From Vicugna vicugna (taxonomy: Eukaryota): a DNA stretch of 64,000 bases. Of the stretch, positions 1-64,000 are shown in pieces. The stretch lies in contig MU057930.1 in the NCBI GenBank assembly GCA_013265495.1, positions 1,628,057 to 1,692,056 of the forward strand. The letters run 5' to 3'. Made by a program: the position numbers and the translations under genes. Numbering within the stretch: the first letter of the stretch is position 1; each line of letters starts with the position of its first letter. The notes below the pieces were generated by a model. That model searched no databases. It worked only from the letters and a program-made list of their open reading frames with translations, and was not told where the DNA came from.

Positions 1-43
1 AACCTATGTGTCCATGCATGGATGAATGGATAAAGAAAATGTG

Positions 44-89
<46 letters not shown>

Positions 90-238
90 TAGAGATGGAT
101 GGATGGATAGATAGATAGATGGGTAGATAGATTGATAGATTGATGGATGGGTAGATGGGTGGATGGATAGATAGATTGGATGGATAGATAGGTAGGTAGA
201 TAGATAGATAAATGGATGGATAAATGGATGGATGAATG

Positions 239-292
<54 letters not shown>

Positions 293-352
293 CAGATAGA
301 TAGATGGATAGATAGATGGATAAATGGATAAATGGATGGATAGATAGATAGG

Positions 353-409
<57 letters not shown>

Positions 410-439
410 TAGATGGATGGATGGATGGATGGATGGATG

Positions 440-496
<57 letters not shown>

Positions 497-777
497 TAGA
501 GATGGATGGATGGATAGATAGATGGGTAGATAGATCGATAGATTGATGGATGGGTAGATGGGTGGATGGATAGATAGATTGGATGGATAGATAGGTAGGT
601 AGATAGATAGATAGATAAATGGATGGATAAATGGATAGATGAATAGATAGATGGATAGATAGACAGATAGATAGATGGATAGATAGATGGATAAATGGAT
701 AAATGGATGGATGGATGGATAGATAGATAGACAGACAGATAGATAGATGGATAAATGGATAAATGGATGGATGGATG

Positions 778-818
<41 letters not shown>

Positions 819-820
819 GC
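44..820. repeat. (GATA)n/(GGAT)n compound microsatellite
   Basis: Direct reading; flanked by old L1-3'-like sequence. Confidence 0.97.
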
Positions 821-2362
821 AGACACTTCAAAGAGAAGTAAATCTTGCTCTTTGTGACAAAGTTGGATCCAGAACTTTAAAAAACACCTGAAATAACACA
901 ACATTGTAAATCAACTATACTTCCATTAAAAGAAAAATAAATACATAAAATATGAGCCATTAAAAAAACCAGATTTGACTTAGAAGAGGAAACAGCAGCA
1001 ATGTAATTATCAGGAAACCCTCATTCTAAATCATATGTTAACCTCAAGGACATCGGCATCACTAGTGACAGGACTGTCCTTGAAATGGAAACTTGCAAAC
1101 CACAGAATCGTCTTTGGGGACTAGCCAGGATGTACACGTCACACCAGGGAGACGTCAGAATAAGCCGGGACATGTGGGATGAACGAGGGCGTGGAAATGA
1201 GGCAGGCAGGGGGACACGCGGAGGGTATGAATCAGTCAAGAAGGTCAGCTGGTCTGAGGGCGCATGGAGCCTGGTAGGTTGCTAGCAATCTGGGCCACGC
1301 TTTTTCACCGTTCTCTGTATGCGTGCCCTTCTAATACACATCCTTCCTCTAAGGATGTGGAGTCTGTTGCCTTCTCTCTGTCTTAAATCTGTGTTACTCC
1401 TTGTCACCTCATCGCCCCACAGTCAAGATGTTCCATGTGAGGCCATTCTAGACCAGGAATCTCTCAGCCACCCCTCAGCCAGCCTCCAGGAGAAGGGCAG
1501 CTGGCCGATGTGCGCTGGCTAAAGCCAGGAGGCCGCCCAGCCCAGCCTCGAGCAGAAGCACCAGGCAGGTGAGCCCATCGTAAATGGACAACTCAAATGA
1601 GGGCCAACAGAAGGAGAATGGTTGATTTTCAACAGCAGTAGGTTAAGAAACAGCACAGATGGATGTCCGGCCAGGCACGTTTCATCAAGCAAGGAATGGT
1701 GTTAGGTCATGTCGGGGATAAAACAAAAGTCTGAAGTACATGGAATTTATGGAGGAATGGCGGGAGGTAGGAGACTGCACCTTACAAGGGACCTCAGTTC
1801 GATGTCTGGTCTTCGGGAAAATGTTTTTCACTTTTGCCGTGTCTCAGCCAGGAGCATATGGTTTCTATCTGTCCCTAAATAGAGAGGAAAAAGAGTCTTC
1901 TTCAACGGAAAATGCCTAAGACCTTTTATCTTCATTCTACACTGCATCCTTCAATTTATAAAGTGAAACATGCCACCCACTGTGGTTATAAAAATGTAAT
2001 TATTTGAATAATTTAATATGTGAGGTGACAAAGGGATGAATGCTTTCCTAAGGCAGGAACTTTGAATAAAACCTATTAATGTAACTTTATAAGAGACTTG
2101 AATAAGCAGGGATTCCAAAGTGGTCTGTGAAATTGAAGTGTCTATTGTGAGAAATTTTAGCCTTTTTCTTCTGCATTGCTATGTCATATAATATGGAGTA
2201 CAGATAAAAAGATTTCCATCACTGCCTTCCATTGTCAACCCTACATAATGAAATAAACATGAAACACTTCACAGCAGATTCACAGGTACGAAATTATGCA
2301 TAAGTATGTAATCATATATGTGGGTGTCCTACAAAGGGACTCAAAATTTCCCACTAACTCTT

Positions 2363-2655
2363 TTTATTGAAGTACAGCCAGTTACCATGTGTCCATTTCT
2401 GGTGCACAGCACAGTGTCCCAGTCATGCACACACATACATATATTTGTTTTCACATCCTTTTTCATTAAAGGTTATTACAAGATATTGAACATAGTTCCC
2501 TGTGCTCTACAGAAGAAAGTTTTTAAAAGATCTATTTATATATATATATATATATAGTGGCTAATATTTGTAAATCTCAAACTCCCAAATTGATCCCTTC
2601 CCACCCGCTTTCCTCGGTAACCATGGATTGTTTACTATGTCTGTGAGTCTGTGTC
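2363..2655 (-). mobile_element. 5'-truncated L1 3' end
   Basis: Same 3'UTR motifs as the other L1 copies (ttattgaagtacag...gtgtcccagtcatgc). Imperfect TSD ttcccactaactctt/ttcccagtaattctt. Confidence 0.85.
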
Positions 2656-3442
2656 TTCCCAGTAATTCTTAATATCAGGTCTTAGCTGCACATGCGTGTC
2701 TGGGGCAGGGCAAGAGAGTTACTGCATATCCCCAAAGAGGTATTCACAGGACTCACCCGAGTACTGCGCAGCCGTACTCCAAAGGCAGGAGGATGGGATG
2801 CGACCCGAGTCCTCCACAGCATGCCTGGTCCTTATACACCGTGAAGCACCTGCCCTCTGAAGTCTGTGGGAAGAGCCTCAGCCCAGGGAGCGGTCTCTCA
2901 GACACAGAAATAGAAAAGCACGATGAGAGAACAGAGGGAAAATCCTTAGCAAACCTGAAAGCTGGGTGCTAGGCAGTAAACAAGAGAGACTTAGAAACAA
3001 ACAAGTAAACAAGAAAGACATGGAATGAAATCAGCCAATGCTCAGATGTCATTGATGCTGAAAAGAAAGCTTGGAGCATGCTCTCAAAACACGTGAAGGC
3101 ATTAGAAGTTTAAATCCTACCAAAGCTGCTAAACGTTGACGTCATACTGACATAGCCCCACACACTAGGGGCTTAAAAGAAAAAAGAAAAAGGATGGTTT
3201 TCCCCCTCCCAAGTAAAAGATTATATATTTCACATTCTACTATTCTTTTATATAAAATAAACGATAGGCAAACTAAAGATTATGAGATACGCAAAGAATG
3301 AAAGATACGTAACCTATGCTTAAAAGAGAAAATAGTCAATAAAAGCAGACCCACAGATGGTGCAGATAGTACAGCTATCAGACAGGCTATTTAAAAGAAC
3401 TAAGATATATAGACAGACAGAGAAAGAGAGAGGTGGGGGGAG

Positions 3443-3542
3443 ATGGTAGGTAGGTAGGTAGGTAGGTACATAGGTAGGTAGGTAGATAGATAGATAGATA
3501 GATAGAATGGATAGATGATTGGATGGATAAATAGATAGAAAT

Positions 3543-3603
<61 letters not shown>

Positions 3604-3735
3604 AAGAATGGATGGATGATTGGATGGATATATAGATAGGTAGGTAGGTAGTTAGGTAGATAGATAGATAGATACATAGATAGACACATAGATAGATACA
3701 TAGATAGATAGATACACACACAGACAGATAGACAG
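3443..3735. repeat. (GGTA)n/(GATA)n microsatellite
   Basis: Direct reading. Confidence 0.95.
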
Positions 3736-3789
3736 TAAATTGTAGGAACTAATGTAGAAGATGAACCCATGAATAAAGTGTGGATACTT

Positions 3790-4915
3790 TGAGCAAAGAT
3801 AAACAAATGGGACCTAATTAAACTTGCAAGGTTTTGCACAGCAGTGAAAACCAAACTAAAACAAGAAGACAACCTACAGACTAGGAGAAAATATTTGCAA
3901 ACAAGGTGATGGACAAGGGCTTCATTTCCAAAATACACAAACAGCTCATACAGCTCAAAAAAAAAAAGCCTATCCAAAAAATATGGACAGGACACCTAAA
4001 GAGATGTTTTTCCAAAGAACACATACAGGTAATTAACAGACTCATGAAAAGATCCTCAATATTGCTAATTATCAAATGAATCAAAACCACAATGAGGTAT
4101 CACTCCACACGGGTCAGAATGGCCATGATTAAAAAGTCAACAAATGACAAATGCTGGAGAGGGTGTGGAGAAAAGGCAATCCTCCTACACTGTTGGTGGG
4201 AACACAATTTGGGAGTGTAGCCACTATGGAAAACAGTACAGAAAGTCCGTAAAAATATCTTTACCATATGATCCAGCAATCCCACTCTTGGGCATGTATC
4301 TGGAGGGAACTCTAATTCAAAAAGATACATGTACTCCAATATTCATAGCAACACTACTTACAATAGTCAAGACATAGAAGCAACTTAAATGTACACTGAC
4401 AAATGAATAAGGAAGATGTGGTGTGTATATACAGTGGAATATTACTCAGCCATAAAAAAGAACAAAATAATGACATTTACAGCAATGTGAATGGACGTAG
4501 AGATTATTATATGAAGTGAAGTAAGTCAGACAGAGAAAGATGAATATCATGTATCACTTATATGTGGAATCTAAAAATATGATACAAATAAACTTATTTA
4601 CAAGATAGAAACAGACCGATAGACATAGGAGACAAACTTATGGTTACCAAAGGGGAAAGGAGGGGAGGGATAAATTAGGAGTTTGGGATTAGCAGATACA
4701 AAGTACCATATATGAAATAGATAAACAACAGGGACCTACTGTGTAGCACAAGGAACTGTATTCAATATCTTGCAATAACCTATAACGGAAAAGAGCCTGA
4801 AAAAGTGTGTGTATATATATACACACACACATACAGACACATACATCTGAATCACCTTTCTGTACACCTGAAACTAACACACTGTTGTAAATAAACTAGA
4901 CTTCAATAAAAAAAA
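3790..4915 (+). mobile_element. L1 fragment: ORF2 C-terminus plus 3'UTR and A-tail
   Basis: ORF 4144 contains [13 protein letters not shown]...[10 protein letters not shown] (L1 ORF2 C-terminal motif); ends cttcaataaaaaaaa. Confidence 0.9.
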
Positions 4916-4919
4916 GTGG

Positions 4920-7140
4920 GTATTTTGGTAAAGAGATGAAAAATATAAAAAGGCACTAAAAAGAAATACTGGAAATTAAAAACTATAGTATGAAAAATGA
5001 CCTATTCATTGGAGTCACACCACAGGAAACTGCAATTGCAAAAGAAAACATATATGTACATTTGCCATAGGCAAGAAAAGTGTCCAAACTGATCAACAAA
5101 AATTTTAAATAAAAGAATGGAGAAAATACCCAATAGAGCATCTGACATCCGACAGGCAATATCAAGTGTTACAACATACAAGTAATTGGAATTTCAGGAA
5201 GGGATGAGGCATGAAAAGGGGCAGATAAACATCTGAAGGCGAAATAGCCAAAAATATTCTAAAGTTGATTAAAAAAAAAATACACGACCTAAATGAAGCA
5301 AGACGTGTGACAATCACCAAGCAGAGTAAATACGTAGAAAACTACATGGGCAACAGCGTAGTCAAACTAATGGAATCAAAGTAAAGATAAACTGTCAATA
5401 AAGACACATCATACTCTCTTACGGGAAGGATGAAATGGAACATTCCTCCATATACAGGGAAGCCTGGAAGACACGGGAATAAAAACCATAAATTGCTGAA
5501 AGAATTGTTCTCCTGCAGACTTGCAGTACAGGAGATGTTAATGAGGCAGCTTTAAAATATAGGAAATATTGCAGTGCTCAAAAAGAAAAAAAAAGGAAAA
5601 AATTCATTCACATTTAGTGGCATGGAACAAACAAATGTTCAGTAAAAATATGGAAGGCTTGAATGACATGATCGGTAACATTCACCTAAATGACATTTAT
5701 GTGACAGCATGCCCAGGAATTTAAAAATAATATATTGATTTTCAAGTGCATGTGGATATTTGCTAAGATTATGTGCTACACCTTAATATAAGCCTCAAAA
5801 ACCATTAAAGGGTTGCAATTGTATTAAGTCTATCCACTGATGAAAAGGACATTAAGTTATATTTCATTAGCAATTAAATAGGTGGGAAATCTCCAAAGCA
5901 CTTTAACAAAGCAAGAGGTATGTGTGTGTGTGTTTTGTGTGTGCAGGAGCTACCAGCATTACCTTGATACCAAAACCTGATAAACACAAAGACACAGAGA
6001 GAAACACAAAATTCATATATTTGGAAATTAGGAACATAGTTTTTAAAAACCAGAGAATAGCTAAAAAATTATAGAAAATATTAGCATTTGAAGAGGAAAC
6101 AAACACATAGCAACATGTGTGTGATACAGCTAAGCTGTGCTTAGGTGAAGGAAAAGTATAAAAGCACAAAACCACAATTCAACATTAAAAAGCTAAAAGA
6201 AAAAAAAGGGCAAAGTAAGTGGAAGAAATCAAGTGATCAAACAAATGTAGAAATTAATATTTTAGAAAACATGCAAAATAGAGATATCAATGTTGTTAAA
6301 TGTTGTTTTTTCCCTTAAAATTTGGTAAAATTAATAAACATCTATGAAACGTGTTTGATCAAGAAAAAGACAGGAAACACAAATTACTAACGCCAGGAAT
6401 GGTAAAGGGATAACAGATGTTGAAACGATGATTAGGGCACACCACGAGTAACTTTATGGTAATGAATGCAAAAACTTAGATAAAAAGAAACATTTCTTTT
6501 AAAAGAACACAACTTACCAAAACTGACATGAGAGAAATAAAATTCAAACAGATATATAACTATCAAATTAGTTTGATACACAGTAATTTAAAAATACCAT
6601 AAAAAACTCCTTTCAGGCCAGTAGATTGACTGGTAAATTCTCTAAAATATTTTAAAAAGTTGTTATTCCAATGCTGCATAAACACTTCCAAAAAATAAGA
6701 GAAACACTTTCCAGCTTGTCCTAAAATCCAACATTACCTTGATACCAAAACCTGACAAACACATTACTAGGTCGGAACAAGACAGAAGAATAAGTTCATA
6801 AATATAGAAGCAAGAATGCCCAACAAAATTTTAGGCAATTGAATCCAGCAAAGTAGAAAAACGTTGTTATATTATGACTTTGAAAAACGAGGAAAAAAAG
6901 GAGGATTTACACCATCTGATGTCAAGACGTTCTAGAATATTATTATCAGCATGGTGACACTGTGGTAGTAAGAAAGATAGTACACCACAGGAAAAATAAA
7001 CCCAAGCATATAAAAAACTTCTTTCAATAAATGATGTTAGAAAAACTGGTAAATTGGAAAAAATGAGAACCTGGATTTCTATCTCACAACGGCTAATATT
7101 TAACTCTAGATGTGATATATACCTACATTTAAAATACACT
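4920..7140 (+). mobile_element. Ancient fragmented L1M (ORF1/ORF2 relics)
   Basis: A-rich degenerate L1-like sequence including cattaccttgataccaaaacctga (twice, ~5957 and ~6732) and gaatccagca motifs. Confidence 0.6.
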
Positions 7141-7152
7141 GTTTCCAGACAA

Positions 7153-8228
7153 ATGGAGATTCCTCAAAAAACTAAAAACAGATTTACCCTATGATCCAGC
7201 AATCCCACTCCTGGGCATATATCTAGAGGTAACTCTAATTTGAAAAGACACATGTACCCCAGTATTCATAGCAGCACTATTTACAATAGCCAAGACATGG
7301 AAGCACCTAAATGTCCATAGACAGATGACTGGATAAAGAAGATGTGCTATGTTTACACAATGGAATATTACTCAGCCCTTAAAAAAGAATAAAATAATGG
7401 CATGTGCAGCAACATGGTTGGACCTAGAGATCATCATTCTAAGTTAAGTAAGCCAGAAAGAGAAAGAAAAATACTATATGATATCACTTATATGTGGAAT
7501 CTTTTTTCTAAAAGAAAGAAAAGGGCACTATGAATTCATCTGCAAAACAGAAACAGACTAGCAGACATAGTAAACTATCATATGGTTACCAGGGAAAGTG
7601 GGTGGGAAGGGATAAATTTGGGAGTTTGAGATTTGAAAATGTTAGTCACTATATATATAAATAGAGTAAAAAACCATGTTCTGTATAGCACTGGGAAGTA
7701 TATTCAATATCTTGTAATAACCTTTCATGAAAAAGAATATGAAAACAAATATATGTATGTATATATATGCATGACTGGGACATTGTGCTGTACACCAGAG
7801 ATTGACACGTTGTAACAACTGTATTTCAATTAAAAAAAAAGAAAAGACACCTGCACCCCAATGTTCATGGCAGCACTATTTACAATAGCCAAGACATGGA
7901 AACAACCTAAATGTCCATCAACAGATGACTGGATAAAGAAGTTGTGGTGTATTTATACGATGGAACACTACTCAGCCATAAAAAAGAATGAAATAATGCC
8001 ATTTGCAGCAGCATGGATGAACCTAGAGATTGTTATACTAAGTGAAGTAAGTCAGACAGACAAAGAAAAATGCCATATGGTAACACTTGTATGCGGAATC
8101 TTAAAAAAAAGGACACAAGTGAACTTACCTACAAAACAGAAACAGACTTACAGACATAGAGAACAAACTATGGTTATCACAGGAATAAAGGGGGTAGGAA
8201 GGGATAAATTGGGAGTTGGAGATTTGCA
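7153..8228 (+). mobile_element. Two juxtaposed/nested L1 3' ends
   Basis: The first copy ends in an A-tail at ~7840. The second gives [32 protein letters not shown] (L1 ORF2 end). Confidence 0.88.
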
Positions 8229-8229
8229 C

Positions 8230-9545
8230 CTGTTGGGAAGTGAGGGCAATGTTAGCTATCTTGATTGTGGTGGTGGTTTCATGGGTCACACATCTATCAA
8301 AATTAATCAAATTGTACATCTGAAATAGGTATAGTTTACTGTACAGGAATCATACTACAATATAGGTGTTAAAATATAAAAAAAAAATAAAAGAAAGATT
8401 CTGGAAGAGGATACAGAAGAATTTCACTTTAAACATAGTACCCAAGATTTCCTGGACAGGAAAATAACCAACCATAAAAGAACAAATGGAAAAATTATAC
8501 ATCAGACAAAATTGATAATTTCCACTTATCAAAGATACCACTGTGAAAATATTTAGCCTAACCATGGATGGATAAAATTTTTTATATATTTATATATATA
8601 TATACACATACACACAAATATCTATTTTTATACATATGTATTATATATGTAATATAAACATATATATAGATTAATGTATATATGTATACATATAGACTCA
8701 TATCCAGAATATATAAACATCTCCTACAAACAGGCAATAAAGGATGAAAAATGCAATTTAATGAGTGAAAGTCTAAAATGTATAATGCACAACTCAATAC
8801 ATAAAATTCCCAATAGCCACATGAAAAATTTCAGCAGTAATTTGCTCAACATTAAATTCAAACCATATCTACCAGAACAGTCTACATTATAAAGACGGAC
8901 AGTTCCAAATATTAGTGAAGACTGAGAGTAACTGGATTTTTCATGCCTTGTTGAGGAAGTGCAAAACTGGACAATCTCTTGGGAAAACTATTCAGCAATT
9001 TCTTACCAAGTTAAAAGTATATCAAGTCTACAACTGCACAAGTCCCTAAATATGAAGAACTATGTCCATGCAAAGACATGGACACAAACATTTAGAGAGC
9101 GTCTAATTGTAACAGCCAAAACCTGGAAACAGTCTAACTGTCCAACATCTGGAGACAAGAGAAACAAAGTTTCTACTTGTTCAAGCCAGTACTGACATCA
9201 AGTAAAAATGATCTATTGACATCCTGTAACACCATGATAAATGTCAGAAATGTCACACTGAGTTTAAAAAATAACAAAATACATAATGTTATCTAATTAA
9301 TAATAAAAAAAAAGAATACAGGAACAGGGACAACTTTTCCAGGGCAGCAGAAACTGGACAATGGCTGTCTCTGGTGAGGAGTTAATGGATGGAGAATGAA
9401 CATGAACGGGGACTTTCCAGAGTAATGGAGATGTTCTCTGCACACATCAGGTGGCTGTTACATGAATATACAAGCTGACAAAAAGCATCAAACTGTACTT
9501 AAAAGCGGTGCGTTTCCTTGGCATTGAAAGATCTCTCAATTAAAA
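8230..9545 (+). mobile_element. Old L1M 3' relics
   Basis: Motifs tatcttgattgtggtggtggtttcatgg, gtccatgcaaagacatggacac, acagccaaaacctggaaac. Confidence 0.55.
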
Positions 9546-10996
9546 TGTGTTTTTTAATCCAGCATTCGATACCTTTTCATGAAACATGAAAGAAAATCAC
9601 CTCTCTCAAACACAAGGGATTGAAAGGCAAAAGAGCAAAAACACAGAAGCAAATGACTTGATAGCGAGGACAAATTCTGTTTAAGAACTAAATGTAAATC
9701 GGGCGCAACTCCTATGATGCATCCGAGATTTCAGAATGAGAAGCAGCCCACAGACAGAAAAAAATAGGAAAAAAAATAAAGTCTTGAACCCTACCAATAT
9801 CTCTGGGGAAGTTTCCATTCTTCATTGGATTCTGTTTTTCTTCCAATGATTCATAAAACATACTTTTTAAAATAGGAAAAGGAACACACACACACACACA
9901 CTTATACACACAGACACACACACGACCAGAACATCATGCTGCACACCAGAAACTGACACATTGTAACTGACTGGACTTCAATAAAAAAAGATTTATTTTT
10001 TTTAAAAAAGTAATGAAAAGGCAAAAAACATACTTTTAAAAAATGGCAATACTTTATTTTTTTTTACTTTTTTTTAAATTGAAGTACAGTTAGTTTAGAA
10101 TGTTGTGTCATACTGTTTCAGTCATACATACACCAATATTCAAAAATACATCTTTTTTTTTTAATCTATTGGGATGATTTACTGGGTTTTAGGACTAAGG
10201 AACACAAGAAGGTGATTATGGTCTGTATGGATGGAATTAGTGCGATCGGGTGGGGGAAAAGTTTAACTCCAGATTCAAGTTCTATTAAATAATATCCCAC
10301 ATTCATTCAAGCAAAGTCAGCTTCGTATATCTCATTGTATTCTAATTTGATGCTAAAACAAACTGCAGAATTTCAACGGCTGCCTCAATTTGCAATGACA
10401 GCTCTGATGTTACTAATCGTTTCTGAGTAAGCGGGGCATTTAGACTCCAGGGAGAATGCAACCCTGACCTGTCTCCAAGCGTAGGCTGTGGCTGATATAA
10501 ATAACAGACCTGTTTACCAGCGGCAGACAAAAATGAGAACTGCAGTCCCAGTTACAAACGTCAGAGGAAAAGCTACTGAGACAAGAGGCAGGCAGCAACG
10601 CACAGATCATTAAGTTAAAAGGGTCTGTCACAATTCTCATCGCACGTGGCTTTGCCGAGGATCGGCAGCCAAGCACTTCGGCCTCATTTAGGAGCCTCGA
10701 AGGTTTCAGATTTAGCATGTATGGACAGTTTAAGGAGGAAAAAAAAAAAAAAGAAAGAAAGAAATCCACCTTCATGCATTTTCATGAAATGAGGAGGCTG
10801 AAAAATGAACTGCTACAGATTTAACCCATCGTATCACAGAATTTCACAAACTTAAAATGCACTTGGGAGACCCACAATGTTACATGGTTTCTAAGGAGTT
10901 GAAAGCCTTACGAATTTCTGCCAAACTAATTACAATTATGTAAGATGCCCACCGAATGGAAAGATAATTCCCCCCCCTCAGGCTCTCTCTTGTAGG

Positions 10997-11433
10997 TGTG
11001 GACAAAGAATGGCGCCTAGCCGTATCAGTAAACAAAGGATGTTCCAGCCATCAACCCTGAGCCCACCCCAACTCTGCCCCCCGAGGGCATTCAGGATGGA
11101 GAAAAACAGGATCCTGGCCTTAGGCAGCGCAGATGCACATCAAAGGATTAATTTCAGTGAGCCCACTCTTGCATCCTCCCATACATAGAAAAGTGCTGAA
11201 TTCATTAACTTGAGATGTCTGGTTTTTCTTTAGATAACATTAATGGTTTGATGTTCTGACTACCCGGTTTTTGTTGCAAGAACTCCTGTATCTCCTGGCT
11301 CCTCCTTTACCTCTTCAGAATGGGTCCCCAGAGCGATCTCAGGGGCCGTTTCTCGGGCTTAAGCCCTTGGTGTGCCCTGCTAATAAAACATCATTCTCAA
11401 CTTTTAGACGGTGCATTTTTTTTTCTGTCGACA
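10997..11433 (+). mobile_element. ERV1-like solo LTR (437 bp)
   Basis: TG...CA termini (tgtggac...gtcgaca), internal aataaa at ~11382, 4-bp flanks tagg/cagg; homologous to 12062-12589. Confidence 0.75.
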
Positions 11434-12061
11434 CAGGCAAGATATTCAAATTAGATTCTCCGTTGACTCATGTTGTACATTTCAATATGTATGACACACT
11501 ATATGACGTTTCATGACATCATAATACATTTCTTGGGTCCCTCTAAAGGATTCATAGCTCACCTCTTAGTGTGCCTGAGTACGTGATGTCCTGAACGATT
11601 TCTAAGAGAGAAAAAGAAAAATATTTTACAGCATCATTAAGAAAATAAACCACCAGATTTTTAAATACCAGCCTAGTATATATATATATCCTGTCAAATT
11701 AGTGGATGAAGCAAACAAAGGAATTTTGATCTGCTCTATTTTCACTGACATTGATGTTAAGAATGAGCTTCATGCTTCAAATAGTAACATTTAAAATCTT
11801 TTCTCCATCTCTCTGCAGGAAGGAATTTATTCATCAATGAACTGTTTCCCCGAAGCCACTTTTCCAAAATCTAACCATGTTGAAGGCAAACACTTCTATA
11901 AAAACTGGGTTAAAATTTAATATCTTTAAATACTCCAAGACATTCAAAGAGCTATTTAAAGGAGACTTTCCTAAATTGCGTTGTCAGGCACACTAATCCC
12001 ACAGGGTTTTGTTTTCTCTCTCTTTTTTTTTTTTTGATAATGAAATATATTGCATAACACC

Positions 12062-12589
12062 TGTGAATGAAAAATGTTGCCTGCCAGAGCAGTAAACAAA
12101 GGCTGTTGTGGCCATTAAGACCTCAGCTGCTACCGCAGCCCCCAAAGGTGAGCCCTGAGGGGACCTGGGACAGGGACAAGCAGGCTGCCTGATGCCAAGA
12201 TCTTAACCCCTGAGGCCACCCCCGAAAGGTGCCCCTGAGGGGACTGAGGACTGGAAAGGGCAGGACACTGGCCCTAGAGAGCTAAGGTGCAGATCAAAGA
12301 AAGGACTTCGGGGAGTCCAGACTCTTGCACGTTTCCAGACACAGAAAAGCACTAAATTCACCAACGTGAGGTGTCTGCTTTTCTTTAATTAACAGTCACC
12401 TTCTGGTGTTCCCGCTACCTGGTTTTTGTTCCCAAAACTCCTATATATGCTGGCTCCTCCCCTGCCTCTTTGGCACAGTCCCTCAGAGCGATCCGAGAGG
12501 ATGCTTCCCCCGGCTCAAAGTCCTCAGAACGTCTGCCAAATAAAACATGATTCTCAAAGTCTAGGTTGTACATTTTTTTTCAGTCGACA
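12062..12589 (+). mobile_element. ERV1-like solo LTR (528 bp)
   Basis: TG...CA termini, TATA-like ctatatat, aataaa at ~12539, perfect 4-bp TSD CACC (12058-61 / 12590-93). Confidence 0.8.
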
Positions 12590-13839
12590 CACCTATCAGA
12601 GCCCTGTGGAATTGCTGCTTCCACAGATACATTTTAGCAGATGCTAATTTAATGCATTATCTTTTAAAAAATGGGGATCTCGGTAAGATATAATGTTCGC
12701 ACAAGAGAAGGCACACATCTGAAGTACGCAGCTTCGTGCATTTGGGCAAATATGCGTTCGTGGAAGCATCAAGCAGAGCAAGATAACAAAGCATTTCCAT
12801 CACCCCAGGACGGCTCCTCGTGTCCACTTTCAAAAAAAAATTCATCTCTCAACGTAATCGTGGGTGAGTCTCACCTGATCTTGAACTTCCTACCAGTGGA
12901 ATCACGGTGTAGGCACACTTTTGTGTCTGGCTTCTTTCACGGCACAAAATGACGTTGATGGGCATTTAGACTTTCTTCTGGTTTAATGTCACTTATTCTT
13001 CGTAACTCAGTGTCACCACCATGGAGATCATCTGTGGTACAGTGTGCTGCTCGGCTCTGAGAGGAATCCATGTGGTTGTCGCCTTTGGCCCATCCTGCTA
13101 ATCCAACCAATTGAAACTGAGTTGCCTGCTTGTATTTGGTCGCAATACTGTGAGAGGTTAGAATGTGGAACCACTCAAGGAAGCAGACACGGCTCCAGCG
13201 TGGCCCACAGTAGAGTAGAATCCTGCTAATGCGACTTAACAATACACGTCTTATCTGCTGGTAGAAGATTCTTCAACGGAACTTGGTAGAGGCTCTAAAA
13301 TCCCACATCAGCACAAGAAAAGACAGGCTGTCACTCTGCTGCCCAAGAGAAACTGACTGAAGACTCCATCACTGTTGGATCCCACCTCAGATTTCTGCCT
13401 AAGAAACGTCCAGCTTTAGACATTTTTGTCCTAGCATTCAGAATTGCACATTATTCTTGCAACATCTTCATGAACATTAAGGTCATGGAAAATTCTTTCT
13501 CCTGGAAATCATTTTCTTTAATGCACAGGCATTGCAGGAAATGCTGGTAACATATCATTTTCACCATGAATCTTTGCTGGTAGTTCTCTCTTAAGTTCTA
13601 TTTTTTTTTTCTCTCCCAAGTTAAGAAAGGCAGCTCGTTCCTCGGAGGATAATTTACTTTTTGAAGGAGGCGTTTTTTAACCTCTGATCCATATAGATGG
13701 GCTGAAAATCCCCCAAACTGTGTTATGTGCAAAGGCACCTCTGACCACTTTTCTGCTCAAGGTCAGCCATTTTTGACAGATGCTCATAGGTGTTTGTGGC
13801 TCAAAGGATGTTAATAATGGCTGCTTAAATAATATTTCG

Positions 13840-13974
13840 AGGGGAGGGTGTAGCTCAAGTGGCAGAGCGCATGATTAGCATGCCCGAGGTCCTGGGTTCA
13901 ATCCCCAGTATCTCCTCCAAAAAATACATAAATAAGTATACCTAATTATCTCCCCCCCAAAAAATGTTTTTTAA
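13840..13974 (+). mobile_element. tRNA-Ala-derived SINE (Vic-1-like)
   Basis: A box tagctcaagtgg, B box ggttcaatcc, AGC anticodon-like loop, A-rich tail, TSD aaata(a/g)tatttcg. Confidence 0.9.
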
Positions 13975-15739
13975 AAATAGTATTTCGTCTAACCTTGCTA
14001 ATTTCTCAACAAATGTCAGAAAAAAATAATTTCTTTTAATTTCTTTTAACTTAGGGAAACTATTTCCCAGTTCTTAAAGACCAGTGATTCCTGCTTTCAG
14101 ATGATAGCAGAGATTTTTGCAAAATTAGTGATTTCAGCTTCTGATAAACCCTTTCAATGTTCAGACTGTTCCAACACAAAGTAAAAAATGTACAGAAAAC
14201 AATAACATTTGCCCTTTGAACCCACGTAATTGTGCAACCATAGTTTCAGACTTTCTAATTGCGAAGTAGACGTACAAAGTGCACTCACAATGTAATTTTG
14301 TATCAGGACAGGTTAGAAAAAGTCTATTCATAAATATCCTTTTAGGAAAATACAGAATGGTTTCATTAACATTATAATTTTATACTTGGCAAGAGGGTAT
14401 TAAAATGCTTTTCAATTTGATTTTATTCCTCAGAGCTGGTTTACTTTGTCAGTCCACTGATTTAGGATGAAGGTGGTTAAATTTCAATCTGGTCTTTGCG
14501 AAAATAACAAGTCGGAACATTTGGGGTTGCAAATCTTATTTGAAGAACTGCATCGCTTGAAGCAGAAGTTAAACATGTGAATGTTAATGAATTTATTTTA
14601 CACAAATCAAACTTGCACAAAGAATTTCATACTAACATATGTACAAGCAATTTGCTCTTATTGACCTTGAAGGGTTTATCAACTCTCAAATGTTGAATCA
14701 CTTATTGGAGACATACACAGTTTTTTTTTTAAATAAAAAAAGTGTAAGAAGTCTTTGATTAAATTCAATCTGGGGTGAAAGACGACAATATTAAAATTGT
14801 ATTTTTTAATTTCCAGGCAAGAAAAAAAAAGATCTGCAAACAGGTATAACCCTGACTTGTTCTGTCACATTAAGTCCCAGGGGAAAAATAGTGCGCTGCT
14901 TTAGCTAAAATAAACAGTCCTCACGTAGAAGTTCCTGAAGCATCCCAAATTCTTAAGAAACCTCCTGCAGCATTTACTTGGGAGGCGCCAACTCTCATTT
15001 GCAACCAAGAATGAGGAAAGAAAGGATAAGGCATCCCATGTGGGGATAAGGAGTTCCTTCTGACAGGATTATGCTTGAGTCTGTAGCCTGAACCAGCTCT
15101 CTTCTTGCACAAACAACTATGTCTCAGCCATGCCTGACTCCATTCTTGGAAAGAAGTCATTCCCATGGGCTCTTCTTTCCTTGTCAATTCACTGCTCTTC
15201 TTCAAAACGCATCGTAGGCTTACATTCTCCACGAGCCATCCCTGAGCCTCTCCACTACCCGACTCCAAGCTTGCTTGGATGACGTTTCTTTGTACTCCCA
15301 CAACACCTCAGCTATACCTAAAATTCAGTACTTTCTATCTCATGTTTCAGCTGTTGGTTGGCTCCAAATGTTTCCATGGTGATGACTTGAAGGCAGCCCT
15401 GTGTTTTGCATCCTTAGTGCCCAAGACAATGGCCATACGCTAAATGTTTTCCACCATGAGTTAAAAGAAAAAAAAAGATGAAGAATCACATAACTGATAT
15501 CTTGCTTCACTGAGCGTATTTAATTTCTTTGGAATTTATTTTGTTTTTGGAAAAGCTGTTTCTGATCATCAAATCCATATTGATAGACGGTTTGAATTTT
15601 ACTTGCATCAGTCACTCTTGAAATAAAATGACCCTAATCTGAATTTTTCTTTTGTTACTCAAATTTGATCATTTGAGTTGGAACAAAGTCTGAATTGTAG
15701 ATTAAATGACTTCTTAAAAAAATACATTAAGCCTTAAAA

Positions 15740-16325
15740 AGATGCATGCACCCCAGGGTTCATGGCAGCATTATTTATAATAGACAAGACATGGAACCAA
15801 CCTAAATGTCCATCAACACATGACTGGATAAAGAATTGTGGTCTGTTTATACAATGGAATACTACTCAGCCATAAAAAAGAATAAAATAATGCCATTTGG
15901 AGCAACATGGATGTACCTGGAGATCATCAATCTAACTGAAGTAAGCCAGAAAGAGAAAGAAAAATACCATACGATGTCACTTATATGTGGAATCTAAAAA
16001 TAAGAAAAAAACAAACATTTACAAAACAGAAACAGACTCACACACAGAGAAAAGAAACTTATAGTTACCAGGGTGGGGAGGGGATGGGAAGGGATAAATT
16101 GGCAGTTCAAGATTTGCAGATACCAACTAGTATATATAAAACAGATAAACAACAAGGTCCTACTGTACAGCACAGGGAACTATATTCAATATCTTGTAGT
16201 AGCTTATGGTGAAAAAGAATATGAAAACAAATATATTTATGTTCATGTATGACTGAAGCACTGTGCTGTATAACAGAAAGGATACAACTTTGTAAACTGA
16301 CTGTACTTCAATTAAAAAAACTACA
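15740..16325 (+). mobile_element. 5'-truncated L1 3' end
   Basis: gactggataaag...ggaatactactcagccataaaaaag motifs, A-tail, flanking attaagcctt repeat. Confidence 0.88.
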
Positions 16326-19300
16326 AAAAATATATATTAAGCCTTTAAACTGCTTTAAGGAAAGATCTAATTGTGAATGAAATTTTTTTTTTTAAAAACA
16401 AAAGATATGAATCAATATTTCACCAAAGAAGATATACAATGTCTCAATTTCTGGTGTACAGCACAATGTCCCAGTCATGCATGTAAATGATCTTTTAAAA
16501 ACTTATTTTTCTTTCTTTCTTTGCTCCTGCCCCACTCAATATGTTTTGTGGTTTCTCATTTTTAAGTGAATTTCTCCCTTTGCCTTACCTTCCATTTCAT
16601 AGACTTGCATCCTCTGACAGGTGCTTGACACTTGAGTTTTCAATTATTGCATAAATGCTTTCGCTGATCTCTCTGCACTGTGTCTCACTCTCCTTTAGTC
16701 CATCTCACAATACATACTCCCTTCTATGTGACATTCCAATGTCTTCATTATAAAATTCCTTCCATCCAAGACTTCTAACTCTCTGGGCTCCACAATATTG
16801 TCTCAACTTACAACTCAGATGACATGTAACTCCATCAACGGAACCCCTATAGATTGGAGTGCCTTTGGCTGAAACAAACATGACCAATTCAAAAAGCCTT
16901 TGATGATTAGAACAATGTGTATTATCTCACAAACCATTAGATGTCAAATCAGGGGAGGTCCCAGGCTGACAAATCCAACAACATTTGCTGAGTCACACGC
17001 TCCTTCCATCCTTCCGTTCTTCCGTTTGGTCCTCAAGCCAGCTTCTTCCCTTTCCCGAGATGGCAGCCCCAGTCCTTCACATCATACCACACGTCACAGA
17101 AGACCACGATCCATACACCATTACACATAGTCATGTTCAGGAGAGAGGCTATCTCCTCCAGCCTTTCCCAGAAGCCCCCCAGTACAAGTTATTCAACTGT
17201 TCAGTGGTGGGAACTGGGCACTTTCTCAGTCCCCAAGGCATCTCCAGAAAGAGCGGTAGGAACTCTGAAAACGGCTCACACCAAGAGTAATGATCCTTGG
17301 GTCAAAGGACAGGGTCTCACGAATGTTTGAGACATGTTAGGGTTGGGTTCATCTCTGACAAATACCAAAAGTATGACAAATATCTTTCACTTGCCTGTTC
17401 AGACCCATTGTCTATTCTGCCCTCTTGCTTCTGGCTCAATTGTATGGATAACATCATGGGTCTCCTGTGAGATCTGGAAGCCAGGAGGTCATTCCAGTGG
17501 AATTCGTGATTCTAAAATGGGTGAGGTGGACTAGCAATGGTTTTTCAGAAGCTCACATCACGGCTCCCCCTACCCAGCTCATAACCTTGCTCGCTCTTTC
17601 TTTCTCTGGGCTTAGAGATACTGACAGCTCCACCACTGCTGGCCCCGGGTTCCTCCACTGACGTTTGTGGTTTCACTACATCCTATAATGTTTTGTTTGT
17701 TTGTTTTTTAACATTTTTTACATCCTATAATGTTTTGAAAAGAAATCTCCTAGGACTGTTCCACAAAGAGAAAGGAGACTTCACGACATGATGGAGAACC
17801 AACAGTACCCTACAATTGCCATCTTTAATTAAAGTTTCTTGATCTCAGGTTTTGTGCCTTTCCTATTAGACTGTCGAACCGAAACTCTATCTGAAAGCCA
17901 TGAGTGTGCACATTTTTTAGATGTATGTGCATTTGGGCATTTTTCTAAAAGGCCACCTACTTTTGGTTAAGAAATAACCCTGGAGGTGTGTATGCTGATT
18001 AAGCTCTTGGCCATAGATGGAGTCCGCATATTGTTTCTGAATGTTGAATACCATGTTTGAGAAATCTTTTTAAGTTATGTACGTGTGTTACGCAGACTTG
18101 ACAAGTGGATTGGAGTCAGCTTTATTTAGAAATACTTATTTTTAAAATATTCCTGCTTTGTTGCCTTTAAACATGAATGAATGTCTTGGTTCTGTATCTC
18201 TGAACATAATTCAGTTTCATTACCCGATTACTTACTATTGCTATACATTTATAAGAAGACCGTTAAAAAGAATTAAGAGCCTCTACTCAGTACAATTAAC
18301 ATTCAATATAAAATACCCATTAGGACACAAAGATTAGAACAAATGTGACAAGAAATAAATGAAAGGTAATAATTGTGCTAGGGTAATTTTCCAGTCAAAT
18401 AAATTAAGCTGCAACGCTCCGCTTAGGAAACTTAAAAATGCGGACAACTTTCTTTCGTGAGTAAATGAAGATTAACTTTAAGGATTGCTGTAATTAAAAA
18501 AAAGACACCAAGTGTATACAATGCAGATTTAAACATACAACAAAATCTGAATACTACCATTAAGGGAAATCTTATCAAAATGTAGCCAAACAAATGATTT
18601 TTGAGGCTTCAACTACTGTAAACTAAGATGCTCATATAACCAGAACATGACTACTTTTTGGACCAAAAAGATCTGAGAACATTTATACAGTTTAAATACT
18701 GTCTAAGGATGTGAGTGATGAGTGACTCAGGAAGGCTTGGGGAAAACTCAGGTTTTGAGGGCAAAGGCGTGAGGAGTGATTTCAAGGATCTGTTTTGCTC
18801 TTTCCTCTATTTTTTACAACATTTTAGGGGACAGCTGAACTGCCGTATTTGACTTGATCGGACCCAGGTGTGGTTAGACTTGCCGACAAACGTCATGTGA
18901 CCAATCGGAACTATTTCAATGGTCATTGAATTTGTGTTCATCAAATGATTATGAAGTGGGGTCTTTGAGACGCTGTTGTGTTGTGTTTAAGTAAAACTTA
19001 ACTCTTCCCTTTCTCAATGTAACGTCTGAAATTCTGAGTTCCAAAAAAAAAAAAAAAAAGACTCTGGACAATAAATTAACTTATTAATTTTTCAATCCTT
19101 TGTCCGTCAGATCAAAATTCTGTTGGAGCAGAAAGTACTGGCATCATTTTGGACCGTAGCATTTGGCAAACGCTGCTGAAAGCAAAACACGGGCACTGCC
19201 TTTATCTGAAGAGCAATTCCCCCCCCACCCCGCACTGGTTAGGTAGTAAATATTTTTGGCTTTATGTGCAAACTACTCAGCTTTGCCATCTTAGCTAAGT

Positions 19301-19623
19301 AAACTGATAAAACTTTATTTGTAAAAGCAGTTGGTAGAGTGGATCTTAGTCTGCATAACCCTTCCCTACGCCTCCTCCAGAGGATGTTAAAAAAATAAAT
19401 TTACAATCTCACCATCACTTGCCTTTATAAGGTCTGAAGGTGGAAAGGGGATTGCTGTATTGATTACAGAGGCTTGAGTCGTACTGACCAGCAAAATGAG
19501 TGCAAAGCATTTCAAAGGAAGTTTTAGAATTTTCTTCCCTGTCCAGGTGGTCTATGCAGACTCTCTCTAATAGGAAAAGAAAGGTCTGTTTTTATCCCTT
19601 AAAGAATCCCATTTTCTCTGCAG

Positions 19624-20310
19624 ATGATGGTGATAATGATGGCGACGATTATAGTAATAGTGATGGTGAGGATGATGGTGATGGTGAGGATGATGGTGAT
19701 GATTACAGTAATAGTAATGTAAACTTTAAACTGATAAAGGTGGAGGATGGTGGTGATAATGATGATGGTGATGATGGTCATGGTGATGATAGTGATGGTG
19801 ATGATTATGATGGTGATGATAATGGTGAGATGATGATGGTGATGATTATAGAAACAGTGATGGTGAGGATGATGGTGATGGTGATGACGATGGTGATGAG
19901 GATGATGGTGATGGTGATGATTATAGTAATAGTGATGGTGAGGATGATGGTGATGGTGATGACGATGGTGATGAGGATGATGGTGATGGTGATGATTATA
20001 GTAATAGTGATGGTGAGGATGGTGGTGATAATGATGAGGATGATGGTGATGACGATGGTGACGATAATGGTGAGGATGATGGTGATGACGATGGTGACGA
20101 TAATGATGGTGATGATAATGATGGTTATGGTGATGATTATACTAATCATGATGGTGAGGATGGTGGTGATGATCATGATGATGGTGATGGTGGTGATGAT
20201 CGTGATGATAATGATGGTGATGGTGATGATTATAGTAATAGTGATGGTGAGGATGGTGGTGATAATGATGATGGTGGTGATGATGGTGGTGACGGTGATA
20301 ATGGTGATGA
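19624..20310. repeat. (GAT/GGT)n trinucleotide low-complexity repeat with ~75-bp higher-order unit
   Basis: Units at 19841, 19916 and 19991 begin gatgattatag... Confidence 0.93.
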
Positions 20311-20896
20311 TTTGGCACAGGAATGTCCATATCTAAGAAATGGGAGATGAGATAATATGAGTAAAAAGTAAAAACCAAAACCAAAACCAAAACAAACGTA
20401 AGATAAATTTAGAAGAAAGGGTTATAATGAATGAGGGAGGATCCCACGCTATTAAACTGCCTGGCACCTAGGAAAGAGCACTATTTAGAGCGTGACAAAA
20501 TGAACTGTGCTCTTAATGTGTCTTTTCCTGTGTGTTTGGGCTTCTTGTCTTTCTCAGTGTCATTTACAATCCCCAGATGTGAAAGTCGGTGAACATTTGT
20601 ATTCCAACCTCAAAACCTTTCTGCTGAGCGCATTTCCATGTGTTCTCAAGCAAACCGCTCATCTGAAGCACAGAATCTCACAGTATTCCTTGAGTGAGTC
20701 ACCGAGAACTTGAAGAAATTCTCTCTCCCCACCATGTCGATTATCCTCAGGGTTTTGGGAAAGTTGCTTCTCTCTGAGTGGACACTGGGATTGTAACATC
20801 GACTGGAGGACCTAAGAGGACATTAAGCTAGAGTTGAGTTAAATATTTACACTGATAGACACATGCGTGAGGTGAAGAGGTTCAAATGACCCCCAC

Positions 20897-21266
20897 TGTC
20901 TTAGTCCATTCAGGCTGCTGTCACTGAGTATCACATTGTCATTGGCTTAAAAACAATATAAACTTATTTCTCACAGCCTGGAGGCTGGAAGTCCAAGATC
21001 AAGGCGCCAGCAGATTTTGTGTCTGGTGAAGACCCTCCTTTCTCCCTGGTTCCCAGACAGTCATCTTCTCACTGTGTCTCCACATGGTGAGAGAGACGAG
21101 GGAGTTCCCTGGGGGTCTCCTTCATAAGGGCATTAATCCCATTTATGAGGGCTCCACCCTCATGACCTCATGACCTCTCAGAGGCACCGCCTCCTGAGAT
21201 CTTTCACACTGGGGAAGAGGTTTTTAACATGAATTTTGGTGGAACACAAACATTCAATCTATAGCA
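20897..21266 (-). mobile_element. MaLR LTR (MLT1A-like)
   Basis: tgtcttagtccattcaggctgc...ctggaggctggaagtccaagatcaagg...acacaaacattcaatctatagca. Confidence 0.85.
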
Positions 21267-23050
21267 CCCGAAGTACAGCCTTATTCATAGTGTTGTAGTC
21301 ATTTCATTGTACATCAAACGTGGGCCTAATACCCTCTTTGGCAAGGAGGAGGGACATCCTTATAACCTAAGCTGTGAATATGTCCAAAGAAATTGCTTCT
21401 TTCTCTGAGAAGGACAATTTCCTTGGACTTTGAGCTGTTCATTTGATACCTGTTGTATCTTTCAGCATAAGTATCTGATAAGAAAGCAACATTGATGGGG
21501 TCACTGGGGTTTTTGATGCCTGGATCAACACTGACTATTTCTTTGTCTAGCTAAAGAGAAACGTTTCAAGTTTGTCATTTAATCTTCTATAACTCACAAG
21601 CTTCTACTGAAATTGCTCTAATTCATAGCTATCTTATAATTATGGATTCTATGGTATGTGTTATTTCTGGTTACTTCTCGTTGTCATAAAAATACTTCTG
21701 GATTTTTTTTTTTTTAGAAATCTGCCATAACTTAAGATTAGTGACGATGGCATTAAGGTGATATTAGATATTAAGATGGTATTAAGGTTAATCACTGGAT
21801 CTAGCTTCTAGGTTCCAACTCAGCCTTTGCATACATGTGGAAGCTCTTTGGTTGCTATTTCATCATTGGGAAACAAAGGACATTTAAGTCACTCTAAATT
21901 CTGGTATTTGAATTAATATTCATCATAGATTTGAATGCAATTGTTCTCCAAGGAACTCAAAATGTACTTGTCATGATCATTCATCTTTACACTTTGAAGC
22001 CAGAAGCAACAACTAAGTAATGAGAAAACAAATGACCACAGCAACAGCAACAATTTTGGGGTGCTGCCGATGTGAGTATCAATCTCAAATTGGTCATATA
22101 ACTTTAACATAGGACATAGCTCATCTCTCTTAGTACCTATGATCTCAGAAGAATGAAAAAGTTAATAATAGCAGCATGTTAACATAATGAGGACGAGATG
22201 TGAAACAGAAGGAATGTCTCAGGCATGTCATCTGTGCCTGGTCTGAAGCTTTTCTTCTTGTTATCGAGAAGATGATAACATTGACCTCATCACGACTCTC
22301 CAGTTTACTCTAGTGGAATTGCAGGCTTGAAACGAAAATGCACAGCATCATTGTAAACATTTTTTTTTTAATGTGAAGGAATTTAAGGGTTTTGGAGGAC
22401 GTCATGCCATCAATGGTTCCTTGAGTCTGTTTGCTAGAAATATAAACGAAAACCGATTCACTCGTTGAAAATCATGAGAAGTTACCGATAATAATTCTTT
22501 TTTTTTTCCCCCTCAACGTGTTGAAGAAAGAATGTTGCATTTCCCTGACTGGTATCTCGTTACACGTGGACTGTGCACAAGTTAGATTATATCATTACAC
22601 AATCATCAAACTTCCAACCAGACGGTAACAAGCGTGGGAGACACTTACTCATCCCAGTACCTTTCTTTTCCCTGGCAGATGCTTCTGGTTAGTTCAACAG
22701 AAGAAGAGTCTACCCTGGGCCAGGCTGGGTAAGGCACTGGGACGAGACATCGAACATGGTGCACCCAGACTCTTAGAGAACAAGACAGAACATTTAGAGC
22801 AGATCTGCAACTCACTGGTCATCTCTCATGACCCAGAAGACTTCTTTTACACTTCATTAAAAAAATGTGGAAACAGTCTACAGGAAAAACACCACCACCG
22901 CTCAGCTTTCTGTGGATGTACCTCAGCTCCCGTACTCCTGCACAGCAATAAGCCACTTTGGATGCTGACATAGAAGAGGACACATACTGTCTCATTCCCC
23001 TGCTGAGAGGCACTCTTCACTACGTGATTTAGTACAGTGGTCCCCTTCTT

Positions 23051-24000
23051 TTTTTAATTTTTAAATTTTTTTTTATTGAGTTATAGTCATTTTACAATGT
23101 TGTGTCAATTTCTGGTGCACAGCACAATTTTTAGTCATACATGAACATACATACATTCATTTTCACATTTTTTTTTTGCTGTGAGCCACCACAAGATCTT
23201 GTATATATTTCCCTGTGCTATACAGTATAATCTTGTGTATCTATTCTACATGTTGAAATCCCAGTCTGTCCCTTCCCACTCCCCTCCCCCTGGCAACCAC
23301 AAGTTTGTATTCTATGTCTGTGAGTCTGTTTCTGTTTTATATATAAGTTCATTTGTCTTATTATTATTATTATTTAGATTTCAAATATAAGTAATGTCAC
23401 ATAGGGTTTTTCTTTCTCTTTCTAGCTTTCTTCACTTAGAATGACATTTTCCAGGGACATCCATGTTGCTGCAAATGGCATTACTTTATTCTTTTTTATG
23501 GCCAAGTAGTATTCCATTGTACAAATATTACCACATCTTGTGACTGGATGAACATCTAAGTTATTTCCATGTCTTGGCTATTGCAAATAGTGCTGCTATG
23601 AACACTGGGGAGCAGGTGTCTTTTTGAATTAAGGTTCCTTCTGGATACAAGCCCAGGAGCAGGATTCCTGGGTCATATGATAAGTCTATTTCTAGTCTTT
23701 CGAGGAATCTCCATACTGTTTTCCACAGTGGCTGCACCAAACTGCATTCCCACCAGCAGTGTAGGAGGGTTCCCCTTTCTCCACAGCCTCTCCAGCATTT
23801 GTCATTTTTGGATTTTTGAATGATGGCCATTCTGGCTGGTGTGTGGTGATGCCTCATGGTAGTTTTGATTTGCATTTCTCTGATAATGAGTGATATTGAG
23901 CATTTTTTCATGTGCCTACTGATCATTCGTATTTCTTCATTGGTGAATTGCTTGTTTGGGTCTTCTGCCCATTTTTGGATTGGGTTGTTTGTTTTTTGAG
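23051..24000 (-). mobile_element. L1 3' end with ORF2 C-terminus
   Basis: ORF 23561-23926 [23 protein letters not shown]...[18 protein letters not shown] (L1 ORF2 Cys-rich domain); TSD ccccttctt. Confidence 0.92.
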
Positions 24001-25159
24001 ATGACCCCTTCTTAATAGACGTTTTTAAACTTTAACATTTAAGCAGACTCGAAATAACTGTATGTGGGCAAGACAGAATGATGCTCATGTTCATTATGTA
24101 GGAACGCAGATGTAGTAATGGGATGCTTACGTGGCTATAACCAATGTGAAATGTTGACTAATTAAAAGGATGAATAATCACTGTAATAAAATAGCTAAGA
24201 AAAAATGTGCCAGGGAATAATGGTGGGATGAGGATTTGAGACAAAGTGTCACTCTAGTACTTATTTTAAAATCACTCGAATTATCTCAGAATTGGGGTGT
24301 CTGGTTACATTCTTGTTATGGACCGAAACTCCACTGGGAATTTTCCATGGAGAAGAATAAACAATGTTTCTTTCAAGAGTAGACAGTGGGAAAGTAACAC
24401 TTCACATTTTCTTGTAGCAATTTGTAAATGTTTTCCTACCCAAATTCCCGTAGGATTTCTCTCCTACATCTTTAGTCATCGTTGAAAATTGGAGGACTTC
24501 TTTGTACTGGTATTATGAATAGTACATCTCATAAAGCGTTGAATATTTTGAAACAATCACAGTTTATCTGGAAAGGGCAAAGGGCAGAGTCAATCAGTTA
24601 CTATCTTTCACAGATTGGATTTTGGGTTGTGGCGAGGAGTTCAAAGGAATCGGGCTGACGCTGTAATTCTTGCAGCATTTTTTTTTTATGGGGGCCTGGT
24701 TAACAGTCTTCAGATTCTGAATTACATGTATGTAGTTTGGAACCCATCATTTTTATAAGCTCTTTGATTATATTTTTGGCTTGTGGAGATATTCTCATAG
24801 CAGATACGAAGCTAACAGAAATAAACTGTGGGCATCTTTTGACTCTGCTCACTTCCAAACCTCAGCAAGGTATTTGATGCCAGAGGGCCAGAAGCAAGCT
24901 CCCTGGGGAAGCACCGTTCTGCAAGAGGCCCTGCTGGTCTCCAAGTATGGGCACTCACCACTTTGTGTAATGCTGCCTCATCGAGTGTTGGCTGTTCCAG
25001 GGACAGAATGCCACTTTCATGATTAGCTCATAAAAGACTCTGACTGCTGTCCTGTTGGACCTCTCTCTGTCACCTTCTTGACTTACAGGCTTTGATGAAA
25101 AACACAGCCATGCTGGAGATGTTCATGGGGTAAGGAAATTAGGGTGGCCTCTGGCCAGT

Positions 25160-25785
25160 TGTTATGGGCTGAATGTTTGTGTCGCCCCCAAATTCATATA
25201 TTGAAGCCCTAACTCCCAAAGTGAAGGTATTTGAGGTGGAGCCTTTGGGAAATAATTAGGTTTAGATGAGGTTGGGGCCACCATGATGGGTTACCATCCT
25301 TAGAAGAGAGATCAAAGCATTGTCTCTCTCTCTCCCCCTCCCTCTCTCTCCCTCCCCCATGTCCTCCTCTCTCCCTCCCCCTCCCCCNNNNNNNNNNNNN
25401 NNNNNNNNNNNNNNNNNNNNNNNNNNNNNNNNNNNNNNNNNNNNNNNNNNNNNNNNNNNNNNNNNNNNNNNNNNNNNNNNNNNNNNNNNNNNNNNNNNNN
25501 NNNNNNNNNNNNTCTCTTCCCCCCTCTCTCTCCCCCCATGTCCTCCTCTCTCCCTCCCCCTCTCCCCACTCTCCACCAATGCACACACAGAAGAGGTCAT
25601 GGAGGCACACAGGGAGATGGCAGCCACCTGCTTGTCAAGACAAGAGGATGAGAATAAAACCCTACCTTGATGACACCTGAACCTTGGGTTTCCCAGTCTC
25701 CAGAACAGTGACAAAAAAGGGTCTGCTCTCTAAGCCCCCACCCCGTCCATGGGGTTTTGTTATGGCAGCCCAAGGACCTGTGACA
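25160..25785 (+). mobile_element. MaLR LTR (MLT1A-like) nested in an older MLT1; contains the assembly gap
   Basis: Starts tgttatgggctgaatgtttgtgtc..ccaaattcatat and ends ttgttatggcagccc..gaca. Confidence 0.8.
25388..25512. other. Assembly gap (125 N)
   Basis: Direct reading. Confidence 1.
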
Positions 25786-27174
25786 CCCATTGAGATCCTC
25801 AGTCCGACAACTCACGAGGAACTGAATTCTGCCTACAGCTTCACTGAGCTTGGCGGCGGCTCCTTCCCCAGTCAAACCATCAGATGAGACCTCAGTTACG
25901 GCCACCACTGTGACGTCAATCTCCCGAGGGACGCTGAGACCCAGTGACCCAGCTAAGTCACGCCTGGATTCCCAACTCCCAGAAACTGTGAGATAACAAT
26001 TGTGCTGCCTTAAGTCACACATCGGTTGTAATTTGTGACGCAGCAAGAGGTGACAACTCACACGGATGCACAGGAGCAGGTGGAGTCGTAGGTTCCAGGT
26101 GGGAGGATGAGAGTCACAGATGTTTCGGAAAAACACAGTCTATCGGAGAATCATCCCAGGCGGTCAGTCAGAACTGGGGAATGGGTTGCAGGAACCAAAA
26201 CACCTGCATCATCACTGGCACAACCATTTGAGTTTCCTGTCACTTTCTATTTGATTTCTGTTTCCCTTGGCTCATTATCCACACTCCTGATAGAAGTGAA
26301 CCCCTGAGCGGAAGGTACCTTGTTTGCAAAGGCAGCCCTGATGCAGTCCAGTAGTCGCTTGGGTCATTCCCTAGAATCTTTGGTTCTGCTGTTCTTTTTC
26401 AAATGTTAGGGGAGAAAGCAAGAGAGTTTTGGTGCTGGAAAAAAGTTACTTCGGTCTTTACTACCGGATGTGGATGTGGAAGACAGGTCCCACAGAGGAA
26501 GGGGCTAGACGGGGCTAGGTTGGCATACCTCTCACGATTGCTAGGAAGGACCTACTGTGGAGTGCGAATCAATAATTCAGTCTTCACTCGATAACATGAT
26601 TGTTCATTAGGTCTTCTCGACCAACAAGAGGAGTCATTCATTTGTGAGGCTATGAATCAATTCTGGAACAAACTTATGCAAATAGTGACTCTTTTTTTTT
26701 TTTTTCTCCTTTAATCAAAACGTACTCTGGTCGGTGATCAGCACTAAATAAAACATTGCATGTCTTCTTCCCTTCCTTTGATGTTCTGAGTCTCTTGTTC
26801 GTTATCCCAATGACAAGCTCAAAGCAAACTAACTACATGAAAATCCTACAGAACTGAATTTTGACTATAAGTGGCCTTAACTCGGTGTAGCCCGTGAAAT
26901 GGCAAGGGACACTCTGTTCTCATTTATGTTTCAGTGGATCTTTCTGTGGGGACCACAAATGTCATCGCTCGTATTTCACAGGAGGATAAGAAGAAAGGTG
27001 AAGGGGGCAAAAGGGCATTTTCTTTCAGCTGTTGCAAAAGGCAGAATGAGGAGAGTTGGTCTTCAGTGTCAGCTCAAATAGTTCAGCTGGATTTTGTTAA
27101 AAAATTGGCATGCAGAAATGTGGTCAGGCTCTACAAGTGTTTGTACCCTTTTGCTATAAAACTCCTAGAGGAAA

Positions 27175-27868
27175 ACGTAGGCAGAACATTCTGTGATATA
27201 AATCACAGCAATAATTTTTTTTTTTGGATCCGTCTCCTTAAGCAACAAGGTGATTTATAGTATCTGGTCTTACATTCAGGTCTTTAATACAGTTTTAGTT
27301 TATTTTTGTACATGGTGCTCGAGAATGATCTATCTTCATTCTTTTCCTTGTAGCCTTCTTGTTTTCCCAACACCACTTCTAGAAGAGACTGTCTTTTCTC
27401 TACTGTACGTAGGCAGAACATTCTGTGATATAAATCACAGCAATAATTTTTTTTTTTGGATCCGTCTCCTTAAGCAACAAGGTGCTTTATAGTATCTGGT
27501 CTTACATTCAGGTCTTTAATACAGTTTGAGTTTATTTTTGTACATGGTGCTCGAGAATGACCTAACTTCATTCTTTTCCTTGTAGCCTTCTGGTTTTCCC
27601 AACACCACTTCTAGAAGAGACTGTCTTTTCTCTACTGTATGTAGGCAGAACATTCTATGAAATAAATCACAGCAATAATTTTTTTTTGGATCCGTCTCCT
27701 TAAGCAACAAGGTGATTTATAGTATCTGGTCTTACATTCAGGTCTTTAATACAGTTTTAGTTTATTTTTGTACATGGTGCTCGAGAATGATCTATCTTCA
27801 TTCTTTTCCTTGTAGCCTTCTTGTTTTCCCAACACCACTTCTAGAAGAGACTGTCTTTTCTCTACTGT
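27175..27868. repeat. Tandem triplication of a ~232-bp L1-derived unit
   Basis: Units start at 27175, 27407 and 27639. Confidence 0.93.
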
Positions 27869-28139
27869 GTATTCTTACCTCCTCTGTCATAGATTACATG
27901 ACTATTAGTGCACGGGTTTCTTAGGGAGGGAGGACATGACTCCAGAGAAGAAATGAAAATCAGAACAGACATTGTGATTTCTTCTCTGGAGCCCTTTCCT
28001 CCCTTCATAGTGGTAAAAATGCATACTCTGTTTTTTTTTTTCCAGTGAGTAGACTTATGACTTATTTCATACGTCCGTCACCCACCCAAGGGCAGGCCCA
28101 GGAGTGTCTATGCTCACAACCGAACAGAAGCCATCTTTT

Positions 28140-28546
28140 GACTGGATAAAGAAGTCGTGGTATATTTATACAGTGGAATACTACTCAGCCACGAAAAAGA
28201 ATAAAATAATGCCATTTGCAGCAGCATGGATGGACCTGGAGATTATCATTCCAAGTGAAGTAAGCCAGAAAGAGAAAGAAAAATGCCTTATGAGATCACT
28301 TATATGTGGAATCTAAAAAAAAAAAATACAAAAAAGACACTATGAACTCATCTACAAAAGAGAAACAGACTCAGAGACATAGTAAACAATCTTATGTTAC
28401 CAGGGGAAAAGGGGTGGGAGGGGATACATTTGGGAGTTTGAGATTTACAAATGTTAGCCACTATATATAAAAATAGATTTAACAAAAGTTTCTCTGTATA
28501 GCACAGGGAACTATGTTCAATATCTTTAATGAAAGATACATATAAA

Positions 28547-28581
<35 letters not shown>

Positions 28582-28712
28582 TATCATTATCAATAACCTT
28601 TAATGAAAGAGAATTTGAAAACGAATATATGTATACATATGCATGACTGGGACATTGTGCTGTACACATTGTACACATGGCAACTGACTGTACTTCAATT
28701 AAAATAAAAAAA
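28140..28712 (+). mobile_element. L1 3' end with internal (TA)n
   Basis: DWIKKSWYIYTVEYYSA motif, 3'UTR motifs, A-tail. Confidence 0.88.
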
Positions 28713-31614
28713 GAAGCCACTGTTTTCTCTTCTATATTATTTCAAGCCAGCCACCTCCCCTCCCCCCAGGGACTACTGCCTTTTTGGCTTTAAATTGATG
28801 TCTTCCCAGCCTGCCTTACCCTCCTCACTCACCTTCTGCCCTCTGCCAAGCTTGATGGACCTTATTTAGATCAAAGCCTCATGTCACCATTCGGTTTAAC
28901 CTGGTAATTTCCCTATGATTTGACAGAAAGCGATCAATCTCTCGCCAGATCCACAAGGTCATAGATCTGGCTTCACCTTTCAATCCACCTACTTCGTCTG
29001 CATTCCAGTGGTCCTCCCGGGCTCCCTTCAGTTCTCAGAAAAGTCCTGACCTGCCGGTGACTTCCCTCCTGTCTACGCACTTTCTGCCTCCCGCCTCTAA
29101 ACATCAGCACGATTGGCTCTTTAGCACCCTGCAGGATTCAGCTCTGATCGGCCGGTCACTGTTTCCCGGGCAGCTCCTGGCCAAGGTGCACCCCCATGCA
29201 CCCATTTTATTCCATCATCCAGTCCTGCACCATGCAAAACACAGTTTGAAACTGCATCTCTGTTTCCTGGCTCCTACTGTTTAGTTTCTCAGGCCAACGG
29301 TAAGCTCTCTTCTGTTTGAGTGCGTCCCAGAAGCCAGCAGGAAAGCAGATCCGTAAAAATTACTAAACAAATATCCCTTGGGTAGACCAATTTTAAGAGA
29401 GAGAGAGCGCTTTTGGATCCAAATTACTTAGCAATTCAGGATGTGAGTCTCTTCAGCTGTAAAAATAAGAGACCATGAATGCCAAGCTATTCTGACACAG
29501 TAGAGAATACCTTCAGGGTGCCAGGCAAAAAGCTCAACACTAAAACATAATTTCCAATGAATTTTGCAATGAAAAATGTTATAGAAACAAGGCTTTAGAG
29601 CTAGGACAGAACACGGTCTTCCATATGACGCAAAACCCCTATGTCCCATTGGACGGTTTCACATCACATAATTCACTTCTTTCAAGAACCATTTGACAAT
29701 GAGATATTTGTCTATATTCCTCTGCTCATCGTTTTGGAATAATTGTCATCTTTTCCTAGAGCCGACTTTATAAGAACCAAATAGAATAATAATTCTCCAA
29801 TGAGATGTCTCAAATTCCCACTGTAATATTTGGGAGATTAAAAAAAAAAGAAATTCAGAGGCTGTGCTGTGAATCCAAGGATATTAAGAAAATCAATGTT
29901 CATATCTTCTTGTCAAAAGCTCTATTTTGCAGTTCATGGAGAGTGAAATCTAGGTTGGGTTTTTGCTTCTGTTTCCTCTGGGAGATGAACAACAACAAAA
30001 AAAAGGGGGCTTCTTGAGCTGGAAGGGATTCTGCAAAACCCAGAGAATCTTCCTCTTTGAAATAAATTCAAGTGTCATGAGGCTCCGTAGGCAGGATGGT
30101 GATGAGCGCCTTACTGGAACGTTTGGGAAGACTGATGGGGGCTTCGTCCCCAGGGTTGGCTTTCCTGTCGACACAGCCCTGCCTGTATCACACGGGGTAC
30201 CATCCATCCCTCATCACTTTGTCTCCCACCTCAACGTTTGCCGTCTCTCCTGACACAGTGCGCCACCTGCTGGACCACCCGCGCGGGTTCACGGAACACC
30301 CAGTGTTTATCTCATTTCTTTCCCTCTGTTGAAACATTTATTTCTCAGAAAAATGCTGTATGATATCATTTATATGAGGAATTCAAAAAAAAAAGGACAC
30401 AAATGAACTAATTTTTATTGATCAGTTAAATGACTGACTTCTTGAATACGTGTAAGCACATTTGACTCTGCTTTATGACTGGATCACCGCGTTCTGTGGA
30501 ATCTTACTTTGTGGTTGGCTTCATTCCTTTGATAACTACGTCAGTTTAAAAAGCTAAAGCTCTAATCTGTTCTTAGAAACAATGAACATATATGCAAACT
30601 AAGAAAATATGTGCAGTATGTTGTGTATGTGTACTTACATGCAATATAATGTGTATGTGCAGTCAAGCTGTAATGATTCTACTTAATAAAACTGAGAAAG
30701 AAAAAAAAAAACCTTTACTTCTCTCCTGATTATACTCTCATTACACACACAGGAGAAAAATGGGGTCACTGCAAGATATTTATAATATTCCTCTATTTCT
30801 ATAACATGATGTATATTAAGATGCTAAAGCTGGAGGAGACTCTGAGTCACGCATCTAAGGTCAAATAACAGTGAGTCAGTGTGGGAGCTGGAAACTGGAA
30901 TCATTGTGGTTTGAGACTGAAGGTTTCTCACCTGCCACAAAATATGTTGTCTCCATAAAGGAAGATGCTCACGGATGAGAGAATCATTGTCTCACGTTCT
31001 TCTAACGACACCTGTTCAAAGCACCCTGGTCAACTTCATAGAAAGAACTTTTCATGGCTCAGCAAAACATTATATATATAATTTATATTTATAAATATTC
31101 GATACTTTATTAATATTTACACATTGACATATGTACGCCATATTCTTATACATTGAACACCTAAAGTATATATTTTGCTCACACACACACATCCCAGAGT
31201 GTGTCTTTGTGTCCATCCTTAGCCAGTTTCTAAATAGTTTCTAAAGCAAGAAGCAGAAGTTGGCCTCTGGTCTTCCCCCAAAGATGGTATAGATGATTAC
31301 ACCCAGCTGGATTGAGAAAAAGTGGCCTCAGTGCTATGAACTTTGCATGTTTGCATACGGAATGACTTCTCTGTTGCTGGGACGATGTTATGGGTCACAG
31401 GCATTTGCCCCAGGTGGGTGTCGACTTCCGCCTAACGTGGCACCTGTTCTGTGTCTGACGGACGCCTAACAACATTGTCTCCACTGCTGGTGTCCATGTG
31501 ACGCTAATGGTAAAAGACCAGCCACGTGGCCCAAGAACCCTCTGTCGTGTCACATGTGCAGGTCTACATCACTTTGAAATGAATGATGCAGACTGTACGG
31601 ATCTAAACATCACT

Positions 31615-31950
31615 CGAGATTTGCAGGTACTCAGTCTTATATATAAAACAGAAAGCCACAGAACTTCCACTGGCTTGAAAAAAAAAAAACAGATGCTAAA
31701 TTAAAAAAATAAATAAAATGCCTAAAATTAAAAAAAAATAGATAAACAAGTTCATACTGTAGATCACACGGAACTCTATCCAATGTCGTGCAGTAACTTT
31801 TGGTGAAAAAGAATATGAATGTGAATGTACATATGTCCACGTATGACTGAAGCCTTGTGCGGCACACTGGCAATTGACACAACATTGGAAACTGAGTCCT
31901 TCAACAGAAATAAATAAATCATTTAGTTAATTGAAAAAATTTAAAAAATA
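31615..31950 (+). mobile_element. L1 3'UTR fragment
   Basis: gataaacaag...ggtgaaaaagaatatg...gtatgactgaagc...ttgacacaacattg. Confidence 0.7.
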
Positions 31951-33191
31951 AAAATAACTGCAAGAAAAGTAAAGATTTATGTTCAAATCCTGGGTGGAGG
32001 TTTTAGAAGACAAAACTGAAAAAAAAAAATACATGATTGGTGTGCTTCAAAAGAGAAGTTTGTATGCCCCGGAGATCTTTTCTTCCTCCATCAGCAGTTA
32101 TGTGTGTGTATATATATAATATATATGTATATAATATATATATATACACATTGCAGATACATGTGTATGCAAGATACATAGTCTACACTATGTATTATAT
32201 ATATATATTTTAACAGCCTTTATAATATTAGGATAACTATATACATGCATGTGTATACACGTTTTTCATGTCTCAAAATATTGTCTCACAATAGGAGAAG
32301 TGAATGTATAGAAATTATGTGTCTAATATATATTATACTTATTACTACAGATGGATTTATATTAAGACTTCCTAATGATCAAGAAACTTGAGGAAAATTA
32401 GTAACTTTTTGTTCCCCAGATTGCCCCAAATCATACATGTCTCAGTACCATCACTTCTCTTTAGCCACCGGTCCCACGCCCACCCCAGGACATGATGAGG
32501 GCTTAAGCATCCTAACAGAGTAAGTGTGTGAGTACGTGCGTGGGGTCTATCCTTGGGGAGGAAATTTTAGTGTCTTTGTACCAATCATATCTCCTGCCCC
32601 TTTAAGATCAGAAGTGGCGTGTCCGAGACACCCCTCACCAGCAAAAAATACCTTTCTCTTTTCTTTTATCTCCTCTGGTAAACATCGCTGAGTATTACTT
32701 TATAAATCGTCTCTTTTTCCTTTGCCGTGTCTGCACTGTCCCCTATGGAAGATGAACAAAACATGTTCCTTTATTTCTCATGTATCCCCCCCACCCCAGG
32801 GCCCAGTCCTGTGCTAGCTGCAAAGATGCCAGACAAAAAGGGGACAAAACAACACACGCATGATGCCGGGTTGTTAAGTGGAGTTCCTAGAAGACGGCAC
32901 AATGGAGTGACAGCTTTCTTCAGATATTGCCCGGGAACGCATTGGAAAGAGACTCCGATGACCCAGGACCCTTTGAGATTTGGGCGCGTTTATCAGAAAT
33001 TCTCAAATCTGCCGTTTCTGCTGCATCTTTTCCTGTACCCCGAGGTGCAAACACTGTCCCTCCTTAGCAGATAAACATATGGGAATTACGTGACCCGCCC
33101 AAGGTCACTTGACCTTCCTTTGGCCCGTGGAGGAGAAACATCCAGCCCCCAGCCCCGATTTTGGTCCCTGGGTCCTGGGGGCTTCCCTCTT

Positions 33192-33586
33192 TTTTTTTTT
33201 TTTTAATGAAGTTATAGTCAGTTTACAATGTTGTGTCAATCTCTGCTGTACAGCACAGTTTGTCAGTCATGCACGAACACACATGTATCCATTTTCACAT
33301 TCTTTTTCATTGTACGTTACTACAAAGTATGCAAAGAAGCGCGTCGCTCATTTGCTTTGTATATAGTAGCGTGCATCTGCAAATCTGGATCTCCCAGTGT
33401 ATCTCTTCCCGCCCCCTTCCCCTCTGGTAACCATGAATTTGTTTTCTATGTCTGCGGGTATGTTTCGTTTTTGTAAATAAGTTCATTTGTCTTTTTTTTT
33501 TTCAGTATTCCACATATAAGGGATATTATATGGCATTTTTCTTTCTCTTTCCGGCTGCCTTCACGCACTGTGACACGCTCCAGGCT
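33192..33586 (-). mobile_element. L1 3' end
   Basis: Poly-T then atgaagttatagtcagtttacaatgttgtgtc; TSD gcttccctctt. Confidence 0.85.
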
Positions 33587-33714
33587 GCTTCCCTCTTACT
33601 AGCCACACGCCTTGCAGGTTAACGTAACGGGCTTCCTTAGCACAAAGCTCCGAGTCTTTCCCTTGGAGGCTGAGTGTGGATTCCTCCCAGTGCTGCTACA
33701 GGAAGACGGCTTTT

Positions 33715-33878
33715 TAAGACTATTTATTTATTTATGTATTACTGCATTATTTATTTTATTGTGGTGGTGAGGGGGACGTAATTCGGTTTATTTGTTTTTA
33801 GAGGAGGCACTGGGGATTGAACCCAGGACCTCGTGCATGCTAAGCATGCGCTCTACCCCTTGAGCTATACCCTCCCCC
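33715..33878 (-). mobile_element. tRNA-Ala-derived SINE (Vic-1-like)
   Basis: ggggattgaacccaggacctcgtgcatgctaagcatgcgctctac; 16-bp TSD caggaagacggctttt. Confidence 0.92.
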
Positions 33879-35434
33879 CAGGAAGACGGCTTTTGATTTG
33901 TTTGTTGATGCATCCCTTGTGATGGCACACTGATCATAAAAAAAATTGTACGCCCTCAAATTGCTGCCTTTCTTTACAGTCCTGCCAGGAAGCATCCGGC
34001 CGTGGACTTTTTTCTGCACGTCTGTCTTAACAAAGACAGATGAGACCACGGTCAGGGTGAGCGCCCAGCCCAAGCAAGAAACACAGCGTCTGAGGTCCTC
34101 ACCTTAGGCGGGAAGGTCGTTCCCCCGATAGCTGAAGGCTCACTAAGACAGCAGTGAGGAGTTGCAGGGAAGGGCCTTTTTTTCCTCTTTTTTCCCCTCC
34201 GTGTTGGCTACCACAGATCACACCGTCCCCACCATCTATACGAAAGGGGAGAGGCTAGCCGCTGGTTTTAGACTGAAAACACCTGCCGTAAAAAGAGACA
34301 TTTCTGCACAACCAGATTCTACGGAGAAAACTAATTTCATATCATTTCAACACCCAACCGTAAGTACTGTATCTTCTTTGCAATAGGCTGGCAACAATAC
34401 ATGTTGCTTTTCTTTTCTTTTTTTTTCTAATCAAAGTCTAAGAGATGTTTTCCTCCGACCACAAAGCACGTTCCCTTTTCCCTTCCTCACACTTCTTTTT
34501 GTAGGGCTGTTGACACAAGTTGAGCCCCATAAGTTAAAGGTCATTTCCAATCTGACTCATCCGGCTGGCAGAAGTGGCCTTGCCGGTGCAAACTGGACTT
34601 GTTGTAAAGAGGAGTGGGCAGAGCTACCCTCCTTCCCTGTCATTTCGACGCACCCCTGGTCTTACGGACCAGTCATTACAAATTTAGGATAACAGAGAAT
34701 AGGGCTCGTGACCAACGTAGGCGTGTGCCACACCTGAAACTCCCCGCTGAGGCGGTTCTGTTATGACAGCTCAGAAGGAAGTGCAAAGGTGGATGCTATG
34801 TGAAATCGGATGTTGTAGGATGAAGGGAAGGGATGGGAAGCAGAGCAGAAACGTAGGTTTAGCTTTTACAAAAATGGAATATTCAGCCAGAAGACTCCTT
34901 TTAAGATACTCTAACGGAAAGAGTGCTACCTGACTTGAAAGGGAAAAGGACCACTGTTGTCCACTTACTTCTGATTTCCACCCTTCCCGCAAGCAGCGTC
35001 AGAACTCACGGTAACCCTAGCAAGGCGCTTCGCCATCAGCGAGAGGGAGACAGGGCTGCAGGTGAGGGAGGGGTCGGGGAGTCCACGAACACCGAAAACG
35101 GTGCCTGAGTCACGAGCAACGTTTGTGCGTCTGTCTTTGACTCGTGATGTTATAGCAAGGATGGGAGACCCATCAGAGCGTGACACATCCGATGAGGATT
35201 GTCACAAAGGAAAACAGATGGCACCTGGAACAGGAAGGTTCAGTCAGCAGTGCCCCCTTTGCAGAACCCCCCTCTCTCTGCTTTGCCCCTTGGCTTCCTC
35301 CCTGGCTCACTAGTCTTCCCCCAAATCTTGCACTTGACTTTCTTCCTACTGCCATGGTCCTAGCGCAACACTGTTCAGTCTCTTTGCCCTCATGTATGTC
35401 AAACATGCCCACTCTGGGTCCCTGTTCTGTTTTT

Positions 35435-35526
35435 CTTTTTTTAAAATTTTCTTTATTCATTTATTTTGGGGGGGTTAATTAGGTCTACTTATTTATTTTT
35501 AGAGGAGGTCTTGGGGATTAAACCCA
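35435..35526 (-). mobile_element. Truncated Vic-1-like SINE (3' half)
   Basis: ggggggttaattagg...ttagaggagg..tggggattaaaccca. Confidence 0.65.
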
Positions 35527-36570
35527 TGTGTGGGGGTGGTGGGGGGAGGGAGGAATAAACATTTAAAAAGTTTGACTCTCTATTAAGGAAAATAAGAGAA
35601 ATAACTTAAATCGTGCATGAAATTGAATGACTGTCCCAAATTATACCGAGTCCGAGACAGTTGCTACCACATACAACTGTATGGACACGTAGCGAGGGGT
35701 TCCCCGCCCCCCGCCCACACCCCCCCGGGTGAAGAACGGTACCGTGGGCTCCGACCACACACTGTTTACTTGCCACAGGGCTTACCGTGGCCTTTGCTTA
35801 CATTAACTGTAGGTGGAGTTATATAGTGAAAGTCAATTTCTGATGCTTATTTGTAGAAATATTGCATTTATGTGGCTCCAATATTTCCCTCAACATAAAT
35901 GAGCAATAAAGTACATTATGGTAAATGAGATGGTAAACTATAAGGTGCCCTGTGACTTTTTGGTATAAACAAGTATTCACACTTTTTAGCAATCTTGGCT
36001 CACAAGTGGACACTCCTTCTGTTAAATTATTTTTGCCATAAATGCAAGGGTTCAAAACTCCTTTGAGGACAAAGGTCCACATGAGATTTAATTTTCATGG
36101 ACCACAACTGAAGGTCACACTTCCTCCAATTTTGGACACTCAGCACCTGTAAAGATGGCATAATTCGGGGACCATTTCTTCCGCATCGGATCAGAGGAGC
36201 CAAAATTGTCCACTTCTCTCATTAGCTTCGTACTGCAATAGTATTTCCAGGGGCTATTTTGAACAATAACTGTCATCTACTCTTTTTTTTTTTTTAACAA
36301 AGGGAATTTAGTGTGTTTTTCTAGCACACACAGATCCTCCAACCCTCACATGTTTTTGCATACTCTTTGCAGACATGATATAAATTATTTTTATCCTGTT
36401 CATCCTGATAATGAATTCAAAATATAAAACATTAGCTCCCCACCTTGCATAATTTATTTTATATAAAAAATACATATATGCCTGGAAACTAACAAAGAGA
36501 CATATCTTGGAAAGCTACTGCATGCCTTCTTTCTGCTGGTATGTAGGACACACTTAAATGTGATTGAAAA

Positions 36571-37083
36571 TGTGCATCGACAGATGACTGGATAAAGAAG
36601 TTATGGTATATTTATACAATGGAATACTACTCACCCATAAAAAGGAATAAAATAATGCCAATTGCAGCAACATGGATGGACCTAGAGATTGTTATTCTAA
36701 GTGAAGTAAGTCAGAAGGAGAAAGAAAAATACCATATACTGTCACTCATATGCAGAATCTAAAAAAAGAAAAAAAAGAGGACACTAATGAACTCATCTAC
36801 AAAACAGAAACAGATTCGCAGACATAGTGAACAATCTTATGCTTACTGGGGAAAGGAGGTGGGAAGGGATAAATTTGGGAGTTTGAGATTTGCAAATGTT
36901 AGCCACTATATACAAAAATACATTAAAAAACAAATTTCTTCAGGGAACTATATTCAATATCTTGTAATAACCTTTAATGAAGAAGAATATGAAAACGAAT
37001 GTATGTATGTATACGCATGACTGGGACATTGTGCTGTACACCAGAAGTGGACACTGTAACTGACTGTATTTCAATTACAAAAA
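36571..37083 (+). mobile_element. L1 3' end
   Basis: 16-bp TSD taaatgtgattgaaaa; standard 3' motifs. Confidence 0.92.
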
Positions 37084-38444
37084 TAAATGTGATTGAAAAC
37101 AATTTGGAAGAATAGGGTGAAATCTTGTTATATGATGGTTACTTTTAGGTCTAGAATAAAAAGGTGGCTCAAGGTTGTGAAAGGCATCCACAGGTCCTTA
37201 CAATTTTTTTCTCTTAGAATTGTGACTGCTCATAGAAACGTGAGTTTCAAATGTAGGGAGAGGCAGAGTGGAAAATATCACGTAGCAACAGATGAAAGCT
37301 ATTCGAGGTGAAATTACACTTCCTACATGACAAATTCAACAATCAACAATAGTAGGTTGTTTTGTTTTCAGAACCTGGGATCTGGTCTCAGCCAGGATCT
37401 GCATTCTTTTCCAATGGCCAGAGGATGGAAGGAACTTCTAAAACGGATGTGTGGGATTGGTGACTGCATCGCAATCAGATGACAAAGGGTTGTTTTTTTT
37501 TTTGACATTGCATACATCTAGGGTGTGGGGTTCTTCCCGCAGTCTCATGGGGATGGCTCGGGGCACTGGGGCTCATGGGATTATTATAATACCCACCGAG
37601 TTCACACAGCGCGTGCTGAGGCCACACAGGTAGGGGCCAGGCACGCGAAATCCTGAGGCTGTGAACAGGATTCTCTCTGCTCTCCCATCATTCAAATGCC
37701 ATGTCTTTCAAAAGCTGGGTTTTATAAGGCGTTTCGTAAGCCTTCCTCTCCCGTGTTACAAATTATTTACAATACTTCCTCGTGTAACACTACCTCCTTC
37801 AGACTCTCCAGTCTCCTTCACTTGCTCTGTATTCAAGTTTCATGCTCTGTATTCACCCACTCAGGTCAGACGTAGGCGTAGTCGGCGTCTTGAAATGTTA
37901 TTTCAGCCAAAATGAGACAACGAACGTTTAACGACCCAAAATGAGCCTTAACATTGTAAATAAAACAATAGGTTAAAATGATACAATGTGTTTTTAAATA
38001 AACGGGCGCTCTGCAAAATCCGATATGCATGCCGCATGTCATCGGAGTGTGAGTACCAGGTGGCTGAGCTTACGTTTCCCTGGAAAGAATTAAAAATTTT
38101 TAAAGCTATCTGTTTTCTCAAAATGACGGTGGCTTTTTTTTTCTTTTAGATTTTTCAAAATCCCTCTAGGGGGCTTTTTTTTTTCTCTCTCTCTACCAAC
38201 CAGGGATAATAGAGAATAGGTGATTCACATTCAAGAGCGAAATGACTGGGTTTCAAACCCTGATTATTCCGTTTCCTGAATGCAACTTTGACGGATTCTT
38301 TGACTCATCTGTTCTTGCGTCCCCATCAGTCAAATGAAAATATGGACACCAGGAGGGTGGCATAAAGATGACATGACTTCATACATCTAGCTGACTTAGA
38401 ACACCGCATTTTGATTACTATTTGAAAGTTTTAAAATTCAGGTA

Positions 38445-38874
38445 CAGATGTCCTTCGAAGAGACCGCGGGTTCAGCTTCAGATGACTGCAATGAAGTGGG
38501 TATCACAGTAAAGCAAGTCACGTGAAGTATTTGGTGTCCCAGTGCATGTGAAAGTAACTGTGCTCTACTGAGTGTGCAGCAGCATTGCAACTAAAAGCGC
38601 AATGTACATACGTTACATTTAAGCTATTGCTAAAAAAAAATGCTAGCCATCATCTGAGCCTTCAGCGCGTCACAGCAGTGACGTCAGAGGTCACTCATCA
38701 CAGATACCGTGAGAAATATGATCATCGTAAAAGAGTTTGAAATGTTCTGAGAATGACCAAAATGTGACCCAGAGACACGAAGCGGGTAAATGTTGGAAAC
38801 ACAATGCAAACAGACTTGCCCGACATGGTGTTGCCACAAACCCTCTATTTGTGCAGGAGAACAAGGTACACCTG
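38445..38874 (-). mobile_element. Internally deleted Tigger1-type DNA transposon
   Basis: TA flanks with cag...ctg termini; Tigger1 end motifs (catctgagccttcagcg, ccaaaatgtgac.cagagac, gttgccacaaacc). Confidence 0.8.
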
Positions 38875-40116
38875 TAAACGCTCTTTAAATGGTTGACCCA
38901 ACACTTAAAAAAAAAAAAACTCTAAGCACTTGTTCTAAGAGTTTCTCTGCAAACAATGCATATCCTCATCCAACGTGACATATTTTTGCCGTCATTATCA
39001 TTTGAGAAAAGTAATTTCAGTGTTACCTACACAGTAGCTAAAATCATCCCTAAAACCCAATAATATGGAAAGCCCGAAGATATTTGCTTGAAAGCCGTGT
39101 TAATAAATTAATAATGATAATAATATTGGACTGATCTTATCAGCGAATTACAATGATGCTTCTTATATTTGAAATGAGGCACCATCTGAACTCCTGGTTT
39201 TTTTAGGGGACATTTTTTGGGGTTGTGTTTTGGAGTTCCTGAAATGTACCTCCCCTCTTCCCTCCTATATCCAGCTCTGTTCCGTGTTGGTCTTCGGGGT
39301 GAGGGGTTTAGAATAACTTTCCTCTGCAGCTTTCTCCCAGCGGAGAGCAGTGGACATTTTTCTCAGCTTCCAGGAGCTCCCATGTGCTCACGGTCACTTT
39401 GTGGGAAGGTACATAATAAAAGACCTTTCTCTGTATACCCATTTCTTTAGCAGAAAAACCTTCACGTTTACTCCCTTAGCAGAACCTAGTTTGTTGTTTT
39501 GTTTTGTTTTGTTTCTTTTCCTCTCTAATCAGGCACCCCAGAAGGCAGGAGGTGATGAATATGTTTGGAGGAAGTTCTGAGAAAGAAAGAAAGAAAGAAA
39601 AAAAGAACAATTCTGCCATCTGACTGCTAGGAACTAGCCTGATAATGGCTAAGCGGGGTGGACACTCACTGCATAAAAATAATTCAAGATAACATCCGGT
39701 GAAGGCCATCCTTCAAACAGCTTGGGATAAGGAACAAGGCAGGTCTGCAGTCCCTCAGAACGATTCCACACTGTCTTCACTTCCATGGTTTACTTGCCCA
39801 CGGCAACTCCAGCCATGCCCTGCTGCCCTCACTTCCTGGCTAAAAGTTACTGACGTGGAATTATCCCGAGAGCCACCCATCCAGAACAACGTCTTGCTCT
39901 GTTCAGCCCTCCTAAAGCCACCCAGTTTAACCCCAAAGTCTTGTCTTCTACTCCATCTGAACTCCTCACCCAGAGGGCTCACCGTTCTTGCCTGTAAATT
40001 ACTAAACTCCACCAAGATGTGCTTGCTTATCTCTGATGGTTGCACTTTATGGGTTCTGAAACATGAAGCTGTAAAACTTGTTTCTCCTTTCCTCTCCCTT
40101 CACCTCTCGAAGGATT

Positions 40117-40279
40117 GATCTATCATTTTTTTCTATCTATCTATCCATCCATCTTTCCATCCATCCAACCTACCTATCGATCTATCGATCCATCCATCCA
40201 TGCTATCTACCTATCCATCAATCCTATCTACCTACCTATTTATCTATGTAATCCGTCTATCTCTCTGTCCACCCATCTA

Positions 40280-40318
<39 letters not shown>

Positions 40319-40425
40319 CATCCATCTTTCCATGCATCATCCATCCATCCAATCTGTCTCTCTATGTATGTATGTATCCATCCGTCCATCCATCCATCTT
40401 GTCTGTCTGTCTATCTATCTATCTT
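40117..40425. repeat. (TCTA)n/(TCCA)n microsatellite
   Basis: Direct reading. Confidence 0.93.
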
Positions 40426-41439
40426 TTTGAATTTATTCCCTCACTCCTATCTCTGTCCCCACCACTCCTGAAAACATGATAGGAATTAATTTCTCAAGCA
40501 GATCACTCTACCTGCCTTCTCAGCTGCTTTCACTGCACCCAGACCCTCCACCCCACATCTGCTTCTGGAGTGAAGGCTCTTGAATCTGGCTCCACAAAAC
40601 AGTCAAGGGGAATTGGGAACCAGCAAGGTGGGCACCACTGTGCAGGCTTGTTGGACACGCAGGGACTCCCTCCCACAGCGCCCCTGCCGTGGCAGCGTCT
40701 GCCCTGTAGCCCAGGGTCCAGCGCATTCTTGGAACAGCAACACTTGAGAAGGATGGGTCACAACCACAAACATGCTCACACCACTTTTGTGCCACGTTTC
40801 AGCACCTGCTGCTTGAATTCAGGACAAGGTGCAAACAGCACGCCCTGTGACTTGAGGCATTTTACCCATCAGATGCTGTTCCGCTCATTCCTCACACTGT
40901 TTCCTAGTGACACCTTCTATTTTTCAGCCAGGACAGAAAAAAAAAAAAAGTCATGGTCCCTCCCAACTTCCTAGGTCTTCTCACTTTAAAGGTGTGGAGT
41001 TGTGCCCTCCCCCAAGCATCCACCACCAGTGATTCGTCAGCATGGATCCCCGCCACGTACTTGGAGAAACATGGGGTGGGGTAGCATCCTGCAGAGCGCT
41101 GCCCCGTCCTGGCGGATGAGGTTAAATGGGTGTGTCTACTCCTGCGTCACCAGGCGGGGGGTCCCCTCTCCAGCACGTCTGTGGGTACCATCTCCAGCAC
41201 CTACTGCTGCTTCCCTGGCTGTAGTGCCTACTTGCACCGGGGTTCTGGTCTGGAAAGAGGTTCCTCCTCTTTCATTTCTAACAGCAGCTCCAGGCCTTGG
41301 TTAACATTCTCATGACTGAACGAATGAGTGTGTACACTTTTCTCAGTCCTTGAGTTATTCAGAAAGGCCAAGAATGCATGAAAGAGTGAAAAAAACAGGG
41401 ACTCACTCCCCTCTACCTAAAATTGGCATTTCCATTAAA

Positions 41440-41892
41440 TAGATGTATCTATTTATCTACTTATGAGATGTTACTCACATATTTAGCTATTTAAATGTCT
41501 ACATACATATGTAATACATATTTTGTATGAGATACCATGTATGCATGAGAATATGTAATAGATAACAATATTATAAATACATATATATGTAATGTTTATA
41601 AATAAATATACAAAATATATATTACATAGTAGATCACATATATGGTATGATATATTATCTATATATTATTTTATATACAAGTGTATATAAATGTTTCACA
41701 TGGTGAGATAAAAATAGTGTATTATATATTCAGATTATCTATTTAATTATAAATTCTTGTACTTTATAAATATATTTGGACATTTATTATAATAAAATTA
41801 TGAATATATAACATATATTTATTAATCTTCATTATTTATATGTAATGTGTATTTTATAGATAGATAGATAGATTATATATATATATATATAT
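41440..41892. repeat. AT-rich low-complexity/(TA)n region
   Basis: Direct reading. Confidence 0.8.
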
Positions 41893-42721
41893 CCTGTGTG
41901 CCTCACATTCAGAAAATGACCTGACTCCAACGTCTTAAAAAAACTTCAGAGTTCAAATACAGCAGACAGTCACAGTATTGGCTGCTTTCTTTTATCTGAC
42001 CATTAGCTCATACTGTCATGACATCCCTGAACTTGAGTTAGACATTTTCACTGCACCCCTTATGGGCAAAGAGCTTGGGTCCTGAACACACTATCTTCCT
42101 CTGAATCTCAGTTCTGATGCTGCCCAGCCACTTAACACTTCTGATCCTCAAACTCGTTCAGTTTTAAAACAGAAACCACACAGGTGCCTGCCCCTTGGGG
42201 CTGCTGTGAATGTCATGCGCGATTAGGAGGGGCCAGATGCAGGCGAGGACTGGACAGGTCAGCCCTCCACGGCGCGGCAGTAATTCTCTGCCTCTCGAGT
42301 CTTACTCAAATAAATGCCTTGCTGTCCAAGATTTACCCAGATAAGGCTCTCTGTTGGAAAGCTGTAAGGCACGAAAACAAACACAACTCATGAACCAGCA
42401 ACAAAAGAAAAAGCAGTTGTAGGAGCAATAAACCCAAGGGTTCCATTTTAGGGGACGTCCCCTTGTCACGAATTATACCACGAAAGACGCCCTTCTCCCA
42501 GGTCAGGCCAGTTGAACATTCCTACCAGTGGCACAAAAACGGTTCACCAGGACACAGCATGAGAAACAGATCCATCACCCACTGCGTTTCCCCTTCATCA
42601 CCTACATCAAGGCATCGCTTAGCTTTTAAAACCAAAGAGACGTCTGCAAAAGGAAACACAAAGAAAGAAAATCGGCCACCTCCAAAATAAAGAATGGACG
42701 CGTAATTATTTGCACAAAGCA

Positions 42722-45658
42722 TTAGAAAATACTGTGATATTTTATTATTAAAAATGCTGCTGAAAAGTTTATACATATGTGTCCAGCCATATATATCTTC
42801 TATCATTACTTAAGGCAAAATCAAAAACAAAATCGCAAAATAATAATCCAAGAAACCATTAAACCCTGCGTGCCTGTGAAGGTCAAGAAAAAAAGCCTAG
42901 GAAAGTTTTTTTTTGTTTTTTAAACTAATTTTTTTCTCATTTTTTTCCTCTTTTTTTTTTAATAGATAGCAAGTATATTGTATTCTCATAGAACTCTATG
43001 AAGATTCTATAACTTCTTTCCATGTAGAAATAAGATACCATTTAAGGTGTATTAAATTGCTTTTTATCACAATCATCTGTGAAAGCTAAAGTTATTCACT
43101 TAACAAGAACTCTGTTTTTTTCCTTATCCAAATGTCACAAGCCTGATACATTACTGTGCATATTGCTAGCAGAAGACAATTGGAAATACTAAACAAATAC
43201 TGGAATTCACATTACAAACATACCAGACCCACATGGGTGCCAAGCATGACTTCCTTTGCAGTTCCATGAAAGCCTGTTTGTCGTAGCTCAGCTGGGGTAA
43301 CGCAGAGCTTGCAGAAATGGCCTGATAAGAGCTTTAAAAAAATGGTGAGCAGAAGTCTTACCCATGGCACCGCTAGCTGCAGGAAAAGAAACTGTTGCGT
43401 CACTGTGTGCGAAGTTGGGGCCGTCATGTTTCAGCTATGTACAGACAGAGAACCACTCTCCAACTTAAACCAAGATGAGCAACAGAATTTACTGTGTGCA
43501 TTCGCAAGAACTGTCTTTTCCTAAGGGGCATTTTTCAAACACTCCGATAGATTCCGCTACGGTTTTAGGTTACGGGTTCATGAATCCAAGATCGAGCAAA
43601 GGGACAAGGAAGTTGGGTTTTTTTTGTGGAGAATGCCCACCCTGGAAATTTAAGACTGGGTTCTTATGATCCACACCCTCACGCCCAGAGACATTATCCT
43701 CAAATATCTTTGGATACCTCCTGGTGTTGCAGAAATTTTTCAAAGACAGAATATAAAGGGACTATCATCATAATTTTCCCTTCCACTTTAGGACACTTTC
43801 AAAATATTCCTTAAGGAAAATTAAAAGGACAATGAGAAAATGACAAAGTGTCGGAGGGACAGACAGATCTCTAGTCCCCATCTCACCAATTTAAAGTGGG
43901 CGAATATTTCCGTGTGTGATCTTGACAGTGAAGCTGTCCCTAACTCCCCGGGAAACCGATGCAAAGCACTTTTCATGTTCTGTCCTTCTGGTCTGTTTTC
44001 CGTCTGTCCTACGTATGGATCAGTGACTGATACACAAACCCACAAAAGGTAAAAGTTTCAGACAAGCATATGTTTTATCCCATAAATGATAGAAAGAATT
44101 AAAAAAAAACCCAAAAAACAAAAACCTCTGCTTACTGATAAATAAGGGGACTTACTGCTTCAACAGAAAGGAAAGACACATGCCTTCCTTCAGTCTGATT
44201 AGCTAAACTGAGCAGGTCCTTTAGCTGCCAAACCCTCGGGCAGCTGCCGGGGAGGACAGAGCTGCATTGACGCGACAGAGCGTGGCCCCACCAAAGACAA
44301 GGTTTCTTTCGCTTTTTTTGGCAGGACCCTGGAGTGGGAAGAAGCAACTCTTCCTAAAGCGATTCAAAGAACCAGAACCACAGAACGAGATTTGTATTCT
44401 GTTTTGTTTTTTTGTTTTTTTTTCCTGCTGTCACTCTGGATGTGCGTGTTTCTAATTCAACAAGCTGTAAATACGTTCCACGTAGGGGTCCACCTTGGGG
44501 TTGCAGCTTCATGAAGCCTTAACACACACACACACACACACACACAAATAAAAGTTTTCCTAAAAACAAAAACCACAACGGTCTCCTAAGAATGCTGTTG
44601 CATGCACTTGTTCAGCCCGTGAAGGGGAGACAGCCCAGTGGCACAGACGGGCTGGGTCCGCTGTGGCAAAGCCACCTTCTCCTACAAATGAAATGCAGCA
44701 GAAAACCCCACGTCTTTTTTTTTGACCACAAGTAATTAAGAAAAAAATCCTCCTTTGTCCTGGAGGAAACAGAGGTGATATGACTAATGTGTATATATAT
44801 ATATATATATATATTTATATACATACAGACCACAATGGAAAGCACAATCTTGCTAAAAGCTCTTTCAAACTGAAAAACACCAATAAAAGCTTTTTTTTTG
44901 TTGTTTGTTTGTTTTCTTCCTCTGTGTGTGTGTGTTGGTTTAAACTCACAGCTATATACATTTTTTTTTAAATTTTTACAAAGTTTCTTAAATATAGTTC
45001 AGGCTGGCAAAACATCTCTTTGCACAGAACTCTATGTATGTAAGTGCATAGTCAGTTCTTTATTTTAATAATAAAATTCTACTTTTCCTTCTCTCTCGAT
45101 TACAGCTCCGTATGCTGAGTAAAAGCCCGCAGACTCTTTCTTTGCTTAAGTAGAGCCATTCGTTGCATGGCACGTAAAGAACTTTTATTTATTTATTTTT
45201 CAATTGTAATTAAAAAAAAAAAAACCAAAACCGAAACAGTGTGTCCTTGGCTGAGTTCCAGAAGTGTCAGCTTCTGCGGTCACATCGGAAAGATCCACGT
45301 CCTTGAAATGGTGATGTCCTAGTCACACTAACGTTTGCTGGAGTGGCGGCGATCTTAAAGCAGTATTGTAACAGCAATGTATACGTTTCACATTTTGTAG
45401 GGTCAGTAGTTGATCTCGTTGTACTGGGATATGTGGATGGGGAGGGTTTTTGCAAGGACATGAGATGCCCTTTTGCCTTTTTTTTTTTTTTTTCTTAAGG
45501 GGGGGGGGGGATTTTTTTTTTTGTCCTAAGCCAGTGGGATGAAACACAGTCTTTGCTGGGACATATTGCTACCCTCTTTCCTTCTGTCTTCGATGTTGTT
45601 GAGGGGGGGAGCCCGGGGCGGGGGGGAGCCCGGGGCGGATGGGAAGGAGATGGCAAAG
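42722..45658 (-). other. NLGN4X: NLGN4X 3'UTR (~2.9 kb)
   Basis: Stretch with no recognisable interspersed repeat between the stop codon and a canonical AATAAA, with U/A runs and (CA)n/(TA)n tracts. The cleavage site is inferred ~20 nt downstream of the signal. Confidence 0.75.
42741..42746 (-). terminator. Polyadenylation signal AATAAA (distal) of NLGN4X
   Basis: Minus strand reads ttaatAATAAAatatcacagtattttctaa followed by GU/U-rich gctttgtg...ttcttattttgg. Confidence 0.7.
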
Positions 45659-46591
<933 letters not shown>

Positions 46592-46884
46592 TTACAATCC
46601 GTTCCTTTCACACGTTTACCGATATGCACAAAGGGGTGAAGAGCTACAAATACATTGTCTTTATCCCAACATGGCTACCATTTTGTCATTTCTTTAAAGT
46701 CTCCTCTTATCTTTGTTTAAAAAGTAACTCCTGATGGCCACATTGCAGCATTTTCATAACATTGCTATATATATATATATATATATTTTATAATGCATCG
46801 AATTATCTTCCACCATAAAGAAGGAAAATAAATTGTGTCTTGGAAAATTTTCAGGATTTCAATTTTAACATTTTAACTCCTTTT

Positions 46885-47098
46885 CAGTCATAAATCTCAT
46901 CCGGGGGTGATTTGCCCACAACGGGGCATCTGGAAACGTCTGGAGATGTTTTTGTTTATTATAGATGAAGGGTGGTGCTAAGAATGGTAGAGTCCAGGGT
47001 CCATGCTAAATGTTCTCCAGTGCACAGGACAGCCCCCACCCCACAGCAAAGACGTATCTGGTCACACATGTCAACAGTACTGGGTTTGAGCAATTCTG
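46885..47098 (+). mobile_element. MER20-like hAT DNA transposon relic
   Basis: gggggtgatttgccc...gtctggaga...atgctaaat...tgcacaggacagccccc...atgtcaacagt. Confidence 0.75.
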
Positions 47099-48034
47099 AT
47101 GTACCGGCTCAGGTTCAAAATCTGAGCATTCTCTTTCTTGCTTGGGAATATGTTCTTTGGTAAATAAATAGATATTACAGCTAATAACAACTAAACTACA
47201 CGTTAAAAATCAAATAAAAACTGGCTTTTGTAATGACTAAATGTTAACCAGTGGAAATAGGCATCACTTGTTTGTATTCTTAAAATGCCTGTATACTTGA
47301 AAACCTTTTGAAGACTGAATCTCATAAAGATCAATCCACAGTCTATTAATTGAAGAGGTTTGCTAAGGTAGTGCTTTCCAATAGGCTGAAGTTACGGTCA
47401 TTAGAAGAACCACAAAAGAGGCAAGAAATCGAGGGTTTTTATAGATGTCAAGTGTGCTTGGCACGTAAGAATTTCTCCTGATTTACATAAGTGGGCACAG
47501 GCAGGGTGAGAATCATCAAAATTGGATATTCTCCACAAAACATGGTACTTGAAACATCTTTGCCTCCAACTCTTTAAAGATAAGAAACAACATCCCCAAA
47601 GATACCACATTCTCATTTCTTCCTTTTTTTTTTTTTAGTCTTGGTAACATGAGGCATAAGAGAGAGTTCATTGTAACGTTTCTTTGTTTTGGAAAACTTC
47701 AGATTGTGCATGATAAAATGTCACTGAGTAGACAGCACTAAACCCTGAGACATGATGTACAGACTCGGCTTGTTCAGATTTATTGCTCTGGGTGCTCTAA
47801 CTTCCACCTTGCAGGTATCAACTTCTTGGCAGCACGTTTATGAATCTGTCTCCAGCCACTGCCTGTTTGCTCACATGCCAGATGGCTGGGGGACCGGGAG
47901 GTCCTACCGGAAGACCTTAAGTCTACAGATGTCCCCAGATATTGTAAGGAGGCAAACAACACCCTTGACCAACAGATATAACATCTGCTTACAGGAAGGA
48001 CTTTAGCCCTCAGTCTGAGGCGGTCAGAATCACC

Positions 48035-48440
48035 TCTGTACCCTGGGCTCTGTACCTCTCCTTGACAGATGTGAAATCTTGCGCAAATTCTTAAGCCTCT
48101 CTTAGTCTAATCTTCCTCATCTATAAAATGGGTAAGAATCATGCAATTAGAAGTAAGTGATGGATTTCAAAACTGTAGAATGGATAAACAAGATTATACT
48201 GTATAGCACAGGGAAATATACACAAGATCTTACGGCAGCTCACAGAGAAAAAATGTGGCAATGAATATATGTATGTTTATGCATAATTGAAAAATTGCGC
48301 TCTACACTGGAATTTGTCACAACATTGTAAAATGATTATAAATCAATAAAAATGTTTAAAAAAAAGAAAAGAAGTAAGTGATGAAGCTTAAATAATAACG
48401 ACAATATTCCTGGCATGTAGTAAGAGCTCAATAAATGGTA
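48035..48440 (+). mobile_element. MIR SINE interrupted by an L1 3' end
   Basis: MIR core ttcctcatctataaaatggg and 3' cctggcatgtagtaagagctcaataaatg. Confidence 0.65.
48163..48369 (+). mobile_element. Short L1 3' end
   Basis: 14-bp TSD agaagtaagtgatg; A-tail. Confidence 0.88.
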
Positions 48441-48487
48441 TTCCTTTCTGCAATGCATAAATTAGAACGCTTAAAAATGTCTAGGGA

Positions 48488-48811
48488 TTGAGGTATGACT
48501 GGAAAATTGTCCTGTGTACCAGAAATTGACACAACGTTGTAAACTGACTATAACTCAACTAAGAAAAATAAATTAATTTTAAAAAATGGCTAGGATTTCA
48601 AAATGTAGAATAGATAAACAAGATTGTACTGTGTAGCACAGGGAAATATATACAGGATCTTGTGGTGGCTCACAGCGAAAGAGAATGTGACAATGAATGT
48701 ATGTATGTTCATGCTTAACTGAAAAATTGTGCTCTACGCTGGAATTTGACACAACATTGTAAAATGACTATAACTCAATAAAAAATTGTTAAAAAAATAA
48801 AAATTAAAAAA
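48488..48811 (+). mobile_element. Two serial short L1 3' ends (48488-48578 and 48595-48811)
   Basis: Target motif aaaaatg(t/g)ctagg occurs three times, around and between them. Confidence 0.8.
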
Positions 48812-48844
48812 TTAAAAAATGGCTAGGGAGAGGGGACTACAAAT

Positions 48845-49790
48845 AATATACTGTATATAACCACAGTATATGCCATATGCTATATATTTTATATACTCTA
48901 TACTGTAAAATGTGTACTATATACCAGGATATGTTTCACAATATATAGTATATGCTGCATAATAATATACCATATACCACAGTATATACAGTGCAGTATA
49001 TACTATAGATGGTTTATGCTGCCTGACAACATACTGCATACCACAGTATATAAGGTACACTGTATACTACACATGGCCTATGTTGCATAATAATATACTG
49101 TATACCACAGTATATATGGTATACTATATTCTACACATGGTCTATGCTGTATGACAATATACCATATACCACAGTACATACGCTACACTATATACCACAG
49201 ATGGTCTATTTTGCATAATAATACATGGTATACCACAGTATATATGGTACAGTATATGCTACACATGGTCTATGTTGTATGACAATATATTGCATACCAT
49301 AGCATATACAGTACACTATATAATGTATATAGTATATGCTGTATACAAGTACACCATATACCACAGTATATATGGTACACTATGTACTACACATGATCTA
49401 CGTTGCATGAAAATTCACTGTATACCACAGTATATATGGTATACTATATACTATATATAGCATATGTGGTAAAAACGTACACTGTGTATACCATAGCATA
49501 TACAGTACCCTATATAATGTATATAGTATATGCTGTATACAAGTACACCGTATACCACAGTATATATGGTACACTATGTACTACACATGGTCTACATTGC
49601 ATGACAATATACTGTATACCACAGTATATATGGTATACTATATACTATATATAGTATATGCAGTAAAGACGTGTAGTGTGTATACCACAGCATGTATGGT
49701 ACACTCTATACTGTGTATAGTAAATACTGTATAAAACATTTTGTATAGTAGAGGACATACTGCATAGTATATACTGTATATACATAGAGA
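48845..49790. repeat. AT-rich minisatellite, 64-bp unit
   Basis: acca(c/t)ag anchor at 48976, 49040, 49104, 49168, 49232, 49296, 49360, 49424, 49490, 49554, 49618 and 49684. Confidence 0.9.
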
Positions 49791-49917
49791 TGGCTAGATG
49801 TGCAATATATAGATATGATGATATATGTGGGATACCAGACAATGAAATCTTAGCATGTAACCAAATACACACTAACTGCTGTGCTTTCAATAAGGAGTAG
49901 AAAAAGATTTCAAAAAA

Positions 49918-50017
49918 ATTTTTTTTATTGATTTATAATCATTTTACAATGTTGTGTCAAATTCCAGTGTAGAGCATAATTTTTCAGTTATACATGAACA
50001 TATACATTTTTATTCAT
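49918..50017 (-). mobile_element. Short L1 3' tail
   Basis: Poly-T plus attgatttataatcattttacaatgttgtgtcaaattccagtgtagagc. Confidence 0.8.
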
Positions 50018-51307
50018 ATTAAAGATATTTTAAAATTTTACTAATATTGAAAATACTTCTAAAAATTTAAAAATATTTGAAAAAGTATATGTCCTGTCCT
50101 GATGCTGTCTTCATTTATAAACAATAATATTAATAATATCCTATCTATAAATATTAAATATTTAATACTTTAAAGTAATCTGCACTGAATTTATTTTTAT
50201 ATCCTTATGTTTCAGAAAAATGTTGGACTCTGTATAGCACCTCATGTTTCTTTTCAGTCTTTGCCATGCATTGTTGAAAACTTCCTATTTAATTGGAAAT
50301 CTGCCACAGAAAAGTCGGTCGTCAATTTTTATTCTTCTAAAAGCAATGAAAGGTAGTGAGGATTCCTGTTATTTTCGCAGTGATCTGATTTCACAGAATT
50401 GGGTCTTTTAGACGTGTTGACTTTTTTTTAAGGAGAAGGCATCTGGGAGAGAGTGCGTCTCTTTGTGTTGGATATGAGGTTTCTTGTGATGGAATGTGGT
50501 GTACGTCTGAAAGGTAAGGAAACACATTTATTCTGTTCTCGAAGAACAGAGCGGAGGATTTTGAAAATACAGATAAGTAAGCGTTAGCCTGGTACAATCT
50601 GTCTGTTAAGGTTCTCGGAGATGCACAGACGCACAGTCAGAAGTCGTAAACCAAGACAAACTCACAGAGTTTAGCACAGCTCATTTTCCCTTGTCAAAGA
50701 CCCCAAAGACACTAAGATCTCGGAGGACATCAGTGTCTCGTGTTTTACGCTTTCCTTTGGCGTACGGCGTGTCTCAATTCCGTGAGTAAAATTAAAGCTG
50801 ATAATGATTAAAGAGAACGAAACAGACACATCTCCATTCCCTAGGAAAAGCCTTAATGTGTATCTGTATCCGTATTTCTCAATACCTAACACACACTTTT
50901 TCACCTGGGACATCACGTCGGCAGGGTACAGTTAAATGCATTTCCGAGGTCCCATGGTTCATTCATTTGCAAGAGATGGATAACATGACTTCTTTAAAAA
51001 TACCTCTGGCGTGCTCCTTCTGATGGTTCAAGGTTTTCCTCACCCATAAAACAACTTCCTGGTTGCTTACAGCCGCTAGACCTCTAAGAAGAGACGCACC
51101 CATGCACCCAGAATTATGTATTCAGTCCCTCCCATGCAACACGTAGAGATGTTCATTCACTGAGCTCAAAACACTTCTGGGCAATAAAGGTCACTTTTAA
51201 AACCACAGTTATGCCACGACTCTTTCTAAGCCATCTTCCCTGTCTGTTTTCTGACTTTTGAAAAGATTTAGCAAAAGCTGAATACACAGTAATTATAGGA
51301 TACTAGC

Positions 51308-51835
51308 CAAGACATGGAAACAGCCTAAATGTCCATCAACATGTAACTGGATAAAGAAGAGGTGGTATATTTATACAATGGAATACTACTCAGCCATGAA
51401 GATGACAACATGATGCCATTTGCAGCAACATGCATGCTCCTGGAGAATGTCATTCTAAGTGAAGTAAGCCAGAAAGAGAAAGAAAAATACCATATGAGAT
51501 CGCTCATATGTGGAATCTAAACAAACAAACAAACAAACAAAGCATAAATACAGAACAGAAATAGACTCATAGACATAGAATAGAGACTTGTGGTTGTCAA
51601 GGGGGTGGAGGGTGGGAAGAGATAGATGGGATTTCAAAACTGTAGACTAGATAAACAAGATTATACTGTATAGCACAGGGAAATGTATACAAGATCTTAC
51701 AGTAAGCTGACAGAGAAAGGAATGTGACAATGAATATATATATGTTCACATATAATTGAAAAATTGTGCTCTACACTGGAATTTGACACAGCATTGTAAA
51801 ATGATTATAAATCAACAAAAAAAATGTTAAAAAAA
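51308..51835 (+). mobile_element. L1 3' end
   Basis: TSD aggatactagc; A-tail. Confidence 0.9.
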
Positions 51836-51979
51836 AGGATACTAGCAAAATCAAAAGTCACCATGGCATCTGAAAGTCACCCTACCTACATTGGTATATT
51901 TCAACATATTGAGATATATGTTTCTTTTATCACATAATATATGTTGGCTTATTGGCCAACTGCGTTCCCGTCTCTGAAT

Positions 51980-52316
51980 TCAAGAGCTTCTAAAGTCTTC
52001 GATCTATAATGCTTAAACTACTGTTCACTGCCAGATCTTCTGTAGAGACCCTCTTTCTGCCTATTTCATCCACCTCTCCCCACACAGAACCCAAACTGAA
52101 ATGGTCCTTGATGGATGAGCACCTGATTTCTACTGCGTGGTCAGGAATCAAGAGCTTCTAAAGTCTTCGATCTATAATGCTTATAAACTACTGTTCACTG
52201 CCAGATCTTCTGTAGAGACCCTCTTTCTGCCTATTTCATCCACCTCTCCCCACACGGAACCCAAACTGAAATGGTCCTTGATGGATGAGCACCTGATTTC
52301 TACTGCGTGGTCAGGA
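51980..52316. repeat. Near-perfect ~168-bp tandem duplication
   Basis: Copies at 51980-52147 and 52148-52316. Confidence 0.93.
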
Positions 52317-54269
52317 CCAACTCCTTCCTGCCCTAGTGCCAGAGAGATTCTATGGGACAAAGAGTTTAAATCTTTATAATCATTGGTAAAGCTTGGAATT
52401 ACTTTAAAATTTTTCCCTGACATTACTTCTCATTTATCAAAATTCTCTAAATAGCCTTACTTGCATCCAGCTACTTAATATTTTGGCCTTCATTGCTCTT
52501 TTGCAGCACCATTTTGGTTTCGTCTGCTCAGTTGGATCATTGAAACAGTCTCCTAGTGACAAAAGCATCTTCCTTTGTTCGCCTTCCCTCCTTCTTTCTT
52601 CTCTTCCTGCCTTCTTCCTTCCTTCCCTTCATGCTTACCACACGCACCATCCCCACATTACTTTTCTGTGCTCAAAAAAAAAAACAAAACCCAAATTATT
52701 TGGCATACCAGATACATTTAAGCCCAGAGGTAATGTTGGATCTCTTAGCTTTGGTTGTAGGAAAAGAAGCCTCAGGGTGCACGCTTCCCTAGCAACATGT
52801 CTGGACAAACAGGACCATCAGGGCGCTGTTCGCCAGGTGGAGCAGATTTGAATTTCCACCCAGGGGGCATGGAAAATTATGTTCTGTCACAACGTCATCC
52901 TCTCCTCCCAGCCAGATGTCGTGATACACGTAGGCAAGATCGTCTTGTAACCAGTCTCCCCTCTCCCTAGGGCTTCCAGGGAGCAGCTGAAGGCACTCAA
53001 ATGCATTCCATTGTCTTCTGTGGGTCACTGCCTGAGAATGTGTTCTGGAGAACAGAGTCGAGCATCTCACTTCACTCAGTGACATCAGAGACGGTTTATC
53101 CTCTGCTGTTCCCTCCCTGGCACCACACTGCCTCACTCTGCTCAGCTGGGCCACCTTAGCAGCCCTCGTAGGGACAAAGAAATCCTCACCGACACAGGGC
53201 TGATCATGTTTAAAATAAATAGCTTGCAACCATCCTGAGCTCAGTCTGCTTTCTTGTTTCACCAGATGCCACTGAAATCTGACCTTCCACTCACCGACAT
53301 TTGAAGTTGCCCTTTGCAACGTATGTTAGAGGGGAAGGGCTGGGTAACGTCCTTGAAGGATGACTTGAGTCATTGCAACGACCTTTCTGATGAGTGGAGA
53401 AAACGCACTGCGTTAGTACCCCTGACAGCGATCCCAGCTAGGCTCCACGTGGAGCGCAGAAACAAAAATAGCTCCTGCTTGGACCAAGTCCAGCTTCTTC
53501 AGTCTGACATCCAAGGTCCTCCCATCAGGGATATCCTGAGATCTCCGCCTGAAGTTCTGGACTCCGGTTCAGATGACAGATGTACTTCCAAGTAAGTCCT
53601 CATTCCTTTCCCATCTGCACCACTTACTTCAGCATCTTTACGAAATCCTAAATTATCCTGAACACGTACCCCTGATGGCCACGTGAGTATACTGGGCCAG
53701 TGCTTAAGCCCAGGTTATCTTATATCTGTGTGTCTAAGTTCCCCCAATGAGGGGTGTGAGCCACAGGCAGTAGGCAAAGTGATTTTAGGAAACAGAGTTA
53801 CGGCATTAAAAAGCAGTCAACGTTGTCCACGTTTTCAGTCCTCGCTTAGTCTCCGATAGGTCCTGGGAAATGTATCCATTTAATGCTAGCACCTCCGAAC
53901 CATCTCATGACATTCATTAATTTCCCTTATCTTTCTCTTTCTCTTGTTTTAAATGATGGGAGAGGCTAGGTCTCGGAGCCTTTGGCAGGCAAGAACACCT
54001 AATGAGAATTTAATGGCTTTATTTGGATTTCACAGATTTTTTTCCTCCCTCAATGGTTCAGTTACATTCATGATGAATGATCCCAGCTTTCCACTTAAGG
54101 AAAGCATATAAAGGTGATTTGCAAAACACCCAAGAGAAAAAAGAAAGTAGGTGGCTTTAAGCAAACTGAAGCAACGATGTTGTGTCTTGATGTTAGGGAA
54201 AGAAGTTTGGATGGGAATGTGCTGAATAGACATGGCCCTTGTTTGGGGTATGCCCATGGGGGTCTTTTT

Positions 54270-54399
54270 TTTTTTAATCTTTTTGTGGGGAGGGGTAATT
54301 AGGGTTACTTATTTACTTTTGATGGACGTACTGGGGATTGAACCCAGGACCTTGTGCATGCTCAGCATGCGCTCTATCACTGAGCTACACCCTCCTCCC
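54270..54399 (-). mobile_element. Vic-1-like SINE
   Basis: tRNA-Ala-like head; TSD cc(a/g)tgggggtcttttt. Confidence 0.88.
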
Positions 54400-54489
54400 C
54401 CGTGGGGGTCTTTTTGCTTGAAGAGAATGCACACATTTGCAACGGCAGTTCTATGACACAACTGGACACTGGTCCCACCTTTAAAAGAG

Positions 54490-54960
54490 GTTATGGGTTG
54501 AACTGTTTCTCCCTCAAATGAAGATACACCGAGGTCCCAATCTCCCAGGACCTCATGGTGTGATCTGACTGGACATAGGGTCATTGGAGATGCAGTCGGT
54601 CAAGTTGAGATGAGGTCACACTGCAGCAAGAAAGACTCCTACACCAATGTGATTGGTGTCCTTATAAGAAGGTGGCCACATAAGGACAGAGATGTGCTGG
54701 GAGACCTCCATGAGAGAACAGACGCAGAGCTCGGAGAGGTGCCCCTGCAGATCGGGCGAAGCCAAGCACTGCCGGCAAGCCACCAGAAGTTAGGCAGCAG
54801 CGGGGAAGCATTCCCCTACAGGTTTTAGAGGGAATTCACCTCTGCCAACACCTTCATCTCAAACTTCTAGCCTCCAGAAATGGAGAAAGAATTCGTTTCT
54901 GTTGTGTTAAGCCATGTTGTTTTTGATGCTTAGTTACAGTCATGCTAGGAATCTAATAAA
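54490..54960 (+). mobile_element. MaLR LTR (MLT1B/C-like)
   Basis: gttatgggttgaactgt...gatgaggtca...ggtgtccttataagaag...ctgccaacacctt...cttctagcctccagaa. Confidence 0.8.
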
Positions 54961-56321
54961 CCAGGGCTACACAAAAATACTTGCCGATGCGACCTCGATC
55001 ACCTTGTCAGAGAAAGAACCCGTGGTGCAAGACAAGCATCTCTCCCGAACGGTTGCACGTTCTCCGTCTCCCGCCGCCTTTCTCAGGTAAAACTTGCCAA
55101 ATCTGACCGTTTTAAATGGTATCCATGCAACAAGCCACGCTTTTCCTAAGACTGCAAAGCTGTGAAACCACTTCCCACCAAGGACTATTGGGAATCGTTG
55201 AAAAGAATGATACGTGCTAACCCCCGAAACATTCCCTGTATCCCCACATCCCCACACCGGAGCCACGGAAGGCTGGAGGAACCGCAGGGCCACCGCGGTG
55301 TGCGAGCCTGGTTCCACCACCCAGCCGCCTGCGGAAAGATTTACCACCGCTTCCCGGAGCCCGGGGCATCTTCATTTCCAATTCAGTACAAGAAGTTCAA
55401 GGCTAATGACAGAAGCGCACGCAGGTAGAACAGAATGATACCTCATTAATTTCCACCATCAGGTTACGAGACAAGAGGAAATGAAAAGGACGCTCTGATA
55501 GTTGGAGCTCTTTAAGATTTTGGGAAGCTTTTCTCTTATTGTTTGCAGGGAATCTGTGCTGTACAGTATCAGAGGACCCTGTTGTATGCATAACTCTTGT
55601 ATATTTTGTACCACATTCAGCCGAAGAGCTTTCTATATATGTATACATATACATAAATATATTCCCATGTATAAAATTCACATTTATTAATGAAATAAAT
55701 TGGCAGAAATAGCTATATCCAAATGAAATAAATATATTTGTAAATATGTTTGTATATGAAATAAATCTCATAACTATAGAGAAATGCTTTGTATATATTA
55801 TATATATATACGCACCCCTACATAGGATTTCTCTATAGTTATGAGAAGACGAGCTCTGTGCATACACATATACAATGTATATATTATACACACAGATAGT
55901 ATTTCTCTATATCTATTATGAGATTTATCTCATTTCTTGGCTGTGCAGTAAACACAATTTGCCACATAGCACATACAGTTTGATAACCCTATTACTTACC
56001 AAATGAGACAGGGTCCTATTTAGATTTGAAACTCTGGGATCAACTTCCAGTAGAACCGTGAAAGAGATCTAAACCCTACCCCCAGATGGTAGAAAGCAGT
56101 TTTCAATATGCATCTAGCACCTTAGTAAAAATCTGGTTTGACAGAAAACAAATTAGAGGTAAGGGGAAAAAATGAGGTCTCTCTAGACCTGGAGGGGAAA
56201 AGACCGTTCATGTTATTGTGTGTGCAGGCGTGTGCAGGTGTGCGCATGTGTGCGCGTGGCTCTGTACTGTGATCTAGCCAGCCGTGCACACAACACTTCC
56301 ATGGAACAACCAGACGTGCTA

Positions 56322-57275
<954 letters not shown>

Positions 57276-58527
57276 TCAGCACCTCTTTCTTTCATTTTCG
57301 TCTCATTCTCCCTCTCCGCCCCCCACTGGACACCGGTTTTATGGGATGTTCTTACACTACACACACACACAAGCACACAAAGAGTTTAAAAAAATGAAAC
57401 AGCATTTACACTTTAGCTGAGGAGGTAAAAACATGCAATTGCTTTATCTTTCCTCGATTTAGTGTGATGTTAGCATCTCCATCCCCAGATGTTATAAATA
57501 AAACATCTCAGGGCAATCACATCCCCCATTCCCTAAAAATATGCTTCACAGCCATAAGAGGTCAAAAGCCATTTTGTCTCACTGGCAAAATCAGGTGCCA
57601 CTTTCTGATGAGGAAAAAATAATCAGCTGAAATCACTTTAGGAGTACAAAATCCAGAATTTATTTTTTATTTCCACCCTCTCTGTATTGAAGGTATTAAA
57701 ATGTGCAATTAAAATAAACTAAATTAGCTATTCCTAAAGAAGTCATCATTTGAATGTCCCGTTGAAACATTTTTTTTTTAAATTAACTTCAACATTGCAT
57801 CCGCTCAAAGCCCAAGACTTTTGTACAATTTATTTTGCCACATTTTAAACATGTCTCTTGGATGAGAAAGGTGAAAACTCTGGGGCCGTTTTAGGAGTAA
57901 AAATTTAGGAGTAAAATTCTGTGTAGCTTAAGATTTTTCTGTCAGATCAGTCTAGCAGATGGGTGTCTGAAAGTAAACAAAAGTCAGATTTTAACTACCC
58001 CGGGACAAGACATGATGGGCTATAGAAAATCGTAGCATCCTCTTCCTTGTCTCTTCCCACCACTTCCTTGAACTCAAGCTTCGGTGCCTCCTGAGTAGCT
58101 GGGAGAACAAAGCACTGATCTGGAAGTCGAGAAGTTCATGCCCTGTCGACTTCAAGCCACCAAAGATGAAGAAAACTCGACTGCCATCAGGAAGACGTGG
58201 TTCTAAAGAGCAGAGGACTGCCCAAAGGTACACCCGAGACCGAGACTTTACATTGACCTGGCTATGCCCACCAAACTCATCATCAAACTCATGTGGGGGC
58301 CAATTTCTCAATGTTTTGGATTCTGCTGGAAACACACAAGTATTGACTTGTGCGTCTGGTTCTAAAGAGGGCTGTGTCAAAGCACCTGAAGGAAACAATG
58401 TCAGTATTTGATCTGTTGAAGACCTTCATAAAATAAGACAATCAGAATTAGAAACATGCTGCTAGAAGTTACGTATTTTTCTCTCTATCTCTCTCTCTAA
58501 CAACAATTGGCCATGATGGAGGTAGCA

Positions 58528-58559
<32 letters not shown>

Positions 58560-58736
58560 ATGCTTGTTAGGGAAGGAATATAACTTGTGATAAAATTCAA
58601 AAAATTTAAGGAAAAAAATCACCTACAATTCATACTAGAAGAGTTACTTTAATAGTTTCGTATCATTCTTTTCTTGGTTCTTTATCTACTGTGGGTCTGA
58701 TGCATGTCACAGTGGCCAGTATCTGCACATTATACT

Positions 58737-58870
58737 GATTTCACAATTAAGGAACTCCCCTGTTTCCTCAGGATTGGAGGATTGTCTGGAATAACATCCC
58801 TGTCCGTGAAAGGACCAAAGGAAATGTGGTACCCGGCCAGGGTGATGGTCTGCTGGGTAAGCTCTTTACA
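58737..58870 (-). pseudogene. Degenerate partial duplicate of the 790-bp NLGN4X exon, lying in the preceding intron
   Basis: Aligns to 56859-56993 with 32 substitutions and 1 gap over 135 nt. Translates [45 protein letters not shown] versus [45 protein letters not shown]. Confidence 0.85.
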
Positions 58871-59782
58871 CTGTGTCTCCCAGGCTCATGCGTATCTTAA
58901 GCACAGTTCTTAAAATGAACTGTTGTTCCTTTGAGTAAACGCACGTGCCTCTTATAACAGTCTTGTCTTTTTTAGCCTTTTAGCTTTTCATTTCCTTCTT
59001 TGCTATGAGAATGCTGCGGTGAACATCTCCATGAAAACATCTTTTTTTTCCCCATGTGTATGTTGACTCCATTAACCTCTGTTGCTCGAAGTGCCATTCC
59101 TAAGGCCAACGGTCTGGACTATGTTTGTAATTCTTGATTCTATTGCTGGGTTGCTTTGGAAGAACTTCTCTTTAGAAATGAATTCACATGCAAGGCATTG
59201 TCCCACAGCAGAGTCATTTCTGATCTATTGATTTAAGTAATTAACATCCTTGCCCCAGTTAGCTGGGGCTGACAGGTGTTCAATCACTCCTGAAGGTGGT
59301 CCTGACTGCTTTGTTAATCGACAAACGCGACTATATCCACGGAGATGTGGGAACGTCTAGGTATTTCCTGAAATGCTATAGGCATCACTATTACCACAAT
59401 GATCTGATTTTCTCACTTTTCCCTTTCCTTAAAATAAAGGATGAACACAAACATAAGCCCTGCATTCTGCCTCTCCTCACCCTTACTATGACATCAAGAA
59501 TCAAGAAGTTCAGATTTCCGAAGACTTGAAGATCACTGTATCTTGCTAATGGAGAAATCAAGGTGCAGAAGGAGTCAGCAACTTTCCCACCATAGTGAGG
59601 GAAGCGAGAAAAATAAAATAAGGCGCTGTCACTCGGCGTGATTATACTCCCCCCCCTTTTATTTTTAGCATGTTTATAGCACTTTAAAGAAAGATACTAC
59701 AAGACTCTTAAAAGAAAAATAATTCCTTTAAAGTTGCAAGTGTTTTGATATGAACGGTTCAAATAGAGGTGGTGCCATTCTT

Positions 59783-59921
59783 TTGGGGGGAGGTAATTAG
59801 TTTTTGTTTGTTTATTTATTCATTCATTCATTTATTATTTTTAAATGGAGATGCTGGGGATTGAACCCAGGACCTCGTGCATGCTAAACACATGCTCTAC
59901 CGCTGAGCTATAGCCATCCGC
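59783..59921 (-). mobile_element. Vic-1-like SINE
   Basis: ggggattgaacccaggacctcgtgcatgcta; degenerate TSD aga(g/a)gtggtgc. Confidence 0.85.
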
Positions 59922-60469
59922 AGAAGTGGTGCAATGCTTAAAGCAACCAATGACACAGAAGGAAATGTAACGTGACCTTGATGGTTTACATTGTTATGAC
60001 AAATATTCACCTGTGCCCGCCAAGGGATCCCAGGGCTACATTTTCTTGTTTTGTTTTGCTTTTTGTTTCATTTTTGAGAGGAGAGACAAAAGGAAGTTAC
60101 CACGGTACTTCCAGACCAACTGCATCGAATCCCTGTTGATATTTCTTTTAAATCTCTCACTGGACATAGCTGAGAACCTCCATCACCAATGACCAAAGAC
60201 TTACCCTGAGGTAGCTTGCAACAAAAAAAAGGGACTTTATAAACACATGGTTACAAGCTTTCTTTATGATGAAATCTACTGATCTTCAGCCATCATCTGC
60301 GTACTGTTTTTCTTTCATATTACTTGTCCCAAGTTGAAAATAGAAGTTAACAAAGTTTAAAGATGACCGAAGAAAGTCGGAAAGGCAAAAGTAAGGGGTT
60401 GGCGTGTCCAAAGAAGTTACGTTGTAATTATTGTAAGCAACGCCGACCATCATGAATCTCACTGAGAAA

Positions 60470-60688
60470 ATATATATTGTTCAAATGTTAATAATACTGT
60501 ATTGCTACTTAAAAGTTTCTAAGAGAGGAAATCTTAAAATTCTCAGCTGAAAGAAAAAAAAATTGAATCTAAATGGTGAGGAATGTTAACGAGACTGACC
60601 CTGGTGACTGTTTTGCAACATAGATGTATATCAAATCGTTACGCCTGGAACTAACATAATGTTGCCTGTCCATTATACCTCAGTTTTA
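60470..60688 (+). mobile_element. Old L1MB-like 3' end
   Basis: gttaataatactgtattg...tcttaaaattctca...tatcaaatc...aatgttg..tgtccattatacctca. Confidence 0.6.
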
Positions 60689-60712
60689 AACGTTAGGAAG
60701 AAAGCTGACTCA

Positions 60713-61099
<387 letters not shown>

Positions 61100-64000
61100 T
61101 CATCAACACCGCTGCCATCTGAAAAGATACTTTGTGGTTGACTTCATTCAGGCTTTACTTCTTCTCCCGAAGCAACAGTGTAGCAGGTTTTCTGTGGCAG
61201 AAAGAATTACGTTGTTCAAATAACAGTTGCCACAGTCTTGTTTCTGTGGACGCTATGATGACGCGTCTCATCTGTGGGTTCGTATGGGGCTAACATACAA
61301 GGCGAAATGGATCTAAAATATCTACAGTAGGTGACAACACCAGGGACTTAATAAATTTTACTAGATTCAACTCATCATTTCTGCGTCCGTGTCGATTCTC
61401 CTTGGCAAGACGAAAGAGGCTCTTAAAAGAAGCTTTTCAGAGGAAAAAAATGTCTGTGTTGGCATCTGTGCGTAAGACTGTGTACAGTGTTTATAAGAAC
61501 AGTATAGATTTTTCCCACTGAGTTCCTTATGCATATTTTAATTTAACTCCTTTCAATGCTTAAATTTCAAAGTGAATTACAGCCATCATGACCTTCCACT
61601 CTTAGTTTAGTATGCATCTCTTTTTCTGCATGGAAAAAAAATATTACAGTTACATGCAAAAAAAAAACCTTATAATTCTTTAATCTCAGCCAAAAGCCAA
61701 TGCATATTCAAATCTCCCCAACCGTCCCCAAACAGCATGAGCTGCTACACTTGATTTTAAAAAGGAGGAGGATTCCGTAAATGAAGGAATTAGTTTGCAC
61801 TCCAGGCGTCAAATTCTAAATTCCTCCTTCAAAGCTGCAAATAAGGCCATACGGGTACCTACTTATAGCAAAGCGCTCAGGTGCAGAGATCTCCCTCCCT
61901 GCCTGCTCCTCTCACTCTGCAGGAAGATCTTGACCTGGAAACACTGCTTTCCTCTCATGTTTCAAGTCATTTTGTTGAAGAGACATTCTCGTAGTCAAGA
62001 GTCACAAATGTGAATATGTTATAAAGCATCCTCCAAACTTCAATCATTGTACAAACTTTCATCCAACTTTATGTCCAAATCTGTCTTGAGTAAGTCTTTT
62101 GGGAGCGGAAAAAAACTCATAAAAAGGTGGTTCCCCCCCCCCCCCGTTTCTTACTGTTTTTTGCCTCCATCTCCAAATCCCCAGTTAGGATATTTTTGCT
62201 TTCGGTACCATTTCTTTCTTACAAAACGTCACGACATACACCCATTTCAATGAATGCTTATTAAGTAGCCGTGGCTGCCTGCAGCAGCGTTTATACGAAG
62301 GCAGAATAAAGCCCCTAAAATCACAGAAATCAGAACGGACGTCTTCACACGCATCCCTAACCAAAGGTGACAGCCTTCCCAGGAGCTCTCGGGGAACCAG
62401 CTTCTCAAACCTGAAACAAAATCCGAACGGAAAGGGTCTCACATCCGTTAAGGGAACAGGGCTTCGCAGAAGTTCGCCGAGCACCTACCTGTGCAAAGTG
62501 GAATACGGGAGCCAAAGGGGATTAGGAACCAATGGCCTGGCTCAAAGGAAAGCAGCAGGAAGGGGTGGTTTTTGTCATTGTGGTTGCCGTCCCGCAGTCA
62601 TTAGGGCTCACAGCCCCACAGCCTGAGATGCCACATGACAAGGTTGCACGTTCAGGGCTCATCCCACAAATCACACGCTGTCTCAAGCTCACGGGGGCGG
62701 ATGTGGGCTTGGCTGTGAGGAGCGGGCAGGTTCAGACATTACCAGGCGCTCCCTTATTTAATTAGCAATTACTAATTGGTGCTTCCTGCCCGGGAAATGT
62801 TCCGGGTCCCCTGCATTCATCCCTCTGTGCTCTACACGCTTTTCTGGTAAAATGGATCGCGGCCTGCTTGGGAGAAAAGCCTCTTTCACGCGGCTTTATG
62901 CAGGAAAACGGGCCGATAATGGCCGTTTGGGTGCCGGGTAATCACCCCAGGACAAGCCTCTCTCCCCTCATTAAGGAAAAGAGGTGATTAACGTCTGCAG
63001 GCTGCAGACCCTTTCCGGCAGCGTTTGCTCCGGCCGCCTCCCTCCCTCCATCTGCTGCCCCGCAGGCGCCTATCTGCCCATTGTTTGCTGCGCAGAAAGG
63101 CCTGAGCATTTGCAACGTGTGCTAAATCCACCAGCTTCTATTCAACCAGCGCCCCTCCCTCCCCGGCAGAAACCTGACTGCCGTCACCTCCCCGAGGGCA
63201 GTCTTATTAACATTCGGTGCCCTGGCAAGTCCCACTTCTTGAAAAGATCACGCCACTGGAAGGTCTGGTCTTCGGGATTCTGACCTCTTTCCAAAAGTCC
63301 CCAGTGAAACAGCTCCCCAGGCGCGTCTCTGAAGTTGAGCAAATGAACCTGCTTGGGGTTGTTTTTGAAGCTGGGGTTTCCACAGCATCTGCCCTGGCGT
63401 CTTCACATACTCAAACACCCAGGGGTTAATTATGTTTTGTTTTACTGCTTTTTTTTTTAAATTTAAATGATCAAGGGGTCCAAGTCCCCATCGCAGGTGC
63501 AGAAGGAGTGCAAGGCATTGGATTTATTTTCTCTATGAGAGCAAATGCCTTTTCTCTTCTGATGGTCAAAATGCAGTGCTTGAGATAATGGAGACATGGG
63601 ACGCATGTGGGGTTTCCCAGCATCGACTGTCGGATCGACATGTGAGCAGCTGATCGATTTGCAGACAGCCACACACTTGTGACCAAAGACAGAGACGTCC
63701 CTAGAAGTCAGTTTCTCAGATGAGTATATGAGGTTCTTTACACGCCGTAGACGAATTCGTGGAAGCGGCCCCTTGCCTGGCTGAAACCAGAGATTTTTCA
63801 ACAAATGGCTCCTTTCATGGACAGGCATTCTCGGCTCCAAAATCCTCTGAGCATGTCAGCTGATGAAACATTGGCTTTTGAGATTTACTGTCTCTGAAGC
63901 GAAGCTTGTAGATCAGTAAGCGTCTGGCCCCCGCCCCCAACAACTGAACAATGAACGACGGACACAAAAGAGACCATTTGAATTCAGACAGATTAGTGAC

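Follow-up and report, generated by a model that had tools for sequence, protein, structure and literature searches.

In the window, the whole 64,000-nt stretch of DNA analysed here, an intron of the neuroligin-4 gene holds a decayed, internal copy of about 135 nt of the exon that follows it. The copy has the marks of a neutral pseudogenic fragment, and a templated insertion from DNA repair, dead on arrival, is on balance the best explanation for it. The copying can be placed between two single-base changes of the live exon, a date bracket that is new here.

An exon fragment in the splice site B intron of NLGN4

By its sequence the host gene is neuroligin-4, the NLGN4X orthologue: the peptide of its 790-nt exon scores 610 bits against the PDB NLGN4X chain and 537 bits or less against NL1-3, and the exon sizes of 186 and 790 nt agree with those in the accessible text of PMC7182215. 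Coordinates of the features discussed are collected in Table 1.

Table 1. NLGN4 features, copy, dating sites and adjoining repeat in the window.
Feature	Position	Strand	Remarks
NLGN4 790-nt exon	56359..57148	-	260/262 residues as in PDB NLGN4X chain; GC3 218/262
Source segment within live exon	56859..56993	-	45 codons, YREL...NYD
Host intron, 3719 nt, phase 1	57149..60867	-	junction same as that of neuroligin-1 insert B
Decayed copy (790-nt exon, bases 156-290)	58736..58870	-	1-nt deletion; without native splice sites
Dating site 1: T of TCC (Ser), common to copy and exon (56945)	58822	-	Ala outside Scrotifera
Dating site 2: A in copy (AAA, ancestral Lys), G in exon (56989, Arg)	58866	-	
Old L1-like remnant (probable)	58893..59099	- (sense of gene)	stops some 20-35 nt short of the copy's 5' end; support moderate and post hoc
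NLGN4 186-nt exon, upstream of host intron	60868..61053	-	

When the exon region was compared with the intron by blastn, exon segment 56858-56988 matched intron positions 58736-58865 at 77.1% identity over 131 nt (E 6.7e-24), and the next best match had an E value of only 0.12. The Smith-Waterman score of copy against source was 139, whereas 200 shuffles averaged 27.5 and did not exceed 39. The original prediction of a copy of about 135 nt, lying in the same orientation some 1.9 kb upstream of its source, is thus borne out, with an offset of 1877-1878 nt. Its hand counts proved exact: over 135 nt there are 32 substitutions at 134 aligned sites, distributed over codon positions 1, 2 and 3 as 5/45, 9/45 and 18/44 (copy against exon, unpolarised), plus one 1-nt deletion, which lies in a run of G. 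From exon to copy, 21 changes run from G/C to A/T versus 8 from A/T to G/C, the drift towards A/T that had been noted, and the CpG count is 2 in the copy versus 9 in the source.

The limits first proposed for the copy also stand. A further 15-nt match, which would extend it to 58885 (57010 in the exon), was equalled by 46 of 150 shuffles and was rejected as not significant, and anchored extension beyond the limits failed on both sides. The copy is therefore an internal exon piece that includes neither exon splice site, and it lies 1587 nt ahead of the intron's acceptor. Beyond the copy, no match of the 790-nt exon was found elsewhere in the whole window by blastn or with a 4-sequence profile, nor any extra match of the 186-nt exon or the last exon. 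Scanned along diagonals at offsets of 300-4000 nt, the region 55.5-60.9 kb showed no other collinear remnant, except four marginal low-complexity diagonals.

A metagenome scan yielded 49 candidate stretches that resolved into 10 loci, none of them mammalian NLGN4. Only one (L001) has the whole intron, of 1850 nt; it is a bird or reptile NLGN4, with an exon peptide that also occurs unchanged in NLGN4 entries from birds, turtles and crocodilians, and its intron is without the copy (score 32, background level). The copy reads QQTIT and HISF as the window exon does, where NL1 and NL3 differ, and at 11 sites copy and window exon agree and both differ from L001. These matches point to the local NLGN4 exon, and not a paralogue, as the origin of the copy.

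The words of 56359-61054 were also compared with 24 rows of sequencing runs. In 14 of these, which are DNA or untyped and have four organism labels, 86-91% of the words are present; this speaks against an assembly artefact for that stretch as a whole, the copy itself not being addressed by this figure. Six RNA or probable-RNA runs have a word share of 0.11-0.22, close to the proportion of the stretch that is exon, and so bear neither for nor against inclusion of the copy in RNA. As a side observation, other neuroligin genes have an intron within this exon at about ILMEQG (window equivalent 56881/56882; 410-497 in locus L007). This is the place of the 1-nt deletion in the copy. The copy runs past it, so the agreement looks like coincidence within a run of G.

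Two coding changes bracket the copying

The copy encodes Lys (AAA) where the window exon has Arg (AGA), and Lys was suspected to be the ancestral state. The PDB NLGN4X chain likewise has Lys. We surveyed neuroligin proteins through the best 120 of 1527 matches and 59 further cluster members, eight of which are without the segment; the named rows include no perissodactyl or camelid. Within this survey, Arg in Y(K/R)EL is confined to the named ruminants and the window, and pig and whales have Lys, in agreement with that suspicion. At HI(S/A)FG, the named proteins of the same survey have Ser in bats, carnivores, pangolin, whales, pig and ruminants, and Ala in shrew, desman, primates, rodents, tree shrew, elephant shrew, marsupials, birds and reptiles. 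Among the named proteins, the Ala-to-Ser change cleanly separates Scrotifera from the rest.

Since the copy has TCC (Ser) at the first of these sites, it would postdate the Ala-to-Ser change on the Scrotifera stem, and since it has AAA (Lys) at the second, it would predate the Lys-to-Arg change on this lineage. The probable order is thus Ala-to-Ser, copy, Lys-to-Arg, with each bound carried by one base. From the divergence of the copy, we estimate the chance that a bound is wrong at a few percent for a convergent G-to-T change and about 10% for a reverting G-to-A change. With laurasiatherian orders splitting 81.6-73.6 Mya in the accessible text of bioRxiv 10.1101/2022.08.10.503388 (PMC3243735 is a further source on dates), the copy is probably younger than about 82 million years. 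A minimum age can be estimated from the copy's own decay, as its divergence at codon positions 1-2, with the K/R site left out, is 0.16 (95% interval 0.085-0.28). At a substitution rate near 2e-9 per site per year, this corresponds to an age of at least 40 million years.

The human gene should consequently lack the copy. More broadly, it is predicted to occur in some bats, carnivores or hoofed mammals, and to be absent in human, mouse, shrew and elephant. At most, its presence or absence could thereby be scored as a single character of mammal ancestry within a fast radiation. The window's last exon scores 261-269 against ruminants and 278-280 against whales and carnivores, by which the window does not belong to a ruminant. 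A camelid is its probable source, given the short tRNA-derived SINE at 59831-59915 and the four organism labels of the matching sequencing runs. Should this hold, the Lys-to-Arg change at 56989 would have had two separate origins, one in ruminants and one on the window lineage.

Origin of the copy

Taken alone, the copy is very probably without function, and given a dead copy a repair route is fairly probable. Such an event would have begun with a germline DNA break within the host intron. The broken end would have switched template and briefly copied about 135 nt of the neighbouring exon, 1.9 kb off on the same molecule, before being rejoined by end joining. Because the patch would be the middle of an exon with neither splice site, it would be spliced out with the intron and decay neutrally; it would do nothing while preserving an old state of the exon (Lys and a lower third-position GC).

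A template switch in break repair fits best with a copy that is short, isolated, internal, on the same strand and 1.9 kb from its source. No duplicated flanks lie beside the copy. The flanks contain no poly(A) (the longest A run is 4), no AATAAA within 96 nt (there is one ATTAAA) and no shared word of more than 6 nt, and no target-site duplication was seen in them. Divergence of about 16% would have erased microhomology, target-site duplications and short flanks, so that the route cannot be read from the junctions. In human meiotic-break data, template-switch insertions and an excess of variants occur within the resection range of about 2 kb (accessible text of PMC7615360). Templated insertions made by template switching or polymerase-theta end joining, as described in the accessible parts of PMC7615360 and PMC5110952, resemble the copy in being short genomic copies that lack retroposition marks and have their template within about 2 kb. 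They differ in being polymorphic, whereas the copy is ancient and fixed or near fixed, with junction signatures that are no longer readable.

The next candidate, already unlikely, is the remnant of a tandem duplication, in which about 1.9 kb or more of intron and the 5' part of the exon would have been doubled by unequal crossover or replication slippage and then trimmed by deletions, leaving a copy that is also dead. The short distance and shared orientation suit such an event, and side-by-side duplications make up 63% of short insertions in the accessible text of PMC7615360, a figure for human hotspots and much shorter events. However, the exon's first 155 nt, its acceptor and the duplicated intron are untraced beside the copy, and deletion would have had to remove the rest of the duplicate almost exactly.

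Less probable still is an RNA-templated patch, a piece of NLGN4 pre-mRNA or mRNA reverse-transcribed by the L1 machinery into the gene's own intron as a class 1 or class 2 templated sequence insertion, again dead. Its size would fit the 73-414 bp of experimental templated insertions given in the accessible text of PMC5110952, the source is exonic, and a same-sense L1-like remnant adjoins the copy's 5' end. Against it, the copy spans no exon junction, and the poly(A), AATAAA and target-site duplication that were not seen would be expected of it, although age could have erased them. The donors of templated sequence insertions are moreover distant in that same text, whereas the donor here is local.

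Intragenic partial exon duplications and intronic pseudoexons form a general class, which the copy resembles in being an exon-like sequence in an adjacent intron of the same gene. Unlike members of that class, it is an internal fragment with neither splice site and no duplicated intron flanks. The open literature that we searched, including the accessible text of the NLGN4 evolution papers PMC7182215 and PMC9005811, holds no description of the copy. Under the favoured repair reading, the copy adds one more case to a kind of event that is common. If dead, it is of little importance beyond being a dated snapshot of the NLGN4 exon; its importance would be greater only if RNA showed regulated inclusion.

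Splicing potential at splice site B

The host intron had been placed at neuroligin splice site B, and this placement is correct: neuroligin-1 insert B sits exactly at the exon junction of the host intron (PDB 5OJK). This insert has 9 residues and is described as unique to neuroligin-1 (PMC11790763), and its effect on neurexin binding is described in PMC9222181. Beyond the shared junction, the likeness ends. The insert lies directly at the junction, whereas 1997 nt separate the copy from the donor and its sequence is unrelated to that of the insert; the copy is tied to splice site B by position only. Neuroligin-1 insert B arises via an alternative donor.

The original prediction also allowed for the relic of an alternative or poison exon, and this part found no support, although the remainder of its interpretation, an old, local, probably dead copy with an ancestral Lys, did. 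That the copy acts as a low-level poison exon or decoy tuning NLGN4 output, in the manner of mouse Nlgn4 exon 1b, would surprise us greatly. An AG at 58872-71 and a GT at 58735-34 do bound the copy almost exactly and give G|TG followed at once by the stop TAA, as first described. Yet the AG has a pyrimidine fraction of 0.35, a value reached or surpassed by 85% of the 256 AGs in the intron, while the real acceptors reach 0.65 and 0.95; the polypyrimidine tract that had been reported missing is indeed missing. The GT has 3 of 9 consensus matches, as compared to 7 of 9 in the real downstream donor. By these crude scores, both sites are at intron background. Among the AG-GT pairs around the copy, 14 of 143 would give an open in-frame insert, all via weak sites.

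Protein data agree with this picture. Of 161 predicted NLGN4 proteins with both anchors, none has a copy-derived insert at the junction, although a poison exon would not be expected to show in predicted proteins. Short inserts at the HYSE-GLFQ splice-site-B junction do occur in 10 of the 161, where the donor is read through or the acceptor is shifted. In several predictions (whale, bear and birds), the 790-nt exon is extended into the equivalent of 57149-57180, the roughly 30 intronic bases ahead of its acceptor, which can be aligned to 3164-3192 of the bird or reptile locus L001. Both the short inserts and these extensions are probably gene-model noise. An HMMER search of 1.84 billion representatives returned 36 matches (35 neuroligins and one unrelated protein), none of which is a copy-type protein; the highest count of copy-type residues, 3 of 14 sites, was in a paralogue fragment. 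Pfam did not recognise the copy's frame, and word-index protein searches with its 51-codon frame gave no match, but as they missed NLGN4 itself too, they are uninformative.

Mouse Nlgn4 does have a poison exon elsewhere, exon 1b, which shares with the idea the same gene and an early stop upon inclusion (accessible text of PMC7182215). It differs in following the first coding exon, in having conserved splice sites and in having been shown by qPCR, whereas the copy has weak sites and is known from DNA alone. The broader version of this proposal is just as improbable. It holds that a shared ancestor of several scrotiferan orders acquired the copy, at the junction regulated in neuroligin-1 by insert B, and that bats, carnivores and hoofed mammals, unlike primates and rodents, have retained it as a weak poison exon, coupled to NMD, or a splicing decoy that lowers or tunes NLGN4. 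If it were true, presence or absence of the copy would also be a rare genomic marker of branching order inside Scrotifera. The copy never carried native splice sites, and the substitutions described below give no sign of coding constraint.

Neutral decay of the copy and change in the live exon

The raw third-position excess (18/44 versus 14/90, Fisher p 0.002) might suggest that the copy was once under coding constraint. Polarised by L001, a single distant sauropsid that is the sole outgroup DNA and leaves small numbers, the 32 differences divide into 20 that are copy-specific, 8 at which the copy agrees with the outgroup and 4 that are different in all three. The copy-specific changes fall evenly over the codon positions (5/8/7; chi-square p 0.70, or p 0.32 with the 4 ambiguous sites added); 13 of them are non-synonymous and 7 synonymous, in addition to the frameshift. 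This evenness, with 13 of 20 changes non-synonymous, argues for neutral decay with no codon pattern of the copy's own. On the copy branch, the non-synonymous and synonymous proportions are 13/106 and 7/29 (Fisher p 0.14), a ratio not significantly different from 1 but below it. The 8 sites at which copy and outgroup agree comprise 7 synonymous differences and the K/R site, and include 7 third-position differences.

In neutral simulations with rate parameters that are our own assumptions, the 5/9/18 skew was reached in 7-12% of 150 runs when the exon also changed synonymously at the copy's rate, and in 0-5% of runs with copy decay alone. Because the raw skew lies in the tail of these simulations, faster synonymous change in the live exon is needed, which is the simplest fix, and the third-position excess appears to reflect mostly synonymous change in the live exon. 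That the fragment was instead once translated as a duplicate exon (mutually exclusive or an internal repeat), for a time under protein constraint, and then died is hardly credible: the third-position excess and its incomplete match by simulation speak for it, but the polarised changes are even, 7 of the third-position differences have the outgroup state in the copy, splice sites homologous to those of the exon are absent, and a protein with the insert would have part of its folded esterase-like domain twice.

Neutral decay therefore describes the copy best by its substitutions, and its comparison with the source hints that the live exon gained third-position G+C after copying. Third-position G/C stands at 89% for the source, against 57% for the copy and 51% for L001; human NLGN4X cDNA has a GC3 of 66.5% over a different span (PMC7182215 Table 1, in the accessible text). 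All 8 exon-side changes run from A/T to G/C (p 0.008). We rejected this count as proof of GC-biased conversion, as source third positions are already 89% G/C and homoplasy with the outgroup is likely. GC-biased conversion may nevertheless act on a pseudoautosomal NLGN4. The gene is pseudoautosomal in cattle, sheep and goat (PMC9449390), and the alpaca pseudoautosomal boundary lies beyond SHROOM2 in PMC7830431, the main text of which does not name NLGN4.

Surroundings of the copy

The remnant next to the copy, like the repeat pieces elsewhere in the window, is one that we take to be L1. Of five window repeat pieces compared with 58893-59099, three beat at least 499 of 500 shuffles and two did not. 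A profile of nine window L1-like pieces gave no match in the intron at E <=5, and Pfam gives these nine pieces no L1 label. A continuation of the remnant beyond the far side of the copy was considered and rejected, the best E value being only 0.84.

The window also holds four copies of a short tRNA-derived SINE (59831-59915, 33787-33872, 54309-54392 and 13846-13933), pairwise 12-20% apart, which presumably resembles the camelid vic-1. The name vic-1 appears in PMC3531059. In the intron, only the tRNA-like SINE passes its Rfam gathering score, and two SCARNA7 matches fall far below theirs. An assembly gap of 125 N lies near 25.4-25.5 kb. Near-perfect tandem repeats at 27175-27868 (232 nt x3, 96%) and 51980-52316 (170 nt x2, 98%) are either recent duplications or assembly artefacts. 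Long degenerate simple-repeat or minisatellite arrays lie in and behind the gene (44-818, 19623-20311, 40132-40424 and 48942-49733), and recall the intronic repeat gain of pseudoautosomal rodent NLGN4 described in the accessible text of PMC7182215.
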